A stretch of 64,000 nt of DNA from the NCBI GenBank assembly GCA_042563375.1, contig JBHPMF010000003.1, forward strand, positions 9,244 through 73,243, written 5' to 3'. Below are positions 1 to 64,000 of this stretch, piece by piece. Origin of the DNA: Elusimicrobiota bacterium (GTDB lineage Bacteria; Elusimicrobiota; Elusimicrobia; JACQPE01). A program made the position numbers and the translations under genes. How positions within the stretch are numbered: position 1 is the stretch's first letter; every line of letters begins with the position of its first letter. The notes beneath the pieces were generated by a model. It searched no databases. It worked only from the letters and a program-made list of their open reading frames with translations, and was not told the origin of the DNA.

Positions 1-1
1 G

Positions 2-667
2 GTGCTTCATGCCTTACTGGTTCCTCTTTATCCGATTTTCAGGATATTTTTCTGGATGGTGGAAAAGGTGATGGGCGGGAAACCTTTGCAGACAGGCACG
101 CTGGCAAAAAGTTTCGCTTTGTCGTTTGAGGAACTCAGAGAGCTTATCAATGTGACGCGTACGGAGTCCGCGGGACTGTTCCCCATGATGTCAAAGTATC
201 TGCGCTTGGATGATGTGAATATGGAACACATTATGACTCCAAGGGCGCATGTGGGCACGATCGATTGTAAATACCTGGATTTCAGGACAAAAGATGTAGC
301 TGTCAGGGAAAAAGCCATATTCAACCTGATGACAGACGGACACAGCCGGACCATAGTTACGAAAAACGATCATCCGATCGGCTATATACACGCAAAGGAT
401 CTGTTCCGCAAGATCATCGGCAAGAACTTCAGGAGTATTTTTTCCGATATTTCACGCAAGCAGATGCGTCCTATTCCCGCCGTACACGCGGATCAGTCCG
501 CGGGCAAAGCCCTTAATATGTTTTTAAAGGAAGCTCCGATCGCTTATGTTGTGGACCAGGGTGAATGGGTGGGTATTGTTACCCTTGAGGATATCTTAGA
601 AGAGGTGACAGGAGAGATCCTGGATGAGTTTGAGACAAGGAAGAGGAAAAAAGGGGCGCTTATATGA
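2..667 (+). CDS. CNNM/CorC/TlyC-family protein, C-terminal part (CBS pair plus CorC_HlyC-like tail); 5' end lies outside the window
   Basis: The frame is open from the window edge. It has CBS-like segments and a C-terminal GIVTLEDILEEVTGEI motif typical of DUF21-CBS proteins. ATGA overlap with the next paralog. Confidence 0.7.
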   Translation: MLHALLVPLYPIFRIFFWMVEKVMGGKPLQTGTLAKSFALSFEELRELINVTRTESAGLFPMMSKYLRLDDVNMEHIMTPRAHVGTIDCKYLDFRTKDVAVREKAIFNLMTDGHSRTIVTKNDHPIGYIHAKDLFRKIIGKNFRSIFSDISRKQMRPIPAVHADQSAGKALNMFLKEAPIAYVVDQGEWVGIVTLEDILEEVTGEILDEFETRKRKKGALI

Positions 668-1656
668 TCCTCGAAGCATTAACTGTGGGGTCCTTGGCTG
701 GTTCATGCGCTGCCAGCGCCATGGAAACAGCGATCCTCTCGATGGGATTTGCCGAAGAAAAAAGGATGTTCAGTTCATTGGGCACAGGGAAGTTCACGGG
801 CGCGTTGGCGCGCGTATATTTGAGTTTTCTGGATGAATGGAAAAAGCATCCAGCGGCTTTTTTAACTTTGATACTGATAGCCAATACCGTGTTCAGTCTG
901 TTTTGGTGCACATTCGGCCTGTTTTTCTTGCCTGAGGCAAGATATTCTCCGCTCATCCTTGGCATCTTTCTGTTTTTGATAGGAGATCTGCTCCCCAAGA
1001 TCATGGCCAGGCGTTTTCCGGAAAATGTCTTATATGTGATGCTGCTGCCGTTCGGATTAAGTTTTAAGGCAACCCGCAGAGTTTTTATTCCGATAGGCGC
1101 GGTCCTTGAGCGCGTTACTCGTATCAAGATGCCGAGCATTCCTCATTATTTCAAGGAAAGCGAATTAAAAGCGCTTTTTCGGGATAAGGAACTTTCGCAC
1201 AGGATACGCCCGAGAGCGCGTGTAGTGCTTGAGGGGATGCTTGGTTTTTCCTCACGAAAAGCCAGGGACGCTATGAGGCCGGTCAAAGAGATCTTTTATA
1301 TGAATATCAATGATGATAATGAGGAGCAGTTGATAAAAAGGGCGATGTCCGTGCCGTATTCCAGGATTCCGGTGACAACGAGCAGCAGCATCGATGATAT
1401 AAAAGGCATCTTATACGTGAAAGACCTTTTATTCACCATTGCCACGAAAGACCTGGTAAGGATCGAGGATATAGTGCGGCCCCCGTTGATTTGCAGCGAG
1501 ACAGATAAGCTGGGCCGTTTGATGGATGAGTTCAGGAATACCGGCATCCATATAGCGATCGTTAAAGATAAGAACAGAAAGGTGACCGGCATGATATCTC
1601 TTGAGGATATCCTCGAAGAATTCATGGGTGAGATACATGATGAATTCACAAAATAG
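664..1656 (+). CDS. DUF21-CBS (CNNM/CorC/TlyC family) membrane protein
   Basis: Hydrophobic N-terminal about 130 aa, then a CBS pair and a C-terminal GMISLEDILEEFMGEI motif. It is a paralog of the upstream ORF. Confidence 0.75.
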   Translation: MILEALTVGSLAGSCAASAMETAILSMGFAEEKRMFSSLGTGKFTGALARVYLSFLDEWKKHPAAFLTLILIANTVFSLFWCTFGLFFLPEARYSPLILGIFLFLIGDLLPKIMARRFPENVLYVMLLPFGLSFKATRRVFIPIGAVLERVTRIKMPSIPHYFKESELKALFRDKELSHRIRPRARVVLEGMLGFSSRKARDAMRPVKEIFYMNINDDNEEQLIKRAMSVPYSRIPVTTSSSIDDIKGILYVKDLLFTIATKDLVRIEDIVRPPLICSETDKLGRLMDEFRNTGIHIAIVKDKNRKVTGMISLEDILEEFMGEIHDEFTK

Positions 1657-1699
1657 AGTTCAGTAAAAAGGTGTTCTTTATTTGTAATTCGGATTCCTT

Positions 1700-1731
1700 T
1701 CTGTCATTCCAGCCTTCACTGGAATGACAGA
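1700..1731. repeat. 13-bp perfect-stem hairpin (TCTGTCATTCCAG / CTGGAATGACAGA), REP-like; possible terminator
   Basis: The inverted repeat was read directly. There is no downstream T-tract. Related GTCATTCC/GTCATCCTGAAC words recur at about 20020, 32336, 58295 and 61095. Confidence 0.5.
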
Positions 1732-1834
1732 GAGACGCGAATAGTTGCCTGTATTTGCCGATCACTACGCTTTGATAACTTGGTTACTGCAAATGTTAAC
1801 ATAGTATTTACATTGGGCGGAAATAAATAGTTTT

Positions 1835-2458
1835 ATGTCATATTTTTCCACAAAAGCGATCACGCTCGGCTGGGAACCTTTTAATGAAACAGATGCCATG
1901 ATCCGCGTGCTGTCCAAAAATTTCGGTTTACTTGAGCTCAAGGCAAAAAGCATAAGGAAGGGAAGCGCAAGGCTTATGCCCCTTAAGGAGCCCGGCATGT
2001 TATGCGATTTCCTCTTGTACGGAGATCCCAGGGAGAACAGGATATTAAGTCTTTTAACCGGTGAGATAACAGAGGAGTTCGCTTCCATCAGGCAGGATTT
2101 TACGCGACTTAACAACTCGCTTTTGATCCTTTCGTTCGTCAGGGATTTTTCAACACCATTCGACACGCGATCCGAGGAAAAGTTCTCATCGTTACTGGCT
2201 GCGCTGGGCGCAATGCATTATGAAACTTGCCCGGCTAGATACGTATCCTTGTGGCTGAGGGCCAGAATCTTGAACTTGTCAGGATGGAGCCTTGCCAAAG
2301 AGCACGAGGTTTTTGCGCAGATCGAGGATGAGCTTGAGCCCGGGGAGACCTGCAGCATCGCAGATTTAAGCAGGACCGAATTCATATTGAAGAATGAGGC
2401 CGGGCGCATCAGGGCCGGGATAAACAAGGAAGTTTCGATCGGCAAGGCGGCAAGGTGA
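1835..2458 (+). CDS. recO: DNA repair protein RecO
   Basis: The size, the N-terminal OB-like segment (KAITLGWEPFNETDAMIRVLSKNFGLLELKAKSIRK) and the position directly upstream of and overlapping glyQ all fit RecO. Confidence 0.65.
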   Translation: MSYFSTKAITLGWEPFNETDAMIRVLSKNFGLLELKAKSIRKGSARLMPLKEPGMLCDFLLYGDPRENRILSLLTGEITEEFASIRQDFTRLNNSLLILSFVRDFSTPFDTRSEEKFSSLLAALGAMHYETCPARYVSLWLRARILNLSGWSLAKEHEVFAQIEDELEPGETCSIADLSRTEFILKNEAGRIRAGINKEVSIGKAAR

Positions 2459-3363
2459 TGCAAAAAAAACTTTATTTTGTGGATATGGTCAGACGCCTTG
2501 AGGATTTTTGGAGAAAGCGCGGTTTCCTGGTAGTATTCACGTGGGACATGCCAAAGGGCGCCGGCACTTCTTCTCCGTACACGTTTTTTTGGTCTTTGGG
2601 AGGCAAACCATGCAATGTGGCTTACCTTGAACCCTGCAGGCGCCCGGGAGATGGAAGGTATGGCGATTCTCCCAACAGATTGGGGCGTTTTTATCAATAT
2701 CAGGTGATAGCGAAACCCGCTCCGGGCGATATACGCGCGATCTACGAGAGTTCTTTGGAGAGCCTGGGATTATCCATCGGGGATCATGAGCTCAGGTATG
2801 TGGAAGATGACTGGGAGAGTCCTACTCTTGGGGCAAGCGGTATTGGATGGGAAGTATGGCTTGACGGTCTTGAGATCACCCAATTCACATATTTTCAGAA
2901 TTTTGCCGGCATGGAACTTGGACGCATACCTGTGGAGATCACTTATGGACTTGAAAGGATAGCCATGTATCTTCAGGGGGTTGACTCGATATTCGATATA
3001 GCGTGGGATCAGAATTATTTATATGGAGATGTTTTCCATAGGAATTATGAGCGCGAGTTCTCGCATTATCATTTCGAAGAGTATGACGCTGGACGTGGTT
3101 TTGCTCTTTTTGAGGAGACTTTGCGCGAAGCAAAACACCTGATCGAGCGCCGGCTTGTCCTGCCGGCGTATGAGTGCATTTTGAACCTTTCGCATATCTT
3201 CAACAGTCTTGACGCCAGAGGCGCCATCAGTATCGAGGAGCGAAACCGGCTGATCGCTGACACGAGAAATGTCGCCAAACAAGTCGCCAGAGTATATATA
3301 GAGAAGAATGATGAGCAGGCAGGCAGACAGCATACAGCAGGCAGCATACAGGGGAAAGAATGA
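2455..3363 (+). CDS. glyQ: Glycine--tRNA ligase alpha subunit
   Basis: FWRKRGF...CRRPGDGRYGDSPNRLGRFYQYQVIAKP and EITQFTYFQ motifs. An ATG at 2458 is an alternative start. Confidence 0.95.
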   Translation: MMQKKLYFVDMVRRLEDFWRKRGFLVVFTWDMPKGAGTSSPYTFFWSLGGKPCNVAYLEPCRRPGDGRYGDSPNRLGRFYQYQVIAKPAPGDIRAIYESSLESLGLSIGDHELRYVEDDWESPTLGASGIGWEVWLDGLEITQFTYFQNFAGMELGRIPVEITYGLERIAMYLQGVDSIFDIAWDQNYLYGDVFHRNYEREFSHYHFEEYDAGRGFALFEETLREAKHLIERRLVLPAYECILNLSHIFNSLDARGAISIEERNRLIADTRNVAKQVARVYIEKNDEQAGRQHTAGSIQGKE

Positions 3364-5477
3364 CGGATAAAGGCAAAAGCGTGACGGATTTTCTTTTGGA
3401 GCTTTATTGCGAGGATATACCGGGGCGTTTTCTTCAGGCGATAGAACAACATCTAACATCAAAGATGAGGTCCTTGATCGATCAGCACGGTTTGGGCAAA
3501 GTCGGCGTCAAGGTTGCGGCGACTCCCAGCAGGATAGTTGTTTACATAAAGGATATTCCCGAGAAAAAGCCTGCCCGGGAAAAGACTATTATCGGACCGC
3601 GTTCAGAGATGCTTTATGAGCCCGAGGGCTCGCTTAAGCCCCAAATAAAGGGTTTCGCGAAAGCCAAAGGAGTGGATGAGAGCGCCTTGTTCATACAGAA
3701 TACGCCTAAAGGCCCGTATGTCGCGGCTAAAATAGTGGTTCCTGAAGTAAAAGTCGATGAGATAATAAAAATCGAGATCCCAAAGATAATTTCCTCTATT
3801 TCTTTCCCAAAGACGATGCGCTGGGAGAGTTCCGGTTTCAGGTTCGCGCGGCCCATAAGGTCTGTGATAGCGCTCTGGGGGAAAAAGATCCTTCCATTGA
3901 AGATCGGCCCGATCCCCAAAGCATCGAACCGGACATTGATCGGCAGAAGCTCTGTAAAGGTGACAGGATCCGGTGATTATTTCAGAAAACTGTATCAATC
4001 TGGCGTTATCCTCGATTTCCAGGAGAGGAAGAAATCAATGCTAACGTCGCTTGCCAAGATCCTTTCCAAATCAGGTTTTAGGTGTTACGACGAGGCTGAC
4101 GCGTTCGATCCTGCATGCTATATGACCGAAAGTCCGAAAGTCCTTCTTGGAACATTTGAAAAACAATACCTTTCCATGCCTGTTGATATAGTGACCCATA
4201 TTCTCAGAAAGTCAACAGTGTTCAGTATAGTGGACAGGTCGCAATCGCTGATAAATCGTTTTGCAGTGGTAGCTGATATAGGAACAGCTTCTGAGCGCAA
4301 GGCCGGGCAGGTTCTGTGCGGTTACGAGGCATTGGTGCGCTCAAGGCTTTTTGACGCAAAATTTTTCTGGGAGCAGGACCGGAAAAACCCCATAGAACAT
4401 TACCGAGACAAGCTTAAGGGGATAATGTTCTCCAGGGAGCTTGGGAGCGTTTATGATAAGACAGAGAGGGTTAAGCTCGGTGTGAGCGCTTTAGCGTCCT
4501 TGATGGGGATATCAGATGATGAGCAGCAGCATTTGCAGCGCGCTGTGCTTTTGCATAAGGCGGATCTGGGGACTTCTCTTGTCGGGGAGTATCCCGATCT
4601 TGCGGGCAAAGCAGCTTCTCTTTACGCGGCGTCTTCGCAGGAACATAAGCGCGTATGCGCGATCATCGCTGATATGGCAAGATCCAGCTCAGGCGTCATG
4701 CCGCGAGATATATGCGCAAGAACGCTGATAATCGCTGACACCTTCGACACCTTGCTTGCGCATTTCGCTCTTGGCAATGTGCCCACGGCGACTGAAGACC
4801 CGATGGGACTTAAAAAAGCTTCGGATTTCCTCATAGAGATGATCATTGCCTCCAACTCCTCGGACATCTCGATAAAACAGGTTTGTGCCCTGCTTTGGGC
4901 GAATTTTTCAACAGACCTGCCTGATCCCGGGGAACAATTGCTCAGTTACCTAAAGGGAAGAGCAGCGCTTGTCTTTGAAAAACGCGGATTCAAGAACGAC
5001 GCCATAAAAGCCGTTATTGCGGCAAGTTTGTCAAAGGATCTTAATGTCATGAGGATACATGCGTGCCTTTCCGGATTTAAGAAGCTCAAGGGCGCAAGAT
5101 ACGAATCCCTTAAAACATTGGGCAATTTATTCAAGAGGACCAATAATATCCTGCGTCAAGCCGGAAAACTCGGGATATCATTGAACTCAGGCAAGAATGT
5201 GGATGTCGCCTTGTTCGAACTCAATGAAGAGCGCGAGATATTCGATCAGATAGAATCCACCAGAAAGACATTGCAGGCCAAACTTGCGAATCTTGATTAT
5301 CAGGCTGCATTCGAAGAGATGGCAGGGCTCGCAGGGCCTCTTGAGAAGTTTTTCAGCAGCGTGATGGTGATGGCTGAAAACGAGGCGGTCAAGGTTAATA
5401 GACTTTTATTGCTTGATAATCTGCGAAAACTCGTCCTGGAAGTGCTGGATCCCTCCAAGCTCATTATAGAGAAATAG
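3360..5477 (+). CDS. glyS: Glycine--tRNA ligase beta subunit
   Basis: 705 aa with ATGA overlap with glyQ. LLELYCEDIPGRF N-terminus and a typical GlyS length and layout. Confidence 0.9.
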   Translation: MTDKGKSVTDFLLELYCEDIPGRFLQAIEQHLTSKMRSLIDQHGLGKVGVKVAATPSRIVVYIKDIPEKKPAREKTIIGPRSEMLYEPEGSLKPQIKGFAKAKGVDESALFIQNTPKGPYVAAKIVVPEVKVDEIIKIEIPKIISSISFPKTMRWESSGFRFARPIRSVIALWGKKILPLKIGPIPKASNRTLIGRSSVKVTGSGDYFRKLYQSGVILDFQERKKSMLTSLAKILSKSGFRCYDEADAFDPACYMTESPKVLLGTFEKQYLSMPVDIVTHILRKSTVFSIVDRSQSLINRFAVVADIGTASERKAGQVLCGYEALVRSRLFDAKFFWEQDRKNPIEHYRDKLKGIMFSRELGSVYDKTERVKLGVSALASLMGISDDEQQHLQRAVLLHKADLGTSLVGEYPDLAGKAASLYAASSQEHKRVCAIIADMARSSSGVMPRDICARTLIIADTFDTLLAHFALGNVPTATEDPMGLKKASDFLIEMIIASNSSDISIKQVCALLWANFSTDLPDPGEQLLSYLKGRAALVFEKRGFKNDAIKAVIAASLSKDLNVMRIHACLSGFKKLKGARYESLKTLGNLFKRTNNILRQAGKLGISLNSGKNVDVALFELNEEREIFDQIESTRKTLQAKLANLDYQAAFEEMAGLAGPLEKFFSSVMVMAENEAVKVNRLLLLDNLRKLVLEVLDPSKLIIEK

Positions 5478-5478
5478 T

Positions 5479-5565
5479 AAGAAGTAAAAAGTTAGAAGTT
5501 TTAACAGTGGAATTTCTTTATTCTCTATATTTCTACTTCTAGCTTCTAACTTCCAACTTCTTACT
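5479..5565. terminator. Imperfect long inverted repeat between convergent glyS and the transporter gene (bidirectional terminator candidate)
   Basis: GTAAGAAGTAAAAAGTTAGAAGTT pairs with AGCTTCTAACTTCCAACTTCTTAC. The right arm encodes the last codons (KKLEVRS*) of the minus-strand gene. Confidence 0.5.
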
Positions 5566-6777
5566 TTCTTTTGTTAATGGTATTGCCAACCCTGCCCATC
5601 CAACAGTTGAGACCAGGGCCACTATCGGATAGGCTAGGATCGAGATCGATCCTAATGCAAGCGTGAATCCTGAGACAACAGCGCCCACAGCGCCTGATGA
5701 GAAGCGGTACATAAAAGCGTCTATCACTATTTTCGCCCTGTATCGCGCGTCGTAAGACAATGGAATGTAGAGGATCTCCTTGCTTGCCCGGAAGATCGAA
5801 TAATCAAGGCTCTTGAATATCAGCAATGAAGACGCTGCGACAAAGAGAACAGGATGGATAAGCATTGCAATGCACGCTGCCAAGTGAATTAAGGGCAATC
5901 CTATGTGTATCCATCGCAAAGGGAATATTCTTAATGCTATTGGTGCCCCGATAAGCTGCAAAAGAAACGCGCTGCCGTTTGTGTATGACCAGAACGCTCC
6001 AAGATATGCTGTTCTGGCATCCTTTGTGGCAATAGAGAGTTCAAGCAGTCCGTAGAATTTCAGGGTAAACATTGTGGCTATGATCTGAGTAATGCCTATG
6101 ATGATCGCAAGAAATAAGAGCACTCTGGTTTTTTTAAACAGAGAAAGATTGATATGTCCTTGCAATCCGCCTTGTTCGTCAGGGGACGGCTGCGGCTCGC
6201 CCACTAGGGCATATGCGGTATATGAGAGTATCGCGGCAGGAATAAGGGCTCCTGCTGCGAATAAAAGCAGCTGTTCTGTGCCGATCGATTCAGCGAGCTT
6301 ATGCACCAGATATCCCGCTAATATGGGCCCTAAAGAGGCTGCGCTTGTGATCGGGCCGTTATAGAGTTTTGCTTGATCGGACTTTAGAGTGCTGTTGATA
6401 AGGGACCAGTATTGTTCAATGATGAGCACTATGTAGATCTGTCTGTATATATAAAGGATAGCGGTGGCTGCTCTGTATTCCTGGATTATCAGCATGTAGC
6501 ACGCAAGGAACATACATGCGGAAAACAGGGAAGTAGCCAAAAGAGTGTACATGGCCCCAAATTTTGAAAGCATGCGTCCGTATATGTAAATATAAAGGGC
6601 CAGTACAGGCGGCATGGCTGCCATAACATAAGGCACATTGGCTGATCCGTAAGCATTGATGAAAAGCGAGGATGAGACGCTCCTTACGAATTCATATCCT
6701 CCGACCAGGAATGTGCCTGCCATGGCCAGCGAAGCTATCGCAAGGATGGTTTTTTTGTTGGCTGCGGCGTTGGTCAT
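5539..6777 (-). CDS. Polytopic membrane transporter, MFS-like; possibly Npt/AAA-family nucleotide transporter-like
   Basis: About 11-12 hydrophobic segments. The N-terminal pattern GYEFVRSVSSSLF...G..NVPYV...YIYGRMLSKFG resembles MFS/TLC-type carriers. Family assignment is weak. Confidence 0.5.
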   Translation of the reverse strand: MTNAAANKKTILAIASLAMAGTFLVGGYEFVRSVSSSLFINAYGSANVPYVMAAMPPVLALYIYIYGRMLSKFGAMYTLLATSLFSACMFLACYMLIIQEYRAATAILYIYRQIYIVLIIEQYWSLINSTLKSDQAKLYNGPITSAASLGPILAGYLVHKLAESIGTEQLLLFAAGALIPAAILSYTAYALVGEPQPSPDEQGGLQGHINLSLFKKTRVLLFLAIIIGITQIIATMFTLKFYGLLELSIATKDARTAYLGAFWSYTNGSAFLLQLIGAPIALRIFPLRWIHIGLPLIHLAACIAMLIHPVLFVAASSLLIFKSLDYSIFRASKEILYIPLSYDARYRAKIVIDAFMYRFSSGAVGAVVSGFTLALGSISILAYPIVALVSTVGWAGLAIPLTKESKKLEVRS

Positions 6778-7050
6778 TGGCTAAGTATATATAAAGTAAC
6801 TAGTTTTCATTGGCCGGAGTTCAACGATCAATAAAAAAGGATGTCTTAATGTCCGATTCCTCTTTATACTGAACTCTTATCCGGGATTTGGTCTATTTGC
6901 TCAATTTCAGGGGAATGCCGCGGGGTCACGTCTTTACATTTAACTTTTCGGATAAGGTTTTTTGCAGGTCATCATATTTTTTTCGCGCAAGGCCCTACGG
7001 CCGCTCATTAATGCGGTGAGCGGAGTCGAACCATAGGGGATGCGTTTTGA

Positions 7051-8166
7051 TCAATTACTGAGTTTCATCAGTAACAGCACGTAGTATCCCAGGTCCACGG
7101 TAAGCCATGCCAAGAACACAAAATCAAGGAATATAAAGAATACGGTTGAAAGATGGTCGCGCAGATTACTGTAGATCGTGTCCACGGTTTCAAGTCTCGC
7201 GCGAGCCGCTTGCAAAAGCTCGTCTGTTTCAAAAGTAGACAGGATCTCCTTATGGACGCTGCGCAAATGCCAGTCAGAGTCGATTTCCGGGATATCTCCC
7301 CCGGGTACAGATGTGCTGTAGAGACTTTCGGTGAGAGCGATCTTTGCTTTAGAAAATTCGGTTTGCTCAGAGGACAATCTCTGATAGGCTTTCGGGATTT
7401 TCCAGAAGTATTTGAATGGGGGCTGTTCGTTGAGCACCCGTTGCGCTCTGAGCAATGAGCGCTCCAGAAAGAAATTAGAGGATTTAAGATTATAGAACTG
7501 GGCCAGGGCCAGTGATATAAGGTCTTTTAATATGGCATCTTCCTTTGAATATATTATCGCGCCAAACCGCTTGATCAAAATCGCTTCCTTGTCATAATAT
7601 CCGATGTTTTTTAATGATTCCTGTTTTAGCGCATAATCACTGAGTTCATTAAAAGAGGGTTCACCGGTTACTATGCCAAAAAGAGTTTTATAGTTTTTCC
7701 TGATGAATGTCGACGCGTCTATCTTTTCCTGCTCATATGGTATCGAGAACAATCTGAATATCTCGTCGCTTCCTTCAAGCCTGTCAGCGTAGATGAAGCT
7801 TGCGAACGCCTTTGTTCTGGCTATGACGGCTTCAGCTTCGTTTCTTAGGTATATCGGAAGAGTGTAACGGTCTAATCTTATATTTTCAGCATTTATTGAA
7901 AGGTCACATGCGCTGCCAAGAGTTCCCTTGAAATTAAAACTGATTTTGATCATGCCCACTCCGAAAGCATAAACAAATGCGGATATTGACGCAGGCCCCA
8001 GGTTCTGCCCCTTGTACAGCACGTGGGCCGCGTCTTGTTTATTGGCGATCTCCCTGCCGTATCTTGGAAGCTTGTCCGGAAGTTTAAGTTCCATGCCAAG
8101 GTCAAAAGGATATAAATAACAGATTGATAGGTCGGTTAAAGCATTGGTTTTTTTATCTCCGGTCAT
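7051..8166 (-). CDS. Hypothetical protein with a C-terminal TM anchor (weak DUF155/RMD1-like resemblance)
   Basis: 371-aa ORF. Its start codon shares one base (8166) with the stop codon of the upstream lipoprotein gene. Single C-terminal hydrophobic helix (FIFLDFVFLAWLTVDLGYYVLLL). Confidence 0.55.
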   Translation of the reverse strand: MTGDKKTNALTDLSICYLYPFDLGMELKLPDKLPRYGREIANKQDAAHVLYKGQNLGPASISAFVYAFGVGMIKISFNFKGTLGSACDLSINAENIRLDRYTLPIYLRNEAEAVIARTKAFASFIYADRLEGSDEIFRLFSIPYEQEKIDASTFIRKNYKTLFGIVTGEPSFNELSDYALKQESLKNIGYYDKEAILIKRFGAIIYSKEDAILKDLISLALAQFYNLKSSNFFLERSLLRAQRVLNEQPPFKYFWKIPKAYQRLSSEQTEFSKAKIALTESLYSTSVPGGDIPEIDSDWHLRSVHKEILSTFETDELLQAARARLETVDTIYSNLRDHLSTVFFIFLDFVFLAWLTVDLGYYVLLLMKLSN

Positions 8167-8981
8167 TATTTTTGTTCCTGGTTAATCGGCACAAGTTCAA
8201 AAGAATTTTCCTTTTTTGCCAGCATCGCGTATTTCCCCGGACCGATCGATGTCAGGGAGATAGGGTGACCCGCATCCTTGCTCAGCTTTATCCTGGAGCT
8301 TTGCGCGCCTGTGCTTAGTATATTGAAAATCGCGTCATAGCCGCCAGGATGCCTCAGCAGCAGCGCGTCGCTTCCCCATCCGCAGGCCAGGGCCAGGCTT
8401 TCGTCATCATCGTAGGCATTATCCCTTATGCCTATCTTCATGGAAGGCAAACTGGATAAATTCCTGTTATCAAGCAATACTGCGGGGAATGCGGCATTAT
8501 TTTCAAAAAACCACATATATATGCCGTCCCAACAGCTCAGGGTCCCTGCCTTGCGCTCAAATGCGTAATTAAGTCTTGTCACGTTTTTGGTGTTATTCGC
8601 GGATCCTGGGTCGAACTCAACCAGGAACAGGTCTTCCGCGTCAGTCTCAACCGCAATAAGGTTTTTGTCGATCGCTGCTACATGTATAGGCCTGCGGTCT
8701 TCCATTTTGATCCACAGCGTGTTTATTTCGGAATCCTGTGATCGCGCGTCAAGAACCAGGATACCCGAGCCTGTCCAGTCTGCAATATAAATGTATCTGC
8801 CGTCATATGTGATGCTTGACGGGTCTTTAAGGGTATGAGGGGGAATTTCAGGCAGGATTATGCCGGGTTTGGGGTTTTCGCATGAACATAACCAAAAAAT
8901 AAGGATCCCAAAGAGAAAAGGCAAATGGCGGAAGGCGGAAGGCGGAAGGCGAGAAAGAATTGTCTTTCTCTGTGTCTGCAT
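8166..8981 (-). CDS. Putative lipoprotein, beta-propeller-like
   Basis: Signal peptide ending in the lipobox-like WLCSC. The n-region is encoded by the tandem GGCGGAAG x3 block at 8927-8953. Confidence 0.55.
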   Translation of the reverse strand: MQTQRKTILSRLPPSAFRHLPFLFGILIFWLCSCENPKPGIILPEIPPHTLKDPSSITYDGRYIYIADWTGSGILVLDARSQDSEINTLWIKMEDRRPIHVAAIDKNLIAVETDAEDLFLVEFDPGSANNTKNVTRLNYAFERKAGTLSCWDGIYMWFFENNAAFPAVLLDNRNLSSLPSMKIGIRDNAYDDDESLALACGWGSDALLLRHPGGYDAIFNILSTGAQSSRIKLSKDAGHPISLTSIGPGKYAMLAKKENSFELVPINQEQK

Positions 8982-9002
8982 TTACTGTCTACCTTTATAT
9001 CT

Positions 9003-9124
9003 GGATCCCGGATCAAGTCCGGGATGAATATAATACGTCTCCGGCCCTTCGACTTCGCTCAGGACAGTTCCTTCTTTATGTGGTGAGCGGAGTCGAACCA
9101 TAGGGGACGCACTATATTCATTTT
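9003..9124 (+). repeat. D-type bipartite hairpin element (copy D1) carrying a nested E element at 9043-9101
   Basis: GGATCCCGGATCAAGTCCGGGATGAATATAATACGTCTCC ... AGGGGACGCACTATATTCATTTT. The TGA stop of the 9118..10449 gene lies inside the element end. Confidence 0.8.
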
Positions 9125-10449
9125 GGATTTGGTATGGTCAGGATTTCCCCGACTTTTGGCAGGCCGCGTTCTATTTTCTCGGGATTTGATTTATAGATTA
9201 TATCCCAAAGGTTGGGGTCACCGTAATATTTTGTGGCTATTTTTCTCAGAGTATCTCCCATGGAGACCCTGTGCCTTTTCGGCCAAGCCGGCTTGGGAGG
9301 CCTTTTTTTCCTGGCTTCGCGTTCTGCGCGGGCCCGGGCTTTTGCTTTTTTATCAAGGGCCTTAAGTTCGATCTCGGACATTACCTCCCTTTGTCTTGAC
9401 TCAAGGGCTTTTATTTCATTCCTGAGCGTTCCAAGATCGCGTTCCGCTTTTAAAAGATCGTCTTTAGTCTGCCTTTTTTTGACTTTCAATGAGTTGAGTT
9501 CCCCGCTTATCCTCTGGGATTCCTCCGCTGCTTTCCCGACGAATTCTTCATAAAAACGCGTTCTGCCGAAAGAGTATGCGAACGAGAGCGAGGCAGAACC
9601 TTCGCTGCGATGCAGGCCTTTCATGGGGAGCTGAAAAGCGAAATCAAATTCCACCGGCGTAAGGTTGAACCCAAAACCGAAAGCCACTGTTTTAAGTTGC
9701 CCAAAACGGAAGCCTCGGCCGATGCTCATCCTGGCGATATCATGGAATAAGGACATCTCAATGGCAGGGTAGATCGTTGCATTGCCCTGTCTTGCGCGAT
9801 AATCCATCATCACCTTGAATTGTTTTATTCTTTTGCTTGCGCCGAGACAAAGGAACGGTCCATGCAGATCAAGATTGGATGATTCGATATTTGTCAATGA
9901 AGCTCCGATATCTACCTTTACTTTTGGGAATGAAAGAAGGGCTCCGGCTCCTACGCCTGCTCCGAGTTTGCTTGAATAGATACTCCCAAGGCCGGGGCGT
10001 TTTCTTTGATGTACGACATGAGCGTCCACCCCCCAGCTGAACGGGTTTTCCTCGAACATCTTCATTGGAAATTTATCGGTTTGCGCCCATCCCACATAAA
10101 AGCGGTCTATATTCTGCTGTTGTGAACGAGCTGCCTGCCACCCGCTTCCCGCTGTGATCCCCCTGAATACAGGCCTCATGTAGGAAAAATGGTATGTGGA
10201 GTATGGCTGCGTGTAATAATGAGCCAAGCCCGAGGCAACACTTTCCTCTGTGATCGATGCAAGTCCGGCGGGATTCGTGTACAGGCTTTGATGTCCTTGC
10301 GCGGAGCCTATATACGACTGGCCTAGCCGCGTAGTTCTGGCTCCGGCTGTGATATCCTCAAAGGTGGAAGCGTGCGAAGAAAGAGGCACAAGGCACAAGG
10401 CATAAGGCATAAGGATTGCAAGAACTTTCCACGTTTGCATAAGTTTCAA
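9118..10449 (-). CDS. Outer-membrane barrel (PorV/PorQ-like N-domain) fused to a coiled coil, a basic linker and a C-terminal LysM domain
   Basis: Signal peptide. GAR..RLGQ..IG......LYTNPAGLASI motif typical of PorV-like barrels. KAERDLGTLRNEIKALESRQRE coiled coil. LysM (HRVSMGDTLRKIATKYYGDPNLWDIIYKSNP). Confidence 0.6.
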   Translation of the reverse strand: MKLMQTWKVLAILMPYALCLVPLSSHASTFEDITAGARTTRLGQSYIGSAQGHQSLYTNPAGLASITEESVASGLAHYYTQPYSTYHFSYMRPVFRGITAGSGWQAARSQQQNIDRFYVGWAQTDKFPMKMFEENPFSWGVDAHVVHQRKRPGLGSIYSSKLGAGVGAGALLSFPKVKVDIGASLTNIESSNLDLHGPFLCLGASKRIKQFKVMMDYRARQGNATIYPAIEMSLFHDIARMSIGRGFRFGQLKTVAFGFGFNLTPVEFDFAFQLPMKGLHRSEGSASLSFAYSFGRTRFYEEFVGKAAEESQRISGELNSLKVKKRQTKDDLLKAERDLGTLRNEIKALESRQREVMSEIELKALDKKAKARARAEREARKKRPPKPAWPKRHRVSMGDTLRKIATKYYGDPNLWDIIYKSNPEKIERGLPKVGEILTIPNPK

Positions 10450-10458
10450 AGCTTATTT

Positions 10459-10524
10459 GGATCCCGGATCAAGTCCGGGATGAATATAATACGTCTCCAG
10501 TAGGGGACGCATGATATTCATTTT
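10459..10524 (+). repeat. D-type bipartite hairpin element (copy D2)
   Basis: Near-identical to D1 and D4. It lies in the spacer between two co-directional minus-strand genes. Confidence 0.8.
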
Positions 10525-10564
10525 ATATCTTTAATCCTTGATTGCTTTCTACCTTTCTATTTTT

Positions 10565-11650
<1,086 letters not shown>

Positions 11651-11684
11651 CTAATATCTTTCTTTGTCCGCGCTCATTCGTACT

Positions 11685-12989
11685 CTAAAATCTTACCACG
11701 CTTGAAACCGCCCATTGATATATGTCGGTTACAAGACTCAGATTCCAGTAGGAGTATTCGACTTTGAAATGAAAATCCTTTATTTTCGAGCGTGTTCCTA
11801 TCGTATATTTTGAGATGGTTCGTTTTATGCGCGGCGCGGTATCTCTTATGAAGGTATAGTTTTTCCACGCGTCAGTGGCCATTTGTTCTCCTTCCCGCAT
11901 CATCGAACTTATGCCCATGAATAGATATGTGTCAGTGCCGTAGAACCATCTTGGAAGGTTGAGCGCTGTTGAGACGTAATAACCTCTGAGACGCTCATTG
12001 TGGATAGGAAGGGGTTGCTCGTCACGGTCAGCGACAGAGGAGCTCCTGGCTATGCGGTAATTCATCATGGGCACGATTATGTATTCCCCTGTGATCGAGT
12101 ATCTGTCATATTGAAACACAAAATCAGTGCCAAACACCCTTTGGTCAAGGCGGTCCTCCACATCGTACTTATTTGTAAAACCGGAAAAACCGATTTGGGC
12201 GCCGTTAAGATGTATGCCTTCAGGCAAAAACGGGATGCGCAGGTCTCCTATGGCAAAGCGAACCCTTCCGCCTGCCATCTTGGTGTCATTGTTGTCTGCC
12301 AAAGTCGTTTGCTCATGTCCGTAATCCGCCAGAACGCCGCCTTGCTGTCTTGGCTCTCCTAGGCCCTCTGCCCTGGGGAACCCCCTGCCGCGAAGCGGGT
12401 TTTCAGCGAATCCATTGGATACGTAAAGATCGATCCTTGACGGAACGTATGCTTTTTCGGCTTTTGGAAGCATTGTGGCTATGATCCCCAGGTCGGCAAA
12501 TCCCGAGGCCATTACAGGTTGCGCAATATTAAGCCGTGCGATAAAGTCAAGGCTTTGCGGCGAGCTGTATGGCAGAGGTCTTGTTATTGAAAGAAAATCA
12601 CTTTGCTTGTATATTTCATTTCCCCTGCCGAAAGGTATCATTGATTTTCCAAGGGTCAAAAAGAATTTCTCGATTTTCGCGTAGTTGAGATAAAACTGGT
12701 TTATAACAGGTTTTGATTCCAGGTCCATGGTGAATTCAATGAATTTGGGCAGCCTGGTTTCAGATGGTTTGTTGAATGAAAAATAAATGTCAGAAACGTA
12801 AAGCTGGTTCTCAACTTCCACTTCTGCTTCTGTTCTTCCGATACCGCGGTAGTTAGCGCTCATCTCGCCGTCAACAGTCCAGTTGTTGGCAGATAGATCC
12901 GCTGAGCTGCCAGGACGCAAAGGCATTAAGGAAAAAATTGCAGCGCAGAATAGATATTTTTTATAGTTAGTTTTCTTGATCATTCCCAT
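11685..12989 (-). CDS. Putative outer-membrane beta-barrel protein
   Basis: Signal peptide, alternating beta-strand-like pattern, and a C-terminal ...SSVVRF ending in Phe (an OMP signature). Confidence 0.5.
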   Translation of the reverse strand: MGMIKKTNYKKYLFCAAIFSLMPLRPGSSADLSANNWTVDGEMSANYRGIGRTEAEVEVENQLYVSDIYFSFNKPSETRLPKFIEFTMDLESKPVINQFYLNYAKIEKFFLTLGKSMIPFGRGNEIYKQSDFLSITRPLPYSSPQSLDFIARLNIAQPVMASGFADLGIIATMLPKAEKAYVPSRIDLYVSNGFAENPLRGRGFPRAEGLGEPRQQGGVLADYGHEQTTLADNNDTKMAGGRVRFAIGDLRIPFLPEGIHLNGAQIGFSGFTNKYDVEDRLDQRVFGTDFVFQYDRYSITGEYIIVPMMNYRIARSSSVADRDEQPLPIHNERLRGYYVSTALNLPRWFYGTDTYLFMGISSMMREGEQMATDAWKNYTFIRDTAPRIKRTISKYTIGTRSKIKDFHFKVEYSYWNLSLVTDIYQWAVSSVVRF

Positions 12990-13461
12990 CTTTTAAGAAT
13001 CTTCTATATAGAAAATCGTCCAGGGAGATGGATTTTGCGCCGGTGAGCATTATGGCCAAACATCCTCCCATCAATACAAGATTGTATTCTATTCCATGGC
13101 CTTTGCCCGGCATATTGAACCAATTGATGAAAAATCCGTGTTGCAGATGTACCAGCAAAATGGCGAAAACCATTATGATCGAAAACCCGAGAGCGCAAAG
13201 CCTTGATAGCAGTCCCATGATCAGGAATATCCCTCCGAAAAATTCGATCAGAACCACAAGGATCGTCAAATACGAAGGTATGCCAAGATGCGAATGGAAC
13301 GCTTCGATCGTTTTGGCCAGCCCTGCTCCGTAAAACCATCCCAGAAGTTTTTGCGCGCCATGAGCGAAGAAAACAGCTCCGATCGCAAGCCTCAGGACAA
13401 ATATAGCGAGATCGTCACAAGTGGGGATTTTGTCTGCGATCCGGATCATTCTATGAAGCAT
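12967..13461 (-). CDS. DoxX family membrane protein
   Basis: LRLAIGAVFFAHGAQKL...FFGGIFLIMGLLSRL pattern with four TM segments. Confidence 0.8.
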   Translation of the reverse strand: MLHRMIRIADKIPTCDDLAIFVLRLAIGAVFFAHGAQKLLGWFYGAGLAKTIEAFHSHLGIPSYLTILVVLIEFFGGIFLIMGLLSRLCALGFSIIMVFAILLVHLQHGFFINWFNMPGKGHGIEYNLVLMGGCLAIMLTGAKSISLDDFLYRRFLKDGNDQEN

Positions 13462-13653
13462 AAGAAATTAGCCTAATTTTATTCTTTTTTGTGTCAATAT
13501 TCAGCATGCTCTTTCTTGATTTTATCATTCAACGAAGCAGTCCTGTGGCATATTCCGCAGGGCATCATTCATCATTCTATTCAGGAGTGTCCCCCGATTC
13601 CAGGTTTTCTCAACTACTTGACTTTAGAGCCATGTTTTAGCATATTGTATTAA

Positions 13654-14364
13654 GTGACACGCTTGACTCTTATAATTTTTGTATTTGTTTTTGGCATTCT
13701 GGGTTATATCTCGTATATCTCAAAGATATCATTGGATGAATCCAATAAGAGAAAGGAAGAGGTGCGCGAATTGATCCTGGAGTTCGCTGACATTAAGAAG
13801 AGGAATTCGGACAATCAGGCCGCGATAGAAATGACTTTCTACGCTAAAAACGAGCTTGAGAAGCTGAAAACTATTTGGGGCAAGATCAGCGTTGAGGAAA
13901 AAACCCGGATAAAGAAATCCCTGGTTGATCCATCTATTTTTTTTGAACGCGCTCAACTTTTTCTGGATAAGGCTACTGACGGGGATGGACAGATGGTTTT
14001 TAATGCCATGGTGCTTATCAATGCAGCGGGTTCGATAGTGGGCCGCAAACATGCTCCGATCATGGCTAAAAGCGCGCGTGTCATTGAGCCTCCGAGTTTA
14101 ACGGCCGCGGCGATCGAGCCGTCCTCGGAAATTGAGGATGTTGATAAAACCGGTTCCGAGGAAATCATAGCTGATGATCCCGGCCTCCGGGATAGCGTCG
14201 CTCAATTCTACATGGTAAGAGCAGGGGATACTCTTTGGGAAATATCAAAGAGGCTTTACAATACACCATGGCATTGGCATACCCTATGGAAAACAAATGA
14301 AGCCAGGATCCCCAATTACAGGAAAATGCCGGCAGGCATGAAGCTAAGGCTCCCATTATTATAA
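13654..14364 (+). CDS. Membrane-anchored LysM domain protein
   Basis: GTG start, N-terminal TM (LTLIIFVFVFGILGYISYI), and C-terminal LysM (YMVRAGDTLWEISKRLYNTPWHWHTLWKTN). Confidence 0.65.
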   Translation: MTRLTLIIFVFVFGILGYISYISKISLDESNKRKEEVRELILEFADIKKRNSDNQAAIEMTFYAKNELEKLKTIWGKISVEEKTRIKKSLVDPSIFFERAQLFLDKATDGDGQMVFNAMVLINAAGSIVGRKHAPIMAKSARVIEPPSLTAAAIEPSSEIEDVDKTGSEEIIADDPGLRDSVAQFYMVRAGDTLWEISKRLYNTPWHWHTLWKTNEARIPNYRKMPAGMKLRLPLL

Positions 14365-14458
14365 AGATGTCATATACCGGATATCAGATATCAGATCGTA
14401 AAAAGGAATCTTTCTTTATCTTGCATCTGACATCTTGCATCTGACATCTTCTTTTATT

Positions 14459-15502
14459 ATGCGCAAATTGATCCTAAAATGTCCCGCCAAGATAAACTTG
14501 TATTTACGGATTGATCCCAAAAAGAGAAGCCGCCTGCACCCCCTGCAGACATTGATGGCCAGAACAAGTCTCGTTGATACGCTGGAAATCAGCGAGGAGA
14601 ATAACAAGGGCAGGACCGCGCAAGACGCCGGCGCTCAAGCGATCTTTGAGACCCCGAGACTTACATTTCACCTGAGATTTTCAAAACACTATCCGCGTGA
14701 GTCAAGACAGGAACTTCTTTGCGGACTTTCGGAAAACCTTGTCATCAAGGCGCATGATCTTGTGGAAAAAACAATCCCTTCGATTAAAAATAGGAAAACC
14801 CGGATAAAGCTTTTTAAAAACATACCGGTGGGAGGGGGTCTGGGAGGAGGATCTTCTAATGCCGCGTGCGCGCTAAGGGGGCTGGCGGTTTTTTATCGTA
14901 TGCCCATCAAAAAGAATGTTCTTTTGCGCATGGCTCAAAATTTGGGGTCTGACGTCCCGTTCTTTTTAAAGGAGGGGGGTCCATTCTGGTGGGCGGATGG
15001 CTATGGCGAAAGGCTCAAGGAGATAAAGGTTCCAGGCAAACTGCCCTGTTTGATCCTTTATCCCGGGTTTGCCTCTTCCACGCAGCGCGCATACTCGCTT
15101 CTGGATAAAAGCTTTGCCTGTGCCGGCAAGAGAAGGGGGGGAGTTTTCTTGACACCTAATTACATTATTCGTAAACTCTCTACTGATGTAGCGTCTTTGC
15201 TCGACAGGACATTGAGCGGTTGTAGCGGGAATCGCACTCTTAATGGGCGCGGTTTGACATATAACTCTTTTGAAGAGGTCGTATTCGCAAGACATCCTGT
15301 TTTAGTAAAGGCGAAGCTTTGGCTTTTGAACAACAAGGCATTGAAAGTGGGGCTTAGCGGAAGCGGCTCATGCCTTTTTGCCATAGGCAAAAGCCTGTTC
15401 GAATGCCATAAGATGGCGAGATCGATAAATGGTACGCAATTATTTAATGGGTTTAACTGCTACGTATGTGAAACTTGCGATAGCATTACATATAAGTCAT
15501 AG
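14459..15502 (+). CDS. ispE: 4-diphosphocytidyl-2-C-methyl-D-erythritol kinase
   Basis: KCPAKINLYL and PVGGGLGGGSSNAA GHMP-kinase motifs. The ATG at 14459 is preferred over the TTG at 14435. The protein is longer than usual IspE. Confidence 0.8.
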   Translation: MRKLILKCPAKINLYLRIDPKKRSRLHPLQTLMARTSLVDTLEISEENNKGRTAQDAGAQAIFETPRLTFHLRFSKHYPRESRQELLCGLSENLVIKAHDLVEKTIPSIKNRKTRIKLFKNIPVGGGLGGGSSNAACALRGLAVFYRMPIKKNVLLRMAQNLGSDVPFFLKEGGPFWWADGYGERLKEIKVPGKLPCLILYPGFASSTQRAYSLLDKSFACAGKRRGGVFLTPNYIIRKLSTDVASLLDRTLSGCSGNRTLNGRGLTYNSFEEVVFARHPVLVKAKLWLLNNKALKVGLSGSGSCLFAIGKSLFECHKMARSINGTQLFNGFNCYVCETCDSITYKS

Positions 15503-15519
15503 GAATTAAGGGGGAAAAC

Positions 15520-15882
15520 ATGGAACCAACAGAGATACGCATCCATCTAAGAAATGAGAAGAAGCTCAAGGCTTTTGTCACTGTTACTCTGGACAATGCC
15601 TTTGTCATTCATAATATGAAGGTCATAGAAGGGCAGAAAGGTCTGATCCTTTGTATGCCCAGTCGCAAGGGGCCTGACGGACAGTTTCGCGATGTAGCAC
15701 ATCCAATTTCCAATGAATTCAGGAGTTTGCTCGAAAAGAAAGTCTTTGAAGCGTATGAAAAAGAGGTGAAAAACCTCTCAGACAGCGTAGGGCAAATTCA
15801 AGAAAAGGCAAAAGAGCCTGCTGCTGAGGCGACGCAAAAAGCTTCAGAGCCTGCTGCCGAGGTGACACAAAAGTCCTCTTGA
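15520..15882 (+). CDS. spoVG: SpoVG family protein
   Basis: KAFVTVTLDNAFVIHNMKVIEGQKGL...MPSRKGPDGQFRDVAHPI. GGGGGA RBS. C-terminal tandem repeat EPAAE(A/V)TQK. Confidence 0.9.
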   Translation: MEPTEIRIHLRNEKKLKAFVTVTLDNAFVIHNMKVIEGQKGLILCMPSRKGPDGQFRDVAHPISNEFRSLLEKKVFEAYEKEVKNLSDSVGQIQEKAKEPAAEATQKASEPAAEVTQKSS

Positions 15883-15926
15883 GTTACGGGTGTCAAATAA
15901 TATAAAGGGAGGAAATCACCGCTAGA

Positions 15927-17297
15927 ATGAAATCATTAACAGTTGTTATTTTAGCCGCTGGTGAAGGAACCCGCATGGCTTCTCGTATCCCCAAGGTACT
16001 GCATCCGCTTGGTGGAGAGCCAATGCTTTTCTACGTGATTCGCGCTGCCATTGCATTGCGACCGAAAAAAATCGTGATAGTTTTGGGGCGTGATGAGGAT
16101 CGGATCCAGGCCAAGGTAATGGAAGAGTTCTCATCAGCAAAGATGATAACGTTTGCCAGGCAGTCAAAGCCTCTTGGTACAGCTCACGCTGTGGCAAGCA
16201 TAAAAGGTCAGTTCAAAGATACAGGCACCCTTCTTGTGCTCTATGGCGATGTTCCGCTTGTATCAAAAGACTCATTGGAGGATTTGCTTAGCTTCCATAA
16301 GCGCGAAAGAAACAGGGCCACAGTTCTGACTGCCAGGCTCGCCAATCCATATGGATATGGGCGTGTGGTCAGGGGCCCTACCAATGCCCTTCTTAAGATC
16401 GTTGAAGAGATCGACGCATCATTGCGAGAGCTGTCTATCCATGAGATCAATTCGGGTATTTACGCGTTTGAATGGGATACGCTTTCCGCAGTGCTCCCGA
16501 ACATCACGATGAACAACGCAAAGAAGGAGTATTACTTGACCGACACCCTTGAGATTTTACGCAATCAGGGATTAAGAGTCGGAGGATGGCTTACGTCAAA
16601 CGGCGAGGAAGTTCTGGGTATCAACAGCCGTGTTGATCTTGCGCGCGCTGAAAGCGTACTGCAGAGGCTGACGCTGGAGGGCCTCATGAGCGAAGGCGTC
16701 ACGATATTCTTGCCGCACAGCGTGTTCATTGAACCCAGGGTCTCGATCGGTGAAGACAGCGTGATCTATCCGGGAACTATCATTAAAGGCAGGACAGTCG
16801 TCGGAAAGGGCTGCGTGTTGGGGCCGAACCTTTACATCGAGAGATCGACAGTCGGCAATAACGTTCGCGCGCATTATTCCTATATCAGGGAAGCCACAGT
16901 GGCTGATTCCGTCAATATCGGGCCTTTTTCGCATTTAAGGCCGGGCACACATGTGGATTCAAAGGCAAGAGTGGGTAATTTTACGGAGATCAAATCTTCA
17001 CACATAGGTGAAGAAGCAAAGGTGCCGCATCTGTCCTATATCGGCGACAGTGAGATAGGAGTAAGAGCCAATATAGGCGCTGGTACGATTACCTGTAATT
17101 ATGACGGTGTTCGCAAAAACAAGACTGTTATTGACAATGACACATCCATTGGTTCCAATGTCAATCTGATCGCGCCTGTTAAGATCGGCAGAAATTCACT
17201 CATTGCCGCGGGCTCGACGATCACGCGCGATGTGCCGTCTAATACGCTTGCAGTCGCAAGAAGCTATCAGGTAAATAAGCGCAGAAACCTCAACTAA
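15927..17297 (+). CDS. glmU: Bifunctional UDP-N-acetylglucosamine pyrophosphorylase / glucosamine-1-phosphate N-acetyltransferase
   Basis: VILAAGEGTRM...PKVLHPLGG N-domain and a C-terminal hexapeptide-repeat (left-handed beta-helix) region. Confidence 0.95.
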   Translation: MKSLTVVILAAGEGTRMASRIPKVLHPLGGEPMLFYVIRAAIALRPKKIVIVLGRDEDRIQAKVMEEFSSAKMITFARQSKPLGTAHAVASIKGQFKDTGTLLVLYGDVPLVSKDSLEDLLSFHKRERNRATVLTARLANPYGYGRVVRGPTNALLKIVEEIDASLRELSIHEINSGIYAFEWDTLSAVLPNITMNNAKKEYYLTDTLEILRNQGLRVGGWLTSNGEEVLGINSRVDLARAESVLQRLTLEGLMSEGVTIFLPHSVFIEPRVSIGEDSVIYPGTIIKGRTVVGKGCVLGPNLYIERSTVGNNVRAHYSYIREATVADSVNIGPFSHLRPGTHVDSKARVGNFTEIKSSHIGEEAKVPHLSYIGDSEIGVRANIGAGTITCNYDGVRKNKTVIDNDTSIGSNVNLIAPVKIGRNSLIAAGSTITRDVPSNTLAVARSYQVNKRRNLN

Positions 17298-17447
17298 TCC
17301 CACAACGCTGTAGTGTTACAGCGTTAGTGCGTTATTGAGTTATAGCATTAGCGGTTGTGTGTTTACAGCATGATAAGACTATAGCTCTGTAACGCTATAG
17401 TCTTCTATGAGACTATTTGTTCGTATCCATAAGGTGAAAATTTATAT

Positions 17448-18422
17448 ATGAAGCTCAAAAATAAGAGACGCAGGGAAAACAACCTGGCTTTTTTTAGCGG
17501 TAATTCCAATAGGCGTTTGGCGTTGGAGATAGGCAGGTATCTAAAAATACCTCTTGGAAACGCTGATGTGACCCGTTTCGCGGATGGAGAGGTCCATGTG
17601 ATGATAAAAGAGAATGTCCGCGGAAAAGATTGTTTTGTTCTTCAGGGCATAGCGCCGCCTGTGAATGAAAACCTGATGGAGCTTCTTGTTATGCTTGACG
17701 CGTTAAGGCGCGCGTCAGCCGGTAAGATAACAGCGGTTATTCCGTATTTCGGGTATGCGCGCGCAGACCGAAAAGCTCAGCCCCGCACTCCTATCACGGC
17801 AAAGCTGGTCGCTAACATTCTGGCCAGTTCCGGGGCAAGCCGTGTCATAACAGTGGATCTTCATGCCGGGCAGATACAGGGATTTTTTGACATACCGCTG
17901 GATCACCTTTTTGTGACCAAGGTATTATTGAGCCACTTGATCAAGAGGCACATAAAAGATGTCGTGGTCGTGAGTCCGGATGTAGGGGGAGTGGAACGGG
18001 CCAGGTATTTCGCCAAAGTGCTCAAATGCCAGCTTGCTTTTGTTGATAAAAGAAGGCCAAGGGCCAATGAAGCGAATGTTTATAATGTTGTGGGGCAGGT
18101 GAAGGGGAAGCAAGCGGTTATCGTGGATGACATAATCGATACCGGCGGGACACTGACAAAGGTGGCCAAGGCTTTGATGAAGCGCGGAGCGAGTTCTTGC
18201 TCAGCTCTCATATCGCACGGACTTTTAACAAGGAACGCCTTGAACAATATCGAGCAGTCAGCGCTTAGCGAGCTGGTTCTAACTAATTCCATTGATTTAT
18301 CAGAGAAAATATCTAAATCCAAAAAAATCAGAACTGTGTCAATTGCGGGACTTCTTGGCGAGGCGATCAGGAGGAATCACTGCGGTGAGTCCATCAGTGA
18401 GCTTTATAAAGATCTTTATTAA
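17448..18422 (+). CDS. prs: Ribose-phosphate pyrophosphokinase
   Basis: DLHAGQIQGFFDIPLDHL and VDDIIDTGGTL PRPP-binding motifs. Confidence 0.95.
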   Translation: MKLKNKRRRENNLAFFSGNSNRRLALEIGRYLKIPLGNADVTRFADGEVHVMIKENVRGKDCFVLQGIAPPVNENLMELLVMLDALRRASAGKITAVIPYFGYARADRKAQPRTPITAKLVANILASSGASRVITVDLHAGQIQGFFDIPLDHLFVTKVLLSHLIKRHIKDVVVVSPDVGGVERARYFAKVLKCQLAFVDKRRPRANEANVYNVVGQVKGKQAVIVDDIIDTGGTLTKVAKALMKRGASSCSALISHGLLTRNALNNIEQSALSELVLTNSIDLSEKISKSKKIRTVSIAGLLGEAIRRNHCGESISELYKDLY

Positions 18423-18435
18423 TAATTGTAGATAT

Positions 18436-18514
18436 ACACGAATCAACGCGAATAGGGATACGCGAATTGATGCGAATAAAAAGTAATTTAAATTAATTCG
18501 CGTTCATTCGCGTG
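18436..18514. repeat. CGCGAAT-word hairpin immediately upstream of the rplY RBS
   Basis: ACACGAATCAACGCGAAT... pairs with ATTCGCGTTCATTCGCGTGT. The 3' arm recurs as an identical 23-mer (AATTCGCGTTCATTCGCGTGTCT, 18494-18516 and 20148-20170). Confidence 0.7.
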
Positions 18515-18534
18515 TCTTATCAGGGAGGAACATC

Positions 18535-19266
18535 ATGGCTGAAGAATTGGAAATTTTAGCGGAGCTCAGGGGTTCAAATATTAGCAAAGGCGATCTTACT
18601 ATCGCAAGAAAGAATTTAAAGATTCCGGGTGTGATATACGGGGGAAAAGAGAAATCTGTTCCCGTATGGATCAGCTGGAAGGAGCTCGATAAGATCCTGC
18701 GCAAATCAGTAAGTACCAACTTGCTTTTTCGCGTGAGCTTTAAGGACGAAGACAAGGCAGCGATTGGCAAGGGAAAAGCTCCGCGCGTGCTTATAAAAGA
18801 GATCCAGTATGATCCGGTGCGCGGGCAGGCGGTTCATATCGACCTGCTCAGGGTCGCGTTGACGCAAAGGGTTGAAGTATCTGTTAAGATCAAGCTTTTC
18901 GGCGAAGCCAAAGGCGTTAAGGTACAAAGCGGAATCCTTGAACATCTCATCAGGGAATTGAAATTGCGCTGTCTGGCTACAGCCATTCCTTCTGAGGTCA
19001 GGGTCGACATCACGGAGCTGGAAATCGGCAAGTCAATGTTCGTGAAAGACCTGCAGATACCCGAAGGCGTCGAGTTGTTGACAGACCGCAATTCTGTTGT
19101 CGTCCATGTCGTGGCTCCTGCAAAGGAAGAGGAAGTAAAGCCCGATGAAGCAGTCGCCACAGAGCCTGAAGTGATGTCTAAGGGCAAGAAAGAGGAGGTT
19201 CCTGCTGAAGGTAAGGAGGCTGCCGCGTCGCCTGAGAAGAAACAGCCGCCTGAGAAGAAGCAGTAA
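18535..19266 (+). CDS. rplY: 50S ribosomal protein L25 / general stress protein Ctc
   Basis: IPGVIYGG motif, a two-domain Ctc-type length, and an acidic/lysine-rich C-terminal tail. Confidence 0.9.
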   Translation: MAEELEILAELRGSNISKGDLTIARKNLKIPGVIYGGKEKSVPVWISWKELDKILRKSVSTNLLFRVSFKDEDKAAIGKGKAPRVLIKEIQYDPVRGQAVHIDLLRVALTQRVEVSVKIKLFGEAKGVKVQSGILEHLIRELKLRCLATAIPSEVRVDITELEIGKSMFVKDLQIPEGVELLTDRNSVVVHVVAPAKEEEVKPDEAVATEPEVMSKGKKEEVPAEGKEAAASPEKKQPPEKKQ

Positions 19267-19293
19267 CTCAGTTCTCTTTATGGGATCTCCGGC

Positions 19294-19917
19294 ATGATCC
19301 CGGCAAAAGCGCCGGGAGGGGGCCAGGCAGGGAAAAAGCTGCCGGATATTTTTGTCGTAGGCCTTGGCAATCCTGAGCCGAAATATTTTCCCACCAGGCA
19401 CAATCTGGGTTTTAGATTTATTGATAAGCTTATTGATAAATCCGAAAGCGTCAAAGAATCCTATTTTTCCAGTAAGCAAGTCCAGGTCTGGCAGCTTGTC
19501 TGCGGCGATACGCAGATAATGGCAGTTAAACCCATGACTTATATGAACAACTCAGGAGAAGCGATAGGCCGGCTTAAGGGGAAATTCGGCAGCGCAGCGA
19601 TCGATCGCTTGCTCGTAGCTTATGATGATGTGAGCATCGAACTTGGAATGATCCGATTAAGAACAAGCGGATCATCCGGCGGACATCGCGGGATGGATTC
19701 AGTGATAGCGCACGCTAAAACTAAGGATTTCGCAAGACTTCGCTTAGGTATCGGGCCCAAACCTGTGAACATGGATAGTGCGGATTTTGTACTCTCTACT
19801 TTTAAAAAATCAGAGGAGAATGCAGCGGAAGACATGCTTGAAAAGGCTATGAGCGTATTCAGTCTTGTCCTAAGCAATGGCATTGAATACGCGATATCAA
19901 GGATGGGAACAGTATGA
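19294..19917 (+). CDS. pth: Peptidyl-tRNA hydrolase
   Basis: VGLGNPEPKYFPTRHNLGF and GGHRGM motifs. Confidence 0.9.
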   Translation: MIPAKAPGGGQAGKKLPDIFVVGLGNPEPKYFPTRHNLGFRFIDKLIDKSESVKESYFSSKQVQVWQLVCGDTQIMAVKPMTYMNNSGEAIGRLKGKFGSAAIDRLLVAYDDVSIELGMIRLRTSGSSGGHRGMDSVIAHAKTKDFARLRLGIGPKPVNMDSADFVLSTFKKSEENAAEDMLEKAMSVFSLVLSNGIEYAISRMGTV

Positions 19918-19921
19918 AATC

Positions 19922-20196
19922 CACGCGAATGAACGCGAATAAGAGAACGCAAATTTACGCGAATAAGAATGGCTGTTCGGGATCATCTGTCATGCTGAAC
20001 TTGTTTCAGCATCTCTCTTTTTTGTCATTCCAAGGCAAAGGATTCCGGATCACGGAAGCTCCCGGGTTAGACCTGGGATGGCTTTGCCGATTCGCTGATA
20101 TGTTTTTGCTCGCGTGTTCTTATTCGTGCCAATTCGCGCGTCTTCCTAATTCGCGTTCATTCGCGTGTCTTTACAATTCGCGTCCATTCGCGTTTC
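19922..20196. repeat. CGCGAAT-word inverted repeat with an unrelated hairpin element (about 19985-20100) nested in its loop
   Basis: 19922-19940 CACGCGAATGAACGCGAAT is the perfect reverse complement of 20149-20167. Confidence 0.75.
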
Positions 20197-20215
20197 TTTA
20201 TAGGGAGGAATTTTT

Positions 20216-20971
20216 ATGTCTATAGGAATAATACTCGGCAGTGGTTTGGGCGGTGCGGTGAATTATTTTTCCTCAGTGAAGAAGGAATGCAGTTTTGAGG
20301 AATTCCTTGGAATAGATCTTGGCGACAGGCGGCCTCCAAAGGGCCATCATCGCAACCTCCTTAAGGTGACCCACAAGGGCAAGACTTTCTGGATATTGCA
20401 GGGCAGGCTGCATTATTACGAGGGGTTTTCCATGGACACTATCACCAGCACTGTGCGTTCGCTTAACAAGCTCGGAGTGGATACGCTTGTTCTGAGTTTC
20501 GCTTGCGGGTCTATTAATCGCAAATTACGCGTAGGGGATTTCATAGCTCTTAAAGATCACATACATCTTCAATCAGGTAATCCATTGCGCGGAACAACGA
20601 ATTTTATCGACTGCACGAATGTGTATGACGAAGCCCTGAGGAAAAACCTGCTCTCAAGTGCGAAAAAAGAAAAGGCAAGGGCATTTCCGGGTGTTTATAT
20701 TTCCCTTGATGGTCCCACATATGAGACCCCGGCTGAGATAATGGCATATAAAGCCATGGGAGCTGATGTTGTGGGCATGAGCGTCACCTGTGAAGCTCTT
20801 GTGGCAAGATCTCTTGATATGAAGCTGGCGGGTTTCGGATGGGTAAGCAATTTGGCGAGCGGGATAGCTCCCAAGTGTAATTTGTCCCACCAGGAAGTTC
20901 TGGATATGGGGGCGCAAGTCGAGAAATCTTATGGACGTGTGCTTAAGAGGTTCATTGACAGCATAATCTGA
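20216..20971 (+). CDS. Purine nucleoside phosphorylase (PNP/MTAP family, PunA-like)
   Basis: GIILGSGLG start and GADVVGMSVTCEALVA...NLASG motif. AGGGAGGA RBS. Confidence 0.8.
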   Translation: MSIGIILGSGLGGAVNYFSSVKKECSFEEFLGIDLGDRRPPKGHHRNLLKVTHKGKTFWILQGRLHYYEGFSMDTITSTVRSLNKLGVDTLVLSFACGSINRKLRVGDFIALKDHIHLQSGNPLRGTTNFIDCTNVYDEALRKNLLSSAKKEKARAFPGVYISLDGPTYETPAEIMAYKAMGADVVGMSVTCEALVARSLDMKLAGFGWVSNLASGIAPKCNLSHQEVLDMGAQVEKSYGRVLKRFIDSII

Positions 20972-20973
20972 CG

Positions 20974-22305
20974 ATGACGAGCAAACCGCGTTTTTCATAC
21001 CCTGATTTTATCGAGCCCAAAAAAGCGGGTAATGCATGGTCAAAACATGAGATATTTACTTTTGCGCAGGCTGTGAAAGACTCTGCGATCCCGGATTACC
21101 AGATAGCCGCGATCTTAATGGCAATAAGGCTTAAAGGGTTGACTCATAAGGAAGCAGCGGACCTTACTGATGCCATGACGCATTTTTCCGACAGGATAAA
21201 CCTGCGCGGCGTGCGGATACCCATAGTTGACAAGCATTCAACAGGCGGAGTCGGCGATGGGGTCAGTCTTGTGCTTGCGCCCTGGGCAGCGGCCTTGGGC
21301 CTTGCTGTTCCCATGATGAGCGGCAGAAGTTTAGGGCTCACAGGCGGAACGCTTGACAAGCTTTCTTCCATACCGGGGTTTCGTGTGGATTTAAATCGTT
21401 TTCGCGTGCAAAACCAGGTTAAAAAAATCGGGGTTGCCATGTTCGGACAAACAAAGGATATCGCTCCTGTTGACAGGAAGCTCTATGCTTTGCGCGATGT
21501 CACACGCACAGTGGATTCGCTTCCTCTTATAGTATCTAGCATTCTCTCGAAAAAGCTCGTTGAAGATATCAAGGTGCTGGTGCTTGATGTGAAATTCGGT
21601 TCCGGGGCGATATTCGCGCACAGAAAAGACGCCTTGATCTTGGCTAAAAGTCTGCTTCAGACCTCCAGATGTCTTGGTGTTAAGACAAAAGCCGTGATGT
21701 CTCATATGGATGAACCATTGGGCAGGGCCGCAGGCAATGCAGTCGAGATCGAGCAGGCTGTGAGGATCCTTGAATCTGGAGACGGCCCCGAGGATTTCAT
21801 GGAAGTGGCTTTTGAGCTTATGGCGCAGCTTCTTATCTTGAGCCGCAAGGCTGATTCAAGGAAAAAAGCTTATGCTTTTGCTTTGCGCGCTTTAAAGAAC
21901 GGATCAGCGCATGAGTGTTTTATGCGCATGCTTAAATACCAGGGAGCCACAGGCAAGGTATCAAAGGATGTGTGCGCGTATTTACCCAGACCCAAGAAGG
22001 TCATTACAATGAGAAGTACTTGCAATGGCTATGTGGCTAAAGTGTGCGCTAAAAAAATAGCTCAGGCAACACTTTGCCTTGGAGCATTGCGGCACAAGGA
22101 AAATGATCGCATAGACTACTCAGCAGGCGTGATATTGGAGAAGAAGAGAAGGGATAAGATTTCCAGGGGAGAACCTCTGGGGCGTCTTCATACCTCAACA
22201 GCGGATAAAAAAAGTGTTAATATGGCTGAAGGATTTTTCAGGGAGGCATATAAGTTCTCAAGATCAAGGCCTCCCTCAAGCAGCGTGATTTATCGCGTAA
22301 TATAA
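20974..22305 (+). CDS. deoA: Thymidine / pyrimidine-nucleoside phosphorylase
   Basis: DKHSTGGVGD and LTGGTLDKLSSIPGF motifs. 443 aa. Confidence 0.85.
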   Translation: MTSKPRFSYPDFIEPKKAGNAWSKHEIFTFAQAVKDSAIPDYQIAAILMAIRLKGLTHKEAADLTDAMTHFSDRINLRGVRIPIVDKHSTGGVGDGVSLVLAPWAAALGLAVPMMSGRSLGLTGGTLDKLSSIPGFRVDLNRFRVQNQVKKIGVAMFGQTKDIAPVDRKLYALRDVTRTVDSLPLIVSSILSKKLVEDIKVLVLDVKFGSGAIFAHRKDALILAKSLLQTSRCLGVKTKAVMSHMDEPLGRAAGNAVEIEQAVRILESGDGPEDFMEVAFELMAQLLILSRKADSRKKAYAFALRALKNGSAHECFMRMLKYQGATGKVSKDVCAYLPRPKKVITMRSTCNGYVAKVCAKKIAQATLCLGALRHKENDRIDYSAGVILEKKRRDKISRGEPLGRLHTSTADKKSVNMAEGFFREAYKFSRSRPPSSSVIYRVI

Positions 22306-22324
22306 ATGGAGGAATCAAAAGGAA

Positions 22325-23212
22325 ATGGCGAAAAATAAAGGCTCTCAAATAGAAATAGGCATTATCGGAGGAACAGGTCTTTACGAAATAGAGGCAGTCA
22401 AGGTGGTAAAAACTATCAAGATGAAAACGCCTTTTGGACTGTCGTCATCACCTATCCTTATAGGGGATTTAAAGGGTACACGGATGGCGTTCCTGGCAAG
22501 GCATGGTAAGGGGCATTCTATCCCTCCGACGCATGTCAACTCATGCGCTAATATCTACGCATTAAAATCTTTGGGAGTCAGGCATATCATCGGTGTCGGG
22601 GCTACCGGAAGCTTGAAAGAGGAGATCGCTCCGACCAATATCGTTATCCCGGATCAATTCCTGGATAGAACGAAATTGCGGACAAACAGTTTTTTTGGCC
22701 TCGGCCTTGTGGCTCATGTGTCTTTTAATCCTCCGACTTGTCCGAATCTTTCTGATCTTGTATCGACCTGTGCCGAAGACCTTGGCTTTAATGTGCACAG
22801 AGGCGGCACATACGTTTGTATAGAGGGTCCTGCTTTCTCAACCCTGGCTGAATCAATGGAATACAGGAAGCTTGGATGCTCTGTCATCGGCATGACAGCT
22901 TTACCCGAGGCAAAACTCGCCAGGGAAGCTGAAATATGCTATTCAACCCTTGCGTTCGCCACGGATTATGATGTGTGGAAAGAGGGAGAAGAAGTAAGCG
23001 TTGAGAAGGTCATGAATAATTTGAAGATCAGCACGAATTTCGCCAAACAGATACTGCTCACGGCTGTGGAGCGTTTAGCGAAAGTCAGGAAATGGGATAC
23101 GCCGTGCCCGTGTGTGAATGCTCTGAAGAATTCAATTATCACGAACAAAAAGCATATGGATAAGGCTATTGTGAAAAAACTCGGGATAATCGTCAAAAAA
23201 CACATTAAATAA
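22325..23212 (+). CDS. mtnP: S-methyl-5'-thioadenosine phosphorylase
   Basis: IGIIGGTGLY and ARHGKGHSIPPTHVN...ANIYALKSLGV motifs of MTAP. Confidence 0.8.
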   Translation: MAKNKGSQIEIGIIGGTGLYEIEAVKVVKTIKMKTPFGLSSSPILIGDLKGTRMAFLARHGKGHSIPPTHVNSCANIYALKSLGVRHIIGVGATGSLKEEIAPTNIVIPDQFLDRTKLRTNSFFGLGLVAHVSFNPPTCPNLSDLVSTCAEDLGFNVHRGGTYVCIEGPAFSTLAESMEYRKLGCSVIGMTALPEAKLAREAEICYSTLAFATDYDVWKEGEEVSVEKVMNNLKISTNFAKQILLTAVERLAKVRKWDTPCPCVNALKNSIITNKKHMDKAIVKKLGIIVKKHIK

Positions 23213-23290
23213 GGGCTTTTCTCCGGTAGTCGCAGGTCTTTAGCCTGCGTCTGCTATAAAGAATTTTCCTCGTTTAGATAGGGGGGTATA

Positions 23291-23986
23291 ATGAAAGCCA
23301 TAATATTCGATATAGACAATACGCTCGTAGATTTCATGAGAATGAAGCGCCATGCTGTGGATTCAGCCACAGAAGCCATGATCGACGCTGGATTGCCCGG
23401 TTCAAGGGAAGGCTTGAAGGAGAAGATCTTTCAGGTCTACTGGAAAGAAGGGATAGAGGATCAGCAGATATTCAATAAGGTTCTTGAGCAGGAATTGGGG
23501 AAGATCGATTTTAGGATCCTCGCCGCTGGTATCGTGGGCTATCGCAGAGCAAAGGATGCGTACTTGTCAGTTTATCCTCATGTGCACACCACCTTAACAC
23601 AGATCATAAAAATGCAGTACAAGATGGCGACAGTGTCTGATGCTCCGAGGCTGCAAGTTTGGATGAGGCTTGTTTCCCTTGGGCTTGCTCATTATTTTGA
23701 CACAGTAGTGACTTTTGAGGACACAGGAGAAAGAAAGCCATCCTCAAAACCCTTTTTACTTGCTCTGGACAGGCTTGGAGTCAAGGCTCAAGACACGGTA
23801 ATGATAGGTGATTGGGCGGAAAGAGATATTGTCGGAGCAAAAAAGCTCGGAATGACCACTGTGTTCGCGCGCTATGGAGATGAATTTAACACAAAGGAAT
23901 CAGGCGCTGATTACGATATAAATGATATATCAGAACTTGTCAGGATCGCGTGCGACCTCAAGAAGAAAACCAAAAGTAAAGCTTAA
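23291..23986 (+). CDS. HAD-superfamily hydrolase (phosphatase)
   Basis: IIFDIDNTL motif I and GDWAERDI motif IV-like segment. Confidence 0.7.
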   Translation: MKAIIFDIDNTLVDFMRMKRHAVDSATEAMIDAGLPGSREGLKEKIFQVYWKEGIEDQQIFNKVLEQELGKIDFRILAAGIVGYRRAKDAYLSVYPHVHTTLTQIIKMQYKMATVSDAPRLQVWMRLVSLGLAHYFDTVVTFEDTGERKPSSKPFLLALDRLGVKAQDTVMIGDWAERDIVGAKKLGMTTVFARYGDEFNTKESGADYDINDISELVRIACDLKKKTKSKA

Positions 23987-24021
23987 ATACAGCAACTAGT
24001 AAATTGTAACTAGTAAATAGC

Positions 24022-24669
24022 ATGAATAAAAAAACCAGACCACTTTTCTTGATTACTGCTTGCTGTTTACTGTTTGCTACTTACTCATTTTCGCTTGATA
24101 TTCGCGCGATCTATATCAATGAGCGCAATGGAGATCTTGTTGATTTTGACCTGGATTTTGACAGGTTTGAGATCAAGGGAACGCAAGCCTATTTAAAGGA
24201 TCTCAAGCCCGGCGCGGAAAAGGACGATCAAATGGATCTTGGAGTGCGCTTGCCCGCTTCGATCACAAAGAGCGCCAGGAGTTATCCTGAGATCGATTTT
24301 TTGGGACAAAGTCTTGAGGCGAGGATCTATAATGCATTGACATTTTTTAAAGCCAAGCCTGATAAAAAAGAGATATTATTCAAGGCGACCAATAAGCCTG
24401 TTGAGCTCCGTCTGGCCAGTATCGAGCCTGTTAAAAAAAGGGGAATGAGAGTAGCCAATGGGGTGTTATGGCTCGATGAGGAGATCGCTGTAAAGTTTTC
24501 ACTCATGGAATCAAAATGGAGCGCAGAGCCTTCAAGTTGGTGGATAGCGTTCCCGGCGCAGTATAATAAGGAAGAGAAGCGCTGGCGCAATGTGTTCCAT
24601 GTCAAAGACTGGTCTTTTAAAAAGAGGATAACCGAGATCGCCAGAAAAGCGTATTTGGAAAGGTTCTGA
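24022..24669 (+). CDS. Secreted hypothetical protein; two SpoVG-like repeats suspected
   Basis: Signal peptide (RPLFLITACCLLFATYSFS). See the finding for the by-eye alignment of both halves to the SpoVG encoded at 15520. Confidence 0.55.
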   Translation: MNKKTRPLFLITACCLLFATYSFSLDIRAIYINERNGDLVDFDLDFDRFEIKGTQAYLKDLKPGAEKDDQMDLGVRLPASITKSARSYPEIDFLGQSLEARIYNALTFFKAKPDKKEILFKATNKPVELRLASIEPVKKRGMRVANGVLWLDEEIAVKFSLMESKWSAEPSSWWIAFPAQYNKEEKRWRNVFHVKDWSFKKRITEIARKAYLERF

Positions 24670-24785
24670 AAAAAGGAACGCTGAAAACCCCTCTTATCTA
24701 CGTTTATCCGCATCCACCCGCTATCTCATCTTTATTCCAGGGTCATCCTGCCCCCAGATTTTTTCTCAAAAACCCCTTTCTTTTT

Positions 24786-24886
24786 TTCCTCCCCCCTGGT
24801 GGGGGACAGGCTTCTATAATTTATGGAGATGCCAGTCCTCGCAGGGAACCGGAGAGGGGGCTAGGTGGGGGGGATTAAGTTTTTCC
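24786..24886 (+). repeat. A-type G/C-run hairpin element (copy A1) with a nested B element
   Basis: TTCCTCCCCCCTGGTGGGGGA[B insert]GGGGGCTAGGTGGGGGGGATTAAGTTTTTCC. Compare the uninterrupted copies at 37339 and 39313. Confidence 0.75.
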
Positions 24887-25059
24887 TTGTACGATTTTCT
24901 CCGCTAATTGGTCTGTTTTTGTTCACTATTAGTGAACCGATCCCCCTTGACCGACCGCAAAAAACAGTATCCTAAATAGGCATATTCTAAATTCATATCA
25001 TTGGAGGGAGGGGAATATGGCACCTTGATTTTGTGAGATTAATCTCATAAAATCATGAC

Positions 25060-26196
25060 ATGAAACTTGTAAGGCCATTTCAGAAAAAACTTTATCAAAG
25101 GTTCCGCGAGAAAGCGCCCTTAATCCAAATACTCATTGGACCGCGGCAAGTTGGAAAAACAACGGCCGCGCAAGAAATCTATCGTCAGTGGCAGGGACAT
25201 AAATTGATGATCGCCGCTGACAGCCCAACACCTCCTCCCGGGGAATGGATCAAATGGAATTGGGAGAAGGCACTTGCCATGGGACCCGATACCCTTCTTA
25301 TCATTGATGAGGTTCAAAAGGTCACAGGCTGGAATGAAATAGTCAAATCTTTATTTGATCAAGAACGGGGCAAGGGAAACCTTAAAGTTCTTTTGCTTGG
25401 CTCATCAAGTCTTTATCTACAAAAGGGGATAAGTGAAAGTCTTGCGGGGCGATTCGAGTTGACCCGGGCCAGTCATTGGACTTATGGAGAGTGCAAAGAC
25501 TATTTCAGCTGGAGTATTGAGGATTATCTGCAATTTGGCGGCTATCCGGGAGCTGCTCCATTCATAAAAGATCATGAGCGTTGGCAAAGCTACATTTTAA
25601 ACAGCATTATTGAGCCTGTGCTAAGCCGCGATATCCAGGGACAGCAAAATATCAGGAACCCCGCGCTTTTCAGGCAGACCTTTGAGCTCATCATGCGCTA
25701 TCCCTCGCAAATTGTGAGTCTTCAAAAACTTCTGGGCCAATTGCAAGACAAAGGTAACGCAGCTACCATAAAACATTACTTAAACCTCTTCGAGAAATGT
25801 TTTCTTATCCGCTGCCTTGAAAAATTCAGCGGTTCCCACGTTAAAACAAAAGCGTCCAGCCCAAAAATAACTATTCTTAATCCCGCTTTAATCAGCGCAT
25901 ATCAGCCCAGGGAGAGATTGCGTAATGATAGGGGTTGGTATGGCCATATCCTGGAAACAGTGATCGGTTTTCACCTAACACTTCTTCCAAATAGCGAACT
26001 TTTCTATTGGAAACATGGAAACTTTGAAGTGGACTATATTCTAAAAACACCCAAAGAGACTGTTGCCATAGAAATTAAATCGGGTCACGAAAAAACCTCA
26101 GCTGGTTTAAAAGAGTTCTCAAAAAGATATCCTAAAATCCGCTGCGAACTGTGGGATCATGGGGAGTGTAAAAAATTTATCTCTTCAAATATTTAG
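25060..26196 (+). CDS. AAA-type ATPase with a C-terminal DUF4143 / PD-(D/E)xK-like domain (COG1373-type)
   Basis: Walker A GPRQVGKTT, Walker B LLIIDEVQ, and C-terminal FEVDYIL...VAIEIKSG (a D...E-x-K nuclease-like motif). Confidence 0.8.
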   Translation: MKLVRPFQKKLYQRFREKAPLIQILIGPRQVGKTTAAQEIYRQWQGHKLMIAADSPTPPPGEWIKWNWEKALAMGPDTLLIIDEVQKVTGWNEIVKSLFDQERGKGNLKVLLLGSSSLYLQKGISESLAGRFELTRASHWTYGECKDYFSWSIEDYLQFGGYPGAAPFIKDHERWQSYILNSIIEPVLSRDIQGQQNIRNPALFRQTFELIMRYPSQIVSLQKLLGQLQDKGNAATIKHYLNLFEKCFLIRCLEKFSGSHVKTKASSPKITILNPALISAYQPRERLRNDRGWYGHILETVIGFHLTLLPNSELFYWKHGNFEVDYILKTPKETVAIEIKSGHEKTSAGLKEFSKRYPKIRCELWDHGECKKFISSNI

Positions 26197-26640
26197 CCAT
26201 AGATCCGGAGTGATAGGCGCCAAACTAATTCAACCTTTTTTATGAGGAGTAAAACCCTCATACACACTGCCGGGGAGCAGTATGCAAGGACCTTGCGGTG
26301 GATGGCAGGAGAGATGTGTCGCCTGACCAAGCATGAATATTGCGAGTTTTTGATGATCCCCTGTTGGTCGCGGGGATATGAATGTTCTATCTGCGAATTG
26401 GCGTTAGAATTGGAAGTAAAAGACGCGCGGTAACCTTGCGCGATCAACCCGCCGAAATACTTTGACCGGGCCTTGCTAGATGCTAAAATCAGGGTGTAAG
26501 ATGGCATGGTGGAAGACACTTTTTCAGCCATTTGCCTGTTTGATTGAGCCCTTCGACTCCCTCCCTTCGACTTCGCTCAGGGCGGGTCGGTCGCTCAGGA
26601 CGAATTAAACGCATTCTCGTTAGGGGGATGCTTTTAATTC

Positions 26641-26715
26641 GCGCCCATGGTTCAAGGGATAGAGCGTAGCCCTGCGAAGGCTGAGGTGGTGGTTCGACTC
26701 CACCTGGGCGCACCA
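26641..26715 (+). tRNA. tRNA-Arg, anticodon GCG, with encoded CCA
   Basis: Manual cloverleaf: acceptor GCGCCCA/TGGGCGC, D-arm GTTC-AAGGGATA-GAGC, anticodon arm TAGCC-CTGCGAA-GGCTG, T-arm GGTGG-TTCGACT-CCACC, discriminator A, CCA. Confidence 0.85.
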
Positions 26716-26758
26716 TAAAGAGCTTCCACTTGTTTCCTGTGTTTTCTGTTTTTTGGTA

Positions 26759-26910
26759 GGCTCAGGCTTTAGCCTGCCCCCTCCAGACTGTTGTCCTGTG
26801 GGGAATACCACAGGACTGCCTGCTGGACTGTCCTGCGAGGACTGCCCTGTAGGGCATACTACAGGATTGCCCTTCGGGGCTAGCATCTCTATAAATATGG
26901 AAGCCTGTGT
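26759..26910 (-). repeat. B element (reverse orientation) carrying nested C-type CCTGT(A/G)G hairpins
   Basis: The reverse complement matches CAGGCTTCCATAT.TA..GAGATGCTAG.CCCGAAGGGCAATCCTGTAGTATGCCCTAC.GG seen at 60119-60185. Confidence 0.7.
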
Positions 26911-27138
26911 CTTTTATAAAGAACTTCATTTTCAAAGGAACACAGGCTTGGATTCGACTCGCTGTGTTCGCTCACCACAAGAAAGTCTGAGGCTACCAGA
27001 GATGGGGGTGTTTTGACATCCTGCGACACCCTTGTTTCCGCTATAATAGAGGTAGAGATGCCAGCCTGGCTTTGCCAGAAGCGCCATTTATCAAAAAAGA
27101 CCCGGTTTTAACCACATGTACATTAGGAGGTATTTATA

Positions 27139-28179
27139 ATGAATCTGTTTGGAAAACATTTGCTTTGCACACAGGACTGGAAAGTGCCTGAGATCGAGGC
27201 TGTTTTAAGCTTGGCTAAGGATATGAAGAAAAACAGGTATTCTTCAAAATATACATCCATCCTCAAGCACAAGACTTTCATGATGTTCTTTTATAACCCG
27301 TCAGTGAGGACAAGGCAGTCTTTTGAAGCTGCTGCGACTGAGCTCGGCGCTCATGCGCAATTCCTCGCGCCAACCGCGATGAGGCTTAAGACCAAGACTA
27401 CTGCAGGAGAGACCACAGAAGACGCGGCAAAGGTCATAAGCAGATATGGCTGCGGTATCGGGATAAGGATCCTTGAAGACAAGGTAGCTCAGTATGGTGA
27501 CGGGGAAGAGCTTTTGCGCGAATACTGCGAGCACGGCTCGATCCCTGTAGTGAGCATGGCGCATGACAAATTCCATCCATGCCAGGGGTTCGCTGATGTT
27601 ATGGCAGCTCGCGAGCGTTTGGGCTCGATCAAGAAAAAAACCATTCTTGTGACCTGGGCATCAGGAGCTCTTGTTCGCTCATGGTGCAGTATCCAGGAAA
27701 GTCTGCTCATCAACTCACGCCTTGGAATGAATGTAGTGCTGGCTTATCCTGAAGGATATGGACTGGACCCTGAGGTCATGGCCAATGTCAGAACGAACTG
27801 CAGGGCTAATAACACCTCTTTTGATATTACTCATGATTCCATCGAGGGATACAAGAACGCTGATATCGTGTATTCAAGGAATTGGATGAGTCCGAAAGCT
27901 TACAATCCTGATGGGAGCGGGTTGCTTAAAGAAAAAGAAAAAGAAATGGCTCTCAAACATGACAAGTGGATCACAACCGCTGAAAAGATGAAGATCACCA
28001 ACAACGCAATATTCACGCATCCCATGCCTGTTGACAGGGGCAGTGAAGTCACTGATGAAGTGGCTTCCGGGCCAAGAAGCGTGATCTATGACGCGGCTGA
28101 GGACAGGCTCCATGTTCAAAAAGCCATCATGGCTCTAACAATGAGCAAATATAATTATAAGACCAAGAAGAAATCCTGA
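27139..28179 (+). CDS. Carbamoyltransferase of the N-acetyl/N-succinyl-ornithine transcarbamylase branch
   Basis: SVRTRQSFE and HPCQ carbamoyl-phosphate motifs. HLLCTQDW N-terminus and EDRLHVQKAIMAL C-terminus resemble AOTCase-type enzymes. AGGAGG RBS. Confidence 0.8.
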   Translation: MNLFGKHLLCTQDWKVPEIEAVLSLAKDMKKNRYSSKYTSILKHKTFMMFFYNPSVRTRQSFEAAATELGAHAQFLAPTAMRLKTKTTAGETTEDAAKVISRYGCGIGIRILEDKVAQYGDGEELLREYCEHGSIPVVSMAHDKFHPCQGFADVMAARERLGSIKKKTILVTWASGALVRSWCSIQESLLINSRLGMNVVLAYPEGYGLDPEVMANVRTNCRANNTSFDITHDSIEGYKNADIVYSRNWMSPKAYNPDGSGLLKEKEKEMALKHDKWITTAEKMKITNNAIFTHPMPVDRGSEVTDEVASGPRSVIYDAAEDRLHVQKAIMALTMSKYNYKTKKKS

Positions 28180-28213
28180 GAATACAAGATCTGGCTGCAA
28201 AAACAAACTGCTA

Positions 28214-29440
28214 ATGGGCGCGCAAAAATATCATCTCAGATGCATCAGATGTCTCAAGGAATTCGATTCTTTTGAGACAAAATACGTTTGCCTGTTGTGC
28301 GGCGCAAACCTCGAAGTAATAAATGATCTTAAAAAAATAAAAAAGAAGCTGACCAAGCGTTACTTTGCCAACAATAAGGATTGCAGTATCTGGCGCTATT
28401 GCGAACTTTTGCCCTCAGTCAAACCAAGACAGTTCCCAAGGGTCGGATGGACTCCTTTATACAATGCTTGCGCGCTTGGCAAAAAATTAGGCTTTTCTGA
28501 TCTATTCCTGAAGGATGACAGCCTTAATCCCAGCGCGTCATTTAAAGACAGGGCGTCACTCGCAGCTTTAGCGCATGCATTGGACTTGAACGAAAAAGTC
28601 ATCACAGTCGCTTCCACGGGGAATGCTGCTTCATCTTTAGCTTGTTTGGCAGCAGGGCAAGACATTAAAACAATGATCTTCGTTCCCAGATCAGCCCCGA
28701 TAGCTAAACTCACGCAAGTCCTGATATTCGGGGCAAAAGTCTTCGCTGTAAATGGAACATATGACCGGGCTTATGATCTGTGCCTTGAAGCATCAAAGCT
28801 TTATGGATGGTACAACAGGAGCACGGGATATAATCCATTCACCAGGGAAGGGAAAAAAACATGCTCTTTTGAGATTTGCGAGCAATTGAACTGGAAAGCG
28901 CCTGATAAGGTGTTCGTGCCTGTGGGCGACGGCAATATCATCAGTGGTATCTGGAAGGGATTCAAGGAATTCTATGGCATGGGGCTTATCAATAAGCTTC
29001 CAAAGCTTGTTGCTGTGCAGGCTGTTTCAAGCAATGCTGTGAAAAAAGCTTTTGAATCTGACGAAGTGATCAGGGGCGTCAAGCCTGCAACGATCGCTGA
29101 CAGCATATCAGTGTCCATTCCAAGAGACGGGGAAGCTGCGGTCAAGGCTTTAAAGCAATCAGGGGGATTCGCTGTTTCAGTTACGGATAATGAGATCCTC
29201 CGGGCAATGGACATGCTGGCAAATACCAGCGGAGTTTTTGCTGAGCCCGCAGGAGCCGCTAGTATCGCGGGTTTGCAAAAAGCAAAAGCGCTTGGGCTGG
29301 TGAAAAAGCAGGAGAGAATAGTCGCTTTGATAACAGGCAACGGATTAAAAGACATAGCAAGCGCAGTAAAGGTCATAAACAAGCCTTGCGCGGTTGCGGG
29401 AATCAAGGATATTAAAAAGCAATTTGGAGGAAAATTCTGA
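28214..29440 (+). CDS. Threonine synthase-family PLP enzyme with an N-terminal zinc ribbon
   Basis: CIRC...CLLCG ribbon, SFKDRA PLP-lysine motif, and ASTGNAASSLA. Confidence 0.75.
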   Translation: MGAQKYHLRCIRCLKEFDSFETKYVCLLCGANLEVINDLKKIKKKLTKRYFANNKDCSIWRYCELLPSVKPRQFPRVGWTPLYNACALGKKLGFSDLFLKDDSLNPSASFKDRASLAALAHALDLNEKVITVASTGNAASSLACLAAGQDIKTMIFVPRSAPIAKLTQVLIFGAKVFAVNGTYDRAYDLCLEASKLYGWYNRSTGYNPFTREGKKTCSFEICEQLNWKAPDKVFVPVGDGNIISGIWKGFKEFYGMGLINKLPKLVAVQAVSSNAVKKAFESDEVIRGVKPATIADSISVSIPRDGEAAVKALKQSGGFAVSVTDNEILRAMDMLANTSGVFAEPAGAASIAGLQKAKALGLVKKQERIVALITGNGLKDIASAVKVINKPCAVAGIKDIKKQFGGKF

Positions 29441-30894
29441 TGCTAACATTAAAGGACAGGAAAGAAGCATTAAGTAAGACGATCAAACATTTCAAGGAGC
29501 TGGGTATTATCATTCCAACATTCGCCCAGCTTGCTGATCCCAATAAGATCGATAAAAAGATCACGCAGAAGCTCAAGAAAATAGATCTAAACGAGGCGCA
29601 TCCCCTGAATCTGTTCAGGATAAACTGGAAGAACAATATAAAGAGCGGACTTTTCGGTGATGTGAACTTTATTGAGATTCCCAGGGAGCTCACAGGGGTC
29701 AAGGCAAGGATAATAGGGCTCGTTGGGAAGCATTTCCCAACAGGAGCGCATAAAGTCGGCGCGGCATTCGGATGTCTTATCCCCAAGCTCGTTAAAGGAG
29801 AATTCGATCCTACCATGCATAAGGCTGTGTGGCCCTCAACAGGCAATTATTGCAGAGGAGGAGCTTTTGACTGCGCTCTGCTTAACTGCCATGCTGTTGC
29901 CATACTTCCGCAGGAAATGAGCAAAGAGCGTTTTGACTGGCTCAAGTCCATCGGAGCTGAAGTGATAGCGACTCCGGGATGCGAAAGCAATGTCAAAGAG
30001 ATCTATGACAAATGCTGGGAGATCAGGGATACCAGGCAGGATTGCATAATTTTCAATCAGTTCGATGAGTTCGGCAACTCGATCTGGCATTACAATTGCA
30101 CAGGCAGGGCTGTTGAGAGCGTGTTCAAGAGTATTAAAACCGGGAACGAGCGTATTGCTGGTTTTGTGTCAGCCACAGGTTCCGCCGGCACGATCGCCAC
30201 AGGGGATTATCTCAAAGACACTTATCCCAATGTGAAGATCGCGGCTGTTGAGGCTTTGCAATGCCCTACTCTTTATTCAAATGGATTCGGGGGGCACAGG
30301 ATCGAAGGCATAGGAGACAAGCATGTGCCATGGATCCACAATGCCAGGAACACTGATTTTGTGATAGCTGTTGATGATGAGGATTGCATGAATATCCTGA
30401 GGCTTTTTAATGAGCCTGAAGGGATCAAGGCTTTGAAAGAAGCTGGGATCGATTCCAAGATCATTAAAAATCTCGGGCTGTTCGGGATCTCAGGCATATG
30501 CAACATGCTCTCATCGATAAAACTCGCGAAATATTATGAGCTCGGAACCGATGACATAATATTCACTGTTTTCACTGATTCAGCGGATCTCTACGGGTCG
30601 CGCATCAAGGAGCTGGAACAGGAAAAAGGGAAATATTCAAAGACGCGCGCATTGATCGATTTTGAAAAACGGATACTTGGCGCGGGCATAGATTATGTGA
30701 AAGAACTCGATTACTACTCAAAGAAGGCCATACACAATCTTAAGTATTTCACATGGGTCGAACAGCAGGGGAAATCGATAGAAGAACTCAATCGCCTCTG
30801 GGATCCTGATTTTTGGACCAATACCTACAGCCAGGTAAAAAATTGGGACAAGGAGATCCAGGAAGTCAATGATAAGGCGAATGTCAAGATCTAG
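29440..30894 (+). CDS. Fold-type II PLP-dependent enzyme, lyase/thiolase (OrtB-like) family candidate
   Basis: 484 aa. PTGAHKVGAAFG (PLP Lys) and STGNYCRGGAF...SATGSAGTIATG motifs. TGATG overlap with the upstream gene. Confidence 0.6.
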   Translation: MLTLKDRKEALSKTIKHFKELGIIIPTFAQLADPNKIDKKITQKLKKIDLNEAHPLNLFRINWKNNIKSGLFGDVNFIEIPRELTGVKARIIGLVGKHFPTGAHKVGAAFGCLIPKLVKGEFDPTMHKAVWPSTGNYCRGGAFDCALLNCHAVAILPQEMSKERFDWLKSIGAEVIATPGCESNVKEIYDKCWEIRDTRQDCIIFNQFDEFGNSIWHYNCTGRAVESVFKSIKTGNERIAGFVSATGSAGTIATGDYLKDTYPNVKIAAVEALQCPTLYSNGFGGHRIEGIGDKHVPWIHNARNTDFVIAVDDEDCMNILRLFNEPEGIKALKEAGIDSKIIKNLGLFGISGICNMLSSIKLAKYYELGTDDIIFTVFTDSADLYGSRIKELEQEKGKYSKTRALIDFEKRILGAGIDYVKELDYYSKKAIHNLKYFTWVEQQGKSIEELNRLWDPDFWTNTYSQVKNWDKEIQEVNDKANVKI

Positions 30895-32251
30895 GAAATC
30901 AATACTTCTTAAAAACGCCCTTGTTGTGGGCACGATGAACGACAAGGGGGATGAGATATCAGGCTGTGATATCCTCATTGAAGGCAGGGAAATAAAAAAA
31001 GTAGGCAAAAACATAAGAGCGCAGGGAGCCAGGGTTATAAATGTTTCAGGGTGCGTTGTTGTGCCGGGATTTGTAAACACGCATCATCATCTGTTCCAAA
31101 CCCTTACCCGCGCCATTGCACAAGTCCAAGACGCGAAACTTTTTGACTGGCTTGTTCATCTATATGGCATATGGAAAAGGGTGACTCCTGAAGCGGTCTA
31201 TACCAGCGCGCTTGTGGGTTTAGGCGAATTAATGCTCACAGGCTGCACAACATCATCAGATCATTTCTACATTTTCCCCAAAGGCCGAGGCAGTAACATG
31301 ATCGATTCCGAGATCGATGCTGCCAAAAAACTAGGGATCCGTTTTCATCCTTGCAGAGGTTCGATGTCCAGGGGAAAATCCAAGGGCGGGCTTCCTCCTG
31401 ACGAGGTAGTGCAGAGCGAAGACGTGATAATGAAAGATTCCGAAAGAGTGGTAAAAAAATTCCATGATCCTGAGAAGTTTTCCATGTGCAGGATAGCTCT
31501 TGCCCCGTGTTCTCCTTTTTCCGTTACAACGGACCTTTTAAAGCTTACCGCAGAAGCTTCTTGCAGGTGGAAAGTAAGACTGCATACCCATTTAGCAGAG
31601 ACCATAGATGAGGAAGAATACTGCAAGAGTATGTGTGGTATGAGGCCTTTGGAGTATCTTGACAGTGTTGGCTGGGTGGGTCCCGGAAGCTGGTTCGCTC
31701 ATTGTGTTCACATGGATCCGGGCGAGATCAAGCGTATGGCTCAAGCAGGAGCATGTGTTGCGCATTGTCCCACATCGAACTTAAGGCTCGGCTCAGGTAT
31801 TGCCCCTGTGAGGAATTTTTTAAATGCAGGAGTTTGCGTAAGCCTCGGGGTTGATGGCTCAGCTTCCAATGATGCTTCTGACATGCTTGGCGAAGTAAGA
31901 CAATGTATGCTTGTGCACAGAGTGAAAACCGGAGTGGATTCAATGACAGCAAGAGATGCTCTGCGCATTGCCACCAGAGGCGGGGCAAAAGCATTGGGAA
32001 GAGATGATATCGGTTCTATTGAGCCCGGAAAAGCAGCTGATATCGCTGTGTTTGATCTTGATCGCATTGATTTTGCAGGAGCTTGCCATGATCCCCTCGC
32101 CTCGATCGTGTTCGCCGGAGCCAGTCACAGGGCAAAGTGGGTCATTGCGAACGGAAAAATAGTCGTGAAAAACGGAATGCTCGTGAATATCAACGAGCAA
32201 AAACTTGTCAAACAAGCCAACAAAGCAGCTCTTAAGCTCGCCAATAATTAA
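30869..32251 (+). CDS. Amidohydrolase, 8-oxoguanine/isoxanthopterin deaminase-like (AtzB/SsnA-related)
   Basis: VVPGFVNTHHHLFQTLTR metal-binding motif, plus HTHLAE and VSLGVDGSASND. Alternative start at 30881. Confidence 0.75.
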   Translation: MIRRMSRSRKSILLKNALVVGTMNDKGDEISGCDILIEGREIKKVGKNIRAQGARVINVSGCVVVPGFVNTHHHLFQTLTRAIAQVQDAKLFDWLVHLYGIWKRVTPEAVYTSALVGLGELMLTGCTTSSDHFYIFPKGRGSNMIDSEIDAAKKLGIRFHPCRGSMSRGKSKGGLPPDEVVQSEDVIMKDSERVVKKFHDPEKFSMCRIALAPCSPFSVTTDLLKLTAEASCRWKVRLHTHLAETIDEEEYCKSMCGMRPLEYLDSVGWVGPGSWFAHCVHMDPGEIKRMAQAGACVAHCPTSNLRLGSGIAPVRNFLNAGVCVSLGVDGSASNDASDMLGEVRQCMLVHRVKTGVDSMTARDALRIATRGGAKALGRDDIGSIEPGKAADIAVFDLDRIDFAGACHDPLASIVFAGASHRAKWVIANGKIVVKNGMLVNINEQKLVKQANKAALKLANN

Positions 32252-32335
32252 TCTTGTAACCATGACATCCGCTTCGCTGCACTATTCGCTTCATTGATAC
32301 CAAGGGAATAGCGCTGCTCCGCTGCGCTGTGCTGT

Positions 32336-32636
32336 CATCCTGGGCATAATACTCAAAAAGTGTTGCTGATAAAAGACTGTTTTCCGAATAGAAAATGGGC
32401 TTTTAACCCCTCGATTATCAAAACTGTTTGATAATTAGAAATCATTTTGGACGCGAAACAGTGCGTATGCATCTTCTTTGTCGCCCTGAACTTGTTTCAG
32501 GATCTCATAAAGCTTCCGTCGAGAGACTTTAAAATAGCGGTATTCTCATTGAGATCCTGAAACAAGTTCAGGATGACATGAAGAAATAATGGGGTCAACA
32601 AATCAGCAACAATTTTTGACCATTATGCCCAGGATG
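32336..32636. mobile_element. MITE-like element with 35-nt terminal inverted repeats containing a second inverted-repeat element (32480-32577)
   Basis: CATCCTGGGCATAATACTCAAAAAGTGTTGCTGAT pairs with ATCAGCAACAATTTTTGACCATTATGCCCAGGATG. The inner 28-nt arms have 2 mismatches. Confidence 0.65.
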
Positions 32637-32688
32637 AATCCTTCTTGATGTGGTGAGCGGAGTCGAACCATAGGGGACGCGTGGAAAT

Positions 32689-32795
32689 GGATCCCGGATA
32701 TTTAATACATGGATCTTTATTGCAAATGTGGAAATGTGTTAAATTCCGGGATGAATATAATACGTCTCCGGTAGGGGACGTATTATATTCATTTT
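32689..32795 (+). repeat. D-type element (copy D3) with an insertion in its first hairpin loop; preceded by an E half-element (32649-32681)
   Basis: GGATCCCGGA[insert]TCCGGGATGAATATAATACGTCTCCGGTAGGGGACGTATTATATTCATTTT. Confidence 0.75.
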
Positions 32796-32845
32796 GCCAA
32801 GAGCCTTGTTTTGTTGGATAATAGGGTTTACAAGGAATCACAATC

Positions 32846-34462
32846 ATGACGCAAAAACTTTTACTTGGGGATGAAGCTGTAGGCCAGGCTGCCATTGACG
32901 CCGGGATCAGCGGAGCTTTCAGTTATCCGGGAACTCCGTCAACCGAGATATTCGAGTATATCCAACGTTTGGCTTCTTCAAAGGGCGTGGCTGCAAAATG
33001 GTCAGGCAATGAGAAAGTGGCTTACGAGGAAGCTCTTGGCATGTCTTATATCGGGAAGCGCTCCATTGTTTCCATGAAATGCGTAGGCTTGAATGTGGCT
33101 GCTGACCCGTTCATGTGTTCAGCGCTTGCTAATATCAATGGAGGCCTTGTTGTTGTTGTGGCTGATGACCCGGGCATGCACTCATCGCAAAACGAGCAGG
33201 ATTCAAGGCATTATGCTCATTTCGCGAAGATCCCATGCTTTGAGCCGGGTGATGAGCAGGAGTGTTATGACATGACGCGCGAAGCTTTCAGGCTGAGCGA
33301 AAAATACCATGTTCCGGTTATGGTAAGGCTCGTGACCCGTCTTGCTCACAGCCGCGCAAAAGTAGAGCCCAGATCCGCCAGGAATACGCGGCAAGACTTG
33401 TTGTTTAAAAAAGATTTTGCGCAGTGGACCCTTCTTCCTGTTAATGCCAGGAAACAATTTGAAAAGCTTATCCGCAAACACGAGGAATTGCGCGAATATT
33501 CAGATTCGAGCCCGTGGAACAGGACCTTTAAAGCCGTTAAAAGCAAAAAAGGCATTATTTGCGCCGGCGTAGGCTTGGGATATTTAAAAGATGCTTTTGC
33601 TTTTTGCGATAAAGAGGCTCCGTATCTTGCTATCGGGTGTTATCCGCTCCCAATAAAAAAAATATCAGACTTTTTAAAGGGCAAGCAGGAGATACTTGTT
33701 ATTGAAGATGGTTATCCTTATATTGAGGATTATCTGCTTGGGTGTGCTGGGAAGGGTCCTGTTATTATCGGCAGAAAAACAGGGGCTTTGCCTTCAACAG
33801 GGGAACTTGATCCGGATTCTGTCATAGAGGCTGTAAGCTCTCTGCTAAAAACCAAAAAAATCTTCCCAAAGGAAAAGCATGTTAATATCCCAAAAAGACC
33901 TCCTTCGCTTTGTCCGGGGTGTCCGCATATTGACACCTATAAAGCTCTCAACGAAGCCAGGAAAGATAAGGAGCCATGCGTTGTTTTCTCTGATATCGGG
34001 TGCTATACGCTTGGAGCTTTGCCTCCGCATAGCGCAATAGACACTTGCGTTGAGATGGGAGCAAGCATCGGCATGGCTAAGGGAGCTTCTGATGGAGGTT
34101 TGAAATACGCGGTTGCTGTATTAGGGGATTCGACTTTTGAGCATTCAGGTATTGTTCCCTTGCTTGGAGCCGCAGTCGCCAATACTCCCATTACTGTGCT
34201 CATACTTGATAATCTGACTGTTGGCATGACAGGCACGCAAACTACTCTTGCCCAGGGCGACAGGATCCTTGAACTCGTGCGCGGTTTAGGTATTGACAAA
34301 GAGCACATACGATTACTTAATCCGATCCCAAAGAATCATGAGGAGAACGCGGGGATCATTTCACAAGAACTGGATTTCGCAGGACTTTCTGTGATCATTT
34401 CAAGAAGAGAATGCGTGCAATCCACGCGTAGAAAACTCAAAAGTTCCAAGGATTCAAATTAG
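32846..34462 (+). CDS. iorA: Indolepyruvate:ferredoxin oxidoreductase alpha subunit (no C-terminal ferredoxin-like domain visible)
   Basis: LLGDEAVGQAAIDAGISGAFSYPGTPSTEI, CPGCPH, and GDSTFEHSG TPP motif. It ends without a CxxCxxCxxxCP cluster. Confidence 0.85.
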   Translation: MTQKLLLGDEAVGQAAIDAGISGAFSYPGTPSTEIFEYIQRLASSKGVAAKWSGNEKVAYEEALGMSYIGKRSIVSMKCVGLNVAADPFMCSALANINGGLVVVVADDPGMHSSQNEQDSRHYAHFAKIPCFEPGDEQECYDMTREAFRLSEKYHVPVMVRLVTRLAHSRAKVEPRSARNTRQDLLFKKDFAQWTLLPVNARKQFEKLIRKHEELREYSDSSPWNRTFKAVKSKKGIICAGVGLGYLKDAFAFCDKEAPYLAIGCYPLPIKKISDFLKGKQEILVIEDGYPYIEDYLLGCAGKGPVIIGRKTGALPSTGELDPDSVIEAVSSLLKTKKIFPKEKHVNIPKRPPSLCPGCPHIDTYKALNEARKDKEPCVVFSDIGCYTLGALPPHSAIDTCVEMGASIGMAKGASDGGLKYAVAVLGDSTFEHSGIVPLLGAAVANTPITVLILDNLTVGMTGTQTTLAQGDRILELVRGLGIDKEHIRLLNPIPKNHEENAGIISQELDFAGLSVIISRRECVQSTRRKLKSSKDSN

Positions 34463-34468
34463 CGCGTT

Positions 34469-35056
34469 ATGAATAAGAACATAATACTTGCAGGAGTGGG
34501 CGGGCAGGGAATACTGACCATGTCAGGCATCCTTATCCGTGTTGCAGAAAAAGAAGGGTTCAATTTCAGGCAATCTGAAGTGCATGGTATGAGCCAGAGG
34601 GGCGGGTCCGTGGAATGCCATATAAAGATAACAAGCGACCGGGTGTTCAGCCCCCTTATTCCAAGAGGAACCTGTGATCTTATCATCGGACTTGAACCAT
34701 TGGAAGCCCTGCGATACACTGAATACCTTTCAAAAACAGGAGTGATCGTGACTAATTCGGTTCCTGTGAAGAATATAAAGAATTATCCCGATCATGAACA
34801 TGTCCTCAACAAACTTAAAAATTTTAAGAGGACAGTCATTCTTGATGCTGTCTCGATGGCTAAAGAAGCGGGTAATCCTTATGTGCAGAATATGGTGCTT
34901 TTGGGGGCTGCTTCTCCTTATGCCGGGCTTAAAGAAAGCAGTTTCCAGGCTGTTATCAGGGAGTCATTTGGTTCTGCCGGGGAAACAGCGCTAAGAGCTA
35001 ATTTGCGGGGTTTTGAGTCAGGGCTTGAGGGGATCAAGATGGAAATGGTTGCATGA
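34469..35056 (+). CDS. iorB: Indolepyruvate:ferredoxin oxidoreductase beta subunit
   Basis: NIILAGVGGQGILT motif and 195 aa. It lies 6 nt after iorA. Confidence 0.85.
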   Translation: MNKNIILAGVGGQGILTMSGILIRVAEKEGFNFRQSEVHGMSQRGGSVECHIKITSDRVFSPLIPRGTCDLIIGLEPLEALRYTEYLSKTGVIVTNSVPVKNIKNYPDHEHVLNKLKNFKRTVILDAVSMAKEAGNPYVQNMVLLGAASPYAGLKESSFQAVIRESFGSAGETALRANLRGFESGLEGIKMEMVA

Positions 35057-37311
35057 GGCAGATCGAGGCGATATTAGACAGATCTGCCCGCGAAAACAGG
35101 CTCTCTCTCACAGAGCCTGAAGTATATAAGGTTTTAAAACTGCTGGGATTAAAAGTCCCTATGCATTTCATCCTGCCGATAAAGAATCTCCCGAAAGCAA
35201 GCAGGCTCTTGGATGCAGCCCTTGAATATCTGCCGGGCAACGATATCGTGTTAAAAGTATCGATCCCCGGGCTTATGCATAAAAGCGATTCCGGAGGAGT
35301 GGCTGTTGTTGCCAAGGATTGCGATAGGATAATAAGAGCGGCAAAGAATATGCGCAAGAGATTCCCAAAAGCGCGCAATATCCTTTTATGCGAGTATGTG
35401 AGCACCAGGACCTTTTCATTGGGCCATGAATTGCTTTTGGGAGGCCGCTATGATGACGCATTCGGCCATGTCCTGTCTCTGGGCATAGGCGGAACCCATG
35501 CCCAAAGCATCATGTCTGCTTTAAAACGAGGATACGCGCCCTTTATCGCGCCCGCGAAGGAACTCGCAAACAAAAATAATCTGAAAAAAACCATGACCCG
35601 GGCATGGATATTAAACTATTGTCTTGGGAAAGTGCGCGGTTCAAAGCGCTTGATCCAGGACAGGGAGATCATCAAATGGGTTGCGGCATTCGCGAGACTC
35701 TTGGATCATTTTGGGCCTGATGGAAGATCAAAGTGGCTCATTGAGGAGATCGAGATCAATCCGCTGGCAGTTTCGAGCGGAAATTTGATCGCGCTTGACG
35801 GACTTTTAAGATTTAAGCGCGCATTAAAAGACAAACGCGTTTATCCCACGGCTAAGGCGATCTCGTCATTGCTTGAGCCTAAAAGCATAGCGATCGTGGG
35901 AGTGAGCGAAAGCATGAATATGGGGCGCATAATACTGCGAAACATGCTCGCTTCAGGTTTTGCTTCCGGACGCATCCATATTCTAAAGAAGAACACGCAA
36001 GAGATAGACGGGGTGAAATGCTATAAAAGCGCTGCGTCTTTACCGGGGAAAGTCGACGCCATGATCGTCACTGTTCCCTCAAAAGAAGTGCCTTCTGTTA
36101 TCAAGGATGCTGCGAGATCACGCAAGGTGCGGGGAATCGTGCTTATCAGCGGCGGAATGGGGGAAAAGAAAGGAAGCAAGAATATCCGCGATAAAGTGAG
36201 CAGGATCATCGCAGATGCCAAGCGCTCAAATAAAGATTTTGCCCTCAATGGCGGCAATTCTCTTGGGATCGTCTCAGTCCCGGCCAAGCTAAACACTTTT
36301 TTCGTGCCTGAGCATAAAATGCGTATTCCAATGCGCGATAACGCGGATATCGCGCCAACAGCATTCATAAGCCAGAGCGGCGCGTTCACTCTCTCTGTTT
36401 TAAGCCGCATGCCATGGCTGGCGCCGGAGTATATCGTGTCCGTGGGCAATCAGATGGACGTGACCGTTGTTGATTACGTGAATCAGGTATGTAAGCGCAG
36501 GAATATTAAGAACATCCTGGTTTATTGCGAAGGTTTTGCTCATCAGGATGGGTCAAGGCTTGCCGGAAGCATCTCAAAAGCAGTCGCAGCAGGGAAAACT
36601 GTGATTGTTTACAAAGCAGGCAGGACTCAAGCAGGCTCAAGCGCTGCAACCGGGCATACAGCTTCTATTGCAGGGGATTGGGTTACAGCAGAAGCTGTTC
36701 TAAAGCGTTCAGGAGCCGTGTTCGCTGATTCTTTTGATGAGTTCAATGACATGGCGAAATTATCCTCATTTATGGGCAAATTTTCACTTAAAAAAGGAAA
36801 TATGTTCTTGATGAGCAATGCGGGCTTTGAAACCGTGGGCATGGCGGATAATATTGACCGCGTTTCCAGCATAAACCTGGCGCAAGTAGATAAAACACTG
36901 CGCAAAAAACTTGTTAAGGCGATCAGCGCGTCAGGATTAAGCAATATCGTGGATGTGAATAATCCCCTTGATATCACTCCTATGGCTAATGATAATGCTG
37001 TTATATCCATGATGGAATCAGCGCTTTCTTCCAAGAATGTAGATTGCCTTGTTGTGTCGCTTGTTCCCATGACGCCCCAGCTTCAAACCCTGCCATCTCA
37101 AGGCGAGTGCAAAGAAGATTTCACGCGATCGCCTGTTATGATCAGATCCAGGGGTCTGTCCGATAAATATAGAAAACCTATTGTGTTCTGCATTGCGGCA
37201 GGAAGCCTTTATGATGATTACGCACGAGCATTGGAGGAAAGCGGGTTTGCGGTGTTCCGATCCGCTGACCGCGCCATCCGCGCCCTCTCGAAATATATTA
37301 ATGCGCGATAG
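35053..37311 (+). CDS. ADP-forming acetyl/acyl-CoA synthetase, fused ATP-grasp (beta) and CoA-binding/ligase (alpha) domains
   Basis: N-terminal ATP-grasp (VLKVSIPGLMHKSDSGGV), then CoA-binding (PKSIAIVGVSES) and a ligase-CoA region. ATGA overlap with iorB. Confidence 0.8.
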   Translation: MRQIEAILDRSARENRLSLTEPEVYKVLKLLGLKVPMHFILPIKNLPKASRLLDAALEYLPGNDIVLKVSIPGLMHKSDSGGVAVVAKDCDRIIRAAKNMRKRFPKARNILLCEYVSTRTFSLGHELLLGGRYDDAFGHVLSLGIGGTHAQSIMSALKRGYAPFIAPAKELANKNNLKKTMTRAWILNYCLGKVRGSKRLIQDREIIKWVAAFARLLDHFGPDGRSKWLIEEIEINPLAVSSGNLIALDGLLRFKRALKDKRVYPTAKAISSLLEPKSIAIVGVSESMNMGRIILRNMLASGFASGRIHILKKNTQEIDGVKCYKSAASLPGKVDAMIVTVPSKEVPSVIKDAARSRKVRGIVLISGGMGEKKGSKNIRDKVSRIIADAKRSNKDFALNGGNSLGIVSVPAKLNTFFVPEHKMRIPMRDNADIAPTAFISQSGAFTLSVLSRMPWLAPEYIVSVGNQMDVTVVDYVNQVCKRRNIKNILVYCEGFAHQDGSRLAGSISKAVAAGKTVIVYKAGRTQAGSSAATGHTASIAGDWVTAEAVLKRSGAVFADSFDEFNDMAKLSSFMGKFSLKKGNMFLMSNAGFETVGMADNIDRVSSINLAQVDKTLRKKLVKAISASGLSNIVDVNNPLDITPMANDNAVISMMESALSSKNVDCLVVSLVPMTPQLQTLPSQGECKEDFTRSPVMIRSRGLSDKYRKPIVFCIAAGSLYDDYARALEESGFAVFRSADRAIRALSKYINAR

Positions 37312-37338
37312 CGCTCCAATGAAATTTTTCTCCTCTTT

Positions 37339-37391
37339 TTCTCCTCCCCCCTGGAGGGGGAGGACTAAGGCGGGGGGGATAAAGTATTTCC
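37339..37391 (+). repeat. A-type element (copy A2, uninterrupted)
   Basis: TTCTCCTCCCCCCTGGAGGGGGAGGACTAAGGCGGGGGGGATAAAGTATTTCC. Confidence 0.75.
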
Positions 37392-37466
37392 TTCCTCTTG
37401 ATTTGGGATGTGGGGTGGGAATGGTAAAGTTTTCCAAAGTATAAAGAGTATCAATGAAAATATCCA

Positions 37467-39263
37467 ATGACAGATCCTGTATCTGAGAATAAAACAGCGA
37501 ACAATAGAAAGTGGCTTATCGGTCTCTTTGTATTCTTCTGCGCATTCCTGGTTTACTCGAATACTTTTCAGGGTGATTTCATGTATGGGGATGATGAAGA
37601 GATCGTGCTCCGTAACGCGTATTTACAGGACTGGAAACATTGGCCCAAGCTTTTTACTGAGAATTATAAAGCAGGCGCAGGCACGATCTCGAATTATTAC
37701 AGGCCGTTCCAGATGATGATGTACATGTTCATTGTGCAGACAATAGGCGTGACTCCATGGCCGTTTCATTTCACGAATGTGCTGTTTCATGCCTTGTGCG
37801 GCTTATTTATTTACCTGTTGCTTTTTAAGGTGTTTGAACATAAGATATCGCCTGTCATGGCCGGGTTGGCAGCATTGATATGGGTTGTGCATCCGATACA
37901 TGTTGAGGAAGTGGCGATCCCGACAGGAGTCTGTTCGCCTGCGCATCTTTTCTGGATATTAGCGGGGATACTCGCGTTCTTGAAAGCCGTAAGAGTTCCT
38001 TCTGTTTCCCTCTCCCTTGGCGGGAGAGGGCAGGGTGAGGGGGTTCCGCAAAAATGGATGAAATCCCCATTTATTTATTGGTACATGCTTGCAATGGTTT
38101 CATTCATTCTGGCGGTTTTAACAAAAGAAAGCGCTATTGTATTTCCGGCTCTTGTGCTTGCGTGCCATATTGTTGTTGAGATGAATAAGTCAGATGCCGG
38201 ATATGGGTCTGAGAAGCAGGCGCATAAGCATAAGCACAAGAAGAGACCAATATCCGCGGGAAAATCAGAAGAAACCTCTGCTTTGTCCGGGCTGGCTAAA
38301 AAGCTTTTATATCTGCATCTGCCCTTTTGGGTCCTTGCCGGGATTTACGTGATACTGCGCCTTACCGCGCTTAATTTCGCTAATACCCTTGATTTTTATA
38401 CTGTGCCCAATGAATATACGCAGAATATCCTTTACAGGCTCTACACTCTTTGGACGATAATCGGTTTTGGCTTAAAGATCCTTATTGTCCCCATGGGCCT
38501 GCACCCTGAGAGGTCGTGGCCAGTGTATGTGAATTTCTGGCTTACAGATGTGGTTGTTTCGCTGATGATCATAACAGCCCTGATCGCGGGTGGCTTGTTT
38601 GCGTGGAAGAAGAACAGAGCTGTCACGCTGGGAATTTTCTGGTTTTTCGCGAGTTATTCTCCGATGAGCAATCTGGTGGCTAAGATCAATGCGATTTTCT
38701 GGGAGCACTGGTTTTACACGCCTTCTGTGGGGCTGATAATATCAGGGGTGGGGATGATCGTAATATTTGCAAAACAGAAAATCGCTGGCAGGATATTAGC
38801 CGGTATTGCTGTGCTCGCCGTCATTGCTCTTGGGGCATCGAGTTATCTGCGAAATCCAAACTGGCAATCGCCTTTTTCATATTACAGCTTCATATTAAAA
38901 CATGAGCCCAATTCCGGCAAAACCTGGAACAATCTTGCCATTGCATTGGCTAATATGGGCAAACACGCTCAAGCCATAGAATGCTACACGCGCGCTATTA
39001 ACATTGCTGATCAATACCCCCAAACTCATCATAATCTTGCTAACTCCTATCAACACATGGGGCATCGCGATATGGCTGAAAAGGAATTCTTAAAGGCAAT
39101 TAAGATGAAGCCCAGTTTTTATCATTCGCATCTTGCTCTTGCCGAGATATACATTGGGAAGAATGACAGGAAGCTGGCTATCTTCCATCTTGAGAAAGTC
39201 ATGGAGATCTATCCATACATCCCGCGGGTAAAACAAGCCCTTGAAGCCTTGAAAAAGAACTAA
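37467..39263 (+). CDS. GT-C fold membrane glycosyltransferase (TMTC/PMT-like) with C-terminal TPR repeats
   Basis: Multi-TM N-terminal region with a GDDEEIVLRNAYL first-loop acidic motif. C-terminal TPR (WNNLAIALANMGKHAQAIECYTRAI...). Confidence 0.7.
   Translation: MTDPVSENKTANNRKWLIGLFVFFCAFLVYSNTFQGDFMYGDDEEIVLRNAYLQDWKHWPKLFTENYKAGAGTISNYYRPFQMMMYMFIVQTIGVTPWPFHFTNVLFHALCGLFIYLLLFKVFEHKISPVMAGLAALIWVVHPIHVEEVAIPTGVCSPAHLFWILAGILAFLKAVRVPSVSLSLGGRGQGEGVPQKWMKSPFIYWYMLAMVSFILAVLTKESAIVFPALVLACHIVVEMNKSDAGYGSEKQAHKHKHKKRPISAGKSEETSALSGLAKKLLYLHLPFWVLAGIYVILRLTALNFANTLDFYTVPNEYTQNILYRLYTLWTIIGFGLKILIVPMGLHPERSWPVYVNFWLTDVVVSLMIITALIAGGLFAWKKNRAVTLGIFWFFASYSPMSNLVAKINAIFWEHWFYTPSVGLIISGVGMIVIFAKQKIAGRILAGIAVLAVIALGASSYLRNPNWQSPFSYYSFILKHEPNSGKTWNNLAIALANMGKHAQAIECYTRAINIADQYPQTHHNLANSYQHMGHRDMAEKEFLKAIKMKPSFYHSHLALAEIYIGKNDRKLAIFHLEKVMEIYPYIPRVKQALEALKKN
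38006..38047 (+). repeat. A-like hairpin element embedded in frame in the GT-C/TPR gene
   Basis: TTCCCTCTCCCTTGGCGGGAGAGGGCAGGGTGAGGGGGTTCC is translated as (V)SLSLGGRGQGEGVP. Confidence 0.6.
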
Positions 39264-39312
39264 CCTATTTTTCATTATCCCGGACTTGAACCGGGATCCA
39301 GTACATTATATT

Positions 39313-39362
39313 TTCCCTCCCCCCTGGTGGGGGAGGTTAGGTGGGGGGGATGAAGTTTCTCC
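39313..39362 (+). repeat. A-type element (copy A3), preceded by a reversed D first-hairpin fragment (about 39279-39305)
   Basis: TTCCCTCCCCCCTGGTGGGGGAGGTTAGGTGGGGGGGATGAAGTTTCTCC. Confidence 0.75.
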
Positions 39363-39452
39363 GCTGAGTATAAAGTTTTGATTTTTTACAGAGAATATTC
39401 GATGGGCGGTCGATCCTGGATTGCAGCTTTCAAGGCAAGGATATACTGAGGA

Positions 39453-40664
39453 TCAATTCTTCACTTGTGAGGCTTGCTTAGCTTCAGTGAACACAACCAG
39501 CAAACCTGTGAATCCGTGCATCGCGAAAGAGGTCTCACGTCCTAAAACTTCGAATGAGCTGAACATCCCTATCAAGGGGAATTGGCCGAGATAGGTCTTG
39601 ATCATATCAACATCATGATTCTTCACGGCATAGAGGTCAGCGCCCCTGCCTGTGCAGTTAAAATAAAGCCCGAACTTAGGCTTGCGTCCATCGAGATTCT
39701 TCTTAAGGCTCGCGAGCGATTCACCCATTTTCTGGCTTGCCCATTCCTTTTCTCTTAACACAAAGGCGATATAGGAGCCTTCCTTCAGGTTGTCACCAAG
39801 GAGTATCCCGCCTAAGTGGGTATCAACAGCAAGTATGGGGCGTACGTAAAATTCTGATGGAGGCTGGATCTTTGTTTCCCTTGGGGGAGCAGCCAGTATC
39901 CCCGCGAGCAGGGGCAAGGGCTTTTCCCATGACCTGTTGCTTTTGTTCTCTGAGAGCATTTTTTTCAAGTTTTTCTCAAGTACGACCGCAGCGGGATTTC
40001 CTTCGAGCTCAAGGATCATGTTATTCTGCATTTTTGTGATCTTATACGGGGTTGTGATAGCTCTGCAGCTTTGAGCGATCACAGTATGAGCTTCCAGGTC
40101 GTTCGGGAATCCGAGTAAACAGCATGCTTCGCGCAGGCTTTCATCCCCGAAGAATATGGGAGCTCCCGGAAGCTGTTGAAGGAATGCTGAAGCTCCTCCT
40201 CCCACAAGCGGAAGTTTAAAATGTTTGCAAAGTTCTTCCCAATTATCAGGCTCAAAACATCCAGGGTCTCCGAGCACAGCAATGGAGCCTAATTGCCTGC
40301 GCTTGAATTCATCCACTAAACGGGCATTGTCACCATTGCTCTTCCATAAAAAACTCGGCCATTTTGATATCGTGTCTTTTTGAATGCCAAATACCATAAC
40401 AGCGCAAGCAGGACCTTCTTCGTGTTCTTCTTCCATGGTAAGAACGCCGCTTGCTGATGAGCCCACGATATTAGCGGCTCCTGTGACTTCTCGCACGCCC
40501 TTGAGTATCTGGGAATATTCCCTTGCTCCGTCTGCCTGTGCGAACACGATCACTGTGTCAGCGCGCACAGCACGAGCGTCTCCCATTGCAATGTCGCTTG
40601 CTTCACGTCCTCTTTGAAGGGGATCAGGATTTGATGAAATGCCTACGCCTATAAGATTAGTCAT
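39453..40664 (-). CDS. FIST (N+C) domain protein
   Basis: About 400 aa. Pattern GVGISS...VIVFA.....Y..IL.G......A.IVGSSASG and a later FNCTGRG-type segment are typical of FIST_N/FIST_C. Confidence 0.6.
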   Translation of the reverse strand: MTNLIGVGISSNPDPLQRGREASDIAMGDARAVRADTVIVFAQADGAREYSQILKGVREVTGAANIVGSSASGVLTMEEEHEEGPACAVMVFGIQKDTISKWPSFLWKSNGDNARLVDEFKRRQLGSIAVLGDPGCFEPDNWEELCKHFKLPLVGGGASAFLQQLPGAPIFFGDESLREACCLLGFPNDLEAHTVIAQSCRAITTPYKITKMQNNMILELEGNPAAVVLEKNLKKMLSENKSNRSWEKPLPLLAGILAAPPRETKIQPPSEFYVRPILAVDTHLGGILLGDNLKEGSYIAFVLREKEWASQKMGESLASLKKNLDGRKPKFGLYFNCTGRGADLYAVKNHDVDMIKTYLGQFPLIGMFSSFEVLGRETSFAMHGFTGLLVVFTEAKQASQVKN

Positions 40665-40867
40665 CTTTATTAGCCTACCTCTTAAAGGGGGCTAAGGCAA
40701 GGGGTGTTTCTGGTCGCTTAGCCGGACTTCTTAGTTCCTTCTTTTTCTTTTCTTCTCCTTCGAGGAGAGAAGCCAGGTGAGAGTAAATGAAAAAGTTTTG
40801 CTGTTTATTCTGGATCATGGTTCAGTTTATCGCAAAAATCAGATCAGCCTGATATGCGATTGTATTT

Positions 40868-41629
40868 TTATGGGAAGAAGAGGATTAAAGTTTTGTTTTC
40901 AATGAGCTGGCTATAGTAGCTTCCTGCTAAGCTTACGGAGATGTTGTATGGGGTGTTAGCCGTGACGTTTATCGGTACAGGCGTTATAATGGTGTATGGC
41001 TGCCATCCGCAGCACAGCGTGGTGTCAATACGTGCGGCTTCCGTAGGGGCCCAAAGCCGAAGAATGCGCCCATAACATCCAGCATTATTTCCACATGGAC
41101 CTGTCATTCGACCTTGTGCCATTATGAGTATTTGACCGCTTGCTGTTGGGGTAAATGTTAATGGACCGGAAACTGGGTCTTGGCAGGCAACTACGTCGGG
41201 CAGATAAATATTAGACATTGTTATTGGCGCGTCAAACGCAGTCCAATTTGTTCCATCGTGGTAATACGGTTTTTTGGTCCCAGAGTCATAATCGATCCTT
41301 CCTTCTTCGGGTGTAGGGGAATTAGGATATAGATCCAGGTTCGGAGTCTCTATTATACCGGTAGCTGTTAAATTACCGTTGACATCGAGCGCATATCCCG
41401 AGCTCGGACTTGTTGTGCCTATGCCGACATTACTGCCGGATTGCGTGGCAAGAAGAGTGTTTCCTGTTGAGTGCAGCTCCTTGTAAACTCCGTAAGGAGA
41501 CGGATAATAAGATGTGATCGTGAGCTTTTCCGCTACCAGGGTCACTCCGTAGATCAGGAATCCGAAAAAACCGATGATGATCAAGTCTTTTCGTTCGATC
41601 GATTTTTTGTGCCAAGGTTTTGGATCCAT
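40868..41629 (-). CDS. N-terminally anchored fibre-like surface protein with the TSYYPSPYG motif
   Basis: TM (LIIIGFFGFLIYGVTLV), then AEKLTITSYYPSPYGVYKEL, then NVGIGTTSP...LDVNG and EGRIDYDSGTKKPYYHDGTNWTAF fibre-like motifs. The start at M17 (41629) is preferred over 41677. Confidence 0.5.
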   Translation of the reverse strand: MDPKPWHKKSIERKDLIIIGFFGFLIYGVTLVAEKLTITSYYPSPYGVYKELHSTGNTLLATQSGSNVGIGTTSPSSGYALDVNGNLTATGIIETPNLDLYPNSPTPEEGRIDYDSGTKKPYYHDGTNWTAFDAPITMSNIYLPDVVACQDPVSGPLTFTPTASGQILIMAQGRMTGPCGNNAGCYGRILRLWAPTEAARIDTTLCCGWQPYTIITPVPINVTANTPYNISVSLAGSYYSQLIENKTLILFFP

Positions 41630-41680
41630 GCCGCTATGATATAAAAAATGGAAGATGGCTCCGGCGTGAAAAATCAAGAG

Positions 41681-42072
41681 TTAATGGACATTTCGTGTTG
41701 GTTTTTTGAACCCATTTTTATTTGAAAGAAAGTACGCTACCAACACTTTTTTGCGTTCGATATTAAGACCTCTGTGCCTGTGTAGCAATTCCTTTAATCG
41801 GCTATTAATCCCGCCTTCAATGTGATTGGTTGTTTTCGGGAAACCCTTAAAATCAAGGAAAACAAATAGATTAGGCATGGCCTGTTCAATGCTTCGTTTG
41901 AGCGCCCTGGTACGCCTGTGCGTATACCACCATACACGTTTGCCTCGCGGATTGATGCCTATTGTGCGCTCTTTCAGGAAGTCCTTATAATCAAGGGCAG
42001 TTTTTTTCTGATATCCTTGAATTTCTGTTCTGCTCCGGTAGTCGCATGGGGGATTGTCGCAGGGGAACAGGG
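41681..42072 (-). pseudogene. C-terminal remnant of a DDE transposase (ISL3-like N-x-x-EG-x-N...K...R...G motif)
   Basis: The frame is open from the trmD stop to 41681, with no plausible N-terminal or catalytic half. It ends ...FPKTTNHIEGGINSRLKELLHRHRGL.... Confidence 0.45.
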
Positions 42073-42828
42073 CTATTTTTTCAGAAGGTCGGGCCTGCGT
42101 TTTTGGGTGGCTTTCAGGGCTTGGTCAAGCCGCCATTGTTCTATCTTTTTTGTGTGTCCGCTCAGAAGTATCTTTGGCACGGATATCTTCCTCCACGCTC
42201 TTGGCCGCGTATAATGCGGCCAATCCAGCAAAAGGGCAGCGGGGTCAAAGCTTTGCTTTGCGCTTTTCTCCTGCTGAAAAGCGCAAAGCAAAGCTTTGAC
42301 CCCGATGCTGAAGGAGTCCTCTTTAACAGAAGCTCTTTCCTTTATTACGCCTGGGATAAATCTTGAGATCGCTTCGATCAAGACCATGGCAGGGGTTTCT
42401 CCTCCTTGGGTCACATAATCTCCGATCGAGATCTCCTGGTCAACATATTTGAATATGCGTTCATCAAATCCTTCGTAGTGTCCGCATAAAAGCACGAGCT
42501 GCTTTTGTTTTGACAGGGTTTTTGCGAGTTTTGGAGTGAGCCTGTTTCCCCGCGGGGCAAGGGCGATTATCCCGGGTTTGGTTTTAGGTATTTTACAGCG
42601 CTTCTTTATGTGCTCTATGGTTTTGTAGATCGGGTCAGCCATGAGTACCATACCGGGGCCTCCGCCGTATGGCCTGTCATCAGCTTGCTTATGTTTGCCT
42701 GTTGTGAAATCGCGGATATTATGAAGATGAGTTGTTATCTTGCCTGAGGCAATGGCTTTTCCTATCAGACTTGTTTGAAGAAATCCCGTGAATGTTTCGG
42801 GAAATAAGGTGATTATTTCAAAACGCAT
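42073..42828 (-). CDS. trmD: tRNA (guanine37-N1)-methyltransferase, with a 21-aa palindrome-encoded insert
   Basis: MRFEIITLFPE, DDRPYGGGPGMV, GHYEGFDER, PHYTRP and LLSGH motifs. Confidence 0.9.
   Translation of the reverse strand: MRFEIITLFPETFTGFLQTSLIGKAIASGKITTHLHNIRDFTTGKHKQADDRPYGGGPGMVLMADPIYKTIEHIKKRCKIPKTKPGIIALAPRGNRLTPKLAKTLSKQKQLVLLCGHYEGFDERIFKYVDQEISIGDYVTQGGETPAMVLIEAISRFIPGVIKERASVKEDSFSIGVKALLCAFQQEKSAKQSFDPAALLLDWPHYTRPRAWRKISVPKILLSGHTKKIEQWRLDQALKATQKRRPDLLKK
42241..42303. repeat. Perfect 63-bp palindrome (28-nt arms, 7-nt loop) inside trmD
   Basis: 42241-42268 GGGGTCAAAGCTTTGCTTTGCGCTTTTC is the exact reverse complement of 42276-42303. Confidence 0.95.
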
Positions 42829-42829
42829 A

Positions 42830-42892
42830 CAGGGTCACGTCTAAAGTTTCAAGTTTTTGCAACAAAAACTTGAAACTTTAGACGTGACCCTG
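42830..42892. repeat. Perfect 63-bp palindrome (30-nt arms, 3-nt loop) filling the rpsP-trmD spacer
   Basis: CAGGGTCACGTCTAAAGTTTCAAGTTTTTG-CAA-CAAAAACTTGAAACTTTAGACGTGACCCTG. Confidence 0.95.
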
Positions 42893-43135
42893 TTAAAGCA
42901 GGTTCTGTTTAGCTAGAAGTCTCGCAGCAGATGGGCTTACTTGCGCGCCGTTTTTTCTCCAGTAATCCAGGCGCTCTTTTTTCACGTTCGTGAGTTTTGA
43001 TTCCTTTGCTTTCGGGTTATAGGCGCCCAGAACTTCAATGGGGGGTGTTGTCACGCTTTTTGATGCTTGGGTCACAACAAGCCGGAACAACGGCACTTTC
43101 TTTCTTCCCACTCTTCTGAATCTGATTTTAAGCAT
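42893..43135 (-). CDS. rpsP: 30S ribosomal protein S16
   Basis: MLKIRFRRVGRKKVPLFRLVV N-terminus. 80 aa. Confidence 0.95.
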   Translation of the reverse strand: MLKIRFRRVGRKKVPLFRLVVTQASKSVTTPPIEVLGAYNPKAKESKLTNVKKERLDYWRKNGAQVSPSAARLLAKQNLL

Positions 43136-43144
43136 ATATTGATT

Positions 43145-43858
43145 TTACCTTTTTAGAGCGCGCCATAGGCGCTGTGCGCTCATGGCAGGCCCGTTTTTAA
43201 ACACGCTTGAACCGCATACGAACACATTGGCTCCTGCTGTGCGGGCTTCGCCTATCGTGCCCTCATTTATTCCGCCGTCAACTTCAAGGTATTTGACATT
43301 CGGATATTTCTTGAGCATTGTGCGCGCTTCTTTTATTTTCTGCGTGCACTTCTTGATGTAGCTTTGCCCGGCGAATCCCGGGTCAACAGTCATCACAAGC
43401 AGCAGATCTGCCAGATTAAGAAGCTTTTTGATCTTTGTCAAAGGAGTGCTTGGTTTTATCGCTATTCCCGAGAGTTTGCCGAGCTTATTGATGAGCTTAA
43501 GGCATTTTTCAGGGGAATCCTTGGCTTCAGAATGGACCGTGATAAGATGCGCTCCGCTTTTGGCGAATTCCTCTATCAGTAAATATGGTTTGGAGACCAT
43601 CAAGTGTACGTCGATCACCAGGCGGCTGCGCTGCGCGATCGACGCGACAAGAGCAGGGCCGAATGACAGATTCGGGGTAAAATCCCCGTCCATGACATCC
43701 ACTTGGATCCATTCTATGTTCCCGGCTCTTTCACATTCCTTTATGGCATCTTCAAGGTTCAATGGATCAGCTGCCAGGATGCTGGCTGCGATTATGGGGG
43801 AACCATTGGTTTGCACCCTGATCTTATTGGGTTTTATGCATTTGGGATTTTTATTCAA
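43145..43858 (-). CDS. rpe: Ribulose-phosphate 3-epimerase
   Basis: QVDVMDGDFTPNLSFG, MTVDPGFAGQ and VDGGIN motifs. Confidence 0.9.
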   Translation of the reverse strand: MNKNPKCIKPNKIRVQTNGSPIIAASILAADPLNLEDAIKECERAGNIEWIQVDVMDGDFTPNLSFGPALVASIAQRSRLVIDVHLMVSKPYLLIEEFAKSGAHLITVHSEAKDSPEKCLKLINKLGKLSGIAIKPSTPLTKIKKLLNLADLLLVMTVDPGFAGQSYIKKCTQKIKEARTMLKKYPNVKYLEVDGGINEGTIGEARTAGANVFVCGSSVFKNGPAMSAQRLWRALKR

Positions 43859-44828
43859 TTGTTTCTTCCTCCGTTAACACTCCGTCGAGATATATTCTTG
43901 CGCGAAGCGCGCCAGCGCCTAGTGAGTTGGGTATCGGCACGGACAGTTTCTCGCTCGGGGATACATCCCCTTTAAAGATCTCTTTTTCGCCGCTGGAAGT
44001 GAGTATAGCTATACGCATTTGGCGGGTTCTCTGGGGTCTTGCCGGCAGGCGGTATTCATATGTTCTTTGGGATTTTACTTCCTCGATGATCCTTTTGCCT
44101 ATTACCAGCGCCACGATCGGATTCGATCTTTTTAATCGTCTTCTGGAAAGTATGGTGTCTGCGGGAAGGCTTTGCGATATCACAAGCCCGTGCATTGACG
44201 GGTCTTCCTGCTCTTCGATCGTAAATGAGATCGAGTTTTCCTTGGACCATTCTATGGCCTCTTCCACCGGTTTTTGAGTGAAATCAGGCACAAGGAACTT
44301 GCCTCTCGGCGGGGAGCCAAGGCTTATGGTCACATGCACCATGTCTCCTTTTTCAGCAAGGGAAAATGGTTTTGGATCCTGGCCCAGGATATGTCCGCGG
44401 TCTGCTTTGAGAGAATAGCGTTCCTCCACTTCGCCCAGCAGGAGTTGTGCGAGCTTAAGCTCTATCTCAGCTCTTCTTATGGGCATTTCCGTTAAATCAG
44501 AAACAGCGATCTTTTCACTGCCAAGTGATATCGCAACGTGTACGATATGGCCTTCCCTCACCTTAGCTCCGGCAAGAGGGTATTGCTTGATGATCAGCCC
44601 TGCCGGGATCTCAGGAGCGTATTCCTCGCTTTCTTTAGCGATCGCCAGGTTGATCTGCGACAGGGAATCTATGGCCTGGTAGATGGTTTGCCCTTTGAGG
44701 TCAGTTACGAGCACTTCCTTTCTTGAATGTACCATGGCTTGCATGGAAAGTTCAAGCGCTATGTAGCCCGCGCCTATGAGGATCGCGAACTGAAGCAGGA
44801 ATAACAGGCCCTTTGCCAGATATTTCAT
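43851..44828 (-). CDS. Membrane-anchored protein with three PASTA domains (no kinase or PBP domain)
   Basis: N-terminal TM. Three repeats of V(T/S/P)D(L/F)....A...L......G.........G.I..Q.P.... Confidence 0.75.
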   Translation of the reverse strand: MKYLAKGLLFLLQFAILIGAGYIALELSMQAMVHSRKEVLVTDLKGQTIYQAIDSLSQINLAIAKESEEYAPEIPAGLIIKQYPLAGAKVREGHIVHVAISLGSEKIAVSDLTEMPIRRAEIELKLAQLLLGEVEERYSLKADRGHILGQDPKPFSLAEKGDMVHVTISLGSPPRGKFLVPDFTQKPVEEAIEWSKENSISFTIEEQEDPSMHGLVISQSLPADTILSRRRLKRSNPIVALVIGKRIIEEVKSQRTYEYRLPARPQRTRQMRIAILTSSGEKEIFKGDVSPSEKLSVPIPNSLGAGALRARIYLDGVLTEEETIE

Positions 44829-44945
44829 TATTGTTTCTCAATATGAGTCATTTTTATATTTTTATCGGTCCGGCCAGAAAATCCCATAGCACACAAAGTG
44901 TGAAGCCCCGGCCTTCAGGCTGGGGAATCTGGCGAACAAAGACCT

Positions 44946-45011
44946 GGATCCCGAAACAAGTTCGGGATGAATACAATACGTCTCCAGTAGGGGACGCATT
45001 ATATTCACTTT
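44946..45011 (+). repeat. D-type bipartite hairpin element (copy D4); contains the fmt stop codon
   Basis: GGATCCCGAAACAAGTTCGGGATGAATACAATACGTCTCCAGTAGGGGACGCATTATATTCACTTT. The fmt TGA lies at 45005-45007. Confidence 0.8.
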
Positions 45012-45952
45012 ATATTTTCCCTTAAAATATCCTGTTTTAAACCTTGAATAAAATTCCAGGCAGGCATTGCTTTTTTGCCTTCAGGCTTGACTTCAAGTAT
45101 CACAATACTGCCAGATCCACATTTTACTTTGAAACCCTTTCCTTTGACAATGTCTGTTATCTGGCCGAGGCTCCCCTTGCTCTGATCATTGTCCAATGCT
45201 TGAGCTTTGAGGATCTTGATATTTTTGCCTCCGAGCACGCAAAAGCATACGGGCCACTGCTGATAAGCGCGTATTTTCCTCACAATAATGTCAGCGCTTT
45301 CTTTCCATAAGATACGACCGTCTTCTTTCAATATTTTTTTTGAGTATGTGGCTTTTGAATGATCCTGAGGAGTCTTTGTTATTTCCTTATTGTTGATCTT
45401 TTCAAGACTGCTTAAGAGAAGCTTGATCCCAAGGTCATTGAGGCGCTGTTGGAGTTCAGGCGCTGTTTCCTCCGGGCCTATATCCGCTGGTTCTTGCAGG
45501 AATATCCGGCCGCTATCCATTCCCTCATCTATCCAGAATGTAGTCACTCCTGTCCGTGTTTCATTGCAGAGTATAGCGCCCTCAACAGGGCTGGGGCCCC
45601 GCAGCCTCGGCAAAAGCGAGAAATGAACATTCAAAAATCCTTCTTCGGGGATCGCGAGCAATTCCGCAGGGAAGATCCTTCCATAATCAACGGATATTGC
45701 CAGAAAGGGCATGAAACCTTGCATTGTCTTTAAAAATTCGGGGTCATTGAGCTGGGTTTTAGGTTGAAGGATCGTATCAATGCCAAGCTTAAGAGCTGCT
45801 GCTTTTGCCGGAGGAGGGGTTATTTTTTGGCCGCGGCCCTGAGGTTTGTCTGTTTTGGTGACAAGAGCAAGGATCTCATGAGCGGATCGTTCTTTTATCG
45901 CAGCCAAATGAGCGGCTGCTACTTCTGATGTGCCGAAGAAGATTAGGCGCAC
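45005..45952 (-). CDS. fmt: Methionyl-tRNA formyltransferase
   Basis: MRLIFFGTSE start, NVHFSLLPRLRG motif, and position directly downstream of def. Confidence 0.9.
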   Translation of the reverse strand: MRLIFFGTSEVAAAHLAAIKERSAHEILALVTKTDKPQGRGQKITPPPAKAAALKLGIDTILQPKTQLNDPEFLKTMQGFMPFLAISVDYGRIFPAELLAIPEEGFLNVHFSLLPRLRGPSPVEGAILCNETRTGVTTFWIDEGMDSGRIFLQEPADIGPEETAPELQQRLNDLGIKLLLSSLEKINNKEITKTPQDHSKATYSKKILKEDGRILWKESADIIVRKIRAYQQWPVCFCVLGGKNIKILKAQALDNDQSKGSLGQITDIVKGKGFKVKCGSGSIVILEVKPEGKKAMPAWNFIQGLKQDILRENIK

Positions 45953-46458
45953 GGAGCCCAGATTTTCTGATATTCCTTTATTTCGCGCTTTACTTTTATT
46001 TTATCCCAGGGGCCAAGGCGGTCAATGATGAGCTTGCCTTCAAGGTGGTCGATTTCATGCTGGAGAGCGCGCGCTAAAAGGCCTTTAGCTTTTATCTCAA
46101 AAGGCACGCCATTCTCATCATATGAGAGGATCCTTATCATCTCACTTCGTTTTACCTGGCAGAATATGCCGGGAAGAGATAAGCATCCTTCTGATTCAGT
46201 AATATGCCCTTTTTCCTCGATTATCTTCGGGTTAATGAGCACTATTCTTTTGCTTTTGCCGCTGGGTTTGGCATCAATCACAGCCATTTTTATAGGCAGC
46301 CCCACCTGATTGGCGGCGAGTCCGATGCCATTGACCCCATACATGGTCTCAAGCATGTCTCCCACAAGGCTTGTGAGATCATCAGACCATGCTTTGATGT
46401 TCTTGCTGGTTGTTTGCAGTGATTCTTCCGGGTATTTGCATATTCTAAGAACTGCCAT
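45943..46458 (-). CDS. def: Peptide deformylase
   Basis: GIGLAANQVG, EGCLSLPG and QHEIDHLEG motifs. The start MAVLRICKYP is preferred over the upstream ATG at 46494. Confidence 0.9.
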   Translation of the reverse strand: MAVLRICKYPEESLQTTSKNIKAWSDDLTSLVGDMLETMYGVNGIGLAANQVGLPIKMAVIDAKPSGKSKRIVLINPKIIEEKGHITESEGCLSLPGIFCQVKRSEMIRILSYDENGVPFEIKAKGLLARALQHEIDHLEGKLIIDRLGPWDKIKVKREIKEYQKIWAPCA

Positions 46459-46517
46459 ATGTCTATTATCCCAAAAAATAGGGGCAGGGCACAAGGCATG
46501 GATAGAAACTTATAAGG

Positions 46518-46574
46518 GCTAAATGCTAAATGAAAAAATCTTTTATTTTTAGCATTTATAATTCAGCATTTAGC
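46518..46574. repeat. GCTAAATG-word inverted repeat in the divergent def / pfkB promoter region
   Basis: GCTAAATGCTAAATGAAAAA ... TTTTTAGCATTTATAATTCAGCATTTAGC. Confidence 0.6.
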
Positions 46575-46669
46575 ATTATCGGCTATATTGAGCATTTTAG
46601 TGTTATTGTTAGGGGTGGAATAAAGAACTAAAATAACCTGAAGACGCAATTAGTAATTTTGGAGGTTTT

Positions 46670-47620
46670 ATGGGTATAGTTGTCGTAGGGTCCATTGCTT
46701 TGGATACGATTTCCACGCCGAAGATAAAAAGAAATAATGTTTTAGGAGGAAGCGCTGTTTACGCGAGCCTGGCTTTGGCTCCCTTTATCAAGCCGCGTAT
46801 GCTCGGCGTTGTAGGGGAAGATTTCCCAAAAGATTATATTAACAGACTTCATGATCGCGGGATCGACACAGAGGGAGTGCAGATCATGAAGGGCAAGACT
46901 TTTGCATGGGAAGGCTCATATGGAGATGATCTTAGCGAAGCCTGCACTCGTTCAACATGCCTTAATGTTTTTGAGACTTTTGATCCATCCGTACCTGATT
47001 CCTATGCTGATGAAAAATTCCTGTTTTTGGGCAACATCGACCCTGTGTTACAGCTGCGAGTGCTCAAGAAGATGAAAAAGCCGAAGATCGTGGCTACTGA
47101 CACCATAGACCTATGGCTTGACACAAAGCTCGATGTCTTAAAAGAGCTTTTGCACCATATTGATATTTTCTTTATCAATGAAAAAGAATCAAAAAAGCTC
47201 TCAGGCGAGAAAAAAGTGCTTACTGCTTCAAGGAAGATCAGCGGTTGGGGGCCGCGTATTGTAGTTGTTAAAAGCGGGGAGCACGGGGCTCAGGCGTTTC
47301 ACAGGGAAGCTAACCGCTTTTATATGGCTCCTGCTTATCCCGGGTGTGAAGTCGTGGATCCCACCGGAGCGGGAGATTCATTCGCAGGAGGGTTTTTAGG
47401 CAGCCTGGTAAATGAAAAAGATCCGTTTAGGGATACTGCGATAAAGAAGGCTTTGTATGCCGGCAATGTTTTGTCATCATACGCCATATCCACCTTTAGC
47501 GTTGATTATCTGCTCAATCTGGCCAAGGAAGAAGTTGAATCCAGGCTCAAAATGCTCACTGACATGACATTTTGCAAATTCGCTCCTTTTAAGATATTTT
47601 CCGTGCCCGCGAGAAATTAA
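46670..47620 (+). CDS. PfkB-family carbohydrate/nucleoside kinase
   Basis: GGSAVYAS N-terminal motif and DPTGAGDSFAGGF ATP-binding motif. Confidence 0.8.
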   Translation: MGIVVVGSIALDTISTPKIKRNNVLGGSAVYASLALAPFIKPRMLGVVGEDFPKDYINRLHDRGIDTEGVQIMKGKTFAWEGSYGDDLSEACTRSTCLNVFETFDPSVPDSYADEKFLFLGNIDPVLQLRVLKKMKKPKIVATDTIDLWLDTKLDVLKELLHHIDIFFINEKESKKLSGEKKVLTASRKISGWGPRIVVVKSGEHGAQAFHREANRFYMAPAYPGCEVVDPTGAGDSFAGGFLGSLVNEKDPFRDTAIKKALYAGNVLSSYAISTFSVDYLLNLAKEEVESRLKMLTDMTFCKFAPFKIFSVPARN

Positions 47621-47700
47621 CATGGGTTTTAGGGGCAGCCCTGCTTTTTGTTTGCGAAAATCAGGGAGAGGTCCTGTTGGTTTTTATGTAGGATAAACAC

Positions 47701-48003
47701 ATGAATCGGCCGATATATGTGAAAGACCTGGCAGCCTTCCTGGGTGTTATTATGATTTTTTTCGCGGTTTACTCGGTCGCCGAGAAGCTTACTTTAACAA
47801 GTTATTACCCTTCTCCGTACGGAGCTTATAAAGAAGTCAAAGTAACAGAAAGCATAACGATCAAAGCAAGTTATAATTGCACTAACTTCAATAAATCACC
47901 AGTTGGAAACGCGAGATTCTGTTTTGATCCCGCAGACAGTAAGTTGAAAATCTCGGAAAATAATCTAGATTATCATCCTATCCACGCTTTTTACGCTCCA
48001 TGA
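47701..48003 (+). CDS. Small N-terminally anchored protein with the TSYYPSPYG motif
   Basis: TM (LAAFLGVIMIFFAVYSV), then AEKLTLTSYYPSPYGAYKEV. ATGA overlap with the BNR protein gene. Confidence 0.5.
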   Translation: MNRPIYVKDLAAFLGVIMIFFAVYSVAEKLTLTSYYPSPYGAYKEVKVTESITIKASYNCTNFNKSPVGNARFCFDPADSKLKISENNLDYHPIHAFYAP

Positions 48004-49427
48004 GGACCAGGGCCACAATCCTTCTCGCGGTGTTTTTTGCGTTTGTATTGCCTGTTTTATCTGAATCATGGGTGGCAACAAGTGTTATGCTGCCTGGCAC
48101 AGGCGGCAAAGCAGGTGAGGAAACAGCAATAGTGAGCGCTCTGCTCGTGGTGCCCGGGGCAGGGGTTTTCGCGGGACTATTTAATTCTGACAAGCTTTTT
48201 AAGACAAGCGACGGCGGAGAATCATGGACGAATGCCGGGCAATTGGGATCAGGCGTACGGGTGAATTCTCTTTTTTTAACAAAGGATAAAAGGATCCTGG
48301 CTGCTGTGGCTACAACACAAGAGGGTTATGCTATAGCTGAGTCAGGAGACAAGGGCGCGTCATGGCATAAATTGGGCGTTCTCTCTACCGCACAGGAAGC
48401 TTTCGTGGTCATAGAAACTGAAGATAAAAAGATTTACGCTGGATTCGTAAGTGGAACGCATGGGCAGGTGTATAGATATACTGACACTGATTGGGAAGAT
48501 ACCGGACTTAACAGCGCGGGAGGAGGTGTGCATTCCCTGATTCAGAGCACAGACGGAGTGATTTATGCCGGTACTGCTCAAGGCAGTCTGTATAAGCTTG
48601 AGTCTCCCTGGACACCGGGCGGTTGGAACAAAATAAATTTAGCGGGTGTACAGCACGTGGAGACATTGTTTGAGGCGTCTGGCGGGTGGATTTTTATGGG
48701 CGGGTGCACATCCGGAGCTGACGCGAAAATATACAGAAGCAATGATGGTTTTGCGAGTTGGAGCGAGTATAGTATAGCTATGCCAACCGGGGGAAATCCT
48801 CATGGCGTGTATAAAATCATGCAGGCAGGCAATGGGGCGCTTTATACAACAACAAGTCCATCGGGCGGAGACAAGGCAAGAATTGTGTTTAAATCATCCG
48901 ATGGCGGAGTTACTTGGGTAGATGCGGGGGAGGTTTCAGATGATGCTGAGATCGGATATGATATTGCACAAGGGGAAGATGGCGCTATATACGTGGGAAC
49001 AAAGAAAGGCGTTCATAAAACCGGAACCTGTTCCGGTCCTCAGGAAGCCGGTTTTTTTACTTGGACAGATGATCTCACTGCTGATGCAACCAAGATCAGG
49101 GTGATTCATATTGAGGAATTAAGGACTCATATTAATTTTTTGCGCGCGGATGCGGGACTTGTGGAGTGTTCAACGGCTGCTGCCACGTCTCCTGAATGTT
49201 GGGCAGTGGGCAGCATGATTAGCACCAATACCACGCCTGTAAGGACTTCACATATTACAAAGCTTCGCACAGCATTAAGCGCTGTGTATGTTCAATGCGC
49301 CCAGCCTCTGCCCGATCTTCCGGGAACAACATCGCCCTGGGCAGAGCCGATAATCAGCGCTAATTCGACAGTGATAAAAGCCCAGCATTTCCAGGAGGTC
49401 AGAGACTATGTTGACAATGCTCCCTAG
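48000..49427 (+). CDS. Secreted BNR/Asp-box beta-propeller protein with a C-terminal triple-repeat domain
   Basis: Signal peptide. Asp-boxes TSDGGESW, SGDKGASW, SNDGFASW and SSDGGVTW. The C-terminus has 3x (I/V)(R/K)..H(I/F)..(L/V)R. Confidence 0.65.
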   Translation: MRTRATILLAVFFAFVLPVLSESWVATSVMLPGTGGKAGEETAIVSALLVVPGAGVFAGLFNSDKLFKTSDGGESWTNAGQLGSGVRVNSLFLTKDKRILAAVATTQEGYAIAESGDKGASWHKLGVLSTAQEAFVVIETEDKKIYAGFVSGTHGQVYRYTDTDWEDTGLNSAGGGVHSLIQSTDGVIYAGTAQGSLYKLESPWTPGGWNKINLAGVQHVETLFEASGGWIFMGGCTSGADAKIYRSNDGFASWSEYSIAMPTGGNPHGVYKIMQAGNGALYTTTSPSGGDKARIVFKSSDGGVTWVDAGEVSDDAEIGYDIAQGEDGAIYVGTKKGVHKTGTCSGPQEAGFFTWTDDLTADATKIRVIHIEELRTHINFLRADAGLVECSTAAATSPECWAVGSMISTNTTPVRTSHITKLRTALSAVYVQCAQPLPDLPGTTSPWAEPIISANSTVIKAQHFQEVRDYVDNAP

Positions 49428-49568
49428 TTTTTATTGCTGTCCAAGGTTTTAGGGGTTGCCGCCTCTTGCATTTCCAAGAGTTTTGCGATGCTGTTGATGC
49501 AACACACTAGTACGCTTCTTTATAAGTTGGTAAGATAATAAATTAGCCGGTAATAACAGGGATTTATC

Positions 49569-51173
49569 ATGAAAACTCAAGTTAAAGACGCGAAAACCCA
49601 GGAACACCTCTCGGTCAGCGGGATCACTAAAACAATATCAGGATTTGAAGTTGACCCAATCTATCTGCCAAAGGACAAGCAAAAACCCGCAGAGCTTCCC
49701 GGGCATTTTCCATATACCCGTGGTATAAGCCCTTCGGGATACAGAGCAAGGCCATGGACAATAAGGCAGTTTTCAGGGCATGGCACTCCAAAGGAAACCA
49801 ATGAGCGCTTAAAATACCTTCTCGCTCATGGCGAGACAGGGCTTTCAGTTGCTTTTGACCTCCCCACTTTAATGGGCCTTGATTCAGATGATGCTTTTTC
49901 AGAGGGGGAAGTGGGAAAAGAAGGCGTGGCGATCGACACGCTAAAGGATTTCGAGATCCTTTTTGATGGTATCACGCTCGGCAATGTATCAACATCAATG
50001 ACCATCAACTTGCCTGCGGTAACGCTTTTTTCAATGTATGTGGCTCTTGCGCAAAAACAGGGAGCCAATCTTGCCAGGATCCGCGGCACTTGCCAGACAG
50101 ATATACTCAAGGAATTCATAGCCCAGAATGAATATATGTATCCTCCTGAAGCTTCCTTAAGGCTGGTTTGCGACATGATCGAATACGCCACGAATAATCT
50201 GCCGCGATATTTTCCAATATCAATATCGGGTTATCATATAAGGGAAGCAGGAGCCACAGCTTGCGAGGAGCTCGCATTCACTCTTGCTGATGGCATGGAT
50301 TATGCGCGCCGCCTGGTTGATCGCGGGCTTGATCCTGATAAATTCGCAAGGCATCTTTCATTCTTCTTTGATATCCATAATTACTTTTTTGAAGAGATCG
50401 CGAAACTCAGGGCTGCCAGAAGGATGTGGGCGAAGTTCATGCGAGATGAGATAGGAGCGAAAAAGGAGACGTCCTGGATGCTTCTAACCCATTGCCAGAC
50501 AGCAGGTGTTTCTCTTATGCCTCAGCAGCCTTTAAACAATATCGTGAGGACTGCTTATCAGGCATTAGCTGCTGTGCTTGGAGGAACACAGAGTCTTCAT
50601 ACAAACTCGTATGATGAGGCTTTATGCCTTCCGACAGAGGACGCTGTCAGGGTCGCGCTTCGCACTCAGCAGATAATCCAGCATGAGTCAGGAGTGACCA
50701 ATACAGTGGATCCTTTTGGCGGGTCTTATTACATGGAGTCCCTTACTGACAAGATAGAGGATGAAGCTCAAAAGATCATCAAAGAGATCGATAATATGGG
50801 CGGGGTTGTGCCTGCTTTGCAGGAAGGGTATTTCCACAGGAGGATATCCGAGAGCGCGTACAGATATGAACAGGAAGTGGGGGAAGGAAAAAGAAAGATC
50901 ATTGGAATGAATTGCTGTGTCGGGGATTCCAAAAGGCCTGAGATCCTGAGGATTCCGGGGACCACGGAAAAAGAGCAGGTGCGGTTCTTAAACAAGGTGC
51001 GCAAGGAAAGAAACGCGCAAGAAGTCAAGGATTCCCTGGAGCGCGTTAAGGAAGCAGCAACAGATCCTAAGGTGAATGTGATACCATCGATCCTTTCCGC
51101 TGTGAAGACCTACACATCAGTGGGCGAGATCACGAATGTTCTGCGCGAAGTATTCGGGACATACCGGCAATGA
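49569..51173 (+). CDS. Methylmalonyl-CoA (acyl-CoA) mutase large subunit, catalytic domain only
   Basis: PGHFPYTRGISPSGYRARPWTIRQFSGHGTPKETNERLKYLLAHGETGLSVAFDLPT. No B12-binding domain or partner gene is nearby. Confidence 0.9.
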   Translation: MKTQVKDAKTQEHLSVSGITKTISGFEVDPIYLPKDKQKPAELPGHFPYTRGISPSGYRARPWTIRQFSGHGTPKETNERLKYLLAHGETGLSVAFDLPTLMGLDSDDAFSEGEVGKEGVAIDTLKDFEILFDGITLGNVSTSMTINLPAVTLFSMYVALAQKQGANLARIRGTCQTDILKEFIAQNEYMYPPEASLRLVCDMIEYATNNLPRYFPISISGYHIREAGATACEELAFTLADGMDYARRLVDRGLDPDKFARHLSFFFDIHNYFFEEIAKLRAARRMWAKFMRDEIGAKKETSWMLLTHCQTAGVSLMPQQPLNNIVRTAYQALAAVLGGTQSLHTNSYDEALCLPTEDAVRVALRTQQIIQHESGVTNTVDPFGGSYYMESLTDKIEDEAQKIIKEIDNMGGVVPALQEGYFHRRISESAYRYEQEVGEGKRKIIGMNCCVGDSKRPEILRIPGTTEKEQVRFLNKVRKERNAQEVKDSLERVKEAATDPKVNVIPSILSAVKTYTSVGEITNVLREVFGTYRQ

Positions 51174-52498
51174 AGAACAGCATACAGCATGCAGTAGTCA
51201 GTATACAGGGCGTAATAAAGAAGATCCTTTTGATCTGTCTGCTGTCTGCTGTCTGCTGTCTGCCTTCTCCTGTGTGGTGCGCTTCTCCCGCTGTCAAGGA
51301 GATCGATATGCAGGAGGCAGTGCGGCTTACATATTTGAATAATCCGGAGATACTGGGTTCTCTTGAGGATTTCGCGATCTCAGAGCAAAAACTCAAGCAG
51401 GCAAGGCATCTTTATTTTCCGCAGTTCGGTTTTGACGCAAGCGCCACAAGCTTTAAAGCCCAGAGGAGTTTTGTGACTTCAGAGGGTATTGGCGGGGTCT
51501 TGTTCACGCCGCAGGATGATAAGCGGCTGTATATGGGCAGGGGTTTTGTGGAATATCCGTTTTATACAGGCGGCCAGATAAAAAACGCGATAGTCATGGC
51601 CAAAGCCGCGCACGAGAAGGCTCAAAGCCAGAAAAGCAAGACAGATTCCAAAGCATTGAAACAAGTGAAGATAAAGCTTGTTGAGTATCTCTTCCTTAAA
51701 GAGAAGCGCCAGACTTGCGAGACGCTTGTCAAAGATTGGTCGCAGCTTAAAGGCGGGTCCTCCGGGCCCAGCGGAAGATTGCTGGCAAACGACATGCTTT
51801 TTCAGCTTGAGTCGGATCTTGACAGCATAGAAAGCAATGAACTGCCCAATACAAAGTCAGAAGTGCTCAATGCCATAGGGCTTGATCTCTCCAGCGAGGT
51901 GAAATTGACCGGAACCTTGCATGATCTGCCTGTTCCTGATAAATTACCCGAACTCAATCAGGCTCTGAGCTGGGCAAGGGAATACAGGCCCGAGTATAAG
52001 GAAGAAGCCCTTGAAAGCGAGATGGACGCTACATATGTGGCGATAGCTTTGGCAGGCAGGCACCCTTCAATAAGCGTGGGCGGGATATATGAGTTTATGG
52101 GAGCGAGATTTCCTCTCAGAAAGATCAACTGGGCGGGGATGCTCAAAGTCCATTTTCCCCTATCGTGGGATACCTGGGCAACGATCCGGGAGCAGCGCGC
52201 GAAACAGCGCAAGGGCCAGATGAAGCGCTTGGCCACAGCGGATAAAATAAGGCTCGAGGTGGAGCAAGCATACCTGAATTTAAAAACAGATTTGCAGAAG
52301 CTCCATAAGACGAAAAAGATATTTGAAGAATGGAAGAATAATATCGTCCGGGTCGCCCAAGGAACAAATGATACCTACAAAAGATACCTTCTCTTCAACA
52401 GGTGGCGCACAGTAAGCCTGGACTATGCCAGCGCATATGCCAAAGCCATGATATCCCGATACACCCTGGAACATGCTATCGGCAAACCCCTCGAATAA
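51170..52498 (+). CDS. TolC-family outer membrane efflux protein
   Basis: Signal peptide, AVRLTYLNNPEI motif, and a two-repeat coiled layout. ATGA overlap with the mutase gene. Confidence 0.7.
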   Translation: MKNSIQHAVVSIQGVIKKILLICLLSAVCCLPSPVWCASPAVKEIDMQEAVRLTYLNNPEILGSLEDFAISEQKLKQARHLYFPQFGFDASATSFKAQRSFVTSEGIGGVLFTPQDDKRLYMGRGFVEYPFYTGGQIKNAIVMAKAAHEKAQSQKSKTDSKALKQVKIKLVEYLFLKEKRQTCETLVKDWSQLKGGSSGPSGRLLANDMLFQLESDLDSIESNELPNTKSEVLNAIGLDLSSEVKLTGTLHDLPVPDKLPELNQALSWAREYRPEYKEEALESEMDATYVAIALAGRHPSISVGGIYEFMGARFPLRKINWAGMLKVHFPLSWDTWATIREQRAKQRKGQMKRLATADKIRLEVEQAYLNLKTDLQKLHKTKKIFEEWKNNIVRVAQGTNDTYKRYLLFNRWRTVSLDYASAYAKAMISRYTLEHAIGKPLE

Positions 52499-53570
52499 CG
52501 CGATAAAGGTGACAAAAGTGAAAAAAGTGACAAACGCGGGAAATTGTCGTTTCTTTATCACCTTTATCACCTTTATCACCTTTATCACTTCTTTCGCTTT
52601 CTGCTTTGAGCCCGCCTATTCCGTTGACGAGATCTTCGCATTGCCAAGCGAGAAAGAGATCGCTGTTGAGCTTTTGTGGGACGCGTGGAAAGATATCCCG
52701 CAAGAAAGAAGGGGCACAACCGCCGTAGTGCTTTCAGGAGGCGGCGCAAGGGGATTCGCGCACATGGGTGTTTTGCGGCATCTTGACGAGATAGGGTTTC
52801 CTATTGAGGCGATAGCAGGCACAAGCGCCGGGGCTGTTGTGGGCGGGTTATATGCCGCGGGAATCCGAATAGCCGATCTTGGCGGGCTCACAGGAAGATT
52901 TGATTTCTTGAAAAAGGGCTGGGCGCGCAAAACAAGGATAATGCGGATCGGCAGGAAAAACGGCCTTGCTTCCAGGGGGGATTTTGATAAGTGGATAACA
53001 AAGATCCTCGGTAACATGGAATTCAAGGACCTTCAGATCCCATTTGTGGCGTGCGCAGCTGATCTTTCCAGTGGAAGCCTTGTACTTTTAAAGGAAGGCA
53101 ATCTTGCCTCCGCTCTGCAGGCCGCAGCCACGATCCCGGGGCTTTTTGAAGCTGTGTCTATAAGGCAGTATTTTCTTGTTGATGGCGGTACATTAAACAA
53201 TGTGCCTACTGATGTGGCTTATCAGATGGGAGCGAAAAACGTGCTGGTTGTGGATGTTTCATCTCAACTTGGAAAAACTCCCATCACAAGGCCTCCTACT
53301 GCTTTACGCGCTTTATACAGAGTGATAGATATACAGGCTAGTTATCTTAATGCTCAAGGACAGGGAGACGCGGGGGATTATGCCCTGCGGGCGGGTGATC
53401 CGGAAGTGTTGCTTTATGAGATGTGGAGATGGAGGCAATGCTGGGAAAGAGGTCTGAAGGTCTCAAGAGGGGAAACCCATGATCTCAAACTCGCGTTCAT
53501 CAAGAAAACAGCAAAAGAATTAGGCGCAGGATTTTTCAGCAGTATTCAGGTAAAGGCCGATCAAGAATAA
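52473..53570 (+). CDS. Patatin-like phospholipase
   Basis: SGGGARGFAHMGVL oxyanion motif, GTSAG nucleophile and VDGG aspartate motif. The N-terminal hydrophobic core is encoded by a 9-nt tandem repeat. Confidence 0.8.
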   Translation: MLSANPSNNAIKVTKVKKVTNAGNCRFFITFITFITFITSFAFCFEPAYSVDEIFALPSEKEIAVELLWDAWKDIPQERRGTTAVVLSGGGARGFAHMGVLRHLDEIGFPIEAIAGTSAGAVVGGLYAAGIRIADLGGLTGRFDFLKKGWARKTRIMRIGRKNGLASRGDFDKWITKILGNMEFKDLQIPFVACAADLSSGSLVLLKEGNLASALQAAATIPGLFEAVSIRQYFLVDGGTLNNVPTDVAYQMGAKNVLVVDVSSQLGKTPITRPPTALRALYRVIDIQASYLNAQGQGDAGDYALRAGDPEVLLYEMWRWRQCWERGLKVSRGETHDLKLAFIKKTAKELGAGFFSSIQVKADQE

Positions 53571-54370
53571 TGCAAATCAAAAGATATAACAACCGGAAGA
53601 TCCAAATGATCGTATTCTTATTTCTACTTTTCACTTTTCATTTTTCACTTTTCACTTCTTCCCTGTCAGCTTTCTCTATTTTCGGCGAAGGCCACCGCGA
53701 ACTCAAAGACATAACAGAACAGGCTGACAATGCTTTTGAGGAAAAGCGTTATCATGACGCAGTTGCTTTGCTTGAAGAGGCAGGCAGAAGATATCCGCGT
53801 AAAGCATATGTAAGGCTTAATCTGGCTCATATCTACAGGAAGGTGGGGCTTCTTGATAAGGCCAGGGGCTGCGCCATGTCCGCTCTTAAAGATTCCAGAG
53901 GTGCGCAGAGAAACGCAGTAAGAAGGGAGCTCGCCTTGATATATTATCACCTTAAGCTTTTTGAGTATGCGCGGGAAGTATTGGGCAATATCACAAAGAA
54001 AAGCCAGTTTGACACGATCCTCAGGTCCAGGGTTTTAATGGGGCTTGGACTATGGGAGGAAGCTCATATAATACTTGAAAGCCTTCCGGATGATATCGAC
54101 AATATTGATTTTTGGAGAGGCTGGTGTTTATGGAAATCCGGCAAGAAAGAAGATGCTTTGGCTCAAATATCGCAGGCGCCTGATAATGCGATTTCCAGGA
54201 TTTTTAACGCAAAAACAATTGATAAAAACTTAAACGCGTGGGGAGTTCTTGCTTTTGCAGCCAAACAAGCGGTTTTGGGGAAAGCAACCGATGTATTGAA
54301 TGGCTCAACTTATATAAGCGGCAAAGCCGACAAGGACGCGATCGAAATGATCGAAGCGTTAAAAAAGTGA
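53570..54370 (+). CDS. Secreted TPR-repeat protein
   Basis: Signal peptide (FLFLLFTFHFSLFTSSLSA) and TPR-like helices (YHDAVALLEEAGRRYP...). Confidence 0.6.
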   Translation: MQIKRYNNRKIQMIVFLFLLFTFHFSLFTSSLSAFSIFGEGHRELKDITEQADNAFEEKRYHDAVALLEEAGRRYPRKAYVRLNLAHIYRKVGLLDKARGCAMSALKDSRGAQRNAVRRELALIYYHLKLFEYAREVLGNITKKSQFDTILRSRVLMGLGLWEEAHIILESLPDDIDNIDFWRGWCLWKSGKKEDALAQISQAPDNAISRIFNAKTIDKNLNAWGVLAFAAKQAVLGKATDVLNGSTYISGKADKDAIEMIEALKK

Positions 54371-54450
54371 AAAGTAAAAAGCAGGAAATAAGTATTCGAT
54401 AGCATGTTTAACAACCTCGCTTCTTTTTCTCTTGCTTTTCACGTGCTCAT

Positions 54451-55359
54451 TTGACCATGCTGCCCTTTATTATTCTCGCGCTCGCCTTGAGCTTGTTCGC
54501 AGCTTGTTGCTTGTTGATCTGGCATTATTCCGGCATCATTATCCATCCGCGCAGGGAGCCTGTGACAAGTTTTCCCGGGTTTTTTGGATTGGATTACGAG
54601 GAAGTATCATTTAAGGCGCAGGATGGTCTTATGTGCTCAGGGTGGTGGGTGCCTGCTGCGGGGCAGACTTCTGACAAGACGATCATCCTTTGCCATGGAT
54701 GGGGCACAAATAAAGGAGACATCCTTCAGGCAACATGGAAGCTGGCCAGAGAAGGATTCAATCTTCTTTATTTTGATTTCCGGGGCCATGGCGCTTCAGA
54801 GACAAAAGGCCCTTCTTCATTGGGGTATCTTGAGCAAAAAGATCTAAGAGGCGCTATTAATTTTATAAATCAGGCAAAAGTGCAGAGTTCCAGGAGCATG
54901 GCTATATACGGGTTATCCATGGGAGCAAGCGTGTCATTCTGCATTGGAAGTTCTTCTGACGCGAAAGCCGTGTCCGCGATAGTGTGCGAATCGCCTTTTG
55001 CCAGCGCGAAAGAGGCTGTGTGGAGATATGCGAGGCTCAATTTCGACTTCCCCAAGTTTCCCTTGCTCGATATTGTTTTTAAGGTGATAAGCTTTAGAGC
55101 CGGCAATATTGACCATGAAGCGCACGCTCCCGTGTCGGTTGCGCGTGATTTTAATGTTCCAAGACTCATGATGATCTACGCAGAAGCAGATGAGCTATGC
55201 CCCCCAAAAGACGGTGAGCTTATTGCCTCCGCCATGAAAAAAGATATTCATGTTGAGACCTGGATCTGCCCTAATGCGGGCCATGCGCAGTGTTTCAGCG
55301 AGAACCCTGTTGAGTTCCACGAGAAACTGTCATCATTTTTCAAGAAATACGTTAAATAG
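54451..55359 (+). CDS. Membrane-anchored alpha/beta hydrolase
   Basis: N-terminal TM, HGWG oxyanion motif, GLSMGA nucleophile elbow, and late D and H (NAGHAQ). Confidence 0.75.
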   Translation: MTMLPFIILALALSLFAACCLLIWHYSGIIIHPRREPVTSFPGFFGLDYEEVSFKAQDGLMCSGWWVPAAGQTSDKTIILCHGWGTNKGDILQATWKLAREGFNLLYFDFRGHGASETKGPSSLGYLEQKDLRGAINFINQAKVQSSRSMAIYGLSMGASVSFCIGSSSDAKAVSAIVCESPFASAKEAVWRYARLNFDFPKFPLLDIVFKVISFRAGNIDHEAHAPVSVARDFNVPRLMMIYAEADELCPPKDGELIASAMKKDIHVETWICPNAGHAQCFSENPVEFHEKLSSFFKKYVK

Positions 55360-55438
55360 CCGATACGCCGGCAAGCATCATGGGTAATAGTATTCTTTCT
55401 TACTTATAAACTTATCAACTATACTGTATGTAATAATT

Positions 55439-58309
55439 ATGCCGCAGAAAATATTGACTAAACTTAAAAATAGCGCTGCCTGCATCAATATCCGGGGCGC
55501 CAAGACCCATAATTTAAAAGACATCGATCTTGAGATCCCCAAAAACAAGCTTGTCGTGATCACGGGGGTCTCAGGCTCGGGAAAATCCTCTCTTGCTTTT
55601 GACACTGTGTATGCTGAGGGTCAGAGGCGTTATGTTGAGAGCCTTTCGGCTTACGCGCGGCAATTCCTTGAGCTTATGGATAAACCCGATGTGGAGTCCA
55701 TAGAGGGGCTTTCACCCGCGATCGCTATCGAGCAAAAACCTCTTTCGCGTAATCCGCGCTCAACAGTGGCCACGCAAACCGAGATATACGATTACTTGAG
55801 ACTGCTTTTCGCGCGCGCCGGAACCCCGCATTGCGTGGATTGCAAGGATCCTATCAAGCCCACAAGCGCTTCCGAGATCGTTTCCCAGATGCTTAAGAGT
55901 TTTTCAGGAAATGAGCTATTCATATACGCGCCGATAGTGCGCGGCAGAACAGGCACGTATCAGGCGCTTTTTAGCAAGCTTAAATCAGGAGGATGGGTCA
56001 GAGCCAGGGTGGATGGGGATATCGTGGCGCTTGACGGTAAAGTGCCTGTGTTATCGCGCTATGTCAAACATACCATTGAGATCGAGATCGACAGGATAAG
56101 GATATCGAGCCAGCAAAGAGAACGCTTGGCAGAGGGCCTTGAGACTGCTTTCAGGGAAGGCCGGGGGCTTGCGCTTCTTGAGATGCCAAAGCAAAAAGTA
56201 AGCATGTACAAATCCCAGCATTTGAGCTGCCCGAAATGCGGCACAGGCGTTCCTGATATGGAGCCGAGACTTTTTTCTTTTAACAGTCCGTATGGAGCGT
56301 GCCCTGAATGCGAGGGTCTCGGCATAAAGATACGCGTTGATGAAGACCTTGTTGTGACTGATCCGTCATTGTCCTTGCGCGACGGGGCAATATCGGCCTG
56401 GAGTGATCCTGTGACAACAAGAACGAACAGGTGGAAGAATTCATGGCGCGAGTACTATGACGAGATACTCGAGCAATTAGCCGGGAAAAACAAGATCCCG
56501 ATGAATGTCCCGTGGAAGCGTTTGAGTAAAAGTTCAAGGGATATGCTTCTTTACGGGGGAGGCTATTACAAGATCCATTGGGCTAAGAATGAAAAAGAAT
56601 TCGAGGGCGTGATACCCGGACTCCAAAGACGTACAAACGAGACTGAGTCTGAATTCGTGAAAGAGGAGATAATGAGGCGTTTCATGCGAAAGGTGTCATG
56701 TCCCGCATGCCATGGAAAGCGTCTTAAAAAAGAAGCATTGTCTGTATTGGTCTCCGGAATGACGATCAACCAGGTGACTGACATGAGCATAACGCAAGCC
56801 ATTGAATTCTTTGAAAACTTGCGCCTTGGGGAAAGACAGGCGAATATCGCCAGATTGATCTTAAAAGAAATAAAAAGCCGTTTGTCATTTCTTGAGAATG
56901 TGGGCCTCAGCTACATAACCCTTAACAGGAAATCGCAAACACTTGCCGGCGGAGAAGCTCAGAGGATACATCTTGCCACGCAGATCGGCAGCGGTTTAAC
57001 AGGCGTGCTCTATGTCATGGATGAGCCCACTATCGGCCTTCACCCGAAAGACACCAAACTTTTACTGCAAGTCATCATGAAATTAAGAGATCAGGGCAAC
57101 ACATTGATACTCGTGGAGCATGATGAGGAGACCATACGAAGCGCGGATTGGATAGTGGACCTGGGTCCGGGAGGCGGGGAAACCGGCGGAAGTATCGTGT
57201 TCTCAGGCACGGTCGAGGATGTTCTTGGGTCAAAGCAATCCCTGACAGCAAGGTATTTGAACAGGGACATGAGCATTGCATTGCCCCAAGAATATCGCAA
57301 ACCCGGTGACAAAGCGCTTTTGATCCATGGGGCAAGGCAGTTCAACTTGAAGGATATCAATGTGAAGTTCCCGCTCGGGGTTTTTGCTTGCGTTACCGGG
57401 GTCTCGGGCTCGGGAAAATCAACTTTGGTGTATGAAGTGCTTTACAAGGCATGCGCCCAAAAACTCTACGGGGCAAAAGACCTGCCGGGGCTCCATGATA
57501 AAATAGCAGGTTTGGATCATATAGATAAGGTGCTTCTGGTCGATCAAAGTCCGATCGGAAGAACGCCAAGATCGAACCCCGCCACATATACTGAAGTCTG
57601 GTCTCCTGTAAGGGAACTTTTCAGCTTACAGCCGCTTGCCCGGCGCAGGGGGTACAAGCCGGGGCGCTTTTCATTCAACGTGCCCGGAGGCCGCTGTGAA
57701 CATTGCAAGGGCGACGGGTTGCTCAAGATCGAGATGCAGTTTTTAGCTGATGTTTACGTGATATGCGAAGTTTGCCGCGGAAAACGTTTTAATGAAGAGA
57801 CCCTTGATGTGCGGCTTAATGAGCGCTCAATATCTGACATTCTAAACATGTCAGTCGCGCAAGCTGCTGAATTCTTTAAGGATTTCCCGAAGATATTAAA
57901 GCCGCTTAAAACCATGAATGATATCGGACTCGGATACATACGTCTTGGCCAGAGCGCAACAACGCTTTCAGGGGGCGAGGCTCAGCGCATAAAATTGGCG
58001 GCCGAGCTTTGCAAGAGAGCCACAGGCAAGACCCTGTATATCCTTGATGAGCCTACAACAGGATTGCATTTTGATGATGTAAGAAAACTCCTGAAAGTCC
58101 TGAACTTTCTTGTAGATGACGGCAATACAGTGCTTGTTATCGAGCATAACCTTGATGTGATCAAAAGCGCTGACTGGATAGTGGATCTCGGCCCTGATGG
58201 AGGGGATGCCGGAGGCTGCGTCGTGGCTTGCGGAAATCCCAGGGAAGTAGCCGGATGCAAAGCCTCGTATACAGGGAATTACCTAAGACCCCTGTTTCTG
58301 TCATCCTGA
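55439..58309 (+). CDS. uvrA: Excinuclease ABC subunit A
   Basis: [12 protein letters not shown] twice, zinc modules CPKCG/CPECEG and [17 protein letters not shown], and LSGGEAQR signatures. Confidence 0.97.
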
Positions 58310-58424
58310 ACTTGACGGGATGATACCGATTCATAGAATAAAAAGACCTGTACTATTCTCCGCCATTTAGGAATAGTGTCAGAATCTCATTAAGTTCCTT
58401 CGATGACTTTAATAAAGCGGACCT

Positions 58425-60035
58425 TTAGTATATAACCTGCCTGATCTCTGTGTGAAGATTGCCCCTTGATGAACTTGGTCCATAGAACCTGTCATTAACC
58501 GTTGCTATGACTTTTGTGTGACTCTCAAAAAATTCCCGCGCCTCGGGCATGCTCTTATACATGTCTATATTCTGCTTGTAGCTGTCATTAATGATCAGGT
58601 AGCGGATATTCTTATGCCTGAACATATCCAGGAAATGACTTCCTCCTAATGCTGTTTTGTGTTTGGGCGCGGCCAGCTGCAGATAAAAATCCATAAGATC
58701 CGTGCTGTAGTAAGTGCGGTCTGAAAATCCGAACCATAGAGTGGGAGATCCCATCACAGCCGTATCCGCGGGTATATGCGTGCGCAGGCGCTGCGTGTAT
58801 TGCCTGAGACTGCTGTCCTTGTATTGCCAGACTTTCAGGAATGAATCAGTCGCGTGCACGCCTATTATGGAAATAAGGATAACAACAGAGGCGGCATTAA
58901 GGAGTTTTTTCTGCGAGCCGGCAAGGCGTAGGATCATGGCTGCAAGGAGCATGTAAAAAAACGGGATATATGTGACCAGATAGGAAATAGTCTTATTGGC
59001 CACAGCCAGCGTCAGGAATGTGAATATCCCTCCGTAGCACCATAACAGGGTCCGCGTTCCGCTGGATCTTTCGCGCATTCCCCAGATAACAGTTATCGCG
59101 GCAATGATCAGGTATACGGCGTAGCGGTAATATCCCGATGAAACGACAAAGTTCAGATATCTTGTGATCTCAAAGGGGATCATGGCGAGCGGGGAATATA
59201 TGGGAGCTTGCTTCATAAGCCCCCAGTATTCATTCCATTGCATAAAGAATAATTGCGGATCAAGGAATATGTGCAGGATGAGCCATTGTATTCCGCCCAA
59301 AGCAAAACCTGCGCACAATGGCGCGATCATCTTTTTTTCAAGATCATTTGATGAATATCTCATCAAAGTCAGCAGGACAAGCAGAAATGGCGCTGCTATG
59401 CCGTTCATGTGCGCATCCGCTGCCAGAGCTGCTATGTACCCTGAGATGAAGATCAGGGTTCTTGATTTTGTATCCAAGGACTTTAGAAACAGCCATATGG
59501 AAGCCACAATGAACATAACAACAAGGGTATCGGGTCTTGCATCCCTGTATCTCCAAAAAAGCTGTGATGATGCCATAAGAAGGATCCCCGCAAAAGAGAT
59601 CTTCGCATTGAAGAGTCTGCGGCCTATCAGAAAGCTAAAACCAAGTATGGCTAGCGCGGCGATGAAGCTTATGAGTCTTGGAGCAGCCGGAGTCGTGCCT
59701 AAAAGCGCGAAGCCCATGGCGCAAAGACCCATGTGCACTTTTCCGAAAACAACCACGCTTTTTCCAAGGCCAACCCATCCTTCATACATGAGAGACCCGA
59801 AATGGCCGTGTTTCAGCCATGTCCATCCGGGTTCTGTATAGGAAGCTTCATCAGTGTAAACAAGAGGGTATTTCATTATCGCGAAAGCGCTCAGAACCAC
59901 GCTTGCTATGGCGAGCACGAGCAGGATTCCTATGATCATCCTTTCAAGTGCGCTGTTTTCGCGTATTATGCGGGTCATGTTATTAATTTTCTCAACCTGA
60001 GCAATTTTTGCATTTTTATCCACCCGCATCCGCAC
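58425..60035 (-). CDS. GT-C fold (GT39/ArnT-like) membrane glycosyltransferase
   Basis: About 12 TM segments and a first-loop YTDEASY acidic motif. Alternative start at 59978 (MTRIIREN). Confidence 0.6.
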   Translation of the reverse strand: MRMRVDKNAKIAQVEKINNMTRIIRENSALERMIIGILLVLAIASVVLSAFAIMKYPLVYTDEASYTEPGWTWLKHGHFGSLMYEGWVGLGKSVVVFGKVHMGLCAMGFALLGTTPAAPRLISFIAALAILGFSFLIGRRLFNAKISFAGILLMASSQLFWRYRDARPDTLVVMFIVASIWLFLKSLDTKSRTLIFISGYIAALAADAHMNGIAAPFLLVLLTLMRYSSNDLEKKMIAPLCAGFALGGIQWLILHIFLDPQLFFMQWNEYWGLMKQAPIYSPLAMIPFEITRYLNFVVSSGYYRYAVYLIIAAITVIWGMRERSSGTRTLLWCYGGIFTFLTLAVANKTISYLVTYIPFFYMLLAAMILRLAGSQKKLLNAASVVILISIIGVHATDSFLKVWQYKDSSLRQYTQRLRTHIPADTAVMGSPTLWFGFSDRTYYSTDLMDFYLQLAAPKHKTALGGSHFLDMFRHKNIRYLIINDSYKQNIDMYKSMPEAREFFESHTKVIATVNDRFYGPSSSRGNLHTEIRQVIY

Positions 60036-60098
60036 ATAGTTCGCATTAATTCGTGAAGATGATATTCTTCTTTCTCCTCTCTATTCTCCTCTCTGTTT

Positions 60099-60239
60099 TT
60101 CCTCCCCCCTTGCGGGGGACAGGCTTCCATATTAATGGAGATGCTAGTCCCGAAGGGCAATCCTGTAGTATGCCCTACGGGACAGTACTTGCAGGGTACC
60201 GGAGAGTGGGATCAAAGTGGGGGGTAATAAAGTTTCTCC
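60099..60239 (+). repeat. A-type element (copy A4) containing B, which contains C (three-level nesting)
   Basis: TTCCTCCCCCCTTGCGGGGGA[CAGGCTTCCATATTAATGGAGATGCTAGTCC[CGAAGGGCAATCCTGTAGTATGCCCTACGGGACAGTACT]TGCAGGGTACCGGAGA]GTGGGATCAAAGTGGGGGGTAATAAAGTTTCTCC. Confidence 0.75.
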
Positions 60240-60319
60240 ACTCTATTTCATCATTCATCATTCCTCATTTCTTCCCTGTATGCTGTCTATTGCATGCTTT
60301 CTCCTCTCTGCTGTCCGCG

Positions 60320-61018
60320 TCACGCAACCCGATAAAAGAGCACGTGATACGGGAAGTCTTCATTCTTTTCTGATGGTTTGGCCGCAGGCAGAAAAATAGG
60401 GGTGACCGCGACTTTGGCGTTCAAGGGTAAAGACCAGGTCTTTTTAATGATCTGTTCTTTGGCGGACTTGGGAAGTTTTTTGGTTCCTATGTAGAAGTTT
60501 CCTGTTTTGCGGTGGACTGTGAATGGGGCGTTGGAGATCAGTTCGCAGTATCCGAGCACACGGAGATATCTAAGCATAACAGCGTCTATGACGTAGAAGG
60601 AGTATTTGATACCGGGCTTTCGCAGGGAGGCGAGGCGGAAAAAATCCGCGAGAATTTTGCCTAAGTCTTTGGTTTCAGAGGCTGAACAATGCTGCGTCTG
60701 GCGATGGAATTTGAATTCCAACCACACATCCGTATTGGGCAGTTCTATATGCATGTCGATCCCGCGCTTGGGATGCTGCTTGGCGCATGGATATTCGGGA
60801 GTTATATCATCCAGACTGATCTTGCGCCTGGTAAGTTCGTGGCAGAAGTAGCTGCGGATGCTGTCTTCACATGTAAACATTTTTCCTTTTTGGTGGCGCC
60901 TCCTCAGGGCATTAAGAGTGGCATTAGCGCAGTTGACCAAAAGAGCATGGATCTTGGGGTGCGGGCTGGTCATGGAGAAGATTTTACTGGTTTTTTGGTT
61001 CCGGGGGCACCATGGCAT
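60320..61018 (-). CDS. Orphan PD-(D/E)xK nuclease-fold protein (putative)
   Basis: E(DS)IRSYFCHEL ... GIDMHIEL.....VWLEFKF (D...E-x-K). The first 19 codons of the ORF cover a solo palindrome arm (61029-61056), so M20 is preferred as the start. Confidence 0.45.
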   Translation of the reverse strand: MPWCPRNQKTSKIFSMTSPHPKIHALLVNCANATLNALRRRHQKGKMFTCEDSIRSYFCHELTRRKISLDDITPEYPCAKQHPKRGIDMHIELPNTDVWLEFKFHRQTQHCSASETKDLGKILADFFRLASLRKPGIKYSFYVIDAVMLRYLRVLGYCELISNAPFTVHRKTGNFYIGTKKLPKSAKEQIIKKTWSLPLNAKVAVTPIFLPAAKPSEKNEDFPYHVLFYRVA

Positions 61019-61346
61019 CTCCGTAAGTGAAAAGCGCAATTCTAAGCTTTGACCCCGGTGCTTCTCTTTATTCAATATCCATCATTCAGCCCCGCTTCCT
61101 TGTGTCATTCCTGAACTAAATTCAGGACAGGCTCTGAACTCGTTTCAGAATCTCAATAAGAACACCACTCTATCTCATCCCTCAGCCCTAAGCCCTCAGC
61201 CCTATCTTCATGTGGGATTTTAGAAAAAAGTTCGAAAAGGTTTGGTTTTCAGGCTGATTTAAATAATCAAATGTACGTTTCACGTGAAGATACCCGGCAC
61301 GGTCTTCATTCTTCATTTGGGCACGCGATAAACTGTGGTACCGGGA

Positions 61347-63035
61347 TTAGTGCGTGAGTTTTTTGTAGCGGATGCGTTTGGGTTGGATTTCTCCGAGAAT
61401 TTCCTTGCGGTTTTCTTCGTAGGCTTGGTAGTTGCCCTCAAACCAGGTCACTTTTGAGTCACCCTCAAAGGCAAGCATGTGGGTTGCAACTCGATCGAGG
61501 AACCATCGATCATGAGAGATGATCACGGCGCAGCCGGGAAAATTAGAGATGCCCTCCTCCAGCGCGCGCAAGGTATGGACATCCAAGTCATTGGTGGGCT
61601 CGTCCAAAAGTAAGACATTGGCGCCTTCCTTCAGCATTTTAGCCAGCTCAACACGGTTGCGCTCCCCTCCGGAGAGATTACTCACCAATTTCTGTTGATC
61701 GGACCCTTTTAAGTTGAAACGTCCTACATAGGCGCGCGAAGACATTTGCTTTTTTCCCAACAGAACTGTTTCGGAGCCGCCGCAGATCTCTTCCCAAACG
61801 TTCTTCTCTCCATTAAGCTGGCGCTCTTGGTTGACGACTCCCAACTTTACTGTTTCGCCAATCGTGAAAGTGCCTGCATCCGGCTTCTCCTGGCCCGTGA
61901 TGAGTTTAAATAGTGTGGTCTTGCCCGCCCCGTTGGCTCCGATGACGCCAACGATCCCATTGGGCGGAAGTTTGAATGATAAATTGTCGAAGAGGATATT
62001 GTCCCCGTAGGATTTAGAGAGGCCCTCGGCCTCAATAACCACATTACCCAAATGCGGGCCCGGCGGGATGTAGATATCAAGGCTGTCTATCACGGAATCC
62101 TTCTGCGAAGACTCTAACATCGTCTCGTAGGCGGATAGCCGCGCCTTAGATTTTGCTTGCCGGCCCTTTGCCCCTGCGCGCACCCACTCAAGTTCCAAGG
62201 CCAGCGCCTTTTGAAGTTTATTTTCGCTTTTGCTTTCCCGGGCAAGACGCTCTTGTTTTTGCTCCAGCCAGGACGCATAGTTACCTTTCCACGGAATGCC
62301 CTCGCCCCGACTGAGTTCCAATATCCAACCGGCAACATTATCAAGAAAGTATCGATCATGGGTCACAGCGATCACAGTGCCCTCATAGCGGCGAAGATGC
62401 TGCTCAAGCCATTCCACCGACTCTGCGTCGAGATGGTTGGTGGGCTCATCTAAAAGAAGTATGTCGGGCTTGGAAAGAAGCAGGCGGCAGAGCGCCACGC
62501 GGCGTTTTTCGCCTCCCGAGAGCGTCGCGCATTTGCGCTCGGGATCAGGGCAGCGAAGGGCGTCCATTGAGACTTCGAGCGTATTATCTAATTCCCAGGC
62601 GTTACAAGCATCAATTTTTTCCTGAAGTGTACCCTGTTTATTAAGAAGCTTCTCCATGCCCTCAGGGCTTAGATCCGGAGAGCCCAGCTGGTCACTGACT
62701 GTATTAAACTCCTGCAAAAGCCTCATGGCCTCGCCCATGCCTTCAGAAACCGTTTCCCTTACTGTTTTTTGAGCATCGATTTGCGGTTCCTGCTCCAGGA
62801 TGCCTATTGTGTATCCTTCGGACTTAGTGATCTGACCGGTAGATTCTTTGTCCATGCCCGCCATGATACGCAGTAGCGTGGACTTGCCGGAACCATTATC
62901 GCCCAAAACACCGATCTTGGCCCCGTAGTAAAACGACAGGTAAATGCCTTTTAAAACATGCTTGTTGGGCGGATACATCCGTCCGACATCAATGAGGGAA
63001 TAAATTATCTGTTTACTGTCTACAGTGGTCGCCAT
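61347..63035 (-). CDS. ettA: Energy-dependent translational throttle protein EttA (ABC-F)
   Basis: Two ABC cassettes (GDNGSGKST, GANGAGKTT; LSGGEKRR, LSGGERNR). The N-terminus aligns with EttA (YPPNKHVLKGIYLSFYYGAKIGVLG). Confidence 0.9.
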   Translation of the reverse strand: MATTVDSKQIIYSLIDVGRMYPPNKHVLKGIYLSFYYGAKIGVLGDNGSGKSTLLRIMAGMDKESTGQITKSEGYTIGILEQEPQIDAQKTVRETVSEGMGEAMRLLQEFNTVSDQLGSPDLSPEGMEKLLNKQGTLQEKIDACNAWELDNTLEVSMDALRCPDPERKCATLSGGEKRRVALCRLLLSKPDILLLDEPTNHLDAESVEWLEQHLRRYEGTVIAVTHDRYFLDNVAGWILELSRGEGIPWKGNYASWLEQKQERLARESKSENKLQKALALELEWVRAGAKGRQAKSKARLSAYETMLESSQKDSVIDSLDIYIPPGPHLGNVVIEAEGLSKSYGDNILFDNLSFKLPPNGIVGVIGANGAGKTTLFKLITGQEKPDAGTFTIGETVKLGVVNQERQLNGEKNVWEEICGGSETVLLGKKQMSSRAYVGRFNLKGSDQQKLVSNLSGGERNRVELAKMLKEGANVLLLDEPTNDLDVHTLRALEEGISNFPGCAVIISHDRWFLDRVATHMLAFEGDSKVTWFEGNYQAYEENRKEILGEIQPKRIRYKKLTH

Positions 63036-63133
63036 CTATAAATTATAGTACAGTCCTCGTGCCGGATACCGGCGCCGGTACCCTCGGGAACGCCCCCTCC
63101 ACATGTTAACTTTGTGTAAAGCAACCGATCGAA

Positions 63134-63379
63134 TCAGACCCACTGGCGCATAAGTTTTTTAATCTGGGATTGGTAGGGGGTGTTGCTCAGGCGGGCTTTT
63201 GTTTTGAACGCTCGCAATAGGTTTTCGGGCACTTTTATGCTGATGAGCTTGCTTTTGACGGGCTTGTTTTTGAAATGTAGAGTCCTAAAATCCTCGAGAA
63301 AGCGCAGAATGTCTTCGGGCTTCATCTTCTTGCACTGCTCTAAATATTCTTTTGAGAAATATTGCACTGGTCTTATCAT
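63134..63379 (-). CDS. BrnA/CopG-like (RHH) antitoxin-family protein
   Basis: 81 aa. C-terminal ISIKVPENLLRAFKTKARLSNTPYQSQIKKLMRQW resembles BrnA-type antitoxins. ATGA overlap with the upstream gene. Confidence 0.55.
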   Translation of the reverse strand: MIRPVQYFSKEYLEQCKKMKPEDILRFLEDFRTLHFKNKPVKSKLISIKVPENLLRAFKTKARLSNTPYQSQIKKLMRQWV

Positions 63380-63837
63380 TTCAATGCCTCCAGGGCCTTT
63401 ATATCTTCAACATCTTGCGGTCTACCGCTTGCCCTTTTCATAGCGATCAGGTCTTTTATTGCAACTACCGGTAAAAGAAGCCCGCCGGATCGGATTTTTT
63501 TAATTTTCATCTTCCCTAGATCGTGCGTGAGGATCAGATCAACTATCTCAACGGGATTATCGGGATTTACGAATGTCCAGGCTACGAGGTTTCTTTTCTC
63601 TATGTATTCCCTGCGAAAGTTGAAAACTTCGCTCGCTTCCACGGGAATGCGTGATTTCAGACCCATGCTTTCAAGAGCCTTGGCGGCTTTCAGGAAATTC
63701 TTTTCAGACAGACGCACGACGATATCAACATCCACCGTGCCGCGCACCGCCCCGTGCAAAGCCACGGCGAATCCGCCCGCTATGGCGTAGTCGATTCCCT
63801 TTTTGCCCAGCATCTGAGCGACTCTGTATAAATACAT
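63376..63837 (-). CDS. Minimal nucleotidyltransferase (Pol-beta superfamily) protein
   Basis: AIAGGFAVALHGAVRGTVDVDIVV (G[GS]-x-n-D-x-D) and C-terminal VVAIKDLIAMKRASGRPQDVEDIKAL. Confidence 0.65.
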   Translation of the reverse strand: MYLYRVAQMLGKKGIDYAIAGGFAVALHGAVRGTVDVDIVVRLSEKNFLKAAKALESMGLKSRIPVEASEVFNFRREYIEKRNLVAWTFVNPDNPVEIVDLILTHDLGKMKIKKIRSGGLLLPVVAIKDLIAMKRASGRPQDVEDIKALEALK

Positions 63838-63878
63838 GGTATATACCAGTATATACCATGTATTTTGGAAATTTTCAA
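63830..63878 (-). promoter_or_regulatory. 17-bp perfect inverted repeat (operator candidate) overlapping a TTGAAA-17nt-TATATA promoter-like signal and the NTase start codon
   Basis: 63830-63846 AAATACATGGTATATAC and 63849-63865 GTATATACCATGTATTT. -35 at 63873-63878 and -10 at 63850-63855 (minus strand). Confidence 0.45.
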
Positions 63879-64000
63879 GGGGGGTTATTCCGGGTTCTTA
63901 TTTTCTCAGTACGGCAGTATACATGACAGCCTCTAATAAGTCTTCTTTTTTGTTCTCCGGAACAGAGTTCCCGTGCCGGGCACCATCGGGCTACTTCTTA

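Follow-up and report, generated by a model that had tools for sequence, protein, structure and literature searches.

A REPIN/RPE-like palindromic repeat probably inserted in frame into the trmD gene of an Elusimicrobiota bacterium

The trmD gene of an uncultured Elusimicrobiota bacterium contains a perfect 63-nt palindrome (pal1), read in frame as 21 residues of the interdomain linker of the encoded tRNA methyltransferase. The palindrome belongs to a family of hairpins dispersed in metagenomes, and it is probable that pal1 is a palindromic repeat of the REPIN/RPE kind which was inserted into trmD and is translated and tolerated there. In the window, that is, the whole 64-kb stretch of DNA analyzed, the repeat is represented by one doublet (pal1), one singlet (the solo arm) and, probably, a second palindrome, pal2 (table 1).

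Table 1. Features of the trmD region and copies of the repeat in the 64-kb window
Feature	Coordinates	Strand	Remarks
trmD, tRNA (guanine37-N1)-methyltransferase, 251 aa	42073..42828	-	Intact apart from the insert; protein identical to MFC1521090.1
Codons D171-S172-F173	42310..42318	-	Equivalent to H. influenzae Asp169-Ser170-Phe171 (alignment); insert begins 3 residues downstream
pal1, perfect palindrome	42241..42303	.	Minus-strand reading gives TrmD residues 176-196, GVKALLCAFQQEKSAKQSFDP
Extended palindrome, 33-nt arms, one mismatch	42236..42308	.	Possible true extent of pal1
pal2, perfect palindrome, 31-nt arms, 3-nt loop	42829..42893	.	Ends AGGGTCAC...GTGACCCT
rpsP (ribosomal protein S16)	42893..43135	-	Upstream operon partner of trmD; synteny with relatives
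Solo arm (singlet) of the pal1 repeat	61029..61056	-	25/28 identical

The arms of pal1 (42241-42268, GGGGTCAAAGCTTTGCTTTGCGCTTTTC, and 42276-42303) are exact reverse complements separated by a 7-nt loop (42269-42275), and the coordinates that an earlier note on this DNA had given for them were confirmed. Symmetry continues for 5 nt on each side with a single mismatch (97% complementarity over the 33-nt arms), and an outer flank, GCANC, is common to both arms of pal1 and to the solo arm. The boundary of the element is uncertain and lies somewhere between 63 and 73 nt. The RNA folding energy of the region is -58.9 kcal/mol, compared with -27.1 +/- 3.2 in shuffled sequences (z = -9.9), and none of 100 dinucleotide shuffles of the window had any match to a pal1 arm at three or fewer mismatches. 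A role of pal1 as promoter or terminator was rejected, as no convincing -35/-10 pair was found and no T-run lies 3' of the stem on either strand. The same lack of T-runs applies to pal2, and neither palindrome was flagged as terminator-like.

The open reading frame hosting pal1 clearly encodes TrmD. It matches Pfam PF01746 (E = 2e-55, 187.8 bits with a cut-off of 27.3), the NCBIfam equivalogs of family TIGR00088 (287 and 270 bits with cut-offs of 220 and 195, respectively) and PDB entry 4mcb (E = 8e-58). The translation confirmed the earlier placement of the palindrome in frame between ...KEDSFSI and AALLLDWPHYTRP; the insert, GVKALLCAFQQEKSAKQSFDP, is flanked by DSFSI and AALLLDWPHYTRP. In the alignment with TrmD of H. 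influenzae it appears as a 23-column gap straight after DSF-xx-G. In the latter enzyme, Asp169-Ser170-Phe171 form the catalytic and AdoMet-sensing motif, the recognition and catalytic residues include Asp50, Arg154, Asp169, Ser170 and Phe171, and the interdomain linker folds over G37 (PMC5372744). All invariant residues are retained despite the insert; D50, R156, D171-S172-F173 and Y206-T207-R208-P209 are present, located in invariant or nearly invariant columns.

Because a palindrome is read in frame, the insert consists of two contrasting halves, that is, a hydrophobic one (GVKALLCAF, a predicted helix) and a hydrophilic one (EKSAKQSFDP). The AlphaFold model of the insert-bearing protein keeps the TrmD fold (pLDDT 92.2) and resembles the tRNA-bound structure 4yvi_B with a TM-score of 0.84. 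Within the insert, residues 177-184 are modeled as a helix followed by coil, and blocks of 10 residues across it have average pLDDT values of 87, 64 and 79.

A related segment was found in none of the 119 other TrmD homologues compared, and therefore the 21 residues constitute an insertion; the alignment with orthologues which the earlier note had called for thus gave no homologous 21-aa segment. The closest TrmD is only ~56% identical (BLASTP), and the compared relatives offered no clean presence/absence pair for the site. Among the 120 closest TrmD proteins, the distance from the Phe of the motif to the Tyr of the YTRP segment is 9 residues in 103, 14 in the six nearest relatives and 32 here. 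The earlier statement that removal of the palindrome restores the canonical spacing is only approximately correct, since 11 residues would remain.

In other TrmD lineages the linker is longer by 5-21 residues at this very position, and in three or four of them the inserts are encoded by hairpins which are unrelated to pal1. For instance, P0110 and P0117 have inserts of 23 aa and 15 aa, respectively, each encoded by the most stable hairpin of the gene (rank 0 of ~190 windows), and the hairpin encoding the insert of P0115 ranks 1 of 198. In total, seven extended linkers were examined, and for four of them the coding DNA is the most stable or second most stable hairpin of the respective gene. The open frame, the retention of the invariant residues, the fold kept in the AlphaFold model and the extended linkers of other lineages all favor the alternative of the earlier note according to which the linker would tolerate 21 extra residues. 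No sign of a removal of the insert from RNA or protein was seen. Full activity is not assured, because a 28-bp RNA duplex lies in the coding region and the site adjoins the catalytic motif within the linker that closes over G37. Such a perfect duplex is a plausible substrate of RNase III and a plausible obstacle to the ribosome.

The hairpin family was defined by its 11-nt inverted ends, GGGGTCAAAGC...GCTTTGACCCC, enclosing a hairpin of 49-76 nt, and these ends were used as the pattern for scanning metagenome contigs. At least 120 loci with hairpins of 49-76 nt and ends identical to those of pal1 were found, on contigs unrelated to one another. Among the matches listed, the most frequent length is 66-67 nt, about 20 stem types are distinguished, the GC content of the contigs ranges from 37 to 65%, and the commonest stem type is that of Candidatus Aminicenantes. 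Contigs of Aminicenantes carry multiple copies, and three loci are located on one contig of 866 kb. Pal1 has both 11-nt ends exact, a length of 63 nt and a perfect stem. A covariance model (R1), trained on the metagenome hairpins only and with the window left out, gave pal1 a score of 65 bits (E about 6e-15); apart from pal1 and pal2, the best match within the 64 kb reached 14 bits.

The stems of the family show extensive co-variation. All 13 pairs formed by the stem positions that the search pattern left free have changed on both sides, and pairing is found in 96.4% of cells, compared with 78% in shuffles and 33-47% with slid partners. With 24 cells, G-U pairs are not more frequent than the remaining mismatches (94 cells), which speaks for pairing or symmetry of the DNA itself. 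At one orthologous site of Aminicenantes, the arms are kept and the loops are wholly different between strains whose GroEL proteins are 97-99% identical, which shows active remodeling at the palindrome centers. A comparison of hairpin presence and absence in two Aminicenantes strains was abandoned, as the region was too diverged to show clean insertion borders.

Nearly all of the listed family loci are intergenic, with no convincing genic copy among 122. The 3-8 copies which seemed to lie within long ORFs were in antisense or spurious ORFs or at gene edges, and they were rejected as genic insertions. A-runs upstream or T-runs downstream of the stem accompany about one third of the copies (22 and 20 of 108, respectively, vs 2-3 in controls); these flanking runs resemble bidirectional terminators. 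No copy out of 108 is flanked by direct repeats of 5 nt or more, and repeats of 3 nt occur in eight, compared with 1.7 expected. A cut-and-paste MITE was rejected for the lack of target-site duplications in these 108 copies, and since the whole element is palindromic rather than a pair of terminal inverted repeats around a core.

In the search for an enzyme that might mobilize the repeat, the window yielded no transposase other than a truncated IS1249/IS256-like remnant, and no RAYT (Y1 HUH, PF01797) was found by motif scan of the window ORFs or among the 13 ORFs scanned with Pfam. Only one of the 120 family loci listed, L078, has a Y1_Tnp gene nearby (E = 8e-15); this gene is situated 1.2 kb from a family hairpin and is not flanked by hairpins, and a frequency of 1 per ~800 kb is roughly that of chance. 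Clustering of the neighboring genes (685 ORFs from the 120 loci listed) showed no transposase common to the loci.

The family is apparently undescribed. Neither the window nor 20 family loci contained an Rfam family at gathering threshold, apart from one tRNA and one RNase P in these loci. Permissive matches were discarded, as they concerned unspecific hairpin models of miRNA precursors and stayed far below threshold. In the literature, the 11-mer ends retrieved only unrelated primer sequences, and no paper describing the family was found. A pattern from the arm interior of pal1 had no match in the metagenome contigs, so the exact subfamily of pal1 and its population are absent from that collection; the five matches of this pattern in genome contigs included no hairpin and were set aside as chance. 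The scan of viral contigs gave no match. The concatenated six-frame translations of the palindrome also had none among 5.8 billion proteins, in a search which missed TrmD itself and is therefore uninformative.

Pal2 occupies the entire spacer between rpsP and trmD; it shares the final base of the rpsP stop codon, extends as far as the base preceding the trmD ATG, and folds with -52 kcal/mol (z = -11.8). The respective spacers of the relatives are 12-93 nt long and have no match to model R1. Pal2 scored 40 bits with this model (E about 2e-8) and is a probable, diverged member of the family of pal1; its membership is not certain, since part of the score is due simply to a long hairpin. Compared with relatives, the trmD locus is rearranged, with an IS remnant in place of the rplS side of the operon.

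The solo arm reported in the earlier note is present, with 3 mismatches. Its similarity to pal1 extends over positions 61028-61062 (31/35), and an uncharacterized ORF either lies downstream of it or has it at its 5' edge. The absence of mismatches within the doublet, compared with three in the solo arm, fits the pattern of decaying singlets known from REPINs.

A second in-frame case was found in L007, the genome with the closest TrmD, from the sister clade; its assembly is an independent NCBI assembly. A related hairpin (L007:4632-4683, 30.8 bits) is located in frame inside a spermidine-synthase-like ORF, and orthologues 60% identical to this ORF lack exactly those 19 residues, that is, they represent the empty site. 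Together with the family of at least 120 loci, the R1 score of pal1 and the solo arm, this case supports the core of the earlier reading, in which a dispersed or mobile hairpin has landed in frame in the TrmD linker. That the element is mobile is suggested by the dispersal of its sequence.

The following scenario would account for these observations. Pal1 would be a copy of a short, non-coding hairpin DNA repeat built like a REPIN, of two inverted conserved units and a short spacer. Members of the family normally reside between genes in several bacterial lineages, and one copy would have entered the DNA encoding the TrmD linker. The gene would have stayed open and its carrier viable since the 63 nt make up whole codons, the element is read in one of its two frames without stops and the linker is permissive. 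Most likely the insert is transcribed and translated and adds its 21 residues three positions after the Asp-Ser-Phe motif; it would thus be present in both mRNA and protein, and TrmD presumably remains active. Pal2, a sister element, would have been inserted in the rpsP-trmD spacer, the usual kind of site for the family. The repeat may move in one piece, possibly in the form of a single-stranded hairpin handled by an enzyme of the Y1/RAYT type.

Of the other explanations weighed, the one with the most in its favor, although unlikely, is regulatory: pal1 and pal2 would be kept to lower the expression of TrmD relative to the upstream ribosomal protein gene, by offering a site to RNase III, blocking the ribosome or hiding the start codon. 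The structure of the mRNA keeps the translation of E. coli trmD far below that of the neighboring genes in the operon. Here both stems are free of mismatches and highly stable, the last base of pal2 directly precedes the ATG so that a ribosome-binding site has no space, and terminator-like runs accompany about a third of the family. On the contrary, pal1 and pal2 themselves lack such runs, the relatives have no hairpin in either spacer or gene, and perfect arms fit a recent insertion equally with selection. Regulation would explain the persistence of the hairpins, not their origin, and it overlaps with the preferred explanation of an inserted repeat. It is somewhat less likely still that the palindrome was made in place rather than transposed as a doublet, with a second arm copied from a singlet-like one by template switching or hairpin-primed repair synthesis. 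Arm-to-arm copying would give stems which co-vary almost only by Watson-Crick changes, as is found in the family, and it agrees with the perfection of pal1 and pal2 despite widely varying stem sequences and with the Aminicenantes site where the loop was replaced between kept arms. However, arm and loop together (28 + 7 nt) are not divisible by three, so a single fold-back copy of an in-frame arm would break the frame; in addition, no TrmD homologue has a half-insert, and the conserved 11-nt ends and the preferred length of 66-67 nt in more than 100 loci argue for a defined unit.

That the insert is not part of a working TrmD is improbable, either because the gene decays beside a backup copy or because the 63 nt are skipped by bypassing, RNA processing or protein splicing. 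Such a reading draws on the position of the insert, 3 residues from the Asp/Ser/Phe that are essential in H. influenzae TrmD (PMC5372744) and within the linker that folds over the tRNA, and on the rearrangement of the locus, where the IS remnant replaces the rplS side. The ORF is nevertheless full length, with all invariant and nearly invariant residues and a confidently predicted fold, the window contains no second trmD, and other TrmD lineages retain inserts about as long. As regards skipping, no stop follows a take-off site and the codons bordering the insert do not match (ATC on its 5' side, CCC/GCT on its 3' side), 21 residues are far too few for an intein and 63 nt for a self-splicing intron, and no Rfam intron or ribozyme matched the insert. 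Least credible of all is an artefact of library or assembly, that is, a fold-back chimera or a repeat-induced misassembly, which could be suspected from the metagenome-assembled origin of the genome and from the presence of two perfect palindromes inside 600 bp. The insert is not a misjoin, as contiguous, colinear trmD sequence lies on both sides in a single frame. Furthermore, the arms are not copied from neighboring trmD sequence, a diverged solo arm is found 19 kb away, the same ends and architecture recur in more than 120 independently assembled contigs from many samples, and a related in-frame hairpin exists in the independent assembly of L007.

If pal1 is indeed an inserted repeat, non-coding selfish hairpins would be directly convertible into protein sequence, and this would apparently be a clear-cut case beyond Rickettsia, from a phylum of which little is known. 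TrmD is essential and serves as an antibiotic target, and the insert starts three residues from the catalytic base; it would thus constitute a natural experiment of insertion tolerance on the linker that orders over the substrate G37. The hairpin family appears to be new and large, with its 11-nt box, co-varying stems and fast-changing loops, its cross-phylum spread is unusual for REP/REPIN elements, and the GGGGTCAAAGC box invites the search for a protein that recognizes it. Inserts of this kind can mislead gene callers, the definition of domain boundaries and quality checks of MAGs. A bolder and rather doubtful extension is that hairpins with the GGGGTCAAAGC box form an unrecognized class of mobile or copied palindromes across phyla, which repeatedly seeds peptides in essential and membrane proteins of one Elusimicrobiota clade, and that the TrmD linker is a recurrent landing pad for hairpins in several phyla. 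This would imply a target preference of the hairpin-inserting machinery, or a functional gain from a longer linker closing over G37.

Among known systems, bypass elements, such as that of phage T4 gene 60 and the mitochondrial 'byps' of Magnusiomyces, interrupt the frame and depend on take-off and landing codons that match each other, in most cases along with a stop. Pal1 shares with them the nature of a short, hairpin-forming and apparently mobile insert in an essential coding sequence. However, pal1 leaves the frame open, which makes bypassing unnecessary, and it lacks the take-off and landing signals that would indicate it.

SPRITE, BOX, ERIC and Correia elements are, as far as the account in PMC10969869 goes, short dispersed hairpins restricted to genera, some of which resemble Rho-independent terminators and some of which lie in ORFs that they extend or fuse. 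The A- or T-runs beside the stem in about one third of the pal1 family recall these repeats, whereas the copies in the window lack a T-run and no sequence similarity exists.

REPINs, with their RAYT, are lineage specific, vertically inherited and extragenic, and their singlets look like decayed remnants (Bertels & Rainey 2011; PMC3116915). The pal1 family resembles them in its two inverted conserved units with a less conserved spacer, in the compensatory changes that keep the hairpin, in a doublet of roughly 60-110 nt, and in having extragenic copies dispersed over metagenome contigs and singlets that look decayed, with no target-site duplication. On the other hand, no cognate RAYT was found in the window ORFs scanned, the 11-nt box of pal1 occurs in contigs of 37-65% GC from at least two phyla, and pal1 is placed inside an essential gene.

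Finally, RPEs were compared with pal1 by their description only, according to which, within the coverage of PMC10969869, they measure about 100-150 bp, are confined to Rickettsia and relatives, and nearly half of the R. conorii copies are intragenic (Ogata et al. 2000). Pal1 is a near-perfect hairpin of smaller size, and its family, present in Elusimicrobiota and Aminicenantes, is almost wholly intergenic in the metagenome sample. In common with RPEs, it is palindromic, repeated and non-autonomous DNA found in frame in unrelated, often essential genes, encoding a peptide compatible with the fold. Two in-frame cases, that of trmD and that of the L007 gene resembling spermidine synthase, with empty sites in the orthologues of the latter, strengthen this likeness. 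Conclusively, pal1 is not filed as an RPE because its size (63-73 nt) and host phylum differ, but it behaves like one.

The ORF adjoining the rpsP-trmD spacer is trmD in every test made. Its product matches Pfam PF01746 (E = 2e-55), lies above the cut-offs of two NCBIfam equivalogs, resembles the H. influenzae TrmD structures (E = 8e-58) and is identical to NCBI MFC1521090.1, from an Elusimicrobiota MAG (83.8-kb contig). A member of a hairpin family is inserted in frame in this gene, which remains intact. As the earlier note claimed, positions 42241-42268 are the perfect reverse complement of 42276-42303 with a gap of 7 nt, and the 63 nt (pal1) read as GVKALLCAFQQEKSAKQSFDP, residues 176-196 of TrmD, in the frame GGG GTC AAA ... 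GAC CCC. Two frame types of the element are stop-free, including the one used in trmD, and the third contains a TGA. Allowing one mismatch, the symmetry extends five bases further at either end (42236-42308), and the region as RNA folds at -58.9 kcal/mol (z = -9.9 against dinucleotide shuffles). The solo arm is likewise real (25/28 identical, similarity spanning 61028-61062); across all shuffles of the window, arm matches at up to three mismatches were zero. The annotated 5' end of an uncharacterised ORF passes through the solo arm, and thus the true start of this ORF is probably further downstream.

In the alignment of the best 120 TrmD homologues, the conserved Phe (F173) and the Tyr of YTRP are 9 residues apart in 103 sequences and 14 apart in the six nearest relatives; in the TrmD of the window the distance is 32. 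A segment related to the 21-residue insert is absent from every homologue aligned. The proposal that removal of exactly the palindrome restores canonical spacing holds only approximately: without 21 residues the distance is 11, and the canonical 9 requires the removal of 23, so the border of the element can be placed no finer than 63-73 nt.

The insert starts three residues downstream of D171-S172-F173, which correspond to Asp169, Ser170 and Phe171 of H. influenzae. In that enzyme Asp169 is the catalytic base, alanine mutants of Asp169 and Phe171 are inactive, and the linker, disordered without tRNA, forms a helix over the G37 pocket upon tRNA binding (PMC5372744). The insertion site is a sensitive but tolerant place in TrmD. 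All invariant and nearly invariant residues are retained, and the AlphaFold2 model (pLDDT 92.2; TM 0.84 to tRNA-bound TrmD 4yvi_B) gives the insert a short helix (177-184) and coil, with the covering 10-residue blocks averaging pLDDT 87, 64 and 79. There is no second trmD within the 64-kb window. Judged by residues, predicted fold and this single copy, the gene looks functional despite the insert. Downstream, the truncated IS remnant matches solely the C-terminal third (positions ~212-322, E = 5e-19) of an IS1249/IS256-variant (Zn-binding) transposase; rplS and the UPF0102 gene, which come after trmD in four relatives, are both missing here, so the operon was interrupted at this point.

Searches with interior-specific patterns gave five chance matches in reference genomes and none in metagenomes. 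The pattern of the 11-nt ends only, GGGGTCAAAGC-N(24-54)-GCTTTGACCCC, retrieved at least 120 loci from metagenome contigs, where by our own estimate ~2 matches per ~10^12 bases are expected by chance. These hairpins of 49-76 nt (mode 66-67 nt) fall, among the matches listed, into ~20 stem types and are essentially all intergenic, on contigs of 37 to 65% GC, with a mild excess between convergent genes. The few copies inside long ORFs proved spurious on inspection. All 13 stem positions left free by the pattern show pairs changed on both sides (378 cells), and pairing over all 24 pairs reaches 96.4% of cells, versus 78% in shuffled and 33-47% in slid partners. G-U pairs show no excess over any other mismatch (24 cells against 94), so what is conserved looks like DNA symmetry and not RNA pairing. 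In about one-third of the copies an A-run precedes or a T-run follows the element, which gives them a terminator-like appearance, and ~20% of the arms carry an extra GGGGTCA half-site ~13 nt outside the element in constant orientation. The most frequent stem type belongs to Candidatus Aminicenantes, judging by an adjoining GroEL that shares 90-99% identity with named MAGs. Three Aminicenantes strains whose GroEL proteins are 97-99% identical share one orthologous intergenic site, where the arms are conserved and the loop is wholly different in sequence and length; palindrome centres there turn over much faster than arms. No Rfam family matches these hairpins and a full-text literature search with the 11-mers returned unrelated primers only; the GGGGTCAAAGC family is apparently undescribed so far. 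A covariance model (R1), whose training set was 108 metagenome hairpins and nothing from the window, was run on the window.

Features of the window and of the fetched loci (L-handles); the R1 E-values are approximate, and some R1 score accrues to any long hairpin
Feature	Coordinates	Strand	Remarks
pal1	42241-42303		R1: 65 bits, E ~6e-15
pal2	42829-42893		R1: 40 bits, E ~2e-8
Next best R1 match in 64 kb			14 bits, E 0.12
trmD	42073-42828	minus
Truncated IS remnant, ORF	41681-42079	minus	directly past trmD stop codon
Solo arm	61029-61056
Uncharacterised ORF, 251 aa	60320-61075	minus	no Pfam or NCBIfam match
Composite intergenic repeat, ~74 nt	9002-9075, 10458-10531, 32729-32802, 44945-45018
Small repeat CCTCCCCCCTGGTGGGGGA	near 24775, 37330, 39303, 60088
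CTGAAC..GTTCAG units	32479-32578 and 61100-61150
trmD genes with hairpin-encoding insert at same linker site	L006:669-1427, L008:952-1692, L011:2001-2711
In-frame palindrome, Elusimicrobia MAG	L007:4632-4683		R1: 30.8 bits
Orthologous hairpin site, Aminicenantes	L136:6814-6897, L137:6798-6888, L049:4390-4472
Y1_Tnp gene, 324 aa	L078:289-1263	minus	C-terminal winged-helix domain
Family hairpin near Y1_Tnp gene	L078:2434-2501

The second palindrome, pal2, is perfect (31-nt arms, 3-nt loop, -52 kcal/mol) and occupies the entire rpsP-trmD spacer: it starts with the final base of the rpsP stop codon and ends immediately ahead of the trmD ATG. The stop and start codons are therefore located at the base of the hairpin, with no space for a ribosome-binding site. 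R1 found no match in the rpsP-trmD spacers of relatives (12-93 nt). Both hairpins, pal2 next to trmD and pal1 inside it, may have a regulatory role. An assembly artefact is an unlikely origin of pal1, as trmD continues colinearly on both sides and many independent assemblies show the same architecture. One arm of pal1 could also have been copied from the other in place, an event which would equally yield perfect arms and fits the Watson-Crick-only covariation. The family may move by a single-strand, Y1/RAYT-type mechanism, to judge from its hairpins, its REPIN-like organisation and copies free of target-site duplications. The sole Y1_Tnp (IS200-like/RAYT-type) gene in ~800 kb of listed family loci has a family hairpin 1.2 kb away, a proximity which is within chance expectation and may be coincidental.

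In-frame insertion is not restricted to the window. In the sister-clade MAG with the closest TrmD (GCA_016209025.1, JACQWW010000252.1), R1 recognises the related palindrome GGGGACAGGCTGCTTTTTGCT-AA-AGCAAAAAGCAGCCTGTCCCC, whose stem resembles the arm of the window. It is read in frame within a 626-aa spermidine-synthase-like membrane protein as 19 residues (KGDRLLFALAKSSLSPFSP) between predicted hydrophobic segments. Two orthologues (L132 and L133, 60% identical) are without exactly these residues, which provides empty-site evidence for this gene, not for the trmD site. DNA was fetched for six further TrmD genes that have an extended linker. Among them, the inserts of P0110 (23 aa) and P0117 (15 aa, including a perfect 22-nt palindrome) are the most stable hairpins of their genes (rank 0 of ~190 windows) and that of P0115 ranks 1 of 198; the remaining three are not hairpins. 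For instance, the trmD of L008 has the perfect 22-nt palindrome AGCCTGCCTGCGCAGGCAGGCT and that of L006 a GC-rich hairpin between 13-nt direct repeats TCGAACCTCGAAC. R1 gave no match at these insert positions, and by sequence the hairpins have no relation to the GGGGTCAAAGC family; the linker thus appears to have taken up hairpin DNA on several occasions. Entry of such elements into genes would normally be lethal or frame-breaking, and the survivors would be only those copies whose length is a multiple of three and which sit in an open frame and a tolerant loop. In an in-frame palindrome every codon would be paired with its own reverse complement, giving a hydrophobic first and a hydrophilic second half (mean Kyte-Doolittle +1.8 and -1.5 in the trmD insert).

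The genome of the window is rich in short palindromic repeats. The composite repeat contains two hairpins, ATCCCGGA..TCCGGGAT and ATGAATATAATACGTCTCC..GGGGACGTATTATATTCAT, and is different from the pal1 repeat. CCTCCCCCCTGGTGGGGGA and the CTGAAC..GTTCAG units are examples of additional small families.

In its behaviour, the element resembles the Rickettsia palindromic elements (RPEs), which occur in frame within many genes (PMC10969869), and in its architecture the REPINs, paired REP repeats mobilised by RAYT transposases. REPIN singlets are interpreted as remnants in decay, and compensatory changes that keep the hairpin are frequent (PMC3116915); similarly, the window has a perfect doublet and a diverged singlet. 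The element differs from both systems in its size (63-73 nt), its hosts (Elusimicrobiota and Aminicenantes), an 11-nt box which crosses phyla and a family for which no transposase was identified. Overall, pal1 is a palindromic repeat in frame in an essential gene, of a kind already known; without introducing a new principle, its presence in TrmD is real and instructive and offers an attractive experimental handle on this enzyme.

Follow-up and report, generated by a model that had tools for sequence, protein, structure and literature searches.

The TTYYP box, an N-terminal tag shared by a large family of predicted exported proteins from Omnitrophota and Elusimicrobiota

Two proteins that share an N-terminal peptide

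The window analysed here is a stretch of 64,000 nucleotides (64 kb) from a contig of an Elusimicrobiota bacterium. It carries two genes, on opposite strands, whose products begin with a hydrophobic segment followed by nearly the same short peptide, called here the TTYYP box. One of them overlaps the gene of a secreted beta-propeller. The features discussed are the following.

47701..48003, + strand: 100-aa ORF of the TTYYP-box family, a minimal member made of a signal peptide, the box and a 54-residue tail
47701..47781, + strand: predicted cleavable Sec signal peptide of the 100-aa ORF, residues 1-27 (MNRPIYVKD-LAAFLGVIMIFFAVYSV-A, site S-V-A|E)
47782..47838, + strand: TTYYP box of the 100-aa ORF, residues 28-46 (EKLTLTSYYPSPYGAYKEV)
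48000..49427, + strand: secreted Asp-box (BNR) 7-bladed beta-propeller, 475 aa, with a C-terminal domain of unknown fold; its start lies in the stop of the small ORF (ATGA)
49026..49424, + strand: C-terminal domain of the propeller protein, residues 343-475, with three 'I/V-[RK]-x-x-H-[IF]-x-[EK]-[LV]-R' repeats
40868..41629, - strand: fibre-like protein, 253 aa, made of a signal peptide, the TTYYP box, one GSNVGIGTTSPSSGYALDVNGN fibre unit and a C-terminal head
41531..41629, - strand: predicted signal peptide of the fibre-like protein, residues 1-33 (site T-L-V-A|E)
41474..41530, - strand: TTYYP box of the fibre-like protein, residues 34-52 (EKLTITSYYPSPYGVYKEL)

The two ORFs have AEKLT[LI]TSYYPSPYG[AV]YKE[VL] in common, with 18 identical residues out of 22 aligned. 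Their nucleotide identity in this region is 46/66, and different codons are used at 12 of the 18 identical residues. This synonymous divergence indicates that conservation and selection act on the protein, and thus agrees with the sequence-only reading of this stretch, which had regarded the peptide as conserved at the protein level and not as a DNA repeat; both ORFs, and the ATGA overlap of the 100-aa ORF with the propeller gene, are also present as that reading described them. In a six-frame scan, [ST]YYPSPYG occurs exactly twice in the window (47800-47823, + strand; 41489-41512, - strand), and a degenerate DNA pattern for T[TS]YYPxPxGxY retrieves these two sites only (0.00 expected from 100 shuffles).

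Beyond the box, the two sequences show no relationship (BLASTP E = 0.6). The same value speaks against the proposed resemblance between G.ARFCFDP..SKLKI of the small protein and G.I.Y[DN]....K..Y..G..W of the fibre protein. MAFFT places the former motif on the GNVGIGTTSP..KLDVNGN fibre unit instead, a match that is also weak and was not retained. A homologue search with the 100-aa protein returned the protein itself alone, and its 54-residue tail has no detectable relatives. Its AlphaFold model, built from a 27-row alignment, displays a confident helix at residues 7-25 and stays below about 60 pLDDT elsewhere; the box as a monomer obtains no confident AlphaFold structure, and the protein gives no fold to search.

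A very large family defined by its N-terminus

On sequence evidence, the two window proteins are members of a very large family of predicted exported proteins, so far unannotated, that is defined by its N-terminus alone. The box comprises 24 residues, E-x-[ILV]-T-[ILV]-T-T-Y-Y-P-[SA]-P-x-G-x-Y-x-E-L-[R], and starts directly at the predicted cleavage site (A|E-x-h-T-h-TTYYP[SA]PxGxYxEL). Its TT, YY, P, P, G and Y are each conserved at near 100%, followed by T(-2) at 90%, E(-5) at 88% and L(+13) at 86%. The box lies at residues 21-45 in 53 of 58 proteins (the two window proteins and 56 other matches), and all of the 137 occurrences, from at least 119 genome loci, are N-terminal. An exhaustive profile search, with clusters defined at 50% identity, retrieved at least 5,357 cluster representatives at E <= 1e-3, of which 951 reach E <= 1e-10; the best 150 matches all fall within the first ~80 residues, and nearly all within the first ~55. 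These counts show that the motif is kept in relatives, which the sequence-only reading had set as a condition for its functional significance, and they bear out the earlier view of it as an N-terminal signature of otherwise unrelated fibre-like proteins.

The 80 titled loci, among at least 119, include 46 from Omnitrophota, 15 from Elusimicrobia, 11 from MAGs labelled as Planctomycetes and 8 unclassified, and no other phylum is named among these 80. A phage origin of the box was rejected, since none of 2.9 million viral contigs (IMG/VR) has a match. Furthermore, no model of Pfam, NCBIfam or PHROGs covers the box in searches with all three window proteins, and newer precomputed Pfam annotation has no entry over it. 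No PDB chain carries the box, as the box profile and the fibre protein gave chance-level matches only, and a literature search for the motif strings found no paper mentioning it. The box is an N-terminal tag without previous description.

The box at the predicted mature N-terminus

The hydrophobic helix that precedes the box had been described as a transmembrane helix, and the motif as 'not a Sec cleavage site'. This description finds no support in the family. Among 310 distinct N-termini, the n-region has a median net charge of +2, and the longest uncharged stretch has a median length of 17 residues. A site of the signal peptidase I type, with a small residue at -3 and A, G or S at -1, lies 5-10 residues before TTYY in 305 of the 310 according to a crude in-house -3/-1 rule (not SignalP) from which cleavage is inferred, and the predicted site is exactly A|E in 175. 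Members from Omnitrophota mostly display textbook signal peptides, such as ...LYSLSFS|DEKITITTYYP. The helix is therefore most simply interpreted as a predicted cleavable Sec signal peptide, which would leave the box as the mature N-terminus.

The other defined signals compared do not match. The lipobox [LVI][ASTVI][GAS]-Cys is absent: Glu follows the predicted site in 88%, and the window proteins have no Cys there. The Tat motif [ST]-R-R-x-F-L-K is absent from the n-regions of both window proteins, and RR occurs in the n-region of only some Elusimicrobia members (for example GRRE or TRRK). As for prepilins, the window proteins match neither N_methyl (PF07963) nor TIGR02532, and the motif lies after, not before, the hydrophobic segment. 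The earlier statement that the peptide is neither a prepilin signal nor a lipobox thus stands, and no defined sorting-signal model in Pfam, NCBIfam or PHROGs matches it.

Diversity beyond the box and genome setting

The C-terminal parts are diverse and include GNVGIGTTSP..KLDVNG fibre units, the Peptidase_S74 chaperone, a phage collar domain and Cys-rich CC[KR] ends. The box is also found on proteins devoid of fibre units, for example L025, L041, L074, short members of 66-130 aa and the 100-aa ORF of the window. Conversely, P0026, P0033, P0050, P0053 and P0055 are fibre-repeat proteins without the box. Many loci carry tandem box paralogues, and for some copies the gene order around pheT or the arg genes is conserved, as would fit a core role in the envelope.

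Outside the window, the downstream neighbours of box genes are heterogeneous. No receptor, usher, peptidase or similar machinery is consistently encoded beside box genes in the 119 loci listed. A TPR/multi-pass membrane protein (37467-39263) was considered as a recurrent neighbour and dropped, as a homologue lies near a box gene at a single locus (L011). Among the matches listed, radical-SAM maturation genes alone recur as neighbours.

These genes belong to His-Xaa-Ser (Hxs) cassettes of the type-4 kind. The box gene has an HxsD-like gene immediately downstream on its own strand, and hxsB after that, in 15 of the 119 listed loci (about 13%), which come from Elusimicrobia as well as from Omnitrophota-type MAGs; the gap is about -4 to +71 nt where ORFs are cleanly delimited. 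The HxsD-like proteins match TIGR03976 at E 1e-11, below its cutoff, and the HxsB proteins score 358-494 bits on TIGR03978 (cutoff 370). An independent example (P0030/L200) has the order box gene, HxsD (PF27806), rSAM, HxsD, followed by more radical-SAM genes. In the reverse direction, 8 metagenomic HxsB loci have a box gene about 1 kb upstream, among them the nearest relatives of the query HxsB; seven come from the 43 loci whose upstream sequence is long enough, and the eighth is L171. The other 36 of the 43 related cassettes have other genes there and no box gene. The Elusimicrobial cassettes contain two HxsD/HxsB pairs and two candidate substrates. These cassettes also encode a canonical substrate of their own, HxsA4, downstream of HxsB; this (SHG)n repeat peptide scores 70-95 bits on NF038313 (cutoff 55). 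About 87% of the box genes in the 119 loci listed, including both of the window, do not adjoin an Hxs gene, and tblastn found no Hxs gene in the 64-kb window. No box protein carries tandem H-x-S repeats, and the window proteins match no NCBIfam model, TIGR03979 and NF038313 included.

The propeller downstream of the small protein

The TGA of the 100-aa ORF overlaps the ATG of the 475-aa ORF (ATGA), and the 100-aa protein is probably co-translated with the propeller. The database gene call starts 16 codons later (459 aa), which would remove both the signal peptide and the overlap; the upstream ATG is preferred because it gives a complete signal peptide. Besides this N-terminal signal-peptide-like segment, the protein contains four SxDxGxxW Asp-boxes (TSDGGESW, SGDKGASW, SNDGFASW and SSDGGVTW). 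The AlphaFold model of residues 45-341 has block-mean pLDDT values mostly of 65-85, and Foldseek relates it to 7-bladed propellers (GH74, Ycf48 and PLL lectins) at E about 1e-10. The Asp-boxes and this structural match support the earlier identification of a signal-peptide BNR propeller. The local Pfam search gave 27.7 bits for BNR_2, below the gathering score of 31.4, and PF13088 is present in the precomputed annotation. The C-terminal domain obtains no usable AlphaFold model (pLDDT below 40). Residues 347-473 are similar, at E 3e-10, to the N-terminus of a secreted Cys-rich protein whose gene lies just after a box gene in L018.

The propeller may be a partner of the 100-aa protein. The dedicated two-gene module that had been proposed finds no support: the small protein has no homologues outside the box, the homologues of the propeller are distant Ycf48/BNR relatives only, and a conserved small-protein/propeller pair was rejected as no propeller adjoins box genes in the 119 loci listed, which leaves the pairing unique to this genome among the loci compared. 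A 16-nt direct repeat flanking the pair was also dropped, repeats of like length being common by chance in the same 3.6 kb.

Possible roles of the box

The interpretation favoured here, with a probability slightly short of even, is that the box is the shared post-export handle of a large exported family, used for attachment or sorting. After Sec export, cleavage of the signal peptide would free the box at the mature N-terminus, where it could fold as a short beta-hairpin (strand hThTTYY, turn PxPxG, strand xYxELR). Through this hairpin, varied fibre or adhesin heads would be received by one shared envelope component, either to attach there or to cross the outer membrane. The 100-aa protein, with little beyond the handle, represents the family in its minimal form. 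Counting against such a handle, no partner is encoded consistently beside box genes, AlphaFold gives the monomeric box no confident structure, and the recurrent radical-SAM neighbours point to a modification or recognition site instead.

Alternatively, the box could be an N-terminal structural cap or trimerization nucleus of a beta-helical fibre, kept by folding constraints and devoid of any sorting role. Its strand-turn-strand pattern is compatible with this, many members run straight into GNVGIGTTSP..KLDVNG units and some end in Peptidase_S74, an intramolecular chaperone typical of trimeric fibres. However, the box also heads the fibre-free proteins listed above, fibre-repeat proteins exist without it, and the constant spacing between the box and the signal-peptide site suggests that a free N-terminus matters, which makes a purely structural cap unlikely. 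The hydrophobic segment might also be an uncleaved signal anchor, the box then being juxtamembrane and periplasmic on proteins tethered to the inner membrane. In the lineage of the window, the h-region reaches 17-19 residues after a conserved [KR]P[IL]..K[DE], no helix breaker precedes the site, and AlphaFold predicts the helix confidently. Nevertheless, the small -3/-1 residues before the invariant Glu in 305 of 310 members and the textbook signal peptides of most Omnitrophota members argue for cleavage, and fibre or adhesin heads held at the inner membrane would probably not reach the surface of a diderm cell; an anchor thus appears very improbable.

The neighbours of the box genes raise another explanation, in which an Hxs-type radical-SAM maturation system recognizes and/or modifies its clients at the box. 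In the cytoplasm, the N-terminal region would be bound by an HxsD-like protein and, ahead of export, modified or processed by HxsB (radical SAM/SPASM); a single cassette would serve every box paralogue. There is a precedent in the antiphage HXS system of E. coli, where HxsB, HxsC and HxsD process the N-terminus of the signal-peptide-bearing protein HxsA and modify it before it acts in the periplasm (PMC13128918). The position of the box gene directly upstream of HxsD-like and HxsB genes in 15/119 listed loci, the TIGR03976 (below cutoff) and TIGR03978 matches of their products, the P0030/L200 arrangement, the 8 metagenomic HxsB loci with an upstream box gene and the duplicated pairs and substrates of the Elusimicrobial cassettes are all in favour. 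By contrast, the cassettes already hold the canonical substrate HxsA4, 36 of 43 related cassettes lack the upstream box gene, most listed box genes (all of those in the window included) are away from Hxs genes, and box proteins have no H-x-S repeats. Such a maturation site seems unlikely. More broadly, the box may be a new sorting or maturation signal specific to Omnitrophota and Elusimicrobiota, either as an address tag or as an HxsD/HxsB site, a proposal that is possible although not likely. If the former is true, an envelope machine would display a fibre-adhesin repertoire on ultra-small, possibly host-dependent cells; if HxsD/HxsB docking and cross-linking occur, RiPP-type chemistry would act on a whole class of full-length Sec-exported proteins.

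Comparison with known systems

The N22 segment of the curli subunit CsgA is a targeting segment, and the pilins of chaperone-usher systems have an N-terminal extension; both follow a Sec signal peptide. Similarly, the box is a conserved segment directly after a predicted signal peptidase I site on exported fibre subunits, its strand alternates hydrophobic and polar residues, and it is common to subunits with different bodies. However, it has no sequence similarity to either, and genes for CsgG/CsgE, usher or chaperone are absent nearby in the 119 loci listed. No chaperone or usher recurs as a neighbour in these loci and no common incomplete Ig-like subunit fold is apparent; unlike in donor-strand pili, the C-terminal parts of box proteins are too diverse for exchange into a common fold. 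Like type IV prepilins (class III, GFTLIE), box proteins combine a lineage-wide N-terminal helix and motif with many paralogues and variable C-termini, but the box follows the hydrophobic segment, lacks G(-1)/F(+1)/E(+5), and cleavage is predicted behind the helix instead of in front of it.

As in type-4 HXS systems (HxsA4, HxsD-like, HxsB, HxsC4), a signal-peptide-bearing exported protein can be encoded in an operon with HxsD and HxsB. Unlike HxsA, box proteins have neither H-x-S repeats nor a peptidoglycan-binding domain, and most of their genes are unlinked to Hxs. Phage tail fibres and the adenovirus fibre tail associate a conserved N-terminal attachment peptide with a variable C-terminal receptor-binding head. 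Box proteins likewise join a short conserved N-terminal peptide to trimeric-fibre-like proteins with variable heads, and both the Peptidase_S74 chaperone and the phage collar domain occur among relatives, but box proteins have secretion signals and are chromosomal, with no match in IMG/VR and no meaningful match in PHROGs.

Significance

Omnitrophota and Elusimicrobiota are abundant phyla that are almost wholly uncultured, and to our knowledge their cell-surface biology is essentially unknown. One 24-residue tag is found on at least 5,000 distinct protein clusters, whose annotation is uniformly 'hypothetical', and therefore gives a simple way to list the exported fibre and adhesin repertoire of both phyla; the annotation of their genomes would benefit at once from a profile model of the box. 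The question that the box poses is which component reads the tag. Should the box mark clients of the Hxs-type cassettes, the reach of their radical-SAM chemistry would grow from one antiphage effector of Proteobacteria to a large family of surface proteins. As a sorting or attachment signal, the box would define a new export or display route.

Two copies of a shared N-terminal segment

Two genes in the window encode proteins that share a conserved N-terminal segment of about 24 residues around TTYYP[SA]PxGxY, referred to here as the TTYYP box or box (its carriers being box genes and box proteins). The features concerned are the following.

47701-48003, + strand: 100-aa ORF, MNRPIYVKDLAAFLGVIMIFFAVYSVA up to the predicted signal-peptide site and EKLTLTSYYPSPYGAYKEV... 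after it
40868-41629, - strand: 253-aa fibre-like ORF, ...LIYGVTLVA up to the predicted site and EKLTITSYYPSPYGVYKEL... after it
48000-49427, + strand: 475-aa ORF (the propeller), its start overlapping the stop of the 100-aa ORF in ATGA

Across all six frames of the window, the core peptide occurs at two sites only, and the degenerate DNA pattern T[TS]YYPxPxGxY gives 2 matches in the window versus 0.00 expected. The 100-aa and 253-aa ORFs are identical at 18 of 22 aligned residues, 12 of these 18 being specified by different codons, and nucleotide identity is 46/66. The sequence-only reading was therefore correct that two otherwise unrelated proteins share a peptide conserved at the protein and not the DNA level. 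Nothing is common to them outside the box segment (BLASTP E = 0.6), which leaves the second motif resemblance it proposed unsupported. The genes around both copies are housekeeping ones (PfkB kinase, methylmalonyl-CoA mutase, trmD and rpsP, FIST protein).

The pair formed by the small ORF and the propeller gene is flanked, in both intergenic regions, by copies of a 16-nt direct repeat 1,820 nt apart (47625-47640, GGTTTTAGGGGcaGCC; 49445-49460, GGTTTTAGGGGttGCC), whose first 11 nt are exact, an 11-mer without further occurrence in the window. There is a terminator-like hairpin overlapping the first copy, and chance repeats of comparable length are present in the region; an insertion scar, a shared terminator or an operator are candidate readings.

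A very large family defined by its N-terminus

Used as query in a homologue search, the 100-aa protein matches itself only and the fibre-like protein finds 57 proteins. Among these 58 sequences, 53 carry [TS][YF]YP[SA]P at residues 21-45, directly behind a hydrophobic segment, and the five box-less ones matched solely via GNVGIGTTSP..KLDVNG fibre repeats. When 185,579 species, each represented by a single genome, were scanned with the DNA pattern, at least 119 loci matched, in which all 137 occurrences lie near an ORF start, just behind a signal-peptide-like segment. The 80 titled loci among the matches listed are labelled, by their record titles, Omnitrophota/Omnitrophica (46), Elusimicrobia(ota) (15), 'uncultured Planctomycetales/Planctomycetia' MAGs (11) and unclassified 'bacterium' (8), with no further phylum in these titles. 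The DNA pattern is absent from 2.9 million viral contigs.

An exhaustive search of 1.84 billion cluster representatives with a 42-position profile of aligned N-termini gave 5,357 matches at E <= 1e-3, of which 951 reach E <= 1e-10. The best 150 of the 5,357 all lie in the first ~80 residues, nearly all in the first ~55; sampled members are nameless or 'hypothetical protein', Omnitrophota being the sole named organism. Thus, the motif is kept in relatives, and the box defines a very large family, a real finding larger than could be seen from the window.

The box region has no match in Pfam-A (local copy), NCBIfam 20.0 or PHROGs, the box is in no PDB chain by sequence search, and no mention of the motif strings was found in the literature searched. 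The precomputed Pfam annotation, in which more recent accessions are represented, is '-' for most box proteins; PF26696 appears on three only, which share a C-terminal feature and not the box. By membership tests the box is neither a lipobox nor a prepilin signal, as the sequence-only reading had stated, and it is no Tat motif either. The box is a putative new lineage-specific N-terminal signal behind a predicted Sec signal peptide, a kind of signal that is already known.

Anatomy of the N-terminus

Residue frequencies in 310 distinct N-termini (position 0, first T of TTYY); percentages at core positions are partly fixed by the regular expression used, those at flanking positions are free of this
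-8: A 44%
-6: A 50%, remainder mostly Q, E, S, T
-5: E 88%
-3 and -1: I/L/V
-2: T 90%
0, +1: T 98%, T 95%
+2, +3: Y 100%, Y 100%
+4: P 100%
+5: S 77%, A 21%
+6: P 100%
+7: Y 55%, R 26%
+8: G 100%
+9: V 59%, S 20%
+10: Y 99%
+12: E 59%
+13: L 86%
+14: R 56%

In these 310 N-termini, the median net charge of the n-region before the box is +2, and the longest stretch free of charged residues measures 17 residues at the median. By a crude -3/-1 rule, 305 of them show a small residue at -3 and A, G or S at -1 of a site 5-10 residues before TTYY, which falls exactly at A|E in 175. This architecture is that of a Sec signal peptide with a predicted signal peptidase I site, from which we infer that, after export, the mature protein would begin with the box as its free N-terminus. 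The proposal of a distinct N-terminal signal for surface-fibre proteins is partly supported, as regards an N-terminal family signature; the TM anchor without Sec cleavage site that came with it is contradicted.

The pattern h-T-h-T-T-Y-Y / P-x-P-x-G / x-Y-x-E-L-R can be read as strand-turn-strand; the AlphaFold monomer model of the 100-aa protein gives nothing confident past the signal helix. In the Elusimicrobia subfamily (P0015, P0018 and P0023 among matched proteins; loci L015 and L092), a conserved extension of 10-15 residues, x-h-T-h-x-h-x-h-x-R-R-[EK], with twin arginine in some, precedes the basic residues of the signal peptide, which suggests that members from this lineage are exported by another route or carry an additional recognition element.

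Diversity of the sequences that follow the box

Box proteins range from 47 to 641 aa (median 244). Their C-terminal parts include GNVGIGTTSP..KLDVNG fibre units, a Peptidase_S74 intramolecular chaperone, a phage tail collar domain, DxNGDG stretches resembling dockerin, Cys-rich heads that end in CC[KR], and short tails without recognisable feature. The window 100-aa protein is a minimal member, complete short box proteins of 66-130 aa being known at other loci. Many of the loci listed carry 2-3 tandem box paralogues, and some copies show conserved synteny with pheT or arg/lys biosynthesis genes.

A Cys-containing head, C...C-P-x-G...[FMLV]-x-C-C-[KRAQ], recurs near the C-terminus of many box proteins in both phyla (e.g. 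P0005, P0011, P0025, P0035; L003, L015, L083, L121). It is not in Pfam and is probably a disulfide-bonded terminal domain.

The downstream propeller gene

The 475-aa protein combines a signal-peptide-like start with four Asp-boxes. Its residues 45-341 give an all-beta AlphaFold model (block-mean pLDDT mostly 65-85) matching the 7-bladed propellers of GH74, Ycf48 and Photorhabdus lectins (Foldseek E about 1e-10), in line with the secreted BNR propeller named by the sequence-only reading; local Pfam matches are sub-threshold and the precomputed annotation is PF13088. Relatives are distant only (<=30% identity over part of the length). The database gene call (459 aa) starts 16 codons downstream, at 48048, which would remove both the signal peptide and the ATGA overlap; ATG 48000 looks like the better start because a complete signal peptide results.

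No propeller follows box genes at other loci among those listed, where frequent followers are heterogeneous secreted proteins, often Cys-rich. As the pairing is a singleton and ATGA depends on the start, the proposed two-gene module is plausible as an operon and not as a conserved module.

The C-terminal 130 residues, outside the modelled region, contain three 'I-[RK]-x-x-H-I-x-E-L-R'-like repeats. This domain (49026-49424) matches about 1831-2166 (minus strand) of an Omnitrophica MAG locus, L018 (E 3e-10). The matched stretch is the N-terminal part of a secreted protein that exceeds 750 aa and is made up of repeats containing CC; its gene lies immediately downstream of a box gene. The domain may be a second, rarer link to box genes.

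Association with His-Xaa-Ser cassettes

When all ORFs of the 119 listed loci were clustered, the sole recurrent non-housekeeping neighbours among the loci listed were one gene set of the His-Xaa-Ser radical-SAM system (Hxs; HxsA is the substrate, HxsB the radical SAM/SPASM protein). At 15 loci, nine from Elusimicrobia (L003, L015, L022, L050, L085, L090, L092, L102, L106) and six from Omnitrophota-type MAGs (L025, L026, L041, L053, L074, L083), a ~140-aa gene lies directly downstream of the box gene on the same strand (gap about -4 to +71 nt for cleanly delimited ORFs), followed by a ~485-aa radical SAM/SPASM gene and more radical-SAM genes. By NCBIfam, the ~140-aa protein is HxsD-like (TIGR03976, E 1e-11, sub-threshold), a short second HxsD-like copy matches NF038315, the ~485-aa protein is HxsB (TIGR03978, 358-494 bits versus a cutoff of 370) and the additional genes are HxsC/HxsC4-like (sub-threshold). 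The box proteins at these 15 loci have just their N-termini in common. The independently chosen protein P0030 shows the same arrangement; here Pfam itself calls HxsD (PF27806), and several radical-SAM genes stand in a row.

In the reverse test, an HxsB alignment searched against metagenome contigs returned 80 loci. For 43 of these, 1.4 kb or more of upstream sequence is available; in seven of the 43, and also in L171, outside the 43, a box gene lies ~1 kb upstream of HxsB, and the box-headed loci include the nearest relatives of the query HxsB. In the remaining 36, something else is encoded upstream, frequently another secreted protein. The linkage of box and Hxs genes is real and operonic, the box itself being a candidate enzyme target only.

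Furthermore, 52 fetched loci, mostly Hxs cassettes and including box-headed ones, carry a gene for a ~100-aa peptide in which a K.FL.SEEGK leader is followed by a hydrophobic segment and then by long (SHG)n repeats; it scores 70-95 bits against NF038313, 'His-Xaa-Ser repeat protein HxsA4' (cutoff 55). Therefore, these cassettes are the His-Xaa-Ser systems curated as 'type 4', which have a canonical substrate of their own, and the box gene is an additional first gene specific to the lineage. In Escherichia coli, HXS is an antiphage system in which HxsB/C/D carry out N-terminal processing and modification of the signal-peptide-bearing HxsA, the mature protein acting in the periplasm; in the published, HxsA-based survey, 99.7% of HxsA homologues are from Pseudomonadota (PMC13128918).

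Type-4 cassettes are abundant in environmental contigs (metagenome loci L120-L199), in the order long HxsD, short HxsD-like, HxsB, then HxsA4 peptide (e.g. L137 6895-7197; L128 13600-14109; L092 5537-5860; L102 2774-3127), usually behind a gene for some other secreted or membrane-anchored protein. The HxsA4 peptides have up to about 40 SHG/SHS repeats and end in GQW, GSW, SSY or GGWC. On an Elusimicrobia-type contig (L200, 14685-20750), a box-headed cassette precedes six radical-SAM genes in a row, which form an unusually dense island of such genes.

Possible role of the box

Several readings of the box can be weighed against each other. A purely structural fibre cap is unlikely: fibre units follow the box in part of the family, which also includes short proteins and featureless tails. 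Slightly less likely again is a role as client tag of the HxsD/HxsB pair or as the site that the pair modifies; the cassettes encode their own HxsA4 substrate, and the 64-kb window holds no Hxs gene. The hydrophobic segment could also be an uncleaved signal anchor with the box as juxtamembrane motif, which is improbable in view of the near-constant -3/-1 pair.

The most likely reading, still a tentative one, is that the box is a beta-hairpin handle. A Sec signal peptide would be followed, at the mature N-terminus, by this hairpin, which a whole range of exported fibre and adhesin-like proteins would have in common; a single shared envelope component would recognise it, serving attachment or passage through the outer membrane.
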